DNA from: Paramecium tetraurelia
Lineage: Eukaryota
Direction of reading: 5' to 3'
Assembly: GCA_000165425.1 (NCBI GenBank)
Contig: CT868274.1
Location: 248,001-312,000, forward strand
DNA: 64,000 bases
A program made the position numbers and the translations under genes. The notes under the pieces are model-generated. The model made no database searches. It had not been told where the DNA came from and saw only the letters and a list, made by a program, of their open reading frames with translations. This document shows, piece by piece, positions 1 through 64,000 of the stretch. Numbering within the stretch: the first letter of the stretch is position 1; each line of letters starts with the position of its first letter.

Positions 1-787
1 CCAATTTCATCCCTCATTCTAGCTGATACCAAAATTTCTTATATAGGAGGTCTAGAATTAGGCAAAGCTATTTCTAATAGTAAATTAAAGAAGTTGATAT
101 TAACCAATTGTAATCTAGGTCACAGCTCCAAGTAAGTGTATGACTATTTCATTTAGTATTTTAATGGAACAATTGCAATTCTTAGATGAAGTAGATTTTG
201 GAGTCCTTGGAAATAAAGCACTTCGCTATTTATCTTAATAAAAACATGAATTATCGCATTTAGGATTTCAAGAAGATCCAAAAGAAGTTTGGGATGTTTA
301 AACCAAAGAACTATTCTTGAAATCAATACCTAAATCGTTATTAAGCATTCAATTTTAAATAGATAATGCTGATCACAAAAAGTATCATTATTATATAATA
401 AAGATTCGTAGGAATTGCAGAAATCAAATGTTAGGAAAATAGAGATGCATATTTACGAAAAAAGGCTAATGAATATAAGAGTAAAGATCTAGATCCAGAT
501 CATCCAGACTATTATGACTGGTAAAATTAATCAAATAATTTAGTGATGATTTCAAAGTCAATGCATTTAAATTTAGTGTTAAATCTTATCTATCCAATGT
601 TTTTGAATCATTACTAGATGAGTCTTTGTATTATTTGGAAAAAGAAAGGCAAAATGTGCTCAGAGATGAAGCTATTTATCATGTAACAAATGAGTTATTA
701 CCCCAATCCATAATGGAAGATATTTGCCAAGCAGATGGCTCTTTGATTGTTTTAGCTAAATATCTTTTGACCAAAATTAAAAAATGA
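1..787 (+). CDS. Leucine-rich repeat (RNI-like) protein, 3' part
   Basis: Code-6 translation PISSLILADTKISYIGGLELGKAISNSKLKKLILTNCNLG fits LxxLxLxxNxI. 25-nt intron at 132-156; TGA at 785-787. Confidence 0.7.
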
Positions 788-827
788 TATAAAAATATAA
801 ATTCATCTTATAAATATCAATTGCGAA

Positions 828-2996
828 TCAACTTTATTACAGTCTATTTTATAAACAATCTGGAGATTGATGAATCTCTAGATCCTTTAAACTTTACACT
901 GATTCCTTACTACCCATAGCTTCAGAAATCTTTCTATCATCTAGTTCATTAGGCACATCTAATCTTATTTGATCTTCTAAGATTCTTTGTTCATCTTCAT
1001 TTTATTATTGTAAAATAGTTGTATAATTTTATTAAACAAGGTTAAACAAGCTTTTATTCTACATTGCGAATTGTAATAATTGGTTGTTCAATTACCAATT
1101 TTTATTCTTGTTTTCATTGATCTTCTAAAAATTGTCAACTAAATCTTAAGCATTTTCTGCTCCAAGTTAAGCTTTAAAAAACCTTGTAAGTTTAGCTAAT
1201 CTAACATTGATAGGTACTAAAATTGATTTGATAGAATAATACTTGTTGATGTAGCTGCATATCTAATGATATTTTAATTATTATCTATATGACTCTAATT
1301 ATTTTATTGTTATTGTAGTTGATTTATTGATTTGATCTATTTATTACTTGCAGTTAATATATCAAATAATTCCTTTTAATCAGTCATTTAATCTTAAAAG
1401 ACAGGAGAACAAAATGTATTGAAAAGCATAAGCTAATCATCATCAAACAAAAACAACTTTAAACAATCAATCTCATATAACTTCTTTAAAATGTTGGTTA
1501 AATCTAAATCGAATTCAATCTTTGATTTAGCTATTTATGATATCACTAATTCCTTTTCGTCTTCAATATTCTTTTTACAGCTTTTGAAGTATTTTCTAAT
1601 AATGTAAAGTACATATTAATAAAATGAGTAATTAATTGTATAATCAAAGATCTGAATAAAAGATGCAATATTACTTATTGTAATAATTTCTTTGAATTCT
1701 TTGCTGAAGCCTACATTTTCCCTGGTGTTTATGATTAGTTAACGTATGACAATTTCCTTTTCTGAACACTCTTTAAATCAAATTTAAAAACAGAATTCAT
1801 TAATATTTCAAAAGTCTTATGTTGATTGTATACTTTATAGAAGATTTTGATGATCTGCATCACAGCTAAACATAAAGCTGTAGCTTCTGATACTGCTGAT
1901 AAAATAACTGAGGGTAAGTCCTATTGAATAACAAAATAAAATGAAGTGTCAGATGAAGCTCTAATTTATTATTTGTTGATACCTTAAATAAAAAGTACAC
2001 AATCCAACTCCTGAAGAAATTGAAATAGGCTCTTGTCTCCTCTCTTATCTTTGAACAACTGATCCATTATATAATCTTTCAGTATTATCAATATTAAAAA
2101 TATCGCTAAAAAATTGAATCTTCTCTAAACAATATTTACATTAAATTTACTTAAATCCATTTATATTGGTTACATATAAATATCTTCATTGTCACCAATA
2201 CCAGTTGTTAATCTCCAAAATATATTAGTCGAAAAAACTTCAGCAGGACTTGAATAATTCAATGATTGTTTAATTTTTGATCCTTTTATAAACATATCCA
2301 CATTAACCCTTTTGATATTTAATAATAATACCCTTTATTGATAAAATCTTCAATCTCTTTAGAAGTTTTGCATGTATGACTAGTGGAATTGTTGCATACA
2401 CTGAGAGTTAATTTGATATAAGCAAAATATGGTTCATAAAATTGTCCTTATAATGTGAAATCTCCATCGAAACATATTAAATTCTCTTTTTACTCTTCAG
2501 TCATTGATGCAGAGTTAAAATTAAATTACTCAATTTTTTCCATAGAACATTTAGATTAGTTTAATGAACTGAAATTTCTTGTGAATCCCATTTTTCCTTC
2601 AACTCTTTGTTATTGAATATACTAGGCACTTAATGTAAAATAGCTAAATTGAACATGGCATAATTTACTCTTTGACATTTGTATTATTGCTCAAGATTTT
2701 TCCATCTAAAGTGGATAATTCCATAGAAAATATTGTATTTTCATTACTCAACACAAATTCATTGCTTTTGTCACTTTCTGTTCCTGCATAAATAGTGTTC
2801 TAATTTTGAATACTTCTTTGGAATACTCCAACAATGTAAAAGGATGTGAAAACTAAGAGGAGAATACTAATGAATCCTCCTAATATACTCAAATAAATAT
2901 AGAACCTATTGGAGTTAAAGATTTCTCTTTTTGTGATATATTAAATTCATATGGATCAACAAGAAGATCAGCTTTTTTTATAAAATTTCGAATCAT
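828..2996 (-). CDS. Ciliate-family membrane protein with N-terminal and late TM segments around a large loop
   Basis: Starts MIRNFIKKADLLVDPYEFNISQKEKSLTPIG-(intron)-GFISILL. Later hydrophobic segment DLPSVILSAVSEATALCLAVM followed by YN..LMNSVFKF. TGA at about 828. Confidence 0.6.
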
Positions 2997-2999
2997 TAA

Positions 3000-4505
3000 A
3001 TATATTAAAATATTGATTTACTTTTGATGAATAAACTGATTCTACCCCAATACGATGTATCTTGACATCATGTAATTTTGATAGAAAGAATAAAATCATT
3101 ATGCTTAAAATAAAAATAATTCATGTACTAGATTGATCTTTTCTTTGTCTCATCTAAAAATTTTAACATATCAATACTTCATTAATAACTGACTTCACAA
3201 AATTAGGATACACTTTCCACAATAATAAACAGTAATCTAAAATTCTTTCATTATATTTGTATTCTCCATTGTCATCAATTGTTAAACCAATCTCTGATAA
3301 TTTCTAATGGTTAGTCTTCAGATGATTTTTCAATTGATTGGGTTTCTTGTACACTTTCTGACATTTATGATAAGGACATTTGAAGATATTCTTCTCTGCA
3401 TTATAGGGTTATGATTTAAAATGCCTAATCCTAACTTCCTCAAATAGACGTTTAATCTTCTCATCAGTTGTCTAGTTTTCTAATTTAGATTGTATACATA
3501 TCTACTTTTTTCTAATGCCTCCCTCTACCTTTATACAAACTCCTCTGTAACATGAGGGAACAGATTTTAGAGATCCTTCTCTGATTTTTACTCATGTTCC
3601 TCTTCTGGTTCTTTTTCTTCTGGTTTTTCATTTTTCTCTGGTTTTTTTTCAGGATCTGGAATTGCTTCTGGTAATGATTATTATTGATCAAATGCTAAAA
3701 TTTTAATTTTAGGGATCGCCAAGGATTTTAAAAACTCTTGAAGAGCTTTCTTAGCATTAAATTAATTATTTCCTGCTTTTGTATACCAATCTCTTACAAA
3801 TTTAAAATGAATTTAAATCATCTATGCTTCATTTTTGTCTAAATTATTGAACAGATATGAATTACTTTGAATTTCTTGATGTAAATTTTGTACAGGTTTC
3901 TTATATTACTCAATTTTGTTGTATTTTATAATGGATTTAGTAGAAATCGTTAAAATATTATCATTTCCATTAACTTCGATCTCATCTGCATCTTCAAGTT
4001 TAAAATCGATCTTTTATTTTTATTATTATTGTTATTATTATTATTATTACTATTATTATTATTACTAATATTGGTATGTCTATTTAGTTTGCATCACTTA
4101 CAATATAAGGATTTTAATTCTGCTCCTCTTCCTTCTAATCTCTCGTAATCTTGTCTAAGGTAACAATTTATAAATTTCTATTGCCAATTTGAAATTTCAA
4201 GATAATGTCTTATTGATCATTTGTCAAAGTAGAACTAATTATGATTTCATTAAGATTGTTACTTGATAGATGGATTGGTTAATAATGTAAATGTTACTTT
4301 TTCCTGTAAGATGTCTTCAAATTAAAGTATTTTTACTTAATGTTTGTGTACTATTGGGAGGTGGCCTTATGCTTCCTGAAGGCATATATGTTAGATAACG
4401 ACTCCTTTGCAATGCATTCGGATTCTTCTATGATTAATTAAAGGATTCTATTAAAGTTTAAAGATTCTTATCTTAAGCGAAAGAGTTCTAAAATTTAGGA
4501 AGCAT
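3000..4505 (-). CDS. C2H2 zinc-finger protein with poly-Gln tract (3' end uncertain)
   Basis: ATG at 4505. Poly-Q from TAA/TAG/CAA at about 4015-4070. Zinc finger FKCPYHKCQKVYKKPNQLKNHLKTNH at about 3310-3390. Short introns present. Confidence 0.65.
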
Positions 4506-4616
4506 TATTTTATTTAATTATTTAATTTAATACAAATCTATTCTAAGAAAATGTATATGATAAATATGCTAATTAAATATTCGAGTTTATATATATAATA
4601 TATTAAGTTTAACAAA

Positions 4617-4980
4617 TCATTCTAAGATACATTCTTTGTTTTAAATTAATCGATTTGGATAAGCTATTTAGACAGGTGTGTTGATTTACTAAATTTAAGA
4701 AGCCGATTCTTCTTTATTCTTAATACACTATTTATTGTATATAGATGGTGTAAGACTGTATATTGTTGGATTATCTTTTCTAAGTTTGGATACACGATAA
4801 ATTTATTTATTTAATTTCATCTACAACTATCTCTATTTTTCAGAAATAACTCAGAAATTATTTTTTTTATCCTACAATTTAAGATCTTCTTACTTCCTCC
4901 TAACACATAAAAATTGTTAATTATTCAATCGAGTACTTAATCTATTTTCTTCAAATAATTGTATGGAATTAAATTTCATT
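4617..4980 (-). CDS. Small hypothetical protein
   Basis: Coding-like code-6 text ending at TGA 4617-4619; exon structure not resolved. Confidence 0.25.
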
Positions 4981-5144
4981 TGATTTTATTCAGCTTTCTT
5001 TTGAGAAGAATTGGCAATTCCACTTTATCTAATGCTTTCAACGATGATAATAAATTAAGAGTTTATAAAATGAATTGCAGCCTCTAGTCTTTTTGCTTCT
5101 TATTCAAATAATACAATTATTATTACTAAATTATATATACAGAA

Positions 5145-5925
5145 TCAATCACTCATGTAATCATCCTATTATTTTTATTATTATTATGAGATGATTCTAT
5201 TCTTAGGATTCTAAGGACAGTTAGCTTGAGTGTGGTGAGTGCTACTGCAAATATAGCATCCACCACCATATGCATAAAGTCCTTTAGGATTCTTGGGACA
5301 ATCTCTACTAATGTGGCCAGCCTCTTTGCAAACAAAGCATGTAGCAAATTTCAATGAGCCAGATTTAGGTTTTTAGCAATCTTTGAGGGTGTGTTTTTAA
5401 GAACCACAATTATAACAAATAACATCAGTGGTGGGTTGAACATTCTAGAATGTGATTGAAATATGATACCTCTCTACAATGTTAAGCAGTATGTCCAACC
5501 TTCTTGCATACGAGGCAAACTTTATCTTTCTCCTTCATTTTTAATTTCTTCTTTTCCTTTTATACTTCTTCAACTGTTTCTTGCTTTTTAGATAACTTCT
5601 TTTAAATTCTTCTTTCTAAATCTTTTTATTTCTTTTCTTCGATGACATTTGGATCTGGAATAGAATAGCAACTTTTACCGATTAACTTAACATTTCTTTT
5701 TAATTATGCTAGCTCGTGATACAATCTCTTGCGCTTAGTTTTATTGTCTGGACCTTAGAGTTCAGCAATCCTTGATTCCAGATTTTCAATTTTCTCTTAA
5801 TATTATTCTTCTGTCATATGCAAAATTCGAAGATTCGCCTCTGGTTTAGGTTCCTTTACAATCTTTTTGTTTACACCAGATTGTTTAGACTGCTTGGGAG
5901 AATTGTTGGCGATTTATTTTCTCAT
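5145..5925 (-). CDS. ZCCHC9: CCHC zinc-knuckle protein, ZCCHC9-like
   Basis: Four knuckles: CLVCKKVGHTAQHC, CYNCGSQKHTLKDC, FATCFVCKEAGHISRDCPKNPKGLY, GGGCYICSSTHHTQANCP. Two short introns. Confidence 0.85.
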
Positions 5926-5952
5926 ATAAAAATTAATAACCACATATTATTA

Positions 5953-7024
5953 TCATTTATTTGGTACACGATATTCCTCACCCAAATGTTCTGGTGGTTG
6001 TAAAGGTATGTTCAAACTATAAATTAGACAAAGCATTCATACACATTAGATTGATCCAATTTCTGCCCCTTTTCCAAGAAATACTCTCTAGTATATTTAT
6101 ACACTGCTGGTTCTGTTTTGCATTAATAATTCTTAGAATAATCAGCATAAAATTCTGGTTAGCCATACTTTTTTAAGACTCTCTCCTCGAAGGAAGGCAA
6201 TTTAGAGCAGCGTTCAATCTAATATAGATGATAAGATATAATTACTTCTTATTGAATCCATTCTTTAAATTTTCTGAAATCTCCATATCGAGTACAATTA
6301 ACTCTGAATGGGGCTTTCTCTTCTTGAGTCCAGAATTCCTCAAATGTTGGCCATTTCTACTTTCTGTAGATGGGCTTCAAATACTACTATTTATTATAAA
6401 ATTATTCTGTTCTATTGGGTCCCCAATGCTTTGTGGTTTATTTTGCATCATACCTTGAAATATAAATGAAGAATCAATACAAGCAAAACTTATCTAGATT
6501 GGAATCTTCAAAATCAAATTCTTTGGTGGCTAATTTGTTTCTCCATGGATCCATTCCCATACCAAATGCATGAATCAGTCCTTTTGGGGATAGATATATT
6601 TTGCACACCACAATTTCTGAATATTCGTCTGGTTTGTAATATGGATCATGAAAGGTAGTCCAAACATAGTAATCAGTCAATGATAAATCAAATCTATATT
6701 TAATTAGCATTCTTTTTACTTGGGACGATCATAAATAGCTACACGCTTTTACTTTGGCTAGATCACTTAGACTTCTTTTTCTTTTTCAGCCTTAACTAAT
6801 TTGGTGTATTTTAGATAAGTTTCAAAATTGTAATTGGTAGTATGAGTAAACCTCTCCTATTTAATATTTTCATCTAATAATCCACTTTATTCAAGTTGTT
6901 ATTATTTTTCTTTGATTGCTATTTGGAGTGCTCTCTTCTTTTGATTCACATTCTTTGGAGCTACAGGTTTTACAAATCTGCTGAAGATTTGACCCATGCA
7001 AAATCGAGGCAGATATAATTACAT
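5953..7024 (-). CDS. Hypothetical protein, possibly mitochondrial
   Basis: Continuous spliced ORF from MQLYLPRFCMGQIFSRFVKP to EYRVPNK*. Basic N-terminus lacking acidic residues. Confidence 0.65.
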
Positions 7025-7053
7025 ATTTTAATATTTTAATTTTTTAATTTTTA

Positions 7054-9154
7054 TCACACTTCTAATGCATCAAAACTCTAATTTATCAACTACATCACTC
7101 TAATAAGGAATTGTAACATTTAAAAGTGGTTCCATTTCCATTTATCTCTTTATATTGAATTATGCATTCTGATTACCACACCAAGATCTTCTAGCAACTC
7201 CATTATTGACATCCCATTACAGCATCATCCTGGCTCTTCTTGATGCATCATCTAAAACATTCAATAAATTAAATTACCTGAACCATCTAACACTAATCCA
7301 AATCCACCATTGATGACTTCTCCCCAACCTACTCCACCACCATTATGTAATGCTACCCAAGTTGCTCCTCTAAATGAATCACCTATCACATTCTGTACTG
7401 CCATATCTGCTGTAAATTAAGATCCATCATAAATGTCAGCAGTTTCTCTAAAAGGACTGTCAGTTCCAGAAACATCATGGTGATCTCTTGATAAAACAAT
7501 TGGTCCCAATATTTGTCCCTATTTTACAGCCTCATTGAATCTGAGTGCAATTTCAGTTCTTGCCTAAGTGTCAGCATATAATATTCTAGCCTATGATCCA
7601 ATAACTAATTTATTTTCTTCAGCCTTTCTTATCCAATCCAAATTATCAGTTAATTGATCTGCTACAATCTTTGGAGATTTTGTGATCAAATCCATTAGAA
7701 CTTGTTCAGCAATCTTATCTGTCAATTTCAAATCCTCAGGTAAACCACTAGTACATATCCATCTGAAAGGACCAAAACCAAGACTGAAGATATCTCCCAT
7801 AATATCCTAAAAGTAACTAGGATAACGAAATAGTTATTCATCATGCTCTGCATTGACATTAGCACCAGCTCTTCTGCTCTCCAATAGAAAACGATTTCCG
7901 TAATCCCAGAAATGCATACCTTTTTATGTCAATTTATTAATTGCATCTACTTATCTGATAAGTGATTCATACACCAATTTCTTGAATTATTCTGGATCCT
8001 TAACCATCATTTAATTTGCCTCTTCGAATGATAATTGAACAGGGTAATATCCCCCATTAAATGGATTGTGCAAAGATGTTTGATCAGATCCCAAATCAAC
8101 TATATTTATTTCCTCTTACGCCAACCTTTCCCATAATAAAACGATATTTCCCAGATATCCAATAGATTCTGCTCTTTTCTCTTATTTAGCTTATTTAATT
8201 TCTGCAACAACTTGTTCCACATCAGTAATCTTCTTCTTTACCCAACCTTACTTCAATCTCTTGTCCAAGGCTTTCTCTGAAACCTCTGCAATGACTGAAA
8301 TACATCCCAAAATGTCACCAGCCTTTGGTTATGCTCCACTCATTCCACCCAATCCAGATGAAACAAAAACTACGCCATTTAAAGAATCAGTCTTTAGATA
8401 TTTCCTTGTTGCATTCAATAATGTCAAAGTTGTTCCATGCACAATACCTTAACTTCCTATATAACAATAGCTTCCAGCAGTCATTTAGCCATACATTGTA
8501 TTTCCCAAAGCATAATGTTTCTCATAATGTGATTGAGTAGAATAATTAGGAATCATCATGCCATTGCTCAAAACAATTCTTGGAGCATCAGCATGACTAG
8601 GGAACAGTCCTTGTGGATGACCACTATTCATTACTAAAGTTTGATGATCAGTCATTTCACTTAGGTATTTCATTGTTAAGTGATACTAAGCCCAATTTTA
8701 AAACACACTACCATTACCACCATAAGTGATTAATTCATGTGGAAACTGTGCTACTTCATGATTGAGATTATTCATTATCATATGCATGATAACTTAAGCT
8801 TATTTGCACTTGCAGGGATATCTAAGCATTACCTAGATTCATACTTATCATATGGATATGCTTTCATCTCATAATTGGGAATCAATCTATACATGTATAT
8901 ATGTCCATATGTTTATAATTCATACAAAAACTCAGGTGCTAATTTCTCATGAAGATTTGGTTCAAAGTATCTCAATGCATTTTTCAATGCCAATTTTTAT
9001 TCCTACTCTCTCACATATGATTTACCTATTTATTTAAGCACAGATTCTTGCAAGGAGCATGAGGGATTAATTGATCTCGTACATAGCGATTCTTCTCAAA
9101 ATCAACTTAAATCCCTTTCTTTAAACTTTCCAAAAATGCGTAATCGATTTACAT
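7054..9154 (-). CDS. UROC1: Urocanate hydratase (eukaryotic long form)
   Basis: Motifs PHELITYGGNG, GQMTAGSYCYIGSQGIVHGT, GLGGMSGAQPKA, GSDQTSLHNP, SRDHHDVSGTDSPFRET, HNGGGVGWG. Confidence 0.97.
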
Positions 9155-10109
9155 ATTTTAATAATATTTATGATTTATTCCTATTTATAATCACTACTTT
9201 AACATGCCGTACTATATTCAATATATTCACATTTCTGAACTTCCAATATCAAATATACTTATGCAGAATATGAAAATTCCTATTTTATTCAATATCGATT
9301 AAATAAGTATATAATATCTAGTATTCGATTACCATTATTATTTTTCTCTCTAGAATTAGCACCCTACATGATATTATGTTCTTACTGTCTACCTTTAGTT
9401 TCTTCTCCTTAAAATAAAAAATTAAACTACTTTCTACTATTCCAATATTGTAATCCATAATAATTTCACTATTTTAATGAGATATTGTTGATCCACAATT
9501 ACACAATATTATAGAGTTATTCCATATTCCTTTCTCTATTATTTTAAGTTATTCATTTTAGTGACTAGAATTAATTAAACAAATCTGGACAGTCATTTTT
9601 TCATTAAAAGTATATTTGCATATTTCCTTCATATAATATAATTTTATCAATCAATATTCAAGTAATTAATGAATTTATTACTATTTAATGAATAATCGAT
9701 TATTAATTTTAAATAGTTAAAATCAAATTTACCTATATTTAATCATATTTTTTCAATAATATATTTTATACTATTGTTGATAATCTTAATGAAAGATTTA
9801 ATTAATTTATATTTCTCTCTTGGATTTCCAAGATGCAGTTTTTTAACAAAATTTAATTTTAATTTCCATCTATATTTAGAAAAAACTAAAATGAATTTAT
9901 TTGTAAAATAAGTTAATAGTTAATAAGGATATTGCAAACTCTTTTACTATCTATTATTAAAAAATTGATTTTTGGATTAATACTAAACTTATTAAAGTAG
10001 ATAATAGAGATGAGATAAACTGAAATTTAATCAAAGCTACTAATTTTACATAGCATTGAAGATGAAAAATATATTGAGAATAAAATAAAATTTAATGAAA
10101 TATAAGATT

Positions 10110-11755
<1,646 letters not shown>

Positions 11756-12542
11756 TAGTAGATGAAATAAGTTATCTAAATTAAATATTAAATAAAATAG
11801 ATGTAATACTCTTTTTTATAATCTAATGAGTAGTTCTAATCCTTATTAATCATTCTAATCAAAAAACTCACATAGTTTCTATATTGGAAGTTCATTTAAA
11901 CCTAAGTCTATTAGTTATAATTATTATATTTTAGTTTGAATTGCTGAAATTTAGAATTAACTTTTTTATCAAAGTATCCTATTTATTTAACATTAATTAA
12001 GATCAAATATACTCTATTTGATTTTAATAAAATCCATTTGAATTTGAATACTATTTTACTTATGTTCTTAATTCTAACACTTTTAGTTAAAGTAACACGG
12101 ATGATAGAATTTCATTACAGTTTACATAACATAATTTTATGTTTGAAATAATAGAAACTGTAAGTTTTTGTTTTGATGTTTTCGAATTTAATCTATATTT
12201 AAATCTATTTAATATTTTAATACAAAGAAAGGTTGGAGAAAAAGGGTTGTAATCAAGACAATAATTATCGTTTTAGCTATTCTTTTATCTCATCTATTTT
12301 TTAATTTGATATCTGTAAACAGAAGATTTAATAGAATCTAGGACGTTCAACATAGATGCCGTTAGATAGGAATTATATTCAAAGTAGGATAGGAACAATT
12401 TAGATATGTTACTTTATGAATTTATTCATATAATTTTATATATACAAAAACCAAAATTAGAAAGTTTTATATGTTTTAGAAATAGGTTGGGTATTAACAT
12501 TGAATTTTTATATTGTATGTAATTAGAAGATAAATATTATAT

Positions 12543-14520
12543 ATGAATTAAACTCAAAAGTCTTTTGATGTTTCCAAAGGAGGTGAGAAACTTTCAGATA
12601 TTGAGTCTCTAAAACGAAGAACATATAAGAAAATCTTAATGTATTGTGTATGAAAGAAATTAGGATGTCTTCAATGAACAAAAACATAATGAAATTCATC
12701 TAGAAAGCTTTTCAATTGGGTCCTAAATATCTGACTATTGAATGCCTTGTTGAAGATGTTAAGACCACTCCTTTCACTGAATTGGAACGATATGGAGCCA
12801 CGATTTTAGATAAAGATAGGCTGAAAGAGCTTTAAGAATTGTTAGGAAAAATTAAATAGATGATAGATTAAGATGTAAAATAACTGAGCAGTGATCAGTT
12901 AGTGGTATTATATATTTGTTAAAAGTAGTAATTAATCAAATATTTTGTTTTATCTCCAGTTGAGAAAACATATATTCAAAAAATAGAAGCTGAATTAGCA
13001 GAAACTGTAAAGATTAGAAATAATATTTATATAGAAAAATTTAGATGAATAAATCAAAGCAGCCTAATCTAGATAAAAAGTACAATAAGATTAAAAGATT
13101 GAAGAATATAGGCATGAAAAAAATGGATAATAAATAATTAAATAAAACTTATAATCACAACAGCATCAGATATCAGTACATGAAAATAAGTTAGAGAAAG
13201 CTAATCAAAAGTTAAATGAGATTGTTGCGCATAATAAATAATTGAGAGAAAAAATAAATTAATTGAGAAAAGAAAAAAATATGGTCGAAGAGTAAATGTA
13301 TAAGATAATTTTAGAATATCCAAAAATTTAGAAAAAGAATTAGAGGATAAGAAGAAAAATGTAGAGGAAACAATTAAATCTGCAGGATAAGCATATTATT
13401 ATAGAAATAAAGCAGAAGAAGAATTAACTAAACTACAAAAGAAAGCAGAGGCATAAAAAAAGGAGTTTGAATAAGAATGTGAATCTTTAAATGAGAAAAT
13501 ATAACATGATAAGAAATTTAAGGCATTTATTCAAAGCAAAAAGAAGGAACAAGAATATTTAGATAAACTAGAAAAATAAATTGCAGAAAATTAAGAAATT
13601 ATTAGATAGAAATCAGCATCTAATGCTTAAATTGATAAAGAGTATATGTTGAGTGCTTCTAAAGAATAAGAGATTAAGGATGCATTTGAAAGAATCAAAT
13701 AAGAAACAGGAATTCATGATAAAAAAAAGGAAAGAGAAAGTAAATAGTTATTAACTGTTTTCATTGAATTGTATTAAAATAATCAAATTATGTCATAATT
13801 TGTTAAAGAATTATAAGAAACTGTTGAAGAACTAGAAAGATAAATTGAAGAAAAAAAAGAAGAAATATAGATGTATTCAACAAAAGGAGCTACTAATGAT
13901 AATTAAAGAAGAGAATAAAAAATGGCATTATCAAATAAAATTTAACAAGAAGAGAAAAAAAAAGTTATACTTAAAGCACAATATGAAAAATCTATTGAAA
14001 CAATAAATTTAATTAAAAAATATTTGGAAGAAGTTTTCTAAGCCATTGATGTTGATGATGAAACAATCAAAAAACTAAGTAAGAAGTCTTTATTAATTTT
14101 AGAATCTGCTGCCATTACTGAAGAAAATATGGTACACTTTTTAGGAATATTGGAGTAGAAAGGATTAGATGCAATATAAGAATATGCTAGATTGATTGCA
14201 GAACAGTTGAAATTAGAAAAAGGAGAAGTGCATGGATTATCTTCCTAAGTTGATGATCTAAATAATATCATTGCTTATGAAAATGCTAACATTATGAATT
14301 ATTATTCACAAGCCTCATAATTTAGATAAGAGTGTCCAGATGATGTTCTTTCATTTAATGAAGAAGAAAATGATATCAAACAAAGGTGGTTTCAAGAAGA
14401 AGAATTCAAAAAGTAAGCAATGGAAGTATAAATATTGATATAAACAAGTCAATCTCTAAAAGATCAGGGCCAAAAAAGCCTATCAAGCCAAAGTTCAAAG
14501 AAAGAGAATAAAAACAATGA
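12543..14520 (+). CDS. Outer dynein arm docking complex subunit (ODA-DC2/CCDC114-like) coiled-coil protein
   Basis: ENKLEKANQKLNEIVAHNKQLREKINQLRKEK, AFERIKQETGI and ITEENMVHFLGILEQ resemble DC2/ODAD1 motifs. Confidence 0.8.
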
Positions 14521-14609
14521 GATATATTATACTCATCTATATTCAATTACATTTTTGTACATAAGATATCATGCTGAGATTATGAATTAAAAAATAATAA
14601 ATATAATAA

Positions 14610-15225
14610 ATGACTTCATTAACCTTAATTCTACAAGTGGATGGATACGAATAATAAATACAACTCGAGTAATCTGTGAGAGTAAACGAACTTTTCGACT
14701 TTATCTAAAGCATAATGAAGTATAAATAATATTTAAACTAAAAGTATATCATCAAGGACTGAGGATTGGACATGCTTTTCAAGTGTATAAAATAGATTTA
14801 TGAGTAGAGATGAGGAGATTCAAGGGTAATAGAATGACTCTCTGATAATAGAAACAAAATAATAATCTGCAAAAATTGATATTAAATAAGAACAATCACC
14901 TTAAATTCCTTTAAGTATCATTATTGAAAATGGGAATAGCAGAGAAGAAATTGAAGGAAATTATGATATATAGACATCACTTAATGAAATAGCAGAATCT
15001 ATTTTAATACATTGTTAATTAAACCAATAATAGTAAAATTCAGATCATAATATATAGAAATCCGCCTTTTGTTTCCCTTATGATATAAAATTAAGCATAT
15101 AATGATGTGATAAAGAGAAGCAAATCATTAGCATAATTACAAATTAAAAATTATACCAAAATAGAAGCGAGGATAAACTGATCTGCATGAATGAACAATT
15201 ATTTTGACTATATATATATAAATGA
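14610..15225 (+). CDS. Hypothetical protein with putative divergent ubiquitin-like module(s)
   Basis: MTSLTLILQVDGYEQQIQLEQSVRVNELFDFIQ...WTCFSS...NDSLII. Same motif as the gene at 19430-21026. Confidence 0.55.
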
Positions 15226-16146
15226 GATACTCATATGTTTAAACTATTTTTTATGTTTTAAAGAATTCAGTTATATTAAATACCTATGTAATTAAATGAA
15301 ATTTAGTTTAAATATTATATGAGGATTGTTATTTATATGTTCTATTTAAATGTTAATATAAAACATATAAACATAAAGGACAACTAAAGTTAGAATATGA
15401 ATTGTGAATCCATATATCTCTTAAATAAATTAATATGAAAATTGAAATTAAATAAAATATAAATTATATATATGTTAATTATAAAGTTATAGATAAAGAC
15501 ACAAGGTGAATATTTTGAATATTTTCTAATAATTCTAATAGCCCTTTTTTTAATGAAATAAAAGCTTCGATATAATAGAATTAAAAAAGTATATAATAAT
15601 ATAAATTTCAATTAAAAAAAATATATAACCCTTAATTATATAGGTTTAATATCAAGAAAGACAATAAAATATCGAAAAATATTTAGAAATTTAATAAAAG
15701 TATTCTTAATTTTTACACACACTTCTACTTTTTAAACTATGGAGTAAGACTTTGTCTAAGAATTAAATCTAGGGTATTTAGTAAGGCTAAGTATGATGAA
15801 TTGGAGTTACAATGATTTTAAATTTAGTCATTTTATAGAAAAAAATAATTAGAATTAATATATAATTTTTATTAAAACTTTTTTAATAATTAAGAATATT
15901 ATAGCAATCTTCATTAAATGGCAATCTTATTTAACACTTTATAGGGTTGTATTGATTGACAAATGATTTTACTTATGAGTATTCAACTAGAAATTCTTCA
16001 GAACGGATAATTTTGAATATATAAGTATTTGTTAAAATAGTTGTATGATTGTATATTAATTAACAAAAAACTAATTGTTTTTTGATTTAGAAATCTTTTC
16101 ATAGTAATTATAATTGTGAAATTAATACTAGACATTTTTTAAAATA

Positions 16147-19100
16147 ATGAAATGGCGCATTTTTTTGTATTTAAATAGAGAATTTGTTTGCGGGAAATGA
16201 TAAAATAATAATCATGTTCACAAATCTTAGATCTACAGACAACACAATTAGACAATAAGCAGAATAGGAATTGTATGCTTAGGTTGCAGCAAATCCAATA
16301 GCAATCCTTGAATAATTTTTGATAGCAATGTAAAACAAAGATGACACAGAATTTGTATCCATATTGTTATCTAAAACTATTTTTGAAAATGAGGAGAATA
16401 TTAGTAAGTTAGAATGGACTCATGTTGAGGCTGTGCTTAAATTCTGTATTAGTGAATTGAAATAAGAAAACAAGGTGTCTCATCTTAAGAGAATGTGTGA
16501 TTTGGCGGTAAAAGGATTATTAAAGTTCACAAAATATGATGAAATGATTATGTTACTATTTGAGATAGGCAGAAGTGCTCAGACTTTAAATTAGAAGTTG
16601 GCAACAATGTATTACATAGAGATCATGTGTGAATTTGCATTATGTGATGAATAATTGATTAAACACAGTTAATAGTTGAATGAAATATTTTCAGCATTTT
16701 TGAATGATCAATCCCCTTAAGTCAGAGCAGCAACTTGCTAAGGAATCAGTAGTTTCTTAGTGTCAATTGAAGAGGAATCATTATTGAATAGATTCAGCAA
16801 TAATGCAGTGGTGTTGTTATAATAGTTTGCATAAGTGATGTAAGTTGATCAAGAAGCATCAGTTTAAGCCTTACAATCAATAAATGAATTATTAGAAAAC
16901 CATCCTAAATTCATGAAAAATGTATATGGAGATCTATTAAACATCTATACCTAATTATTAGGATCATAATCAACAGTGTCATTGAAAAAGACAGCACTTC
17001 ATGGTCTATAAACCTTATGTTAAATTGCCCCAGCCTTTATCAGAAAGAGCGATCAATTTAAGACCTAATCCAATCTAATGATAATGAAGATGTTAACAGA
17101 AGTAGATAGAAAGGACTGGGAAAATACCTTTGACGATAATTGTTTATAATTGAATGATTTATCAAGTGTTGCTGAAGATTGTTTAGGTAAAATGGTTCGA
17201 GATTTGGGAGTGAAATATTTGTTACCAATATTTGTTCCACTCATAATGTAAGCATTAAGATCCCCAGTTATTAATGAATAACATGCTGGTTTGATTGCTA
17301 TGGCAACATTATCAGATAAGGCAGCAGAACATTTCTAGAATGAATTACCTAGCATAATGGATTTGATATTGCCATTATCTCAATCATAAAACAAATTGAT
17401 TGTTTATGATTTATTGACATGTTTAGCAGCACTCTGTTAGGAATTCACACCAAAGATCTAAATTAATTATGGATCATAGATTCTATAATTGATAGTGACA
17501 TGCATGTAATAAAAGATCTCATAGAAAATCCAATATATTTCTATAGCTTGTTTAGTAGATTTTACAAGGGAATTAGTAGAAGATAAAGAGGCAGCAAAGA
17601 ATGTATTGACTCCAGTATCAACCTTTATGATTGAATAATTATACTCAGTCATTCAAACTAATTTGACAGGTTCAATAGATCAATAATAATAATAAATATT
17701 AGAATAAGCACTCTCTGCATTCAGTGCATTGGCTACTAGTTTATAAGAACATTTCACTTAATATTACGATTAGATGATGCCCTACATGATGTAAATGATG
17801 TAGACAGTCACAGTAAATGAAGTTAAATCACTATTGTTAGAATGCATTGGTTGTTTCTTAGTTTCAATTAGTACAACAAGAAAGGAATAATGCAAGACTG
17901 ATTCTAATTAATTGGTCACACATTTCATCTAATTATAGAATAAAATGGAATCAGATGATCCCTCTCATTCATCCATCTTCTTCTTCTACACTTAAGTGGC
18001 TACAGCCTTGAGATGCGAATTCGGTTAATACTTAGAAGCTATCTTCCCATTGGTAGAAAGAGCAATGAGATTGGATGTTGGATTCTCAGTCAATTCATAG
18101 GCTGAAGGCAAGAACATCACTAAAGTCAAGTTGGATCTCAAATTCTTGGGAGTTAAAAGCTTATCACTTAATACCAGTGCACTAGAATAAAAGGTAGAAG
18201 GAGCTCACACTCTAGTTAACTTAGCTGAGTAATGTGGCAAATCCTTCTATCCATACATCACTAAAACAATAGTATTAATGAAAGAATTCATTAGCTATAA
18301 ACACAGCTCATAAATCTAAAAGTCTATGGCTAAATGCGCTGAATATTTGTTAGCTGCATGCACACTTGAAACAGATATGGCATAAGTACTTATTTAAGTT
18401 ACTCCTATGCTCATTACTGAATTCACTGTATTCCTCAACAGCAAAACCTACGATAGACTGCTGCAGAAATCGCAGAAGTATTGGCTAATTGCTTGAATTA
18501 AGTTAAAGCCCCTATTTTGGATGCTACTACTATTGATTCAATGTATTCAACATCTAATAAGGCTCTTGCAGCAATAGTGAAGACTAAAGAGTCAATTACT
18601 TATGAAGATGAGGAGTAATTTGAAGCTGACTGTGAAGAAATTGATTAATTACTTGATCACATTACAAATATTGTAACTGAATTGATTTCTAATCATAAAT
18701 GCGAATCTGTATAAACTATGATGCCTACCTATTACTCATTCTTAAATACTAAATCAACCAAATCATAGACCATTAACTCTATTGCATTTTTCAATATTGT
18801 TTTACCTCTTTGCAATGAATCAGTATTCTAATAAGCATAAAATGAAATATTAAAATGCTATTCCTCTTTTGCCAAAACAGCTGATTTGGAAATGAAACAA
18901 AATCTATTATTTGGTTATGGTAATATTGCAAAAAGACTTCCCACTCTTGATACAACTCAAGTTATCGAATTAGCTTCAACAATCATTGAATAACCTGATT
19001 GCAAACATGTTGATAAAGTAGCATCGTATGAAACTGCCTTGACCACCTTAGGTAAAGTAGCCATGTATTGCAATGTTGCTTAAAAAGAATAACTCCTTAA

Positions 19101-19343
19101 TAAATTCTTAGATTCTCTTCCACATGAATACCAAGATAGCTAAGAAACTCATTTAATGTTTATTAGAGAAGTAATTTTATATTCTAATATAAATAGGTTT
19201 AAAATAACAACCCAACATTGATGTAATGCAAAGACTTAGTAATCCAAGCTCTGAATAGAATCAAAACTTAAGATTGCAACAATCCTGAAAATGAATTGTT
19301 GTGCGATGAAGGAAGAAAATTGATTTCATAATTATTATGTTGA
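16147..19343 (+). CDS. IPO5: Importin-5 / karyopherin beta-3 (Pse1/Kap121)-like HEAT-repeat protein
   Basis: LRSTDNTIRQQAE, HAGLIAMA, LLECIGCF, DDPSHS, FGQYLEAIFPLV, LNTSALEQK. The start and one internal frame change need non-standard explanations (see findings). Confidence 0.85.
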
Positions 19344-19429
19344 ATTTTATAAGTTATAGATTCATGTTTTATTGCTATTTTTATTTTTATTGATTCTGTG
19401 CTATTTAACCGATAGTAATCTCAAAATCT

Positions 19430-21026
19430 AAATCACAGGGATATAGAATTAAGTTTGAATAAACTCATATCACATGAATAATACAAAAAATTATATCCCT
19501 TTCATTAAAGAGAGGTTGACTATATTAAGAATATTAATGACCATTTTCAATATAAAATAACAAAGAGCATCATCTTTTGTTTATAATCTTTGATTATTGA
19601 AGAAGAAATTATAATTATTCAAATACAATGTTGTCTTCCTCTCAGCTTTTCAACAGTTATTAAAAATTCTTCTAATCCATCTGATTGAATTGTCAATAAG
19701 AATTGATTGGTTACAATTATATCATCATTTAGTATTGTTTTTCCTAATTCACAGGTCATATTAATTCTATTTTTGTTTTTTAAGGAATAGCATTCAAACC
19801 CAACTTTATAATTCTATTAACATGTGTACAATTATTCAAGATACTTTAATAATTCAATTCCAGTTGTTTCTCTTTCGACTTGTAAGTGTAATCTGGAATT
19901 TTCCACCTCCAATATATCTTCATTTCCTATTTTATTTATCTCAAACTTCCACGTTGAAGTAAGATTTTTCAATAATGAAACATTCTTCTATATCTAGAAA
20001 TTAACTATGTTTTTTTTCAGGATAAATTCTTGTAATTTAGAAGAATTTCTAGGTGTCTCTAATGAAAATGCCAATTAGAATATTTCTTCATAGTCTTTCA
20101 ACAATAAGTCTGTCATTTATTTTTCTTTCTAATTTAGTTTTTCTATCAATGACTCTTTAATTGATGTAAATCTATCATTTATTTACTTCTTTATTTATTA
20201 AATCTATTTTGAAAGTTCATAGCATTTCAATCTATTCTAAGAAACACTAAGTAACTTATTATTTTGCTAATCTCCAAATTCTGAATTCTTTTTCAGATCA
20301 CATTAACTAATTTCTTATTAATATGTTTACTTTTCTGATTGAAAATCTTATATTGTTGTATCAATAACTATCTCCTCTATATCTTCTTGGTCCAATTTAA
20401 TATTAGTTGATTCTGAATTAAAATTGGATTCTTTGAATATGATTTAACTATTTTACAAATCTTATTGAAGATAAAATATTAAAATATCATTTGGATAGTA
20501 TCCCACTATTTCATCAAACTATAATAAAATGTTTCTTTATTTTGAATAGCAAATCCATTCATGAGTTTCCTTTTTGATATTAGCTTTGCTATCAATTAAA
20601 TTCTAATGCTAAATCATAATATCAAAGATCTCTTAAATTGTAACATCGAATTCTATCATAAAAAATTACTTTTGAGTTAAAAACTCCACTTAAATTTCTA
20701 GATTTTTATAATATTAATCTTCTAATCTATATTTTTTAATGTCACCTATAAGAAAGCGAGATTTTTATGATTTGTATAAATTTTCAGTATTATTAAAAAT
20801 CAAAGTATCGTTATCACATGTCCCAATACTTTATTTTGGTTGCAAAAGGCATCCTCTTTATTCTGAATAACAGTTCCATCCATTTTATCCAAAACTTTTT
20901 AATAGAAAATTATTACTTTAAATCTAAATTTTCAATCAGAAAATCCTTAACTTTTTCAACTGTTTCTTCAGTACTTAGCTCTAATTACAAAGAGATGTTG
21001 TTTATAATTATTGTTACCTCAATCAT
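19430..21026 (-). CDS. Hypothetical protein with tandem putative ubiquitin-like modules
   Basis: ATG at 21026. Repeated segments WNCYSE..IGTCDNDTLIF, WICYSK..VGYYPNDILIF and FECYSL..LGKTILNDDIIV. 3' end approximate. Confidence 0.65.
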
Positions 21027-21348
21027 TTAGTTTAATAGAATTTAAAAATATTATTACAATATATATTGTTTATTTAAATGTGACAATTTATATATCCATA
21101 TTAATTTTGTAGTATTTAATATACTGATTTTAAAACTATCATCATATTAATGAATGGTTATAAAATCATAACATCTTTTAATTTGTATTTATGACATTAC
21201 TCACTATTCAATATTCATCTATGATTTCTTAAGAAGAATATTCAAAAGTATTTTAGTTCACTTACGTATAAACCATCTTATAAGGAATAGGATTTTATTT
21301 GAATATATGAATTAATATAATTTATTAAAATAGAAATAAAGATATAAG

Positions 21349-21756
21349 TCATTAAATCTATGATTGTTATTGACTATGATATTTATCCTCTAAAATTAAT
21401 GCCCATAAATACTAAGAAATCTCTATTTCCATTCTTTAGCAATCACATTTTATAATTTAGGATCAACAAAAATAATTATATTAGTTCTCTGGTATTTTCA
21501 CCTTTCCAATTTTAGTGACTTCTTTCAATCCATTTTACTAAGTATACAGTTAATCATAAAATGATGGATGTTCATTTGCTGGAATTATACTATAGAGCAC
21601 TCTCATATTATCCTTATTTAATATTTCATTCCTTCTTTCAATCAAACTTTCACTTTTAGATCGTTGAGTTATTCTTGGTTTCACAATTGAATATACAGCC
21701 AATAGAGCAGTATATCCTAATCCAAAAATGAGGGCTGCCTTTTCTGCCTTTGTCAT
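21349..21756 (-). CDS. Small protein with an N-terminal transmembrane helix
   Basis: MTKAEKAALIFGLGYTALLAVYSIVKP. Reads through TAA, has one intron, and ends at TGA 21349-21351. Confidence 0.7.
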
Positions 21757-21855
21757 TTACAAATATTAAATTTTAAATATGTCAATTATTTTTATTTCAA
21801 ATTTGTTGTATATCTTATTAAATACATATATATTCATATATAAATAATGGAAAAA

Positions 21856-23972
21856 TCATTTATATTTATTGCAAGCTCCCTACATACTCTTAAACCAGTC
21901 TATAGGTCCACTAGCACTTGCTCTGTTTACTATCATTTTTGGTATATATCCTTTAATATCATTGTTAGAACAAATCGAGATTTTCACATTGTTTTATTCA
22001 TGAACTTCAAAGATCATAGAGGATATTTCTGTGTGTGCTCTAATTCTTTTGCTATTTATTGGATGTTGAGGATAATCAACAGAATAAAATAGTAAAGTGA
22101 TCTACCCTGTTTAAGGGAAATCCTATCTCAAAATTCTTCTCTAGACCCATTCTCTGGGAGTGACTAGACTAATCGGAGGTTGAACATAATAAGCCACAAT
22201 ATCTATATCTTCAGTTTCTGTTTGGATAATCTAGAAATCTCTGAGTAATTTATCCCTATTGAATTAATAATGTAGATTACCATTCTCTCCTCAATTTTAT
22301 ATCATAAACTACTTTTAGTGCCAATTCTAGGGTAGTCTATCAAATTAAACAAATAATGTACATCTTTAATTATCCCAAATCCTTTGATAAATACACTGTC
22401 AGAGCCTTCTTTTAAGGTTTTATAAATCTGGGCATCCTTATTATTTATAGCCAAATCCCATTTATTGGTAGGTTCATGTATCAATTATAAAAATAAATTG
22501 AATTTTTCAATTGTTTTTTGGCAATAATGTTAAGGATAGAGTGGTTATTAATTTTCTCTTTCAAAATTGTGGATTATATCGTCGTAAGATTACAATGGGG
22601 TTGGATTTAAGTAGAATTTGGGATCAATTTTTGAGAATGATATTTTATTTGGATGAGAATGCAACTTCAATTTAATCTATTAGGATTTTCCCTTTATTTG
22701 ATCTAGTTCCACTTGTGATTCATTATTTTATATAATCATATCACATTATTATTCTTCAGCTTATATTTATTCTATATTTAATTTAATTTCATCCTCCTAT
22801 TATAAATTTAAAATAGTATTTTATTTCTACATGATAAATTAGATATCTTAACCAACATTCTCCAAGTTTCTAAAATTTTACTGTTAAACATATAATTTCA
22901 GACTAGTAGTGTTTACCTTTAGATTTAATTAAGAATTAAGCATTTTAATATAGTAGATACTCATTTATGGATCTGGATATTATTTAGACAAATGAGCAAT
23001 CTCATTTGAATAAATGAACTCTCTAGCCTTTTTAATAATCTAAGGTAATTTATGATCAGGTAACTAATTTGAAAATAATGTGACTACTGGTTTTATGACA
23101 TTATCAATGCCTTTTAAAATAGAGATTTCAAGTTGATTTCTAAAATGAGACTATTCATTAACCAGTTGAGTCTCTCCTTAATTAAGATATATATTTTAAT
23201 CCTACAAACTAAAATACTTTAAAATCTTTAATTGTTCTTATAATAATAATAAACTTAATTCTATGGAACATAGATACAAATCCTGTTTTAGAAAAACAAA
23301 AGCCTTTTTCAAAAGTTTTTGAAGTTGAATTTAATTGATGATTGAGAAATATCTAAAATGAAGTGCTACCTTTATTTCTGTTAGGATTTTATCAATTACA
23401 AATCTTTATAGATTTAAATTATAATTATATTTCTTTTACTATTATTACGCCCATTTTAGGATAGTTCTAATTCTTATATCATAAATATCTATCTCTGTAA
23501 TATCCTATTTATTTTATAAGGTTTTCTTAATTCTCTTTCCTACCTAATGACCTCCAAACACACCCAAAACTCCTCCTCCAATCCCTCCCACTAAAGCAAA
23601 TCCAAAAACAAAAAATCCTATCGCTCCCAATAAGATCATTCCAATAACTGTCCTATTATTATATTTATTTAAATATTACCCTAATTTTCTCTGATCAAAC
23701 TCATCACACTTCGAAAGCGCATCTTCAAATTCTTTTACTTGCATTGGAGTTAAGTAATTTTAAGATATGTAGAAATGTTTTGACAATAATAGTTAAACGA
23801 ATTTAGCCGGAGTTGTAGCAAGTCCACTAAATTCAATTCCTAACAGAATATTTAAAGTGTTGTGCAATATTCCAAATTCATAAAACTGACTGCAATAGTT
23901 CCACATTTTTTAAAATGTTTTTATTTAGAGCATCGATTGAACTTGCTTTAAGTAATTTTGAAGATTTTTCAT
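21856..23972 (-). CDS. START-domain lipid-transfer protein with an N-terminal Gly-rich membrane hairpin
   Basis: C-terminal START motifs W..AINNKDAQIY, PPISLVTPREWV, KRIRA, DIKGYIPKMIVN. N-terminal GGIGGGVLGVFGG. Confidence 0.85.
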
Positions 23973-24209
23973 AGTATATTTTGTTTTTAAATAAATATAG
24001 GATATGTCTTAATAATATTATGAATAAATAATATAAAATATTAATATAAAATAATATTGTCTAATTGTTGCTCTGTAATCATTATCTTCAAAATCCTTAT
24101 TTGAAATACATCCATAATTTATGGATTTAATTATGTCAAGGTGTTTAAAAGATCAATATTTTATGTTTTCTTACTGATGGTCTGACATGTATAATTTTTA
24201 ATTAAAATT

Positions 24210-24988
24210 ATGATAATACCAACATAAGACTTACCTTTTAATTCTTTTTAGTAGGTATAAGTTACAAATCATTTTAAGGCAGTGCAAAGAGATATCAATT
24301 AAGATGTTTTTGATTTAGTACTGGGTTCAATAAGAAATATTAAGTCCTGAATTATTGCCATATTTTGATGTTTCTAAAATACAAGATGCATTAAAAGGAT
24401 AGCTGGATTCAATACAAGATTTAAAGAAAGATTTGTCTAAACATAACAAATAACGAGATACTCAATATTTGACATTGCATGTAATTGAATTAGAGAGAAT
24501 CTAATATTTTTATCAATAATATTTACGAACAAGAATGTTGAAGTTGATCTCGAATGCATTCTATTATTATAACAATATTGGAGAATATTAAATAAGTTTG
24601 AAAGAGAAAGAATTCTTGAAAGCTTTGGTTGAAAAGAAGCTGACTATTTATTCACAAATTGTTTATAATATTATCAGAAAACTTAGAGAAATTTTGGAGT
24701 GAGATTGGATAATCAAAATTAATCATATAAAGTTAATAAGATGATAAAATCAGTAAAATCAAGTTCGATGATATATAGATGTATAAAAGCCAGATGTTAA
24801 TTAATATGTAGTAATTCATGTGAATACATCAAGAACTATACATGTTGGGTCTATGTAATTCATTAATAATATTTAAAAGAGCATTAAGTGAAAATGACAG
24901 TGCCTTAGTTTCATATGACGACATAAAGTAGTTATCATACGTTATTCTTAGATTCATGGTACCAATTAAGAGTGTGACATTGATTTGA
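24210..24988 (+). CDS. GINS4: GINS complex subunit Sld5-like (5' frame unresolved)
   Basis: EILSPELLPY and IELERIQYFYQQYLRTRMLKL match the Sld5 core; KPDVNQYV near the C-terminus. Confidence 0.75.
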
Positions 24989-25019
24989 AATAATAATATT
25001 ATTTTTTCATCAAATCTTT

Positions 25020-25598
25020 ATGAATATTATCAACCAGTTATTGGCAGGAGCTAATTGTATGACAATTCATAACCAGTTTAGTGTTTAGACTCAATTTCCA
25101 GATGTGCAACAATAAGAATGCCATTCCCTAACCAAAAGAAAAGGAAGAATAACTTAATTTACTTTAAAATACTATTTTCTCTAATCTAGTACACACACTT
25201 CTTAATAAATTAGTTCATGGCATCCTAGATGAAAACTGCCCAGCAATCCCAGACCTAATAAGCCTAAGTAATACAAAAGTCAAAAAAGATGTATCTATTT
25301 CTAAATATCGTTTTAGAAGCAAACGTAACAATAATTGTGGACACCCTGAAAAAGAACATTATGCTAAGGGTATGTGCAATAATTGTTATCATAAATACGG
25401 TAGAACTAAGAAACCTTGGATCTGTGGACACGATAAATTATATGCTTGTATTAATTATTTATTTAATAACTATTAGAAGGATTATGTTAGAATTGCTATA
25501 TCAATAAATACAATCAAAAGAGAAGAGAATAAGGGGATAATGACATTCTCAAACAAGAAGACCCAAATCCACAGTAATTAGAACAATAATAGTCATGA
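25020..25598 (+). CDS. Ciliate-type Cys/His zinc-binding protein (two CxH..YAxGxCxNCY units)
   Basis: CGHPEKEHYAKGMCNNCYHKYGRTKKPWICGHDKLYA..GLCQNCY. Confidence 0.75.
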
Positions 25599-25677
25599 AT
25601 ATTTATTTCTAATTATATTATTATGATTATTTCCCTTTCCTATTTATACACATATCCTTATAACAAAAACAAATGAA

Positions 25678-26313
25678 TCATTTCTTATTGGCCTCTTGTA
25701 ACAACTCATTTATAAGATTTCTCATCTTTGGTTGGACAATGTAGCCTTTCACATCAAGATATTCGGCACTGTCGATTTTACGCTCAACTAACTAGAATTA
25801 ATAATTGATTATCTATTTACTAAGGCTTTGTTTGGCATACTATAAATTCTTAAGACAATAAATCGTTAATATAATTCTTAAGATGCTCCAAATCCAAAAG
25901 TCTTTTTAGTTTTCTTGTCCTGACAATTATTTAATATCATTACATCATAGATTATAAAAATATCTCCTTCTTTGACTTTCTCAAACCATTAATAAATGTA
26001 TGTAGATACATAATAACTAATACACGTGTATAATCAAATTTACAATATGATGCATGCTATCAATATATAGTAGTCTTGAGGATAAGGAATGATGTGATAA
26101 TGTGAATAGATTACATTAGCAATCATAAACAAACCAAAAATTACTTTGTAATTCTGAAATTAAAAGTTTTCTTTCAATCCATCTTTGACAATCAATTCAT
26201 CTGAGATAAATTTACAAAAGGCATCCTTTGTCATATAAGTATCAAATTTATTTTCAGTCCTGTATATTTCTATGTTTATTTCTTATTTTACTTGGTTTTT
26301 ATTCTTTTACCAT
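25678..26313 (-). CDS. SPCS2: Signal peptidase complex subunit 2 (SPC25)
   Basis: Two TM segments (ENFQFQNYKVIFGLFMIA and YYILIACII), then EGDIF and SAEYLDVKGYI. Confidence 0.8.
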
Positions 26314-26521
26314 TTTATTAAATAATAATTTATAAAATTATCCTAATTTTTGAAAGTAAGAATAGAATATATAATTTATGATATTAAAATAAGCAAGAAT
26401 AGAAACTTACTATTTCTTGTTTATTTTTTTTATATTTTTATGTATTGTTAAAATCTCTTAATTACAATTCATTTTAATAGAGTAAAATATCTAATATACT
26501 TAATTTACAAATAAAAATTCA

Positions 26522-27914
26522 TCATTAATCTTCTATATTTTCTCTCTTGACAGGGAAAAGTTCTCTCTTTTTTTTAAGTTACATCTTAGCAATTGGTAAT
26601 TAAAATAACCATTCAGGTACTAAACATCCTGAAACTTTTAACACAATAGCCAATGTAAAAAGTTATGGCCTTCCCTTATTTACCAGCTCTTCCCGTTCTA
26701 CCTACTCTATGTACATAAGTAATTATAGATTATGGGAAATCATAATTAATAACTAATTAAACATAATTAAAATCTATTCCTCTAACCATCATATCAGTAC
26801 AAATACGCATCCAAATTGTACCCTTATGAAATTATTCCGCAATATCTTATCTTGTCTTGCTCCATATCTCCATTAATACAATTCACTTTAATTATTTTCA
26901 ATTATTCTATTTCATATGTCAAAGCTTCAGCTTTTATTTTAGATTATACAAACACCAAAACAGGTAGAGTCATTTATCCTTCATTTATTAAATTTCTGAT
27001 TTCTTAAATTTTCCATATTCATTTGTTATATATCTTAATTGTTAATCGATCCTACTTAAAACATGATTTCATCCTCAGATCTTTAATTTTTATAAGGTCT
27101 ATTAATAAATCACTATAGATATCTTTCAACTGGTTCAGCTTTGGTAGCACTGAAGAACATTTATGTGATTTGTAATGATTCCAATATTCTTAACAATTAT
27201 TTCACTAATACTAACAATCCTAACTCAACGTATCCATAATTAAATATTTTACAGTACTTAAGTCAACCACTTTATGCAATTTTAGAACGTAAGTGTAGAG
27301 CTAATGAGTATATCAAGATGATTCGATGCATATTTAAATGCCTACCTTTTCTCGAATCATTTCTTATAATTGCTTAATCTTGAATTCTTTATTAAATTTA
27401 TTGAATTCTTTATATAATAGATCCGCCAATTCTTAAGCTGGAGCAAAAACTAAACATCTTGGTCTTCCTTCTTTATGACTTTCTAAATTATGTAAAGTAG
27501 GCAAAGCAAAGGCACAAGTCTTAGCCGACCCTTTAGGTGCAATTAGATTCTTCTTTTACAAAATAATGCGAATAGCAATCATTTAAATTAGAGTTGGTTT
27601 ATTATAACCGGATTTAGCTATTTAGTTCATTAATCTGATTTAGATAATTGTTCATCTTAGAAAAATTATTCATATTTCATTTATATTATCCCTAATTATT
27701 TTTATTTTCAATTTAAAGAAGAGTTTTTCTATTCTAGATCTCTTAAGTTCTATTATTGGTCTTTTCTCTTTCATTTTAATCTAAACTTTCGTTTCTTCTT
27801 CTTCTTTTTAGATAATTGTTCAACTATATTAGGTATCTCTTCCGATTCTGATTCTTATTGTGATGCTACTACCTTATTCTTCATCCTTTTTCTTTTTTTA
27901 AGTACATATTCCAT
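26522..27914 (-). pseudogene. DDX52: Decayed DEAD-box RNA helicase of the DDX52/ROK1 type
   Basis: Remnants SGYNKPTLIQM, RGIDF..V.LVINYDFP, HRVGRTGRAG, SGCLVPEW. Walker A degraded to APKGSAKT, DEAD deleted with a frameshift (LIMD-TLS), and in-frame TGAs near 27650-27675. Confidence 0.8.
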
Positions 27915-28138
27915 ACTTTAATACTTAAATTACACTTAGCATAATTAAATATATTAATTGATAAATAAAATACAAAATATATAATTGTCATTCATCCATA
28001 TCATTTCACATTACAGAATTTGATTTATAACAACAACCAAGCTAATAAATGTAAATTAGATTAAATGATTATTTTATTTTTATTCATAAAAGTTTATGAA
28101 TAGTAATTAAGATTAAGTTTATATTTTATTTATTAAGA

Positions 28139-31100
28139 ATGTAAACAAAGTCCAATGATTTCCGAGTGAAGACATCAAGACAAATATCAAAACGTCCTTT
28201 TTAGTAGACATCCTAGTAAGGTATTCAAGCAGTTTCGTAACAAAGTAGTTTATACTGTGAATATTAGCATTGAAAAAGAAACTTTCTCCAATCAGATTAA
28301 ATAAGTATAATGTGTTTATGGATTGTTTAAATGACTTGACATAACAAAAGTTTGAGAAATGTCAATCCAGGATATTATTTTAGCAAATTGAAGAGAAAGT
28401 TAAGAAAAATCAATTACTATGCATCTTATTCATCTAAAATGTGACTGTGTATAACAAATATGATTTACCAAACAATAAAGTATATATATGAGTAATCCAG
28501 ATTCCACCAAAATTTTCATGGGAAGCTATTTATCGAGGGAAGACATTGATTTTGACAACTCCTCATTAATATACAAAAACCTGTCATGGAATAGTTGATT
28601 TTATGTTTAAATCAAATGCCAAATATCCATTAAAACTAAAATTATTGAAAGTAAAGAATTATGAAGAACAATACATTGGAGAGATAGATTTGTCAGTTTC
28701 AGATTTTGTCGATTTTGAAGTTGTGTAAGAATATTAAGGAAAAATGATAAAGGAAACATTTGTATAGAAAGAGATGTTTAAAGTATACAATGATTAATCA
28801 GCATCAATTGGATAGGTGAGTTTGAAAATCATACAATTTTGTTCTTCGAGTGTTCCTTCAAGTATTAAATTAATTAATTGAAGATAAATCATCCAATATT
28901 CCAGGATCACCAAAGACATTAGAATAAAGAAAGAAGCATTAACAAATAGAGGAAGGAAAAGCAAAAGGGTTTGATTGGGGAAGTAGCAAAGATGAAGAAA
29001 TTATAATCTAATTGATTCTAGAATGCCAAAAGGAAATGGCATCAAAAATCAACCAAAATCTTGAAGTAGTTGTCGAGAGAATCAGATGTAAATATTGGTA
29101 TAATAAATGCTAGAGATGGAGAATACACTCTGTGGATTATTAAAAGAAAGCTGTTTTGCTCCAGACAATTTTGGAAGAAGAAATGCATTGGTTAGAATAA
29201 AGAGAATAAGAGAATTATTGGATAACCAGATCTCTGGTTTAGTGAAATAATCAGATCCTGCTTATTTGGAAATGCTTGTTTAATTAAGATTAACTACAAA
29301 ATAGGGAAGAATTAAGAAAACAGATATTGAATCTGCTCTCTTCCATTTTGGTTGTGAAGCAGCTAAACTAATAATATTGACAGTCGATGACTTTGGAATG
29401 TGTTTAGTAGATTATATGTTAGATTCTGACTCATTGCCAGAAATATTATATTTCTTCAATTAATTAGGCTTAAATGAGGATGTGTAATTAGAAATTTTTG
29501 CATAATCATTATTTTAAAATATTAAAGAGAGACTAAGAAAGAATCATTATTTGAAAGCTCTAGCTTATTTTATTAATGCTTTGAATATGTATCCAAATAT
29601 AGGGTTGATCATTGCTTAATATGCCACAAATCCTGAAAATTCATAAATTTTATCACCTTTTCTTTTGGAATTCAATATTCAGGATTATTAACATGTGATA
29701 GTTTTATCTAAATTAAGAAAATTATGCAAAAAATTCTTAAATCCAGAATTGCCATTTATGTAATCTATGGAAGAACAATATCGGAAAGCAAAATAGGAAA
29801 CATATTTCAAAATTCCTATTCTACCAAAGAAAGTCGAGACCTAAGAGAAATTTGATTTATTATAATTACCAGAATTGTAATAGAATGTATTCCATGAGAT
29901 TGTAAGGAGAAAGAGATGGAATTTATTTGCAAGATCTTGGAAGCAATTTGAACAATTCGTTTATCAACAAGATCATTAAGGAATTTCTCCTATCATGATG
30001 TTTTTAGAAAATGCACCCTTAGATTAGATACTTAATTTGGATTCTCTTCAAAATCAAACCTCATTAAGTGGTTAAACATCATTGCACTTTTTGATCATGA
30101 ACCCTGATTTATCTGTTAATTCATTATATGCCTGTATAAATAAGTTTAATATGTTGAATGATAAAGCTTGGCTTGGATTTACACCTCTGGCATTATTTTT
30201 AGATAGATTAGTATATAAATAGAAGAAACATAAAAGTAGAATTATTAAAGAATTGAAAGCTGCTCAAGAGAACAACACTAATAAAGGTGTTCAAGTATTG
30301 GAGATCTTAAGTCAATCTGCGATTAATATTGCTAAGCATTTCAATTTTAATAAGTATTTATTGTATTGCTAAAATGTCAAAAACGATAATTTCTTTGAGG
30401 ATTTCAAAAAAGAGAAGTTCAAAAAACCATTTTAATTGTAATAATAGAAAAATAAGTAAATTATTGAATGGGATCATTTTTATTATCAACACACTGTCCC
30501 AGCTATGATTTTGTGTAAACTAGATGAATCAATACAAGAATTGATATGGTAATAATTTGATTGGATAAATTGGCTATGTAGTAAATAGAATTACCCATAT
30601 GAAACATATTACAATTAAACATTAATGGTTTCAATAGCCAAAACTACTTAAACTCAATATATTTATCAATATCTAACTAAAGATGTATAAATTACATATA
30701 AAGATAACGATCAATTTAGTGGTGACAAAAACAACATCTTTGATTTCTTACCAATCTTCTAATCTATTTATTAAATAGGCGAAATAACGACAAAACTTAA
30801 AGATGATATACAAAAGAAATATAAGGGAATATAAGATATCAATAAGAAGAAAGATGACGAAGATGACAGTCCAAAGAAAAAAATAAAATTGATGTATCAA
30901 AATCTTGCCTAATAAAAATACTAATAAGTATTGGATTAACTAATGCAAGAATAATAATCTACTGAGGGAATGTTATAAAATAACTTTAAATATTAAGGTG
31001 TTGTTAATGATCTGATGGTTGCCAAAGGTCTTAACTTTGGAAAACTCTTTAGAAAAGCATATGATTCAAAATTCCATGATATGTTGAATTTCGTAGACAT

Positions 31101-34100
31101 ATTATTAAAAGCATTATATTACAATAATATGTCAGCTGCTCATTTGGCCTTATTCTTCGCTTAATTAAGATTGAACAAGAGCTAAAGAGTAGCTTAATTG
31201 AAAACCAATCAATAAATATACTTACAATCATTAAATACACATTGGTGCATAGAATTAGATTTTGCATAATTTTAGGCTATGATTAACGATATTAAAGAAA
31301 TCTGTCAATAAAATGAAGTCAACTATGTGATTTTGATTTTAGCAATGAATGGAAGATTCAATAAACTTAAATAAATCCACGATAGAATGACCAATCAAAA
31401 TTATATAATTTAAGCATTACCTATAGCGGCTCATCAAATCAATACAGTTAGAAATGCCCTCTACTATGAAAGTTTAAATAAACTATTATAAGAATGTGAT
31501 GTAAAGAGACTCTACCCTGAAGACAATCTAGATTTCTTCAAACCTCCAAAAGAAAAGGAAAAACCAAAGCCAGATCCCAAGAAACCTTTTGATAAAGCAA
31601 AACCAGTTTTTCAAAAGTGGATTATCGTTTAAGGAGCGTTAGTATATATTTTAATTATTACTAAAGACTACCTAATTATAGTAGATATATAAATTTGCAG
31701 CCAATAGTTATTAGAGAGTTAAGTCAGAATTCTCCATTCTTTCTAAACAATACTAATAATTATGGTACTAGGAATACTCATATAAATTAAGAAGATTATT
31801 CCCTAGATAAAATTTTAGATCTGTCTTTTATTCCTCAAAGTAGAAGGAATCTGATTTTGTCAAAACTATAGAGTTATTAATTGAAAAAGTACTCCTATTA
31901 AAATTGACACCTTCAGATGATTTCTTCAATTATGTCCATGTTCATGATAAGTTTTCTGAATTACTATCCTAATCTCCCAATTAGAACATTTGCATCGTTT
32001 AAGCATTTAAATCTATGATCAATCTGTTCAAATACGAATAGTCAAATGAGGTGTTATCAAGATGTATCAATTTCCTAAAGAAATACTTAAATTCCAAAAT
32101 ATTTAAAGATTTGAATGAGCCTGACACATTTAATAGAGAAAGTCAATTAATAACAAATTATTTATCAAAAAGTGATCCATCATCTACTCAATGTAAATTT
32201 GCTTGTGAAGTCTTAATACTAATGGATCAAAACTTTACCACATAAGAATTCGAAACACTCAATTTAATACAATAACCTTAATAATTAGCTAGTTTATTGC
32301 TAAAGTACAAGACATTAGAAAAAAGAACTTTGGGTTTTATTTAAAAATATTTAAATTCAAGTAACAATTAAGCCAAGCAAGCCTTACCTTTTAATGAATC
32401 AAACATGAGATATATTGTAGATTTAGCAAAGTAAGGTATAAATTTGATAAATGAGAATGCTTTGGAATTCTTTATTACAAAAGGATTGTTCAATTATTTA
32501 AAAGATTACTTCTTAAGTTCATTGAAACCTAAGGGAATGTTAAATGATGATTAAAAGTAGTTTTATTTGGGATTCGCATTTTCAAGTGGATCTTAAGAGA
32601 CAATTTAATTGTGTTTAGAAGATTTGTGTAGTCTTAAGAGTAGTGAATTAAAGCAATATATGTTGGAAGGCAATTTATTAGCTAGAGCAATTGCAAAAGG
32701 TTCTTAGGAGACATTACTATACATAACTAGGAAGATAATGAAATAGATGACTTTCAATGGCAAAGAGATTTTGAAGTTATTGCTAATTTCAGATAACGTT
32801 GCCGAGCCATTTTAATTGGATAAATAAAGGAGATCATTATTCACAACAATATTCTTATTGAATTATGATATTTTTTATAAAGAATTTTTTGTAGATTATC
32901 TCTAGAAGATACTACCTTAAGATTATAAAAATATCATGATAAAGATATTAAATGCTACAGTGTGTAAATTAGATGAAAACAATAGTTGGACTGCATTTTA
33001 ATTAGCTATTAATTGTGGATTCTTTGATGTAATATAGACAGTGTTATAATTGAATATAAATATAGATGCTTAACACTTGAAGGATATCTCAATAAGTAAT
33101 TTACCGTAAAGATGGTTATTCTAGACTCCATAATAATTGGAGAATTTATTGAAATAAGAACATTACAAATAGTTATATAAACAGTCAGCATTAAGATTAT
33201 ATAGGATTTGTAAATACCATTTATGCAGATAAGAGAAATTAAAAGAGTTGGAGATCTGCTTAAATTTAGCTCCTTTGTATAATAAGATTGGTCTATAATT
33301 ATAGAGTCAGGATCCGATCATAAATATTATTATGAATCAAAAGATAGATCCTTCAAAACAACCTTTGATTTATCTATTAAAATTGCATTTGGATTAGGTT
33401 GATAAAGCCAATTCATTCATATTGGTAGAAAGCTTTTGTGATAAACATCCTTAAATAACTCATGATAAGATATATACGTAATTGATCAAAAATAGGGAGG
33501 CTTATGAATTATTAAGAATTTATTATCCAGAATAAAATGAACCTGGAAATGCAAACTTTGATTTTGATCTCCCTTATGGTGATAATATTGTGAAGGAATA
33601 CTTGTTAATATAAGATCCTCATCAATTTCTAAGATTTATCACAACTAATTAATAATTAGTATTTTCACTAAGAGTCTTATATGATAAAAATGATGATTTG
33701 GATAAATTCTGCAATTCATTAGTTGAGCCAAAACATATTATTATTTGCGGTTTACTATTATTAATTTTGAATCCCAACAAACATTCAGAAGTTGTTCACA
33801 GTAAGTTTAAATAGGCATTTGAATTAAGAGATGATCCATCTGCCTCTTAGGTGACTAATATCTTCAGAGCTATATTGAGATACTTTGAAACAATTGAACG
33901 AGCATTTGTATTCTTTTTCACCTTAATCTAATCGTTGCTGAATAATCAAATATATTAACAACTAATCTAAATTAAACCTATTGGAGATATGAATAATTAA
34001 ATTAGTACTGAAAAACAATTTTTGGAAGATATTAAAGATGCTCTCATCTATGATACTTTTACATTGCAAGATAATGTTTGGGGATAGATATTGGGACAAA

Positions 34101-35479
34101 GTACAAAAGTATCTCATGCACTCCAATCTGACAAATGGTTTCAAGGAGTAATATTTTTAATTCTATTTTTAGTTATGTTTAATCAAGTCATTATTACATT
34201 TATGTTATTAAGCAGAATCTATAATACATGAAATTCAGACACTTAGCAAATTAGATGATTATATTTCAAGTGACTTTTGGGGAATACAATCTGCCATGAT
34301 AGAAATTAGAGCAGAATTGCATCCAGCAGAACAGGTTGCTTAACATAAAGTAATTGTATTTAAGCAATCTGAAAATAACACTTGGAAAATCAAGTATCCT
34401 TTAGGAATGGTCAAAGGTAATATTGTCTTTTAAATATTAGATACTTCATTCATTTATCCTTCCATATTATCCTCATAAAAAGGAACTGAATATGCAAAAA
34501 ATTAATTAATTTAACAGGTTTATGAACAAACTAAGTCTGATATATTGCCAAAAATTGAAAATTTCACTTTTGAGGGATATTCTCATGAGAATATTTAACA
34601 ATTAATCAAGGAAACACATGAAAATGTAGCTATAGCTGTGAACTCTTACACGTTTTAAGGAGATGGAATTTAATATAATGGAAAATAATTGACTTCCAAT
34701 TATTAAACAAAGAGAAAAAATAAGAAAGAACTTATTATGATTCCAATCACTAATCAAATTATAATTTAAGTTGTTTCTAAAGATGAATTTATAAGAAGAG
34801 AAAAATATTCCTTTTTATTCAACCAAATTATTGAAGATACATAAACTAAATATTGGACATTTTTTATTGATAAAGATTGTGTTTCATCAATTAAAGATGA
34901 TTTAATTATTATGGAATTATATGAAATGACGAAAGATAGATTAGGATATCATGTTCAATTCTAATCATTTGTTGAATGTTTCTATAACAAATTAGCTAAT
35001 GGACTAGAAAAGGCAACAAAAAAATGTACTCATAAAATAAAAATTATTAGCTATCTCACCTAAATTATGTGTAGATATAGGGCTTTAATGGGATATGTTG
35101 ACAAAAGTAATTAAACACATATCTTCTTATTTAAAATTCGCAGACAACATTTGCTTTGAAATGGCTGAAATCGATCAAAGAAAAGTAATAATTTCTCATC
35201 ATCTTAGTCTATTAATATTAAATTAGAAGGTTTTGATTCTATATTTAGATTTGGTTAAGCTGAACTTTCAGTGTCAAATAATGTTTTAATTGTCAAATTG
35301 AATATTGCCATGATGTCAAATGGAAACTTTTAACAATTATTTTAAACACAAAATAGATTGAAACTAAATAGCAGCGAAATCAAAGAATCTATAGATATTT
35401 AGGTATTATTATTTTCATATATTTAAATTAGTAATATTTATTGTCTATTTTTAATGAATAATAATTGTCACAATTATGA
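28139..35479 (+). CDS. Very large protein (over 2000 aa) with an N-terminal C2-like domain and ankyrin-like repeats
   Basis: C2-like EEQYIGEIDLSVSDF..IGQVSLKI. Ankyrin-like DHQGISPIM, SGQTSLHFL, GFTPLALFL. Long open code-6 frame with short introns. Confidence 0.65.
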
Positions 35480-35499
35480 TTTAATAATATATATCTATA

Positions 35500-38400
35500 T
35501 TAATATTATCACACCATCTTATAATCACCAAATTAGAGATAATTTCTTAAGGGATGCTTTTATTCTCTTTTATATAGTCCATAAACAAGGCTTATGAATT
35601 TACTTTTTGATTAAAATATGAAATTCAAAATGTTTGACAATAGTAATTTCTTGCTTTTTTATAATCAAGTCTTAATTGTTACTATAGTAAAATTCCGAAG
35701 TAGTAAGGTAAATCAAAAATGAAAATACATACAAAAAAATTCTATTTTAGATCTTATAATTTACAATAGTTATGTCTCTGTAATTACATAGTATGAAAAT
35801 ACCTCATAGAATTTATTTATCCAAAATTTTCCACATTTCCTATCTACTAGCAAATATATAAGTTTAAGGCTAAAAATTATTAATAAATACTAAGTTTAAA
35901 TTATAGATTGAATCAAAGGATACTTCTGTGAACTTTGTTTTGCTTTAATCTAGTTAATCTTCAAAAAGATGAACCATTAAATAATATGTTTGTTACAAAC
36001 CCTGATTTAATACCCATCAGCAATATTCTAACAATAATTTAAATTGTAGGAATTTAGTATTTACAAATATTTGAATAAAAGTAATCTTCAATTGATGATT
36101 CTCTTGATTAAAGGCTAGGAGAATCTGCTTCTGTAGCTACTAAAACAAACTATTCTATATATTATGTGTATTTATGAGATATAAAGGTCTTTAGAAAATG
36201 TAAACACCCATGAAATTGTAGTTTCAAAGTGGAATTGATTTTATGTTAGTTCAAGTTTTAGCTCATATGTATATTTTTACATGTAAATGTTATAGATTGC
36301 AGCCATCAAAAGCAAAAGTGCTATAATTACAAGATATAATAAAATCGATCTTAATTTTAGTTTAAACCAGTAATCACAACCTATAAATTTTAGTAGTTAT
36401 TAATTCTGTTGTTATCTTATAATCTCTATCAACTTTAATTACTCCATCTGAATTTAATGAAATGTAGTCTATTATAATATTCATACTTTATACTACGTTT
36501 ATATTTCATTAAAATAATTAAAACATTATCTAAGTTTTTTGTATTTAATTACACTCTCAATTGTAGACTTATCAAAATATTAAATTTGACGATACAGAAT
36601 TTAATATAGATCTACTATTTTTAATAAGTTGTAACAATTCATAGCTATTAAGATACCTAAAACTATTAAACCAGTTAACATATCAATAATAAAACTTAAA
36701 ATTCTTCATATCTTCTAATAAATTATATTACTGAACTACTTGATCGGTTTATTATAAATTGAGGAAATAGGTTTAATGTTGAATTTGTTTGAATAAAATT
36801 AAATGAAACTCTAACTCACCTTCTATAAATCCTAATGAATATTTTATTATAAAAATGGCTATTAATCTTAAATGGTTGTATGTGATATTCAAATACTTTT
36901 TGATTTTATTATGTTATTCTTTAATAAATAAATTTAAATATGGCTTAATTGAAATATCCTGAATTTATGCATCAAATATATTATCATTTAATAGACTCTT
37001 TTATCCTAACGATACATTCTGTAAGATGCTTTAAATATTTTGCAAAAATTTTAATTAAAATTCATTTTTTACATTTTTATTTATTTTCGAAAACAATCTA
37101 TTTCTAATCAAAATTCAGTAAACTATCTTACTGATCGTATCTCAAATATTACTTTATATTACACCTGAAAGATGTTCTTATTTCGAAATATTTTACATCT
37201 CATTACTCTTGATTTGAAATAATTTAAAATCTTCTAATTCTAATAGAATTTGGTATTTAGAAACTAGCAATAGTTTAGGGCAACTCCATAATAAATTAAA
37301 TTAATATTCAAAAAAATTATTCAATTAACTAGTAGTTTCAACTATTATTTTCCAATCCTCATTAATAACAACATAATTGCCTGATAATTGATGTTGAATT
37401 GGTCTAATCATAACGATAAATTCTAATAATATACATTAGTTTATGGCTATTTTTAAATATTTATTTGCAGGAATAAGTTATGAATTCTGATATTAGACAA
37501 GCATTTTCTTTCTTGCATATAATGAACTTGTCTTTCCGTTTTCAACAAATTCTTTGATTCTCAACATATGATTTCGAATCATAGAATTAGTAATAATCTA
37601 ATTAATATTACTGAATCCTTATAATCCAAAGATCTATCTAGTATATTCATACATTTGACAATAGTTCCATTTTCTTTAGTAGCTATCATTGAATAAAAAA
37701 GCTTTTTTGGATCAAAAGCCTGTCTATAATGATTTTCATAATCAGAATCTGAGTCTGAATCCTCATCACAAAAATTCTATTGCAAATTGTTTGAAATTTG
37801 ATAATCAATTGTTTATCCCTTCATTTTTTAATTGAGTACATATCTCTTATACCATATATACAAGAATTCCCATTATGGTTTTTTACTTAGATAATGTATT
37901 TCATGTTGCTAAATATAATAATAACATTTTACCACATCTTTTCACATTCAAGGATACCACTTTATATTTTATTATCTAATCTCAATAAATCAGATTCTAA
38001 AATCTTCTCCTAATCAATAGCATTCCAATATTTCAGAAAATTGTAAATTACTTCAGCTATTTTCGTTTTTATTTTCTCAAAAATCATCTCTATTTCTAGC
38101 ACATTTTCAAAATCTAGATAATTTTTATAATTATTAGAATTTTGCAGAATAATTTTATTATCCATCATCATCAATAACAAATTAAAGTCTATCTGCTAAA
38201 AAAAGTTAATTTATTAAATTTTTTATTTTAAAATTGACATCTACATTAACGCTTAAGATTTATTTTTTATAGAAAAAAATCAATATTTAGCATATTACAA
38301 TATAATCTAATAATTTTGTTTATTCTAAATAATACATTGTTCAAACAATAATTTGATTTCAAATCTGAAAAACGATTAAGAATGATATTAAACTTTTTAT
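35500..38400 (-). pseudogene. Decayed TmcB-like/PAS-domain membrane protein gene
   Basis: Fragments FLKYWNAIDQEK..ECEKMW, FLYIWYKRYVLN, GTIVKC, NSMIRNHMLRIKEFVENGKTS, broken by frameshifts and TGAs. Boundaries approximate. Confidence 0.55.
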
Positions 38401-40081
38401 GTCTAACTATTAACAAAGATTTTTCTTTTTACATCATAAAATTAGTGACATTAACAAAAACAGTATCCGATTTAACAATTATCAAGTGAGAGATCTTTTT
38501 ACTATTCTAATGTTTGATATTTTCTTTCTAATTGCGAAATGCAACCTATTTTACGATGTTTCTAAATCAACCCAATTATTATATACTTCTTATTATCTTA
38601 TTAAGCATTTAATTGGTATAAATAGTAAATTTTATTCAAGATTAATTAACTAGAGATATTATTTTACATCAAATAATATTAAATAAATTTCTTTTATACA
38701 CATATTATTACATAACAATACATTTATTTCTTGATTTAATTTTAAAACTGATAATATTATTAGAAAAGTTATTGAACTTGAAATATTTTTTATATTAAAT
38801 ATTCGCTAGGTATAATAATTAAATTTATCGATTTTAAAAAATAATTCCTTATGCTGTTGATATTTCAGATAATAATTATTACTAAATATCTTGGGTAAGA
38901 ACTGTAAGAGAACACCGAATAAGCTGAAAATGAAATGCTAATAAAATTAATTTAATTGAATATACATAATGAAGAACTGATTAAATATGAATGCTATTAA
39001 GTATGGTTATAACAATTTTAAATATAAAAATGTTAACTTATTTTAATTTTATATAGAGGATTTAATGGAGACTTAAATTTTCCAATAGTGCAGAATAGTA
39101 TATTGCTGTTTTCTCCAAAATTAATTTATAATATTTTATAATTCTTTCTGCAATATCAAATTATTCAACAATCTTTAAAGAATTTTGTTGAGAAAATTGG
39201 AATTATTATTAATTTTGATAGTTTATATTTATCCAAAAAATTTTCTATTTATAATAGTATCTAAAAATCTCATTTGATTAATTCCAAGGTATTGGGTTTA
39301 AATTATATCAATATAAGATTCTAAATTAAGAAAATTGAAAAAAAAGGTTAAGTTGATTAAAAAATAACTGATTTTGTTGTTATTGATGCAAATAATAATT
39401 ACAATTTGGGTTAAATTTGGAAACATAATATTATTGCTCCTAATGATTATATGTATTTTTAATGATTAATCGATACTAAAGATTGAGTATTTTCTTTATT
39501 ATTATTATATCATCTATTCATGTCGACTTTGCCAATATTTACTTAATGCAAAGAATATTATTTAATTTCTAACAAAATTTTGATTATTTAGATAAATTAA
39601 TATTTTTAGATGTAGTAAATAGGATGATCAAGGAGTAGATAGTGTTGAAATTTTTAGTTAATAAGAAGAAATAACATCAATTTATGAGATTACTTCTATT
39701 TTGAGAAAAGCGGTAATCTACAATAACGACTAAAGAATATGCCAATAACATAATAACAATATAATTAAGTTCATATTGATAATTTACATTCATTTTGAGT
39801 AGTATGTATTAATGTGTGAATTTGAAAGTATTATGAACAGAACTTATAGTTGATTGATGAGATTACTTTTAATAACGAATTAGTGTATCAAAAAAGTAAA
39901 AAGAATTATGCAAAAATATATTATTTAAATAGAAATAAAGTGAATAGTATTGGAAAAATGGCAATATTCATTCTGCAAAGAGTAGCGAACGTTTTTTCAA
40001 GAGAGTGCTCTTATTTGTATTAGATAATGAGATAATTTTTGAAAACTACAGAGATATTTAAAAATATTACTAATTTTTGTT

Positions 40082-40400
40082 TCAATTAAAGGTTGTACAT
40101 TTCTTCTTTGAGAGTTGGATTTGTAAATGATTAGATGTTTAAATCATTTAAGTATTGACAGATTCTTTCCTCTAGATCATTAACTTCCTCAGACGCATCA
40201 TAGCTAGAAGTTCTACTTAGACTATCTTCAGTAGTCCAAGATTATCTTAAGCTGTCTCCATCAGAATTATCACCTTAAAATCCGCCTTTAAGCAAGTCCA
40301 TTTTGACAACAAAAGATTTAATTAACTATATAAATAATACAAATTTCAGAGATTATTATTGCATTTAATTAGGAATAATTAAGTTCACATCTAATATCAT
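40082..40400 (-). CDS. Small acidic/Ser-rich hypothetical protein
   Basis: MDLLKGGFQGDNSDGDSLRQSWTTEDSLSRTSS...KCTTFN*. 5' end uncertain. Confidence 0.4.
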
Positions 40401-41820
40401 CTAATCATATTATATACTCATTAAATATAGATAAATCACATTTATACTTTAGGGGATTAACTTAATGAATAATTAAATTCTGGTAGTGAAAAAATACTTA
40501 ATAAATTAATCGAAATATAATTAGGAATTCTAACAATAATTAAAACATAATAAAACTGTGCAATCAAATTTTCAAATTAAAATAATCATAAATAGAATAT
40601 ATTTATCCTACGTTGTTTAATTAATTAGGTTTGTGACAAGAAATTCAAAAATTATACTTTATGCATTATTATGAAATCATTTGAGAGGTCTTAAATGGAT
40701 CACTAGAAAGTTTAACAAATTTAAAATGATAAATAATAGTACTATGAAACCCTTTATTCTATATTCATGCAGGCCATGTTACACCCTTTGCTCAAAAGTA
40801 ATAATAATAACAGACTTATGATAAAATAAAATTTTCAAATACTTATGCAATTTAGTAAATAATTATGAAACAATTCAACTAAAAAGGATGGATAATTTAG
40901 AAATTAATTCATAACGGAAATACTATTGAGCTCTCTATGGATATTGGCTATTTAAAATGAGAATAAGCAGAAAGAGGAGGATAGTAAATTGAAAAAGAGT
41001 TTATTTAAGAAAACATTTTAATAGCATTAAGAATTAAAGTAACAATTATAAGAATAAATTCAGGCTAAATAAATGTAATTCAAATTTATATTAATGACTT
41101 TAACATTTTTTCTAATTTCACAATAATTTGTGATAACTAAACACAAAAGAAGTCTTTTCTTTTAACCATAATAATTGTATAAAAATTTACAGATTAATAA
41201 GTTTGATAACCAAAATATATTGAAAATCTTACAAATTTCCCTATTCTTTAAATTTATACTAAAAATTCTATATTTTTTATGCTTGCAGCTTTACTAAATT
41301 TAGATTTTGCTCTCAACTTAAATATATTAGATCATCACAAGTTTTCTTAAAATCGGTATTGTTTTATAAATCAGTGATACATAATCTTCATTGAATTTTG
41401 TTTATCTATAATTAATAAACTAATTATTGGCTAAAATTGGTATAATTCAATCACTTCTAATTATTTTCACTAATCTATCAAATTTTGAATTAAATCCTAT
41501 GTCATCAGGTATTTTTTAATAACCAATTTATGATAATCAATTACTATATAAAAAATGAAATGATATATTTTTCAAATGCAGCGACAAGTCCAAGTAAATA
41601 ATCCATAAACAAATCGCTGTAATATTCATTTTTTGATTTTTGACAATGAAATAAAATATATTTCTTAAGATTTTAGTCTTATTTCATTTTTTTATATACT
41701 ATTAAATACGCTATTAAATGCAAATCTTATTTCCTCTTAAGAGAATTATAATTATTTCGTCCTTGTAGAAAACTGAAGCCCAAATTATAAATTATGAAAG
41801 AAAGCGAAGATTCGTTATTC

Positions 41821-41942
41821 TAATACTAAAATGATTTAATAATATCACTAATACTAAAATGATTTAATAATATCATTAATACTAAAATGATTTAATAATA
41901 TCATTTTAGATATTTGATTTAATAATATCATTTTAGATATTT
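41821..41942. repeat. Minisatellite: three 28-nt units, then a 27-nt variant and a partial copy
   Basis: taatactaaaatgatttaataatatca(c/t) x3, then tttagatatttgatttaataatatcat and tttagatattt. Confidence 0.9.
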
Positions 41943-42805
41943 CAATAGTTAAAGGTAAAAAGTATTATAAATCTAAAAAAAACTATGTCTCTATTCATTT
42001 GAGGTTAAGAGAGCAGGTAGCTGTTACTTAGTATGAGATTTCATATTCAGAATTCATTTAAGACTCAATTTTTTTTGTTGTTTTTGAAAGTTTTTCAGAA
42101 TTAAATAAAGAAAAAATTCATAAAATTAATATAGTACTAAATTCTTACTCAAACAAACAAGTATTTAATCGAAGCTAGAGAGATATTTTTCACCTTGTAA
42201 AAAATAATGATAAAATATTCCTACGTAGACTTTTTTTAATCATCTCCCAACCCCAACTATATATTATAATTTTAACTTTGTTATAACACTAGCAGTTTCT
42301 TTTTCATACTCCTTAATTTTAATCGATATAGAATTAAAGGGAATCAAATATAAATTTAATGCTCTGAGTAAAGTCTTATATTTAAAATGGTTTTCTATTT
42401 TTGATTTCTCTCAAATAATATTTCCAAACCAACAATTACTACAGATTTGAATAGAATGTTAGGAAAGCAAAATACTTTGTTCAAATTATCCTATTAATGT
42501 ACCAAGATTTTTTAGTTTTATTTGGAATCACCCAAAAAGTTTGATTCATCAAACAAAAAAATTTTGGCATCCTTTATAGAATTTTACAACTTTATTGGTT
42601 CAATGCTTTTTTTATTAGAATTCCACTTTAATTATAGCAGTTAATTCTATTTTATTCTTCAAAATGTAATTTATTTAAGTATTGTACTATTGTGAGTTTT
42701 ATGCGTCATAATTGTTCTCGATATAATTAATTAAAAAATAGCTTTTATATTATTTATATTAACTTATTTTTTTAGTAAGAGTATTCATATGATATGAATT
42801 TTATG

Positions 42806-43448
42806 TCAATCCATTTCTGCTTGATCGTGTTCCAGATCTTGATTAGGAGATAGACAACTATTGAATGAACTTATGGATGGAAATAGTGAATTACCGTTAG
42901 TTAATTATGATTTTTTACTGTTTTATTCATCCTATAAAGAATTTATCTAATATAATTACTGAATCAGAATCTGTATAAGACATATAATCCTAAAGTTCGA
43001 TGGATACCTTCCTTGCATTATCTAATCTCTAGAAATTTCATAATTACTTTACTCAATTTATGGTAATTCAACTTCTGAAACTAAAGATTTGATTCCAAGA
43101 ACTTGAATGGAAGGATTATTATAATTTACAATGACAATTTATTTTAGGCTTTGAACATTCATCTCCCTATTGAGACAGCATTCCCATAAAATATTTTAGT
43201 CATCAATAATAACCACTTTAAATTCTAACTTTGAATCTAGTATTACATATTTAATTTTATATACATGCAGGCAGTTCTAAAGGATAGTCAGTATACCATA
43301 AAGGGTACATGCTCTCATTAGTGAGAAGTTATAAACCATAAGTCGGATTCCAATTTCCTAATTCAGGTTTGTTTCCAACAACTTTGACATGCTAATAAAA
43401 CAGTGTTTTGCAATATATTCTAAAAAAAACTTATGTATTCATCTACAT
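42806..43448 (-). CDS. CBM20 starch/glycogen-binding domain protein
   Basis: VFFRIYCKTLFYQHVKVVGNKPELGNWNP..L.TNESMYPLW..LEFKVVI..WE...NR. Confidence 0.85.
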
Positions 43449-44407
43449 ATTTTTATATAATTTTTATTTATATCTACACATATTAAATCACGTTCTTATT
43501 TGTGATTGTGCGTCATAGAATATTATAATAAATATTTAATTAAATATAAAATATATTATTTTTGCCTATGAGATGCTTACTAAAGTAAATTGTTATAATA
43601 ATTATAATCTGTTTGGTCACTGCACATCTCAAAATAGAAAATTGAATCAAGTCAAATTATTCATTCTATTTCGTATCAATTTTTGATGAAAATAATTTTA
43701 TAATTTTATTTTTCTTTAATTCTATCTGTATTTAAGAAAGTTAATGTTTGAATTAATCGATTTAAACCAGATGAATCATTGATATAAGTAGACATAATCT
43801 TATAATTAAATAATATATTAAATATAGTCAACATTCTTTCTTAATGTATTGACTAAAAAAAGAAAATAAGAACCCCTACTTCCATTTTATAATTCTAATT
43901 AGATTATATGACTTCTTTCAATTAACATTGAATTGATTATAATAGTTTCGTGTTTCATAATTACTTAAAAAATTAATATTGAAATGCCTTCATATCAAAA
44001 TTTTCTTAAATAAATTATCATTATTTTAATGTGTGTATTTCTTTGCTCTAGTTTTAAATATCACTATAAGATATATTTTAGGATTTTCGAAAATAACCAA
44101 TTTAGAAGGCATAAGATCATGATTTAAGGATAAAATGTTTGTTCTAATTATGGTTAATTGTAGTATTCATAAATCAGAAGAAATTGAAAACCATAAAATT
44201 AAAAATTTTCGTCGATGGCTTGTTTTGGGATTCTTCCCCTGAGCCTACTCTGCTACCTGAGGGACGGAGATAGGTTTAGAGTAGACAGGATGACATATAG
44301 AAGAACGACGAATTGGCAAAGGGATAGAAGAGAGTTAGATTTAAAAAGGAGCCCCTGATTGATAAGCCGGTCGGGCCTAGTAGCCCGGAGGAAGATGTTG
44401 AATTTGA

Positions 44408-44677
44408 ATTATTATTGAAAAAATTTTTGGTAGATTACCTTGCATATTTACTCCTGCACATCGGCCTGAATTTAATGCTATAGAACACATGTTTGGATGG
44501 TTAAAAAGAGGTTTGGTAGCAGCTTAAACTACTTCAACTAGTCAACTTGTCTATTAAATATACAGAATCATTTGTGATGTATCATAAAACTTAATAGTTG
44601 ACTTATTTCAAAGATAAAGAATAATCATAAATTTTAAACTTCCGACAACTGAGTTGGCTTCTCTTATACTAAATTGA
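44408..44677 (+). mobile_element. IS630/Tc1/mariner transposase C-terminal fragment
   Basis: IFTPAHRPEFNAIEHMFGWLKRGL matches the LPxYSPxxNPIExxWxxLK motif, followed by typical C-terminal helices. No upstream D residues. Confidence 0.8.
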
Positions 44678-44949
44678 TTCTAAAATAATAATAAAATAAA
44701 TGAAGATTATTATTTTCGTAGAATATTATTAACTTTCTTAAATAATAGAAAGGCATAATCTTTCAGCATTATTATGTTAAAGAGAATAATCTAGGAATGT
44801 TTCTTGCTTTAAACTTAACATATATCTAGTTTAATTTGAATTATAATCCAAATAAGGGTAAAACTGATTTCTTCAAAATATCTTTTGACATTAACATTAT
44901 CACAGGGATTGTTAGATTTATAAGACTAATCAATTAAATAATTGTACCT

Positions 44950-45790
44950 AAAAGAATAATTTTATTTTTTAAAATGAAAAATATGTTCTTCTATCAAAAT
45001 TACTTTATAAGCATCTAGTCGGATTTAAGAAAATTTACAAATATAATTTATTTCTTATATTTTTCAATAAGATTAGACTGTGGTGTAAATGGAGTTAAAA
45101 ATTGACGAGGAATCAAATTTAGAATTTTTTGTACAATTTTAATTAAATGAACTTTAGAGTTGTCTAATATAAATATTACATTTTCACTATCATTATCTAA
45201 TATGCTAAAAACCATTATGACTAATAGCTCCTAATATTCCAAAAGTAGAAGTATGTTATTTATAATTTACTATTTTAAAGGAATCTTATTGAAACCAAAA
45301 TCTTTGGACTTTTTACTTACTTCATCAATGAAGATATTAATGGCTTATTTTTGAATTTGGTTAATAAAAACAATGCATAGTTAAATCTTTCTACAATAAT
45401 ATTTCTACCTGATGCTCTTATATTACGTTTAATTGGACACCTATTTGTTTAATTGAACACCTATATGAACATTTAGCTATTATTTCACAACTTTGCGAAA
45501 GGTGAAATAATAGTGCACTTTCTTAGAAAATCTTTCCAAAAATTCATTGAATATATTTTTAAGATTTATCATATTTTTCTACTATATCCTAAATTTACTT
45601 CAATTAATATGAATTCTGAAAAATGTTTCATCAACCATTTATTCATCATTATTTAAAAGAACATATTGTACTTGACTTGTTGAGAATCCTAATTGTCCTG
45701 AAATTGTTGAATTAGAAAAGTGATATTCTTCATAACTATTCTTTTAAAAGACAAAATGATTGAATAGTCATCATTCTTTAGCTTAAAATT
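44950..45790 (-). mobile_element. Degenerate, near full-length IS630/Tc1/mariner transposase (DD32E)
   Basis: HTH SNSTISGQLGFSTSQVQYVL, then CSYR, ERFNYA, IFIDE (D at 45324-26), GILGAISHNG, FILDNSKVH (D at 45162-64) and TPFTPQSNLIE (E at 45063-65). Contains frameshifts, a deletion and a 20-nt duplication. Confidence 0.85.
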
Positions 45791-46953
45791 TTCTTTTTGT
45801 TTTTATGCTTTTTCTTATAATCTCTAAAACAATTAAAAAGCGATGTCTTAACATAGATTTTCTTTAAATTGTATATTTCTTCCCCAATAAACACAATTAT
45901 CTCTCAATGTATATGAAATGATTGACCATTTTCATTACAGTTTTATTGTCTTACATTAATTTTTATTTCTGCCTCAATTTGAAAACCGCATAGAAGTTAA
46001 CTATGCAAGAAATAAATTGAAGTTCGAAAAGTTTAAAAAGAAAAAATTGAAAAGAATAAATAGATTGAATTATTAAATATACGAGTTGAATTATAGATAA
46101 ATAACTAATTCCAAGAACACTTTATGATAATATATGCTTAAATCCATGAAAAATTTAATTACTTTTCAAGTAACTAGGTTAAATTCAATTAAATTATTTT
46201 GATCAAAAAAAACGCTTATCTAATCATAAATTAACTTAGTTAATTTACAAAATATTTATTTATAGTTTCACAGGGTTATCAAAAAAACTAATTTGTTAGA
46301 AAGATGGATTTTTGATATTTTAAGTAAGCATAGGAAATTTAAATGGGCTTAATCAAAACACAAAATTCTTTACATCCTTGATAGTTGATCAATTCATTAA
46401 AGATAAATTATAAAATAGAGTAATTTAGATTATATTAATTAATTTTTTTTAGCTCCTTATACTACAGAATTCAATCTTACTGAAATATCTGAAAACTGTT
46501 AAAAGAAGGAAGTATTATTTTCTAACAGAGAATTATATGTATTTAATTGTTGAGAACTTATAATTATTATGATAGATTCAAACTTATTATTGTAATTGAG
46601 AATATTATTTATAAATTCAAGATTCATTTTTATATATTATATATATTTATACTACATAATTTCGATTATGGTCATAATTAGTATATAAATAATAATTTGA
46701 TTTAAAAAATTCATTTCTATTCAAAAATCTAACAGTAATCAATAATAATACTTACTTTTAGAAAATATGGATGAAGTTATCATTAAAAGCTATTTTGATA
46801 GAAATATCAAATACTTTTTGAAATGTTACAATTACAAGAAGAAATTTAAAAGAATCTATATCTAAATATTAAACCTATTATATAATACAATATTTTAATA
46901 TATATATAAATTTGGAATTTTTTAAAACAAAATGCTAATTTAAGAAAAATTCA

Positions 46954-47371
46954 TCACTTATCATTTTCAGAATTCAGGGGGCAATAGGTCTTCTGACTAT
47001 CTTGATTTAGGACCGGAATGAGGAGATCGTTGTACCTTGCCTGGAAATTCGTATTCTGAATTATCATCTGTAAATAAATTTATTTGATACGATAAAGATT
47101 CTTTCTAATATTTAATCCAAACAATTCTGCTAAATCTTTCTACCTAACCAAGGAAATAAGTTATTAAGTGAGCATTTCGTCATCCTTCTTTTGCTCATAT
47201 TATTCAAGTTATTAAAAAATTTCCACTTGCTCAATTATTACTTTTTCTATCAAAATAGAACTGAGTATTACCTTTTAATTGTTATTTTTCATGATCATCT
47301 ATCAATTGTTATTTATACAACTCTTGGATGTACCAAAATAATTTAGAATGTGGCAACTCGAAATTTTACAT
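46954..47371 (-). CDS. Hypothetical protein
   Basis: MQNFELPHSKLFWYIQELYKQQLIDDHEKQQLK-(intron)-EKVIIE... to TGA. Confidence 0.6.
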
Positions 47372-47459
47372 AAAAATTTATTTGTTAAATTATTGATTTA
47401 AATATTATCGATATTTATACTAAGAAAACAAATTATTTAGAATATTTTAATAATTAATA

Positions 47460-48974
47460 ATGCAGCCATTTTTTGCGCAATTTAGTATGTTCCGACAATT
47501 TATCTCTGAAGATCCTAATTTATTCAACACTAGCTCTAGCGATTTGTATTTATGTTATTTATTATTAGTTTCCAATCATTCGATAGCGATATATCAATTT
47601 AATTTGCCAATTAATCGCCGCCAATTATTCATATAGAAAACTCAGGAATTTAAATGATATCCATCATTAGAAATGAAGGAAGGAGCGGGTAATTCTTTCA
47701 TTTGAAATTAGACAAAAAAAGTAGATCCAAGAAATGTACACAAGATTAAGAAAGAATGAAATATAAAACAATGAATTGAATAAAAATGAACCTCATATCA
47801 AAATAACTGTTTCAAAAAACCAAAATCTATAAAACTCGACTTCCTCAATTGAACACTATATTAATTAATTTGGGTATTTAAGTTTTCCAATTTAAAGTAT
47901 GATAGGTTCAATAAAAAATGCAGATTCAGAAGATGTTATTATTGGTAGACAAGAGAAGCTAGAAAACTATTAAGGTTAATTAATATTTCCAAATGATATA
48001 AGTACATAAATCAATAATTTTAGTTTTAAGAGAAACTGAGAGATTGATATCTAGAATTCATTGCAAAATAATCTTTAGAAACTTTTTTAGAAAAGAAAAT
48101 TAAATATTGCCATTGTATTAACAAACCATAAGTTAATTAAAATTACATTATAATATCAAATAAAGAATTTCATAATTTTTAGAGTAAAATAATATATATT
48201 TTAGGGAGCCTAAAGATTGTTATATCTAAGATATTGGCAGCGTTTTTGGAACGCACATCAAAATTGATAGAAACTATGTGAAATTGAAAAAATATCAATA
48301 ATATAGCATTGGGAGTGAAACTACAATTCAGATTCTTGAAATTCATAATTTAGGATCAGAATTAAAACAAAGGGATATAGAATTTGATAAATTGATATAA
48401 AAGTTAAGAAATATCAAATACAAATGCTCACTGTAGGGATTGGATCTCAAGCTGTATGAAAGATCATTGCAGGTTGATTAAAGTTTTGATTAAATCCTAA
48501 CAAATCTAAGATGTTATAATATTCCATTTATAATGATGAAATTTGGAGGATCTGGAGTTACAGACATTAACTAAAATCTCTTTTTCGCTAAAGACCCTAA
48601 TACTATTTTTTCAATAGGAAGAGGAAATGATAATAATATAAGAATCAACTCAAATACAATATCGAGGAAACAAACAAGATTTAGATTTAATCGAAAGTAT
48701 AATTTTAGTAGATGTTTATAGAGAAAATAATTGGGAGATTGCAGACGGAAGTTAAGATAAGGATTCAGCAAATGGAACATGGATGTAACTATAATCAATT
48801 TAAGAAAGAGAGTAAAAACTTGGATCATAAGCCTATCCTTTGAAAAATCTGTCAGAAATAAAAATAAGTGATTACACTTTGAAAGTCGAACTCTTCAAGG
48901 GAAAGTATTTTAACATTTTTAAATTTAGCGAGAAAGAAAAAGCTAGATGTTAAGTCATGAAATCTTTGTTGTGA
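47460..48974 (+). CDS. FHA-domain protein (two FHA-like domains)
   Basis: DVIIGRQ..ISRIHC..YIQDIGSVFGTH and FSIGRGNDNNIRINSNTISRKQ..DGS..SANGTW. Confidence 0.85.
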
Positions 48975-49279
48975 TAATTTTTTGTTTTTATTGTTATTTT
49001 CTGTTTGATATGTTAGCCATTACCATCTTTCCTGAAAAACTATCAATAACTTTTTTTAATTTGAAAAATTTAATTTGTTAGATGTTAGATTAAGATGGGT
49101 TATTTTTGATATTAGTTATTAAATTATTTCATGATAGGAGAATTTTTTTGATACTATTATTAAATTTCAAGCAATTTTTAATTTATTTTCTTTATTTTGA
49201 ATTTATAACTTAGAATTTCAAGTTAAAATAGCTCTTTCAAACTTAAAGGATTAATATTGAAATATAATTAAATAAAATA

Positions 49280-49870
49280 ATGTATGATTTTTCTGAGGAG
49301 GCTCAAACTGATAAATAGAACGTTTAATAGGATGGGTTTTAAGGGGATTAGGTAATACTTTAGAGTATATTAGATTGCTGCCTCTGAAGCTTTTTCATAT
49401 GAGACATCAACTCAACCAATTACACTAAATATATACGTGGTACAATTTAAGTTAAGCATAGAGCCCAGAATAATAATAACGAAAGGATAAATTAAGAATT
49501 CTTGAAGATGAAAGAATTGCTCAAATTCGAGAGAAGGATTAATAGGAGAGATTATTGAAATAATAAAAGAAATAGAAAGGCCTGGAATTTTTTTAGGAGT
49601 TCAAAAAGTAGATACAGTTATTTATAATAAGACAATAAGAAATGGAAATAACATAAAGAAGAAGTCAAAATAAGTAGTAATAAGAGATCTGGAATGAAAA
49701 TCAAAAAAATCGTAATCAATACGTATGATAGTTTTTCTAATTACAAGAAAAACTCTTGGGATTAAATAGCATCAAATATCGCTTTAAAAGACGGGGAATA
49801 TCCTGGAGAAAAAGATGTAACAAAGATGAGATAAGCAATCCTTAATAAAAGAATCGATCTGACTAAGTGA
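49280..49870 (+). CDS. CLC: Clathrin light chain
   Basis: Acidic N-terminus, central helix IREKDQQE..GLEFFQEF, C-terminal SWDQIASNI..KDVTKMRQAIL. Confidence 0.8.
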
Positions 49871-52348
49871 TGTCCATTAATTATAATATCAGCATTCAAT
49901 TCATAGTAATATGTGCATCATAATTCTAATTCAGTCGTTATCCAAATATTTCATATCTATATCTATATGTCTAAAAATAATAATTTAATTTAAATCATAA
50001 ATTCGGATTTTTAAGAATCGCCATTCTAATTTTCCGTTCAAAAGCGTCGTCCAAAAATAATACCTCTCTTGGTACCAAGTGGATAAATTTTATAGCATAT
50101 GTTAGTTTGAATTTTAAATTAGTTTCTAAAGCAATCATTATAATAGCGACTAAAATTAATGTAAACGAAATTGATGAAACAAGGATTTTCTATTTTATTT
50201 AAAAAAAAAATATACTTCTAAAATAGATTTTTAATTTAAGACTTGTTCGGAAAAGTTTCTCATCGCCCTTACTGATGACATTTATAAGAATTCTGCAAAC
50301 AAATAAGCTCCTTCTACTTCTAATGCATTGATAGGCTTTCGCTAAGAAAAATCTTCGGTAATTAATTCTTATGTGATTATTTTAGATACATGATTCAATA
50401 CAGCTTAAATTCCTAATAGAAAGGATCCTTCAAATGAATTGATACAAATTTATTGAATTTATTAATTGTTTGACTAAAGTAATATAATTATTTACTTCAT
50501 TAATAAGTTGACATATATCATTTGTATCTTAATCCAGAAAGTAAGATACAAAATCAGGACGAAAAAGCAAATTAACCTGATTTTTATTCAATAACTCTTA
50601 TTAATATTATTTGATTTATAGAGATGATTGATTAAGCCAATAGATCATATATTTAAAATCTGAGTCTTTTAAATATGGAAAGAAAACCTAATTGTTCAAT
50701 TATTCTTTTAAACTATAAGTTAATGCTATATTGAAACATAAATCAGAAGTATTTTTATGCATAGTTGCTGTTGGTTTATACTTCTTAATAAATTCAGATA
50801 AAATAAGAGTGTTAGATAAGTTTACGATTAAGAATCCAATAAACATAGTATAGATGAATATCAAAAACTTGGTAGTGTTGACTTTGGCTTTTTTGTATAT
50901 TGATTTTTAATAACTCGATTAATTTGTTTTTGTCTATTTGTTTAAAGAATATATTTCACTTTCCTTTTGTTTCTCATTAAAAGTGTAAAATTAGGTTATA
51001 TTATGATTTTCAATCTAGTTAATTAAGTAATATGAATATTCTAATTCAGACTCCAAAGCATATTTATCGATGTTGAGCATAATATTGCCAAAAAGTTGCC
51101 TCTATTTTGCAAATTTTCTATAATAGTAATTGGAGAACAAAAGGCAAATGAAATTTACAAATAAAAAACATGCAATCACTATAATTTGGTCATTGATTTG
51201 TTTGGAATTTCTAGTTATAGTATTGTTGTAAACTTAATCACTCAAGTATGAACAAATTTCAAATAACAATTTTTAATTTAACATTTAAAATGTTACTGGA
51301 GTAATTATTTTAGGAAGTTCATTATTAAAGTAAACCCCATAAATGAATTACTAATAATCAAAAAATTTCATGAAGAATGTTCGAGCACTAAAATTTTCGT
51401 ATTTATAAGTATAATCGTCTTACAAATATATTACTTAATAATACCTATCAAATAATAAATCTTACAAAAGTTTAGATTAAAATAATTTTTTAATTTCTTC
51501 ATGAAAATGTTCAAATTCTAATTTGAAATATTATTTTGCAAAATCAGTTTCATTTAGAAACTATTCATTTGTTATTAAATTCTAATTCAATAGATTAGTT
51601 TTGTCATAGATGATAAATCTCAAAATAAAGAAACTTAACATAGGTTGTAGGATGTCGTTTTTAATTGACAATTATCCAACATCAGTTATATAATTATTAA
51701 AATTGTTTTATATAAGAACAGTTTATAATAATAAGGAGACTATTCCTAATAATGATGAAACCACTAAAAAGATGATAGCTAATCTAGCAAATATGTTTTT
51801 AGTTCTTTTTTAAACCATTTTATCTATATATTCCACTTTATCTTAAAAAGTTGAATCATACACTTCTCTTTTTTCTGTTGGAGTCCTATCATCTTAAACT
51901 GATAGTTTTTATCTATTAATATCTGAACATAATTAAGGCATGCTTAATTATTTCGAGAATTTCTTCTTGATCATTGAAATATCGTCACTTACTCTTGAGG
52001 CATCATGATAACGATTATAAAATTTTTATTAAAATAATAATAATTCGTTGGTTGAAGATTTTTCTTAAGGAGAATTTAATTATTGATAAGTAAGTTCTGG
52101 TGATAATAATTAAGCATCTAAATCTTTATAAGCATCAAAATCATAAGGAGAATCTATTTTTATTGCTTCTAAGAACTTTTATTATAATTCTATCTTTTAA
52201 AGGGATTTTGTTGAACATTCAATCAAATTTGATGATTATGAAATTCCATTTAACTTTTTTAAATAATCAAAAGTTAATATCAAATATGACAATTTTTTAT
52301 TGTGGTATTTAGATTAAATTTCAATTTGGGATTCAAATCTATCCAATA

Positions 52349-52467
52349 NNNNNNNNNNNNNNNNNNNNNNNNNNNNNNNNNNNNNNNNNNNNNNNNNNNN
52401 NNNNNNNNNNNNNNNNNNNNNNNNNNNNNNNNNNNNNNNNNNNNNNNNNNNNNNNNNNNNNNNNNNN
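52349..52467. other. Assembly gap (N run)
   Basis: 119 consecutive N. Confidence 1.
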
Positions 52468-55027
52468 GATTTTGCATTACTTTATTCTCTTTCAATTTTT
52501 ACATTATAAGGACAATCTCCTAATTTCTTAATCAAAAAATCAACTTTATTTTGTTTAACTAATATTACTATGCTAGTTTTATTTGCATTAGGATTCTAAT
52601 TCATAAATAATTTAATGTTCTTTACTAGCTTTTGTGTAATTTCTCAGGATTTCTGCTTGATAAAACACTTTTAAATTTAAAATGCTAATAGCTAACTAAA
52701 AATAATTATTTATTACATGGATTTTTCTAATATATTTCATTTATGTTTTTTTCAATTTAACAAAGCTTTATAGTAACCTTAAAACAATAATCAAAAATTT
52801 GATTTTATGAAACTTACTCTTTAATCAAATGATCATAAAAAATGGATTTATGCTTTAGTAATTTAATAATTTATAAATTTAAGGCTCTTATGATATATTC
52901 TGTTTTGTAGAATTCTTCAAATATTAAAGTAGTTTAATCAAATTATTAAAAAACATTCTTTCTTAATCTTGATTTCAATAATTGTTTACTTTCCTCTCTT
53001 AAATAAGAATAAATAGTTTAATATTAAAAATACATTGGTTTATAAATATTTCTTTGATAATTTATTGGCTAAATAGTTAACATAGAAGAGTTTTTCATAA
53101 TACATTTATTAAGGCAAATTGTTTGTTGCTTATTTTATGTTTAATCTTAATACTCTAGGATGGAACTGCAAATTGAATAAGCTTAAATATAATTTTTTGT
53201 ATATAAATGAATTAAGATCATTTAAATAATTTTTTGGTTTGATAATGTTAATTATATAAAAGCGCTTGTTGATAATTTCAAGTAAATATCAAAGATTTAT
53301 TCTCTTAAGGAACAATTACAATTATGACATTAGGTTAAATGCCGTGAATTGATATAGACGTAAAAAGGTAATTTTGATTAGTTATTGTTTGATTCTAAGT
53401 GTTAGAATAAAATTTATAATATTATATTAGAATCTGTAAGATTATCAAATATTTTAAAAACTACTATTCTACTTTTCAATAATTTAAATATGTTAACAAC
53501 TAAAGGTATAACAATAATTTGAAATATTCCAAAATTATAATTATTGAAATTGAAAAGAATAGTTAAGTATTCTGTTATTGATAAAATGATAGCCATACTT
53601 TAAGCTGTGATTATTATAATATAAGCATTAGAATCTAAGTAATGAAAATTTGTAAATAAATTTATCAACATTAATATTGATATTAGAAATGTGATTGTTA
53701 CCTAGTATATCTAGTTTAGTTAATAAAAACAATACAATAAAATTTAAATAATATTTAAGGTACAAAGTATGATATCCAAAAATGTTATATAAAATGTGGA
53801 TTATATTGTGATTTAATAAGACAATTTATTTTAATTGATTAGTAATTTTGTGATGTCAAATAAAGTAAATAATAAAAGTGTTATTATTATAAGTATGGTA
53901 TTAATATTAGATTAGTCTTAGATCTAAGTCAAAGTGATCTCAAAAAGTAAATTAATGATTATTATATCGTAAAACTCATAAATAAATGCTGAAATCATGA
54001 AAATTAACTGAATTGGTTTGTTTTTCTTAAAAATATAATTTTTCATAGTAATCTTTTATTAAAATAAATCTTCTTTATTATTGACATAATTTCTAAGTTA
54101 CTATGTAATGGTAAGAAATATGATAATAGCTAGAATAAAGGGTAGTATGAATAAATATTATCCAGAAATTATTACAGAGGGCCTTGAAAAGCATGATATT
54201 AGTTAGTAAATTTAATTGTATTCTGTTTAACTACGATTATGCATATAAACTATGTATGAGGAGTTCTTAAATTGCCCCATTAAAAATATAATATATGAGA
54301 GTAGTTTGTTTGTGAATGGATATTGATTATTCAATATGATAAAAATTCTCAAAAGGTCCTAAAATCCAAGTTTCAAAAGGCGGATTAATTTCATGGATAA
54401 ATATACTTTATATTAATTATTAAAAGAATGCATTTAGACTTGTCATGATAATACAAGAAAAAGTGATATATTTGTTGATAAAATTCCATCCTACCACAAC
54501 TGGATACAACATAATATATAATTAATAATCAAATCCTTTCTTAGAAAATATAAAATGATGCTCAAAAAATCAATATAAATTAATTGTCGATACCTTCTCC
54601 CACATATAAATTCTCAACCGTAATGTTATAACAATTATTTAATATAATTTCTCATCTAAAATAATAGAAAACCATTTTAATTGCAATTTAATTTTACTTC
54701 TAATTTAAAATATAATTCTAAACTTAAATAGTAAGTTTATCAAATTTATTTAAAAATGAAAAACAGGTTTTTCTTAGTTTTACCTTCTGGCCTAAGCATT
54801 TTCCATAAATACCCATTTTCTATATAGGTTTTAAAAAGGGCACATTTAGATGACAAAAAAATAATAATTGTTTTGTAAAATTGAACAACTTGATTCATAC
54901 TAACTCTAATCAAGTTTAAAAAGTCAGAGTATATCTAATTAGAATTTTATTCGTTATGAAAACAAAATATTTTTTTAAATCGATCAATTTACTAATATAC
55001 CGTAAATAAATTAAAATATTTTTTCTG

Positions 55028-55948
55028 ATGAGCCATTTCTTGCAAAAGAAAGAAAAAGGGTTTATAGGCAATTTAAAATAGCTCTTAAATGTATTTTTTG
55101 AATAAAAATTAGAGTTCTGAGTACCACAATATCATAAATGTCTTAGAATCTAATAATGGTTTCATCATTCTTAATTTAAATGAATTTTAAAGTCAAATAT
55201 TAAAGAACCATTTTAAACATTCCAATATGGCTAGTTTTAAAAGGTTAGTAATGAATGAATAAACTAGATAATTAAATATGTATGGATTTGAGTTTTCCAG
55301 GACATAAGAAGGTTTAATGAAATTTCATCACAATCAATTTGATAGTAGGAATAATGAAGGACTCTAAATGAAATAAAATACAGCCAAAAGCACATTAACA
55401 CCAGATTAAGAATTATATTTGTTAAAATTGCAAGTGAAAGATATTTAAAGAAATCAACAAATTATGTAAAGATAAATCAGAGAAATTATAGATAAACAGT
55501 AAGAGATCCAAAAAAATATTAAAAAGGCTATGCTTGTATTAACCCTCTATTATTTTAGGATTATGTAAGAATAAGAGTTAATGGATAAACGAAAGGGAAA
55601 AAAGTGGGAAAATTTGTTTGGAAATTCCATCGAAATATCACAAATAAAAAATATAGTATATAATGTATCTTATAAATAGAAAGATTCCTTTATTAGAAAT
55701 GGAAGGAAGCTAACTCTTATTAAGAATGTCTTTGTATGGGATACGTACCCTAATAAACCTTTATAAAATAATTTTATACACACCCATTATTGAATAACTC
55801 AATTTTTGATATCAAGATTCCAAATTTAAATAATAGAAGTCCGGAAATGTTAGAACTCTGCGACACATAAGATCAAAATGACAGTAGTGATTTAGATTTA
55901 ATGGAAGTACAAAGTGTTAGCAATATCAGTAACTATTTTAATTTATGA
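55028..55948 (+). CDS. HSF-type DNA-binding domain protein (copy 1)
   Basis: FIILNLNEFQSQILKNHFKHSNMASFKRQLNMYGF..FHHNQF. Confidence 0.88.
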
Positions 55949-56098
55949 TTCTTAAATGTACTATGAAACGATATTATCAAATATTTTATCAAAGCTCGCA
56001 CCATATACTTTATTATCAATTTGATACATAGTTTAGGAATTATTTCTTTTCTAATTAATACAAACTATAAATTAATAACATATTGCTTTCTTAAGTAA

Positions 56099-56968
56099 AT
56101 GGTTAAACAAAGGAACTCGAAAAATGGTTTTATGTTTAAACTTAAATCTATTCTCCTTGTAAAATTTATAAAAATACACTAGAATAATAAATATAGTGAA
56201 ATTTTACAAATCAACCTTGATAAAAATGGTTTCATTATTCATGATTTGGATAAATTCAAGAATCAAGTCTTAAAAGAAAACTATCGACACACTAATTTCA
56301 ATAGTTTCAGAAGGTATGAAAGTATTTTATATTAAGATCCTTAAATTTGTATGGGTTTTCTTCAAAAAAATACAAAAAAAGGAAAATATTGTATATGAAC
56401 CCTAATTTCAACATAAATGCAGAAGAACTCCTAAGAATTCAAATAAGACCAGCTGAAATATAGGATTTCAAGAGCGAACTAATTAGGGACTACAATACAT
56501 TATACGATATTCGGGAAAGTTAAAAAAAAATCATGCAATAAGTTTAACAGCTAATTGAGGCTTAAAATATATTGCACTAAAAAATTCAGAGATAATATTT
56601 GGCTTATTTAAAAGAGAGAATATTTTAAAGAATCCGATTTAGGAAATTAGAACGATTTTGTTTTTCCTTCTATTTTAATATACAAGATTAAAAGTACAGT
56701 AACTAAAATTATTATGCATTGAATAGAAAAAATTATAGAAAGAAGTCTGGTTATAGTTGCAAAAACACTTTCACAATCATCTGAAAGTTAGATGATTTTA
56801 GATACTTATAATTTGAATTAATAACAAGAAACATATTAATAGCAGTTTAGTATGTATTTGGATAGAAATCTTCTATCTAATGGAAACAGTAAAGCATTAT
56901 CAAACAGTCCAGGAGAATTTGACTTGAATTAAAGTTTTAGTGCTTTGAGTAACTACTTCGAGTTTTGA
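56099..56968 (+). CDS. HSF-type DNA-binding domain protein (copy 2)
   Basis: FIIHDLDKFKNQVLKENYRHTNFNSFRRSLNLYGF. First two introns at the same positions as in copy 1. Confidence 0.85.
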
Positions 56969-57025
56969 GAAATTATATACTAAATGAAGGGATATTTTTG
57001 AAATAAAATAATTATTAAATATTAA

Positions 57026-57975
57026 TCAAATAGCTCCATCTACTCTGGTCATGACAGCGCAAGAATTACCTGGTTTCAACCAAATATGTCCTTGTTCTCC
57101 CCATCCTTCACCCCATGAGTTTCTAATCTTCCAATTTCCTGCATAATCGAAACCAACGGCCACAACAGCGTGATTGTGGAAATCATCTCTGCATGCTCCA
57201 TCATATACTCCTTGATTATAGAATTTCCAATAAGTGGCATCGACGCTCACTGATAATGGGTAATTTTAAATTCCCTTTTTGATAGCATCTTCATTTGGAC
57301 CATAGTTTTCTCTTCCTGCAATTCTAACCTTTCCTTATTTTACCTTGCATACACCATCTTTTGCAGTCTATATAGATATTTAATAATATTTACATATTCA
57401 TAATCTCTTTCGTAAACAGAACCAACTTCAGCGATGTAATCCAATGCCAAGTCTGAATTACCTCCATTACATCCTTCTCCTGCATCAACGGCACAATCTA
57501 CCAATTGTTATTCAGACAACACTCCTTTGAAGCCTTTTCTTATAGCCAAGAAACCTTCAACTGCGCCAATAGCAGAGAAAGTCCAACATGAACCACAATT
57601 ACCTTGATTCTTAATAGGATTCATTTTGCTAGCCCAGTCAGCATCTCCTAGGGTATTTCCTTTGCTCAATTCAATATTATCAATCTTAACATAGGTGGGC
57701 TTTCCTAGATACATAGATTGGAATTCCTCATCAGTCAGATCAGCAAATTGATTGACTGCCATACTATAGCTTTTGTTAGGGTTTGAGTTATGTTTGTTAA
57801 TTAATTCAACATTTTAGTTGAAGATAACCTGTCTATATGTTTCTTCATTTGAAGTATAGAACTTGTTAAAATTCTTTTACCAAGTTTTAAAAGAGTGTGC
57901 CTCTTCGTTTTAATTGTAGAAGGCTAAACCACTTATTAACAAAGCGGTAGCAAGCAAAGATAAAATTTTCTACAT
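57026..57975 (-). CDS. Papain-family (C1A) cysteine protease, cathepsin L-like preproenzyme
   Basis: Signal peptide [20 protein letters not shown]29 prodomain NQFADLT, catalytic [19 protein letters not shown] and NSWG. One intron. Confidence 0.96.
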
Positions 57976-58214
57976 TGAATTAATAATTATAATAATGATT
58001 TTATAGACTATATATACAATGAGTGATGACATCATTGAATAGCAAATAATTAATTCAATTATTGAACTAAGTATATAATATCATTTAATATATTTGGTTA
58101 CATTAATAATTAAGAAACACTAATAATAGTATATATTAGTTGATCATATTATTGAAATCTGATGAATTTACTTTTATTATAAAATTAACAGGAAAATAAT
58201 ATATTTAATTTGTG

Positions 58215-59928
58215 ATGTAAATTTGGAAATTATTAAACTAGAAAATCTTATTTTAGTATGCTAGGCAAATTAAACCTCGTATTCCAATATAAATTGATGA
58301 ATTAAATAGACAATTTGAATAACAAAAATTAGCTATTAGAGAACAAGCAGAAAAATAAATTAGACATGCTCATTCAATTGCAGAATTAATTAGTTTGAAT
58401 AATGACGTAAGTAAATATGTTGATGTTACAGAACCTATGCTCAAAAGACTATCCAAACTCAAAATTACATCCGAAGAATTTTCTTTAAATTAAGAATTCA
58501 TTGCGAAATTAGTAAATAACAATACTAGTTAATTGATGTTCAACTTGCTCCAATTTTATGAAAATGATCGAATTGAAAAAATGATATTTGATGCATATAA
58601 AAATAAGCAATTGTCAATTACATAAGAAAACAATCTTCGACTTTTATAGATTATTGTCAAACATGGATAACAATAAGATTTGGAATAGTGGTCTTAAAAT
58701 TGGGAGTTTTAATTAAATGGCAAGAACATCTCTAAATTTTATAGTATTTTAGATTCTCTTGAAGGGAAATTACCCGATAGAGAAATCATAGTCAATAAAA
58801 TAGAATAATCAATTTATAAATATACTCATTAATACGATTATGAAACAATATACAAAATCTTAAAATATAGATCCTTTAATGAAAAAGTAATAAATGAAGA
58901 TTTACTCATTGCAATTTTAAGAAGGCTCTATCAGATAGAATTAAATTTAGAGTAACTAACTAATATCAACCAATATCTGACTGTTGAGTTATAATATTTA
59001 GATGCCTAATGGCTCAATTAAATAAATAAATCAGTTTTGCAATAATTATATCCAAATTAATAATTATTTGATCAAATAGATAATAATCTCGATGATTAAG
59101 AGGAAGAAATCATTTAGAAAAACACAGAAAACAACACAAAACGTGAAACAAAAACTGATATAAATTCTGAAGTCAAGAATGAGTTGAAAGAAGATGAGCT
59201 ATTAAAATTAGTTAAAGATTTGGAGTTAAGAACAGAGCCTTTCAAAGTTACAGATATTGAAAAACTGTTCTTAAAGTTAATGGATTAATTGTCTAAAGCA
59301 GTCATTGTAAATGATCTGAATTTGATAGCATTATCTTTTTTCAAAGAATTAGATGTTTATATGATGTAATTCTTAAATCATCTAACACCAGATGAATAAT
59401 TAATTTGCTTTAAATTTCATGCTAAATTCATTGAAACAATATACAATGAGTAATCACAAGATCCAAAATAATATAAGAAGTCTTGTCACAAGAAACTGGA
59501 ATAAATGAATAACTCGTATTATGAAATAACTTTGCAATGTCTAAAAGAATTGAATTTTGAATAGACTTTAACATTTTTAGAAGCTGTTTCAGTTTTGGGA
59601 GTCAGCAAAAGAAAAGTTTGTTAAAAAATTATGAAAGTTGGATTTGAAGGATTGTAAAAATTAGATTAATGCAAATTGGAGAATCATAAAAAGAATTATG
59701 CTCTGTTTGCTTATTATAAACTATTGCAATTATTCATTACTTAAGAATAAGATATTTTGTATATATTAATAAATATAAACCATTAGGAAAATTGAAAAAT
59801 AATTTTAAGAAATAAAAATCAATACTTTAGATCTTTAGACTGAATATTCTCACCTTGGCGTTAAAAGATAAAAAATTTAAGAATTGGAAAACCAAAATAA
59901 GAATAATGAAGATGAATTATTAATTTGA
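58215..59928 (+). CDS. Hypothetical helical protein, possibly mitochondrial
   Basis: Long open code-6 frame from MQIWKLLNQKILFQYARQIKPR. 3' exon structure uncertain. Confidence 0.6.
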
Positions 59929-60223
59929 TCAGATTTACTGTGTATAAAATTCATTCAAACAATCTTTTCTTCTTTCTCATCTTATTTTATTAGATTTTTA
60001 TTTGAATGAAAGGTTAGATATTTTAAGTTTACTACAATAATAATAATTTAATGAAATATACTTTACAAAAAAATCTAACCATTATAAGTAGATTATGATT
60101 TAGAATAATTGAGAAACTTCAACACTGTTTGTAGAATGTAAGATTATCACATAGTATTAGGATTATAAATAATTTAAAGGACTTTAAATTTTATTAATTA
60201 CAACAATATATTTATATTTATCA

Positions 60224-60631
60224 TCATTAAGATAGTATTTTCTCCAGTTCTTCTAGATCATCGAACTCATGTTTTGTTGGAAGTTTGTCTAACCATCCAT
60301 CTTAATATTTAGAGGATTATGTTTCAAGCTTATTGTGATTATTATTTAAATTATTTAACTCGAAAATTGAATGATTATCATTATCATCAAATAGAATCAT
60401 TGACTCTTCATAGAATTTTTATTTTTTTGGTTGATCCAATTAATCCAAAAATTGTTCTAATTCATCAACGAAATCTTAATCATTTACAATAGTTTTTTTA
60501 ATTGGAGGTCCTGGATTATATTTATTCATCAAGTCTAATAGATTTATGTAATTGATGCTCTCATTAATTCTACTTTGATTAACCAAAGAATGCAATAGCA
60601 TATTGTTCTGGGTTTCATCTGAATCTCCCAT
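60224..60631 (-). CDS. Small acidic hypothetical protein
   Basis: MGDSDETQNN...DDLEELEKILSQ followed by tandem TGA TGA. Confidence 0.6.
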
Positions 60632-60844
60632 AATATAATATAAAAATAATTATATAAGTAAAGATGGAAAATCTATTCTAAACACTCTCACTTTAATAAT
60701 TAATATGCAATCAATAATCTCTTATTAGATCATATTTGTGGTCTAATTTAAATATTTATATACATGTTTAAGAAGAAAATTTCAATGCTAAAATCTTGTT
60801 TAAATATTTCAAAATTAACATTCCGAAGTCTTTTTTATTTTTCA

Positions 60845-62805
60845 ATGGATCAACCATAAGTTCCACCAACTGGAGAGCAAGCCATAAGCAAATCCCAAAT
60901 GAAATATCTTAAAAAGTAAGAGGAGAAGGAAAAGAAGAAAGCTGAAAAGGATGCCTAAAAAGTTTAATAACCAGAGATAGCCGCAGATAAGGAAAAAAAA
61001 CCAAGTATTGAAATTGTTATGAATATTAGAAAAAGCCGAATAACAAGTAGAAGAAGAAGTAGATCCTCGTCTCTTCCACGAGAATAGATCTAAATAGGTG
61101 CTAGCACTTAAACAAACTAAAGACCCGTATTTATTTTTATTTAAAATAGAAACCCATACCCTCATAAATTCCAAGTGGATTTAACCATAGCCCAATTCAG
61201 AGATAAGTATGGTCCTCTTTGCACAGAAAAAGGCAAAATTCATGAGGATTTTGTCTCAGTGGCAGGAAGAGTGGTCACCATTAGATCTATGGGAGCAAAA
61301 CTAATGTTTTATGATTTATAAGGAGAGGGAACTAAAATTTAGGTGATGGCTAATGAAGCCAATCACAAAGACTAAGAGTATAGCTTTGAAAAAGTTCATA
61401 CCTTGATTAAAAGAGGTGACATCATTGGAGTAAAGGGAAATCCTTGTTTAACCAAGGCAGGAGAATTAAGTATTGCACCAGGCTTCATTCAATTGTTATC
61501 ACCAACGTTACATATGTTACCTACAGCTCACTTTGGATTCAAAGATCATGAGTAAAGATATAGAATGAGATATTTGGATTTGATTATGAACAAGAAAGTC
61601 AGAGACATATTCCTCACAAGATCATCAGTGATCAAATAATTAAGAGAATATTTTGATGGTAAAGGATTTATTGAGGTCGAAACTCCATCCTTAAATGTTA
61701 TTCAAGGAGGAGCCACTGCCAAACCATTTAAGACATTCCATAATTCATTACATAGAGATTTATTCATGAGAGTTGCTCCAGAATTATATCTTAAGATGTT
61801 AATCGTAGGGGGATTAGATAGAGTCTATGAAATAGGTAAAAACTTCAGAAATGAGGGAATTGATTAAACTCATAATCCTGAATTCACAGCTATGGAATTC
61901 TATTGGGCCTACTGCGATTATAATGATCTCATGACAGTCACTGAAGAAGTCTTGTCATCAATTGTGTTAAAGTTGAAGGGAAGTTATAAATTCAAAATTC
62001 ATAAGGGTGATAATCCTACTATCACACTTACTGAACATGACATTAAATCTGGTCATTTTAAAGAAAACGAAGAGGACTTCATAGAACTTGATTTCACACC
62101 ACCTTGGCCTAGAGTTTCAATGATGGCTGAATTGGAAAAAAAATTAGGTGAAAAATTGCCTGAAGTCTTGGAAAGTGAAGAAGCTAATGCCTTCTTTGTT
62201 GAATAAGCAAAGAAACACAAGGTTGAATGCTCTAATCCAAGAACAACTGCTAGATTAATTGATAAATTAGTTGGTCATTTCTTGGAAGTCAATTTCAGGA
62301 ATCCCACATTCTTAATTGATCATCCTTAATTAATGAGTCCATTGAGTAAAGTTCACAGACAATATCCAGGCTTAACTGAAAGGTATTATTTAAAACAAAT
62401 ATAGATTTGAACTCTTTGTTAATTATCATGAATTGTGCAATGCCTATACAGAATTGAATGACCCATTTGTTTAAAAGGCATTATTCTAAAAGTAAGTAGA
62501 AGATGCTGCCAAAGGTGATGATGAAGCTATGGGATATGATGAAGGGTTCATTAAATCTTTAGAACACGCTTTACCACCGTAAAAATTATCAAATATTTAA
62601 TCTTAGAACTGCAGGATGGGGTCTTGGTATCGATAGATTTGTGATGTTGTTAACTGATACACAAAACATCTAAGAAGTTCTTCTGTTTCCAGCAATGAAA
62701 CCTGAAATGACTATAGAGGAAATGTAGAAAATTTAAAAAGAGAAGGAGGAATAAAAATAAAAATAATAACAATAATAATAATAATAATAATAGTAACAAC
62801 AATGA
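60845..62805 (+). CDS. KARS: Lysyl-tRNA synthetase (class II, cytosolic)
   Basis: [72 protein letters not shown]-terminal poly-Q. Confidence 0.98.
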
Positions 62806-63763
62806 AGGATATTAAATAAATAAAAATATATAAAGAGTCAAATATTTTTATCATTTCCATTTAAACCAATATTTCTTATTAGTTTTTTATTTTGAGTATT
62901 TTTGATATACAATTAATCTTTATATTATAATAAAACCTATCATAAGCTAACATTTGCGACTTTCTGTAAATTGATTTGTTAATTATATAATATTAACTAG
63001 AAAGTAAATTATAATTCAATTTGATTCTCTTAAACTTGAAAAGTTTAGTCCACCATCATAATTAACAATCTGAAGATGAAGAAATAAAACTTTTCCTATG
63101 ACGAAAACAATTAAGAAGTGTGTTTATATATATGGTACTTAAGGAATTTTACATGCATATCTTTGCACATTTTTAAATCCAGAAAAAGATTTCAGAAATC
63201 TTATCACCATAAATTATTGAACTTACTTATTTGTCAGCTTTAAGCTTAGGGAATAACTTGCATCAAAGATTAAAAACTAATTTCCTCTATCTTATTATGA
63301 TATAATAAAAATTTTTTGAATTATTTGAATTGTGTTTTCAAAGGACTTGCAATTTTGTTCTGAATATTCTTAAGAATTTCAAAACAATTGGAAGAATATG
63401 CCTCTTTATCCCAGCATCAATGAATGCATAATTCGAAATTCCTAAACAACTATGGATTTAATTAGAATAGCAGGAGTGATAATTCATATTCGTCTGAGAA
63501 TCATCTAGAAAGAAGTTGGGAAGCATTGATAAAAAATGGATTTATAGAGTTAAGGCAGAAATTGAATGAGATAAAAATATGTGATATAAAGTGATGTTAT
63601 TCCAAACGCTAATTATTCTAGAATTCTCTTACATAGAGCCAAGAATTAGTCATTTGATTATATCTAAAAGCAAATATCCAAAGAATGATTTTAGGCTTAC
63701 AATTAATAACTGAAATAAATAGCATATATGACTGATTTTTTTTGCTCCTATTATTTATCAAAT

Positions 63764-64000
63764 TCATGCTTGATTTGGATACTCTTTTTAAACAACAGCT
63801 TTGAATTCATCCCAACTTAATGAGCCATCCTTATCTTTATCTGCATATTCTACCATTTCTCTTAGTTCCTAATCTGTGTATCTCTCTGATACCAAATCAT
63901 TTATTCTTTTGAAATCCTCGTAAGTAACCTTACTTTATCCAGAGGAATCAAATTCTTAATATAATTTCTCAAGCACTTATTCATCTTCAATTGTGCTATA
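63764..64000 (-). CDS. Centrin-like EF-hand protein, 3' part
   Basis: EFDSSGQSKVTYEDFKR..TDQELREMVEYADKDKDGSLSWDEF..NQA*. Confidence 0.85.

Follow-up and report, generated by a model that had tools for sequence, protein, structure and literature searches.

The flagged stretch of Paramecium tetraurelia DNA is, with a probability that we put at roughly 0.8, an old and decayed transposase pseudogene of the Paramecium-type IS630/Tc1/mariner clade, which lies in ~3 kb of nested mobile-element debris and is presumably carried passively. Throughout, the window denotes the whole 64,000 nucleotides that were analysed (contig CT868274.1, positions 248,001 to 312,000 of the forward strand). The pseudogene, here called relic 1, is not isolated, as it had seemed in the initial annotation of this DNA, but sits in a nested cluster with two further transposase relics, remnants of ORF2 and a LINE fragment. 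Its parent clade would be that of Anchois, DDE1-3, Thon and Sardine, elements that moved by cut-and-paste through a DDE transposase with 32–33 residues between the second catalytic aspartate (D2) and the catalytic glutamate (E). Taken as a whole, the cluster (~43.7–46.6 kb) comprises relic 1 with its own ORF2 remnants, a ThonC fragment on the opposite strand (relic 2), the 5' end of a LINE inside that fragment, and relic 3. The order of nesting would be a Tc1-type element into a Tc1-type element, followed by a LINE into that.

The locus and its surroundings

The window is A+T-rich (~18–35% G+C per kb) and holds genes, read in genetic code 6, for a urocanase, a protein kinase, an ODAD1-like coiled-coil protein, an importin and a lysyl-tRNA synthetase. 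It contains one gap, of 119 N (52349–52467), and neither telomere repeats nor a Tetrahymena-type breakage sequence was found in it. To its left, the cluster is bordered by a gene encoding a CBM_20 starch-binding domain (42806–43487, minus strand; E 7.5e-12), and a gene with an FHA domain lies on its right side (47903–48871, plus strand). Farther to the right, at 50430–54442 on the minus strand, two long ORFs of 737 and 613 amino acids surround the 119-N gap; neither has a Pfam match, and contig depth over this stretch is low in both DNA runs that were mapped.

A decayed transposase gene on the minus strand

Relic 1 is what decay has left of a transposase gene from the Paramecium IS630/Tc1 clade; it occupies ~44990–45975 on the minus strand, as delimited by three-frame translation in code 6 and by peptides compared by eye. 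All comparisons of relic 1 with named consensuses were made by eye on the peptides printed in Arnaiz 2012 (Text S1; PMC3464196) and in Guerin 2017 (supplementary text file; PMC5405496). When 44300–46500 was translated, the seven minus-strand motifs that the initial annotation had listed in canonical order were all recovered as described; the motifs of relic 1 are spread over three frames, with the first catalytic aspartate (D1), D2 and E in a single one of them. The interval annotated at first, 44950–45790, marked the right site but was too short, as relic 1 continues upstream to an N-terminal Cys motif, NCNENGQSF (45942–45916), which is identical to the ThonA motif NCNENCLTF in 7 of 9 residues.

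Following the gene toward its C-terminus, we recognized a first putative helix-turn-helix (HTH) block at 45719–45657 (FSNSTISGQLGFSTSQVQYVL; FSNSTISGQLGFSTSQVQY at 45719–45663, STISGQLGFSTSQVQYVL at ~45710–45657) that is identical to ThonC at 12 of 19 positions. The block SALLFH...RCSIKQ (45519–45445, including AKCSYRCSIKQ at ~45480–45445) has its counterpart in SILFN...LSITQ of Thon and Sardine, and ERFNYA (45391–45374) has its counterpart in RRFEFA of Anchois. D1 (45326–45324) lies in INIFIDE, which corresponds to the first catalytic D block of Anchois, IVYIDE. Between D1 and D2, SFK...GILGAISHNGF (45285–45208, with GILGAISHNGF at 45240–45208) corresponds to VIGAIACDGF in Anchois and GGIGQNGFQ in DDE1. 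D2 (45164–45162) is embedded in FILDNSKVH, the counterpart of LVLDNASIH in Anchois, and E (45065–45063) in TPQSNLIE. The block from D2 to E (45164–45063) is a single open frame in which exactly 32 residues, uninterrupted by stop or shift, separate the two catalytic positions, a count and a placement that the initial annotation had given correctly. D, D and E thus follow one another canonically, in the DNxxxH and PxxNxIE contexts by which IS630/Tc1/mariner transposases are recognized. From the Cys motif through E, the blocks are colinear with the printed Paramecium transposases, and the D-to-E block runs in register with those of Anchois (13/35 identical), DDE3 (12/35) and ThonC (11/35). The two putative HTH blocks of relic 1 resemble printed Thon and Sardine peptides by eye, and the Pfam HTH families gave no match to relic 1.

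Relic 1 is a pseudogene, a dead copy with no remaining activity, because it carries at least six frame changes, stop codons and a 20-nt duplication and has lost ~30 codons of its core. In-frame TGA stops lie at 45906–45904 and 45773–45768, and the tandem duplication (45427–45466, reported as a repeat on the plus strand, 90% identity) shifts the frame. D1 and D2 are 53 residues apart, compared with 83 in the printed Anchois peptide (counted by eye), and ~24 codons are lost directly after the GF motif relative to printed Anchois and Thon. Relic 1 therefore has neither the single ORF nor the intact core of a functional or domesticated transposase. The earlier description of the copy as near full-length holds for its span, as Cys motif to E would cover ~293 of ~334 codons, but not for the core, from which the ~30 codons between D1 and D2 are missing. 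The copy is old, since no named consensus is close to it: its D-to-E block is, by eye, at most about one third identical to any printed consensus. Nor does any one subfamily clearly fit, as the DNA-binding end looks Thon-like, and the core and ORF2 look like those of Anchois and DDE1-3.

Database matches and the search for element ends

The signature D[NG]xx[ITV]H-x21-PxxNxIE, derived solely from published Paramecium peptides, has one match in the six frames of the 64-kb window, at relic 1, where 6.5e-6 would be expected from composition. Pfam DDE_3, which the initial annotation had proposed as a check, does match the C-terminal piece of relic 1 (E 0.0036), with 17.6 bits that stay below the gathering score of 28.6; a sub-threshold score is expected here because the piece is frame-broken and 81 residues long. 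Two further weak matches to DDE_3 bring the total within 2.4 kb to three (E 0.0036, 8.2e-5 and 0.0078; 17.6, 22.9 and 16.5 bits), all under 28.6 bits.

A HMMER search with the 201-residue frame of relic 1 against 1,835,955,588 representative proteins returned one match at E ≤0.001. This match, CAD8188427.1 (E 2.2e-5, 40.9 bits), is a Tc1-like transposase DDE domain-containing protein from Paramecium pentaurelia, a 106-amino-acid fragment on a 438-kb contig. BLASTP aligned it to relic 1 with 25 of 60 residues identical (42%; E 8e-14), and tblastn (code 6) with CAD8188427.1 found its best site in the window at 45185–45060 (E 6e-10, 21 of 42 identical), ungapped across D and E. Like relic 1, it is a fragment with 32 residues between D and E (counted by eye); by contrast, it has an open frame and exceeds the DDE_3 threshold (E 2.4e-14, 53.9 bits). 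The signature, this match and the colinear blocks bear out the original call of a decayed Tc1/IS630-type transposase gene.

Other searches returned little. NCBIfam gave no meaningful match to relic 1, a PDB sequence search with its D-to-E piece gave none, and word-based protein searches found no match to the 201-residue frame or, among longer proteins, to the C-terminal piece of relic 2. Searching from CAD8188427.1, we obtained 15 short IS630-like proteins, two of which carried a source name ('transposase' and IS630 family transposase, Bacteroidales). In the searches with relic 1, relic 2 and CAD8188427.1, full-length relatives were absent from the protein databases.

The TA-bounded terminal inverted repeats (TIRs) that had been suggested for the flanks did not materialize: neither TIRs nor TA duplications were found around the cluster. 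The best candidate, a 22-nt inverted pair at 43680 and 46188 (20/22), is at chance level, as 30 of 60 dinucleotide shuffles reached it; moreover, its right arm falls within relic 3, and it shares no 13-mer with the published consensus file.

Spacing and relationship to known elements

Canonical Tc1 is DD34E, and the initial annotation had presented the shorter spacing of relic 1 as a departure while noting that short-spacing elements occur in Paramecium. That remark was correct, and the departure dissolves, as 32 residues are the published norm of the clade and constitute no novelty. In its account of Thon and Sardine, Arnaiz 2012 states a 32-amino-acid spacer and calls the Anchois transposase similar (PMC3464196); elsewhere the same paper labels these elements DD35E. 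In the printed peptides we counted 32 residues by eye in Anchois A and B, DDE3, Sardine (for which the number is also stated in print), Thon A–C and Merou, and 33 in DDE1 and DDE2. Guerin 2017 (PMC5405496) lists 13 ITm families in Paramecium.

Among the printed elements, Anchois A/B and DDE1–DDE3, the 'simple' Tc1/mariner elements of P. tetraurelia, have the same block order as relic 1, down to the block around E (FLPPYSPQLNCIEK in Anchois, FLTPFTPQSNLIEK in relic 1). Anchois A/B and DDE3 share its 32 residues from D to E, whereas DDE1 and DDE2 have 33, and all are followed on the same strand by an ORF2, as is relic 1. Relic 1 differs from them in being about one third identical by eye in the D-to-E block, in having ~30 fewer core codons and in that no 22-nt TIRs were found at it. 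Its Cys motif and first HTH are, by eye, closer to Thon than to Anchois/DDE1-3. Relic 1 has a 32-residue spacer, as do Thon, Sardine and Merou, which are composite Tc1/mariner elements that also carry a tyrosine recombinase. The likeness to Thon extends to NCNEN and the HTH block (12/19 by eye) of relic 1 and to relic 2, which is a fragment of a ThonC copy. Unlike these composite elements, the cluster shows no recognizable tyrosine recombinase or long palindromic TIR, and relic 1 has an ORF2 like that of the simple elements.

More distantly, relic 1 has the DDE_3 fold signature, a putative N-terminal HTH and the DNxxxH and PxxNxIE motifs in common with canonical Tc1 (DD34E) and bacterial IS630. 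The spacer of canonical Tc1 is two residues longer, and compared with both Tc1 and IS630 relic 1 carries the N-terminal Cys motif and the accessory ORF2 as extras.

Nested debris around relic 1

Downstream of relic 1 by ~370 nt and on the same strand lies an N-terminal remnant of ORF2 (44694–44626, minus strand; LLLFQNQFSIREANSVVGSLKFM), whose start, SIREANSVVGSLKFM, follows by eye the (E)ANxxxGSxxSMY pattern of ORF2 starts and which is identical to ORF2_DDE1 in 10 of 16 residues by eye. Farther downstream, ERMLTIFNILFNYKI ... SGLNRLIQTLTFLNTDRIKEK (43840–43709, minus strand) is probably the C-terminal remnant, an assignment of moderate confidence made by eye against ORF2_DDE1. An extension of the ORF2 homology to ~44545 was dropped, because the DNA there is the C-terminus of ThonC on the other strand.

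Relic 2 separates the two ORF2 remnants and lies on the opposite strand. Its left part (43983–44188, plus strand) consists of ThonC-type codons, ISKF..., IFQDFRKQPIQKAQDH and FKDKMFVLIMVNCSIHKSEEIE, the last two identical to DDE_ThonC by eye in 14 of 16 and 18 of 22 residues, and its second catalytic D is replaced by V (44153–44155). Its right part (44408–44596, plus strand; LPCIFTPAHRPEFNAIEHMFGWLKRGLVAAQTTSTSQ...) is a ThonC-type C-terminus with the catalytic E and is identical to ThonC in 47 of 53 residues by eye. This part is recognized by Pfam DDE_3 (E 8.2e-5, 22.9 bits, sub-threshold) and by NCBIfam IS630 (E 1.3e-5); it ends ~18 codons short of the ThonC stop, and both ends of relic 2 are truncated. 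Relic 2 is far better preserved than relic 1.

The two halves of relic 2 are separated by a G+C-rich insert (44196–44405, plus strand) that we identified, from an exact 9-mer and then by eye, as the 5' end of a Group 4 non-LTR retrotransposon resembling RT36327. It tracks the first ~220 bases of the RT36327 consensus at ~75–80% identity (by eye) and ends at GATGTTGAATT. The sequence ATTGAAAA flanks it on both sides (44183–44190 and 44413–44420); as this looks like a target duplication, we read the insert as a LINE that integrated here and whose interior was lost afterwards. For the same block, the idea of a SINE or a small RNA gene was considered and discarded, as Rfam gave only chance-level matches (E ≥0.77) and the block matches the LINE 5' end; across the whole window, Rfam at gathering scores returned no match.

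Head to head with relic 1 lies relic 3, a DDE1/DDE2-type transposase (45983–46630, plus strand) assigned by eye against DDE1 and DDE2. Its N-terminus is open for 110 codons (KFNQIILIKKNAYLI...FTK...KNQ) and is followed by a large internal deletion. The C-terminal part reads ILYILDS*SIHQ...FFLAPYTTEFNLTE, then KLLKE...QLLR, with D at 46380–46382, a TGA at 46386–46388 and E at 46482–46484; the 33 residues from D to E are as in DDE1/2. Read through with X, it scores sub-threshold against Pfam DDE_3 (E 0.0078, 16.5 bits), and by eye its LIKKNAYLI and FLAPYT are identical to DDE1/DDE2. A second G+C-rich patch farther to the right (46966–47050, plus strand) gives a faint ORF2-like reading and shares no exact 12–13-mer with the published file of TE consensuses.

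Somatic retention and possible transcription

Of the 24 runs listed, 16 contain 50% or more of the words that were sampled from 41001–51000. Contigs from four runs were placed on 38001–52000; their depth cannot rank parts of the region, a hole between contigs proves nothing, and low figures stand neither for absence nor for copy number. In run X6, two contigs, 40224–45176 (depth 180.5) and 45152–49853 (176.7), span the cluster next to a flanking contig of depth 189.9. Because they bridge it, the cluster is joined without a break to DNA that carries genes in the X6 sample. To the right of ~49900, X6 has holes or low-depth contigs. The X6 sequence also carries a variant at 43966–43972 (AA inserted, A>C, A>T), which could represent a strain difference or junction heterogeneity.

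In run X1, a 3744-nt contig of depth 67.4 stops at 43967, near the onset of the TE-derived sequence. To the right of this point no long contig is listed, and bins read 0.4–28 as against 70–103 on the left; the low X1 values persist across expressed genes to at least 52000. Nine contig 'joints' were also listed, with sides of only 20–22 letters, and were taken as low-complexity matches.

Two runs from different studies, X17 and X19, for which the label 'RNA' is a guess, gave contigs at 44037–44484 and 44041–44552 without loose ends. These contigs span the LINE fragment together with the ThonC sequence on either side, and their starts lie within 4 bases of each other, which weakly suggests a transcript end near 44040. 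Over 45006–46400, no contig with the guessed RNA label is listed, a hole that proves nothing in itself.

Somatic TE sequence has published precedents. In the copy counts of PMC5405496, 92% of TE copies are MIC-limited, yet the MAC-destined compartment is itself 1.33% TE sequence, with TIR elements contributing 0.33 Mb. MAC-variable regions account for ~15% of initial assemblies in the four species of Sellis 2021 (PMC8354472) and for 9.2 Mb in P. tetraurelia as given in PMC13085455, a source that also describes a systematic DDE_3 scan of six-frame translations. Given these MAC-destined TEs and MAC-variable regions, a constitutively somatic and a variably retained reading of the cluster are both ordinary. 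As characterized in these sources, MAC-variable regions resemble the present locus in being TE-bearing DNA in macronuclear assemblies whose retention may vary between copies; the locus differs in being known here from the contigs of two runs alone.

Discussion

Ciliates normally eliminate TE-rich DNA. In Paramecium, scan RNAs that match DNA of the maternal macronucleus are filtered out, so that germline sequence found there escapes elimination in the following round of development. On this established biology, the cluster is probably carried along passively: once a decayed segment had escaped elimination, it would tend to persist, in all or part of the copies, because the maternal-macronucleus filter would remove the scan RNAs that match it. 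The locus itself is ordinary, because its spacing is the published norm and the copy sits amid other broken mobile elements.

The most serious alternative holds that the cluster is germline-limited or MAC-variable: only a fraction of the macronuclear copies, or only some lines, would retain it, and its inclusion in the assembly would be accidental. TE-rich DNA is, after all, normally eliminated, and in X1 the contig of depth 67.4 ends at 43967, at the TE onset, with bins of 0.4–28 beyond it and 70–103 before. MAC-variable regions are, moreover, documented in the published accounts (PMC8354472, PMC13085455). Against this, two X6 contigs bridge the cluster at the depth of its flank, 16 of the 24 listed runs contain half or more of the words sampled from 41001–51000, and the low X1 figures extend across expressed genes as far as 52000 or beyond; nor can contig depth rank parts of the region or a hole prove anything. 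We regard this alternative as having real weight and yet as rather doubtful. A related suggestion, which we advance tentatively and consider unlikely, is that the cluster marks the edge of line-dependent macronuclear retention, with an epigenetically set boundary on TE remnants, as the X1 contig stopping at 43967 and the X6 contigs running through at flank depth would fit, and that the LINE 5' end may drive local transcription, given that the X17 and X19 contigs start at 44037 and 44041. With the same reserve, relic 1 may separately represent an unnamed old lineage that combines a Thon-like DNA-binding end with an Anchois-like core and ORF2.

The remaining alternatives fare worse. That an unusual DD32E spacing defines a new Tc1/mariner family might be argued from the 34 residues of canonical Tc1 and from the D-to-E block of relic 1, which matches each printed consensus at only about a third of its residues. 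It is nevertheless very improbable: the 32-amino-acid spacer published for Thon and Sardine (PMC3464196) refutes the spacing as a novelty, by-eye counts give the same number in the printed Anchois A/B, DDE3, Thon A–C and Merou and in CAD8188427.1, and relic 1 aligns in register and without gaps to its Paramecium relatives (BLASTP, and tblastn with CAD8188427.1). Still less credit is due to a domesticated, expressed transposase-derived gene. The X17 and X19 contigs (44037–44484 and 44041–44552) that could speak for one carry a guessed RNA label and lie over the neighbouring Thon/LINE part, which has no start codon in its open frame and has its catalytic D changed to V; the frame of relic 1 itself changes at least six times and is interrupted by stops, its core is missing, and no RNA-labelled contig is listed over 45006–46400, although such a hole proves nothing. 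A chance resemblance in A+T-rich sequence, finally, could draw on the weakness of every Pfam match and on the single stop codon that makes long open frames common, but its probability is close to nil, refuted as it is by the signature (expectation 6.5e-6), the HMMER match (E 2.2e-5 among 1.84 billion proteins) and the colinearity of seven blocks.

An old, decayed transposase pseudogene within nested debris is thus the reading that we prefer. The families, the spacing of 32, the TE copies in macronucleus-destined DNA and the variably retained regions have all been published already, and the locus matters little beyond annotation. It neatly illustrates how nested transposons decay in DNA that makes its way into the somatic genome, and its reading shows that following motifs across frames can reveal relics that gene callers overlook. 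Beyond this, the locus could mark line-to-line differences in programmed DNA elimination.
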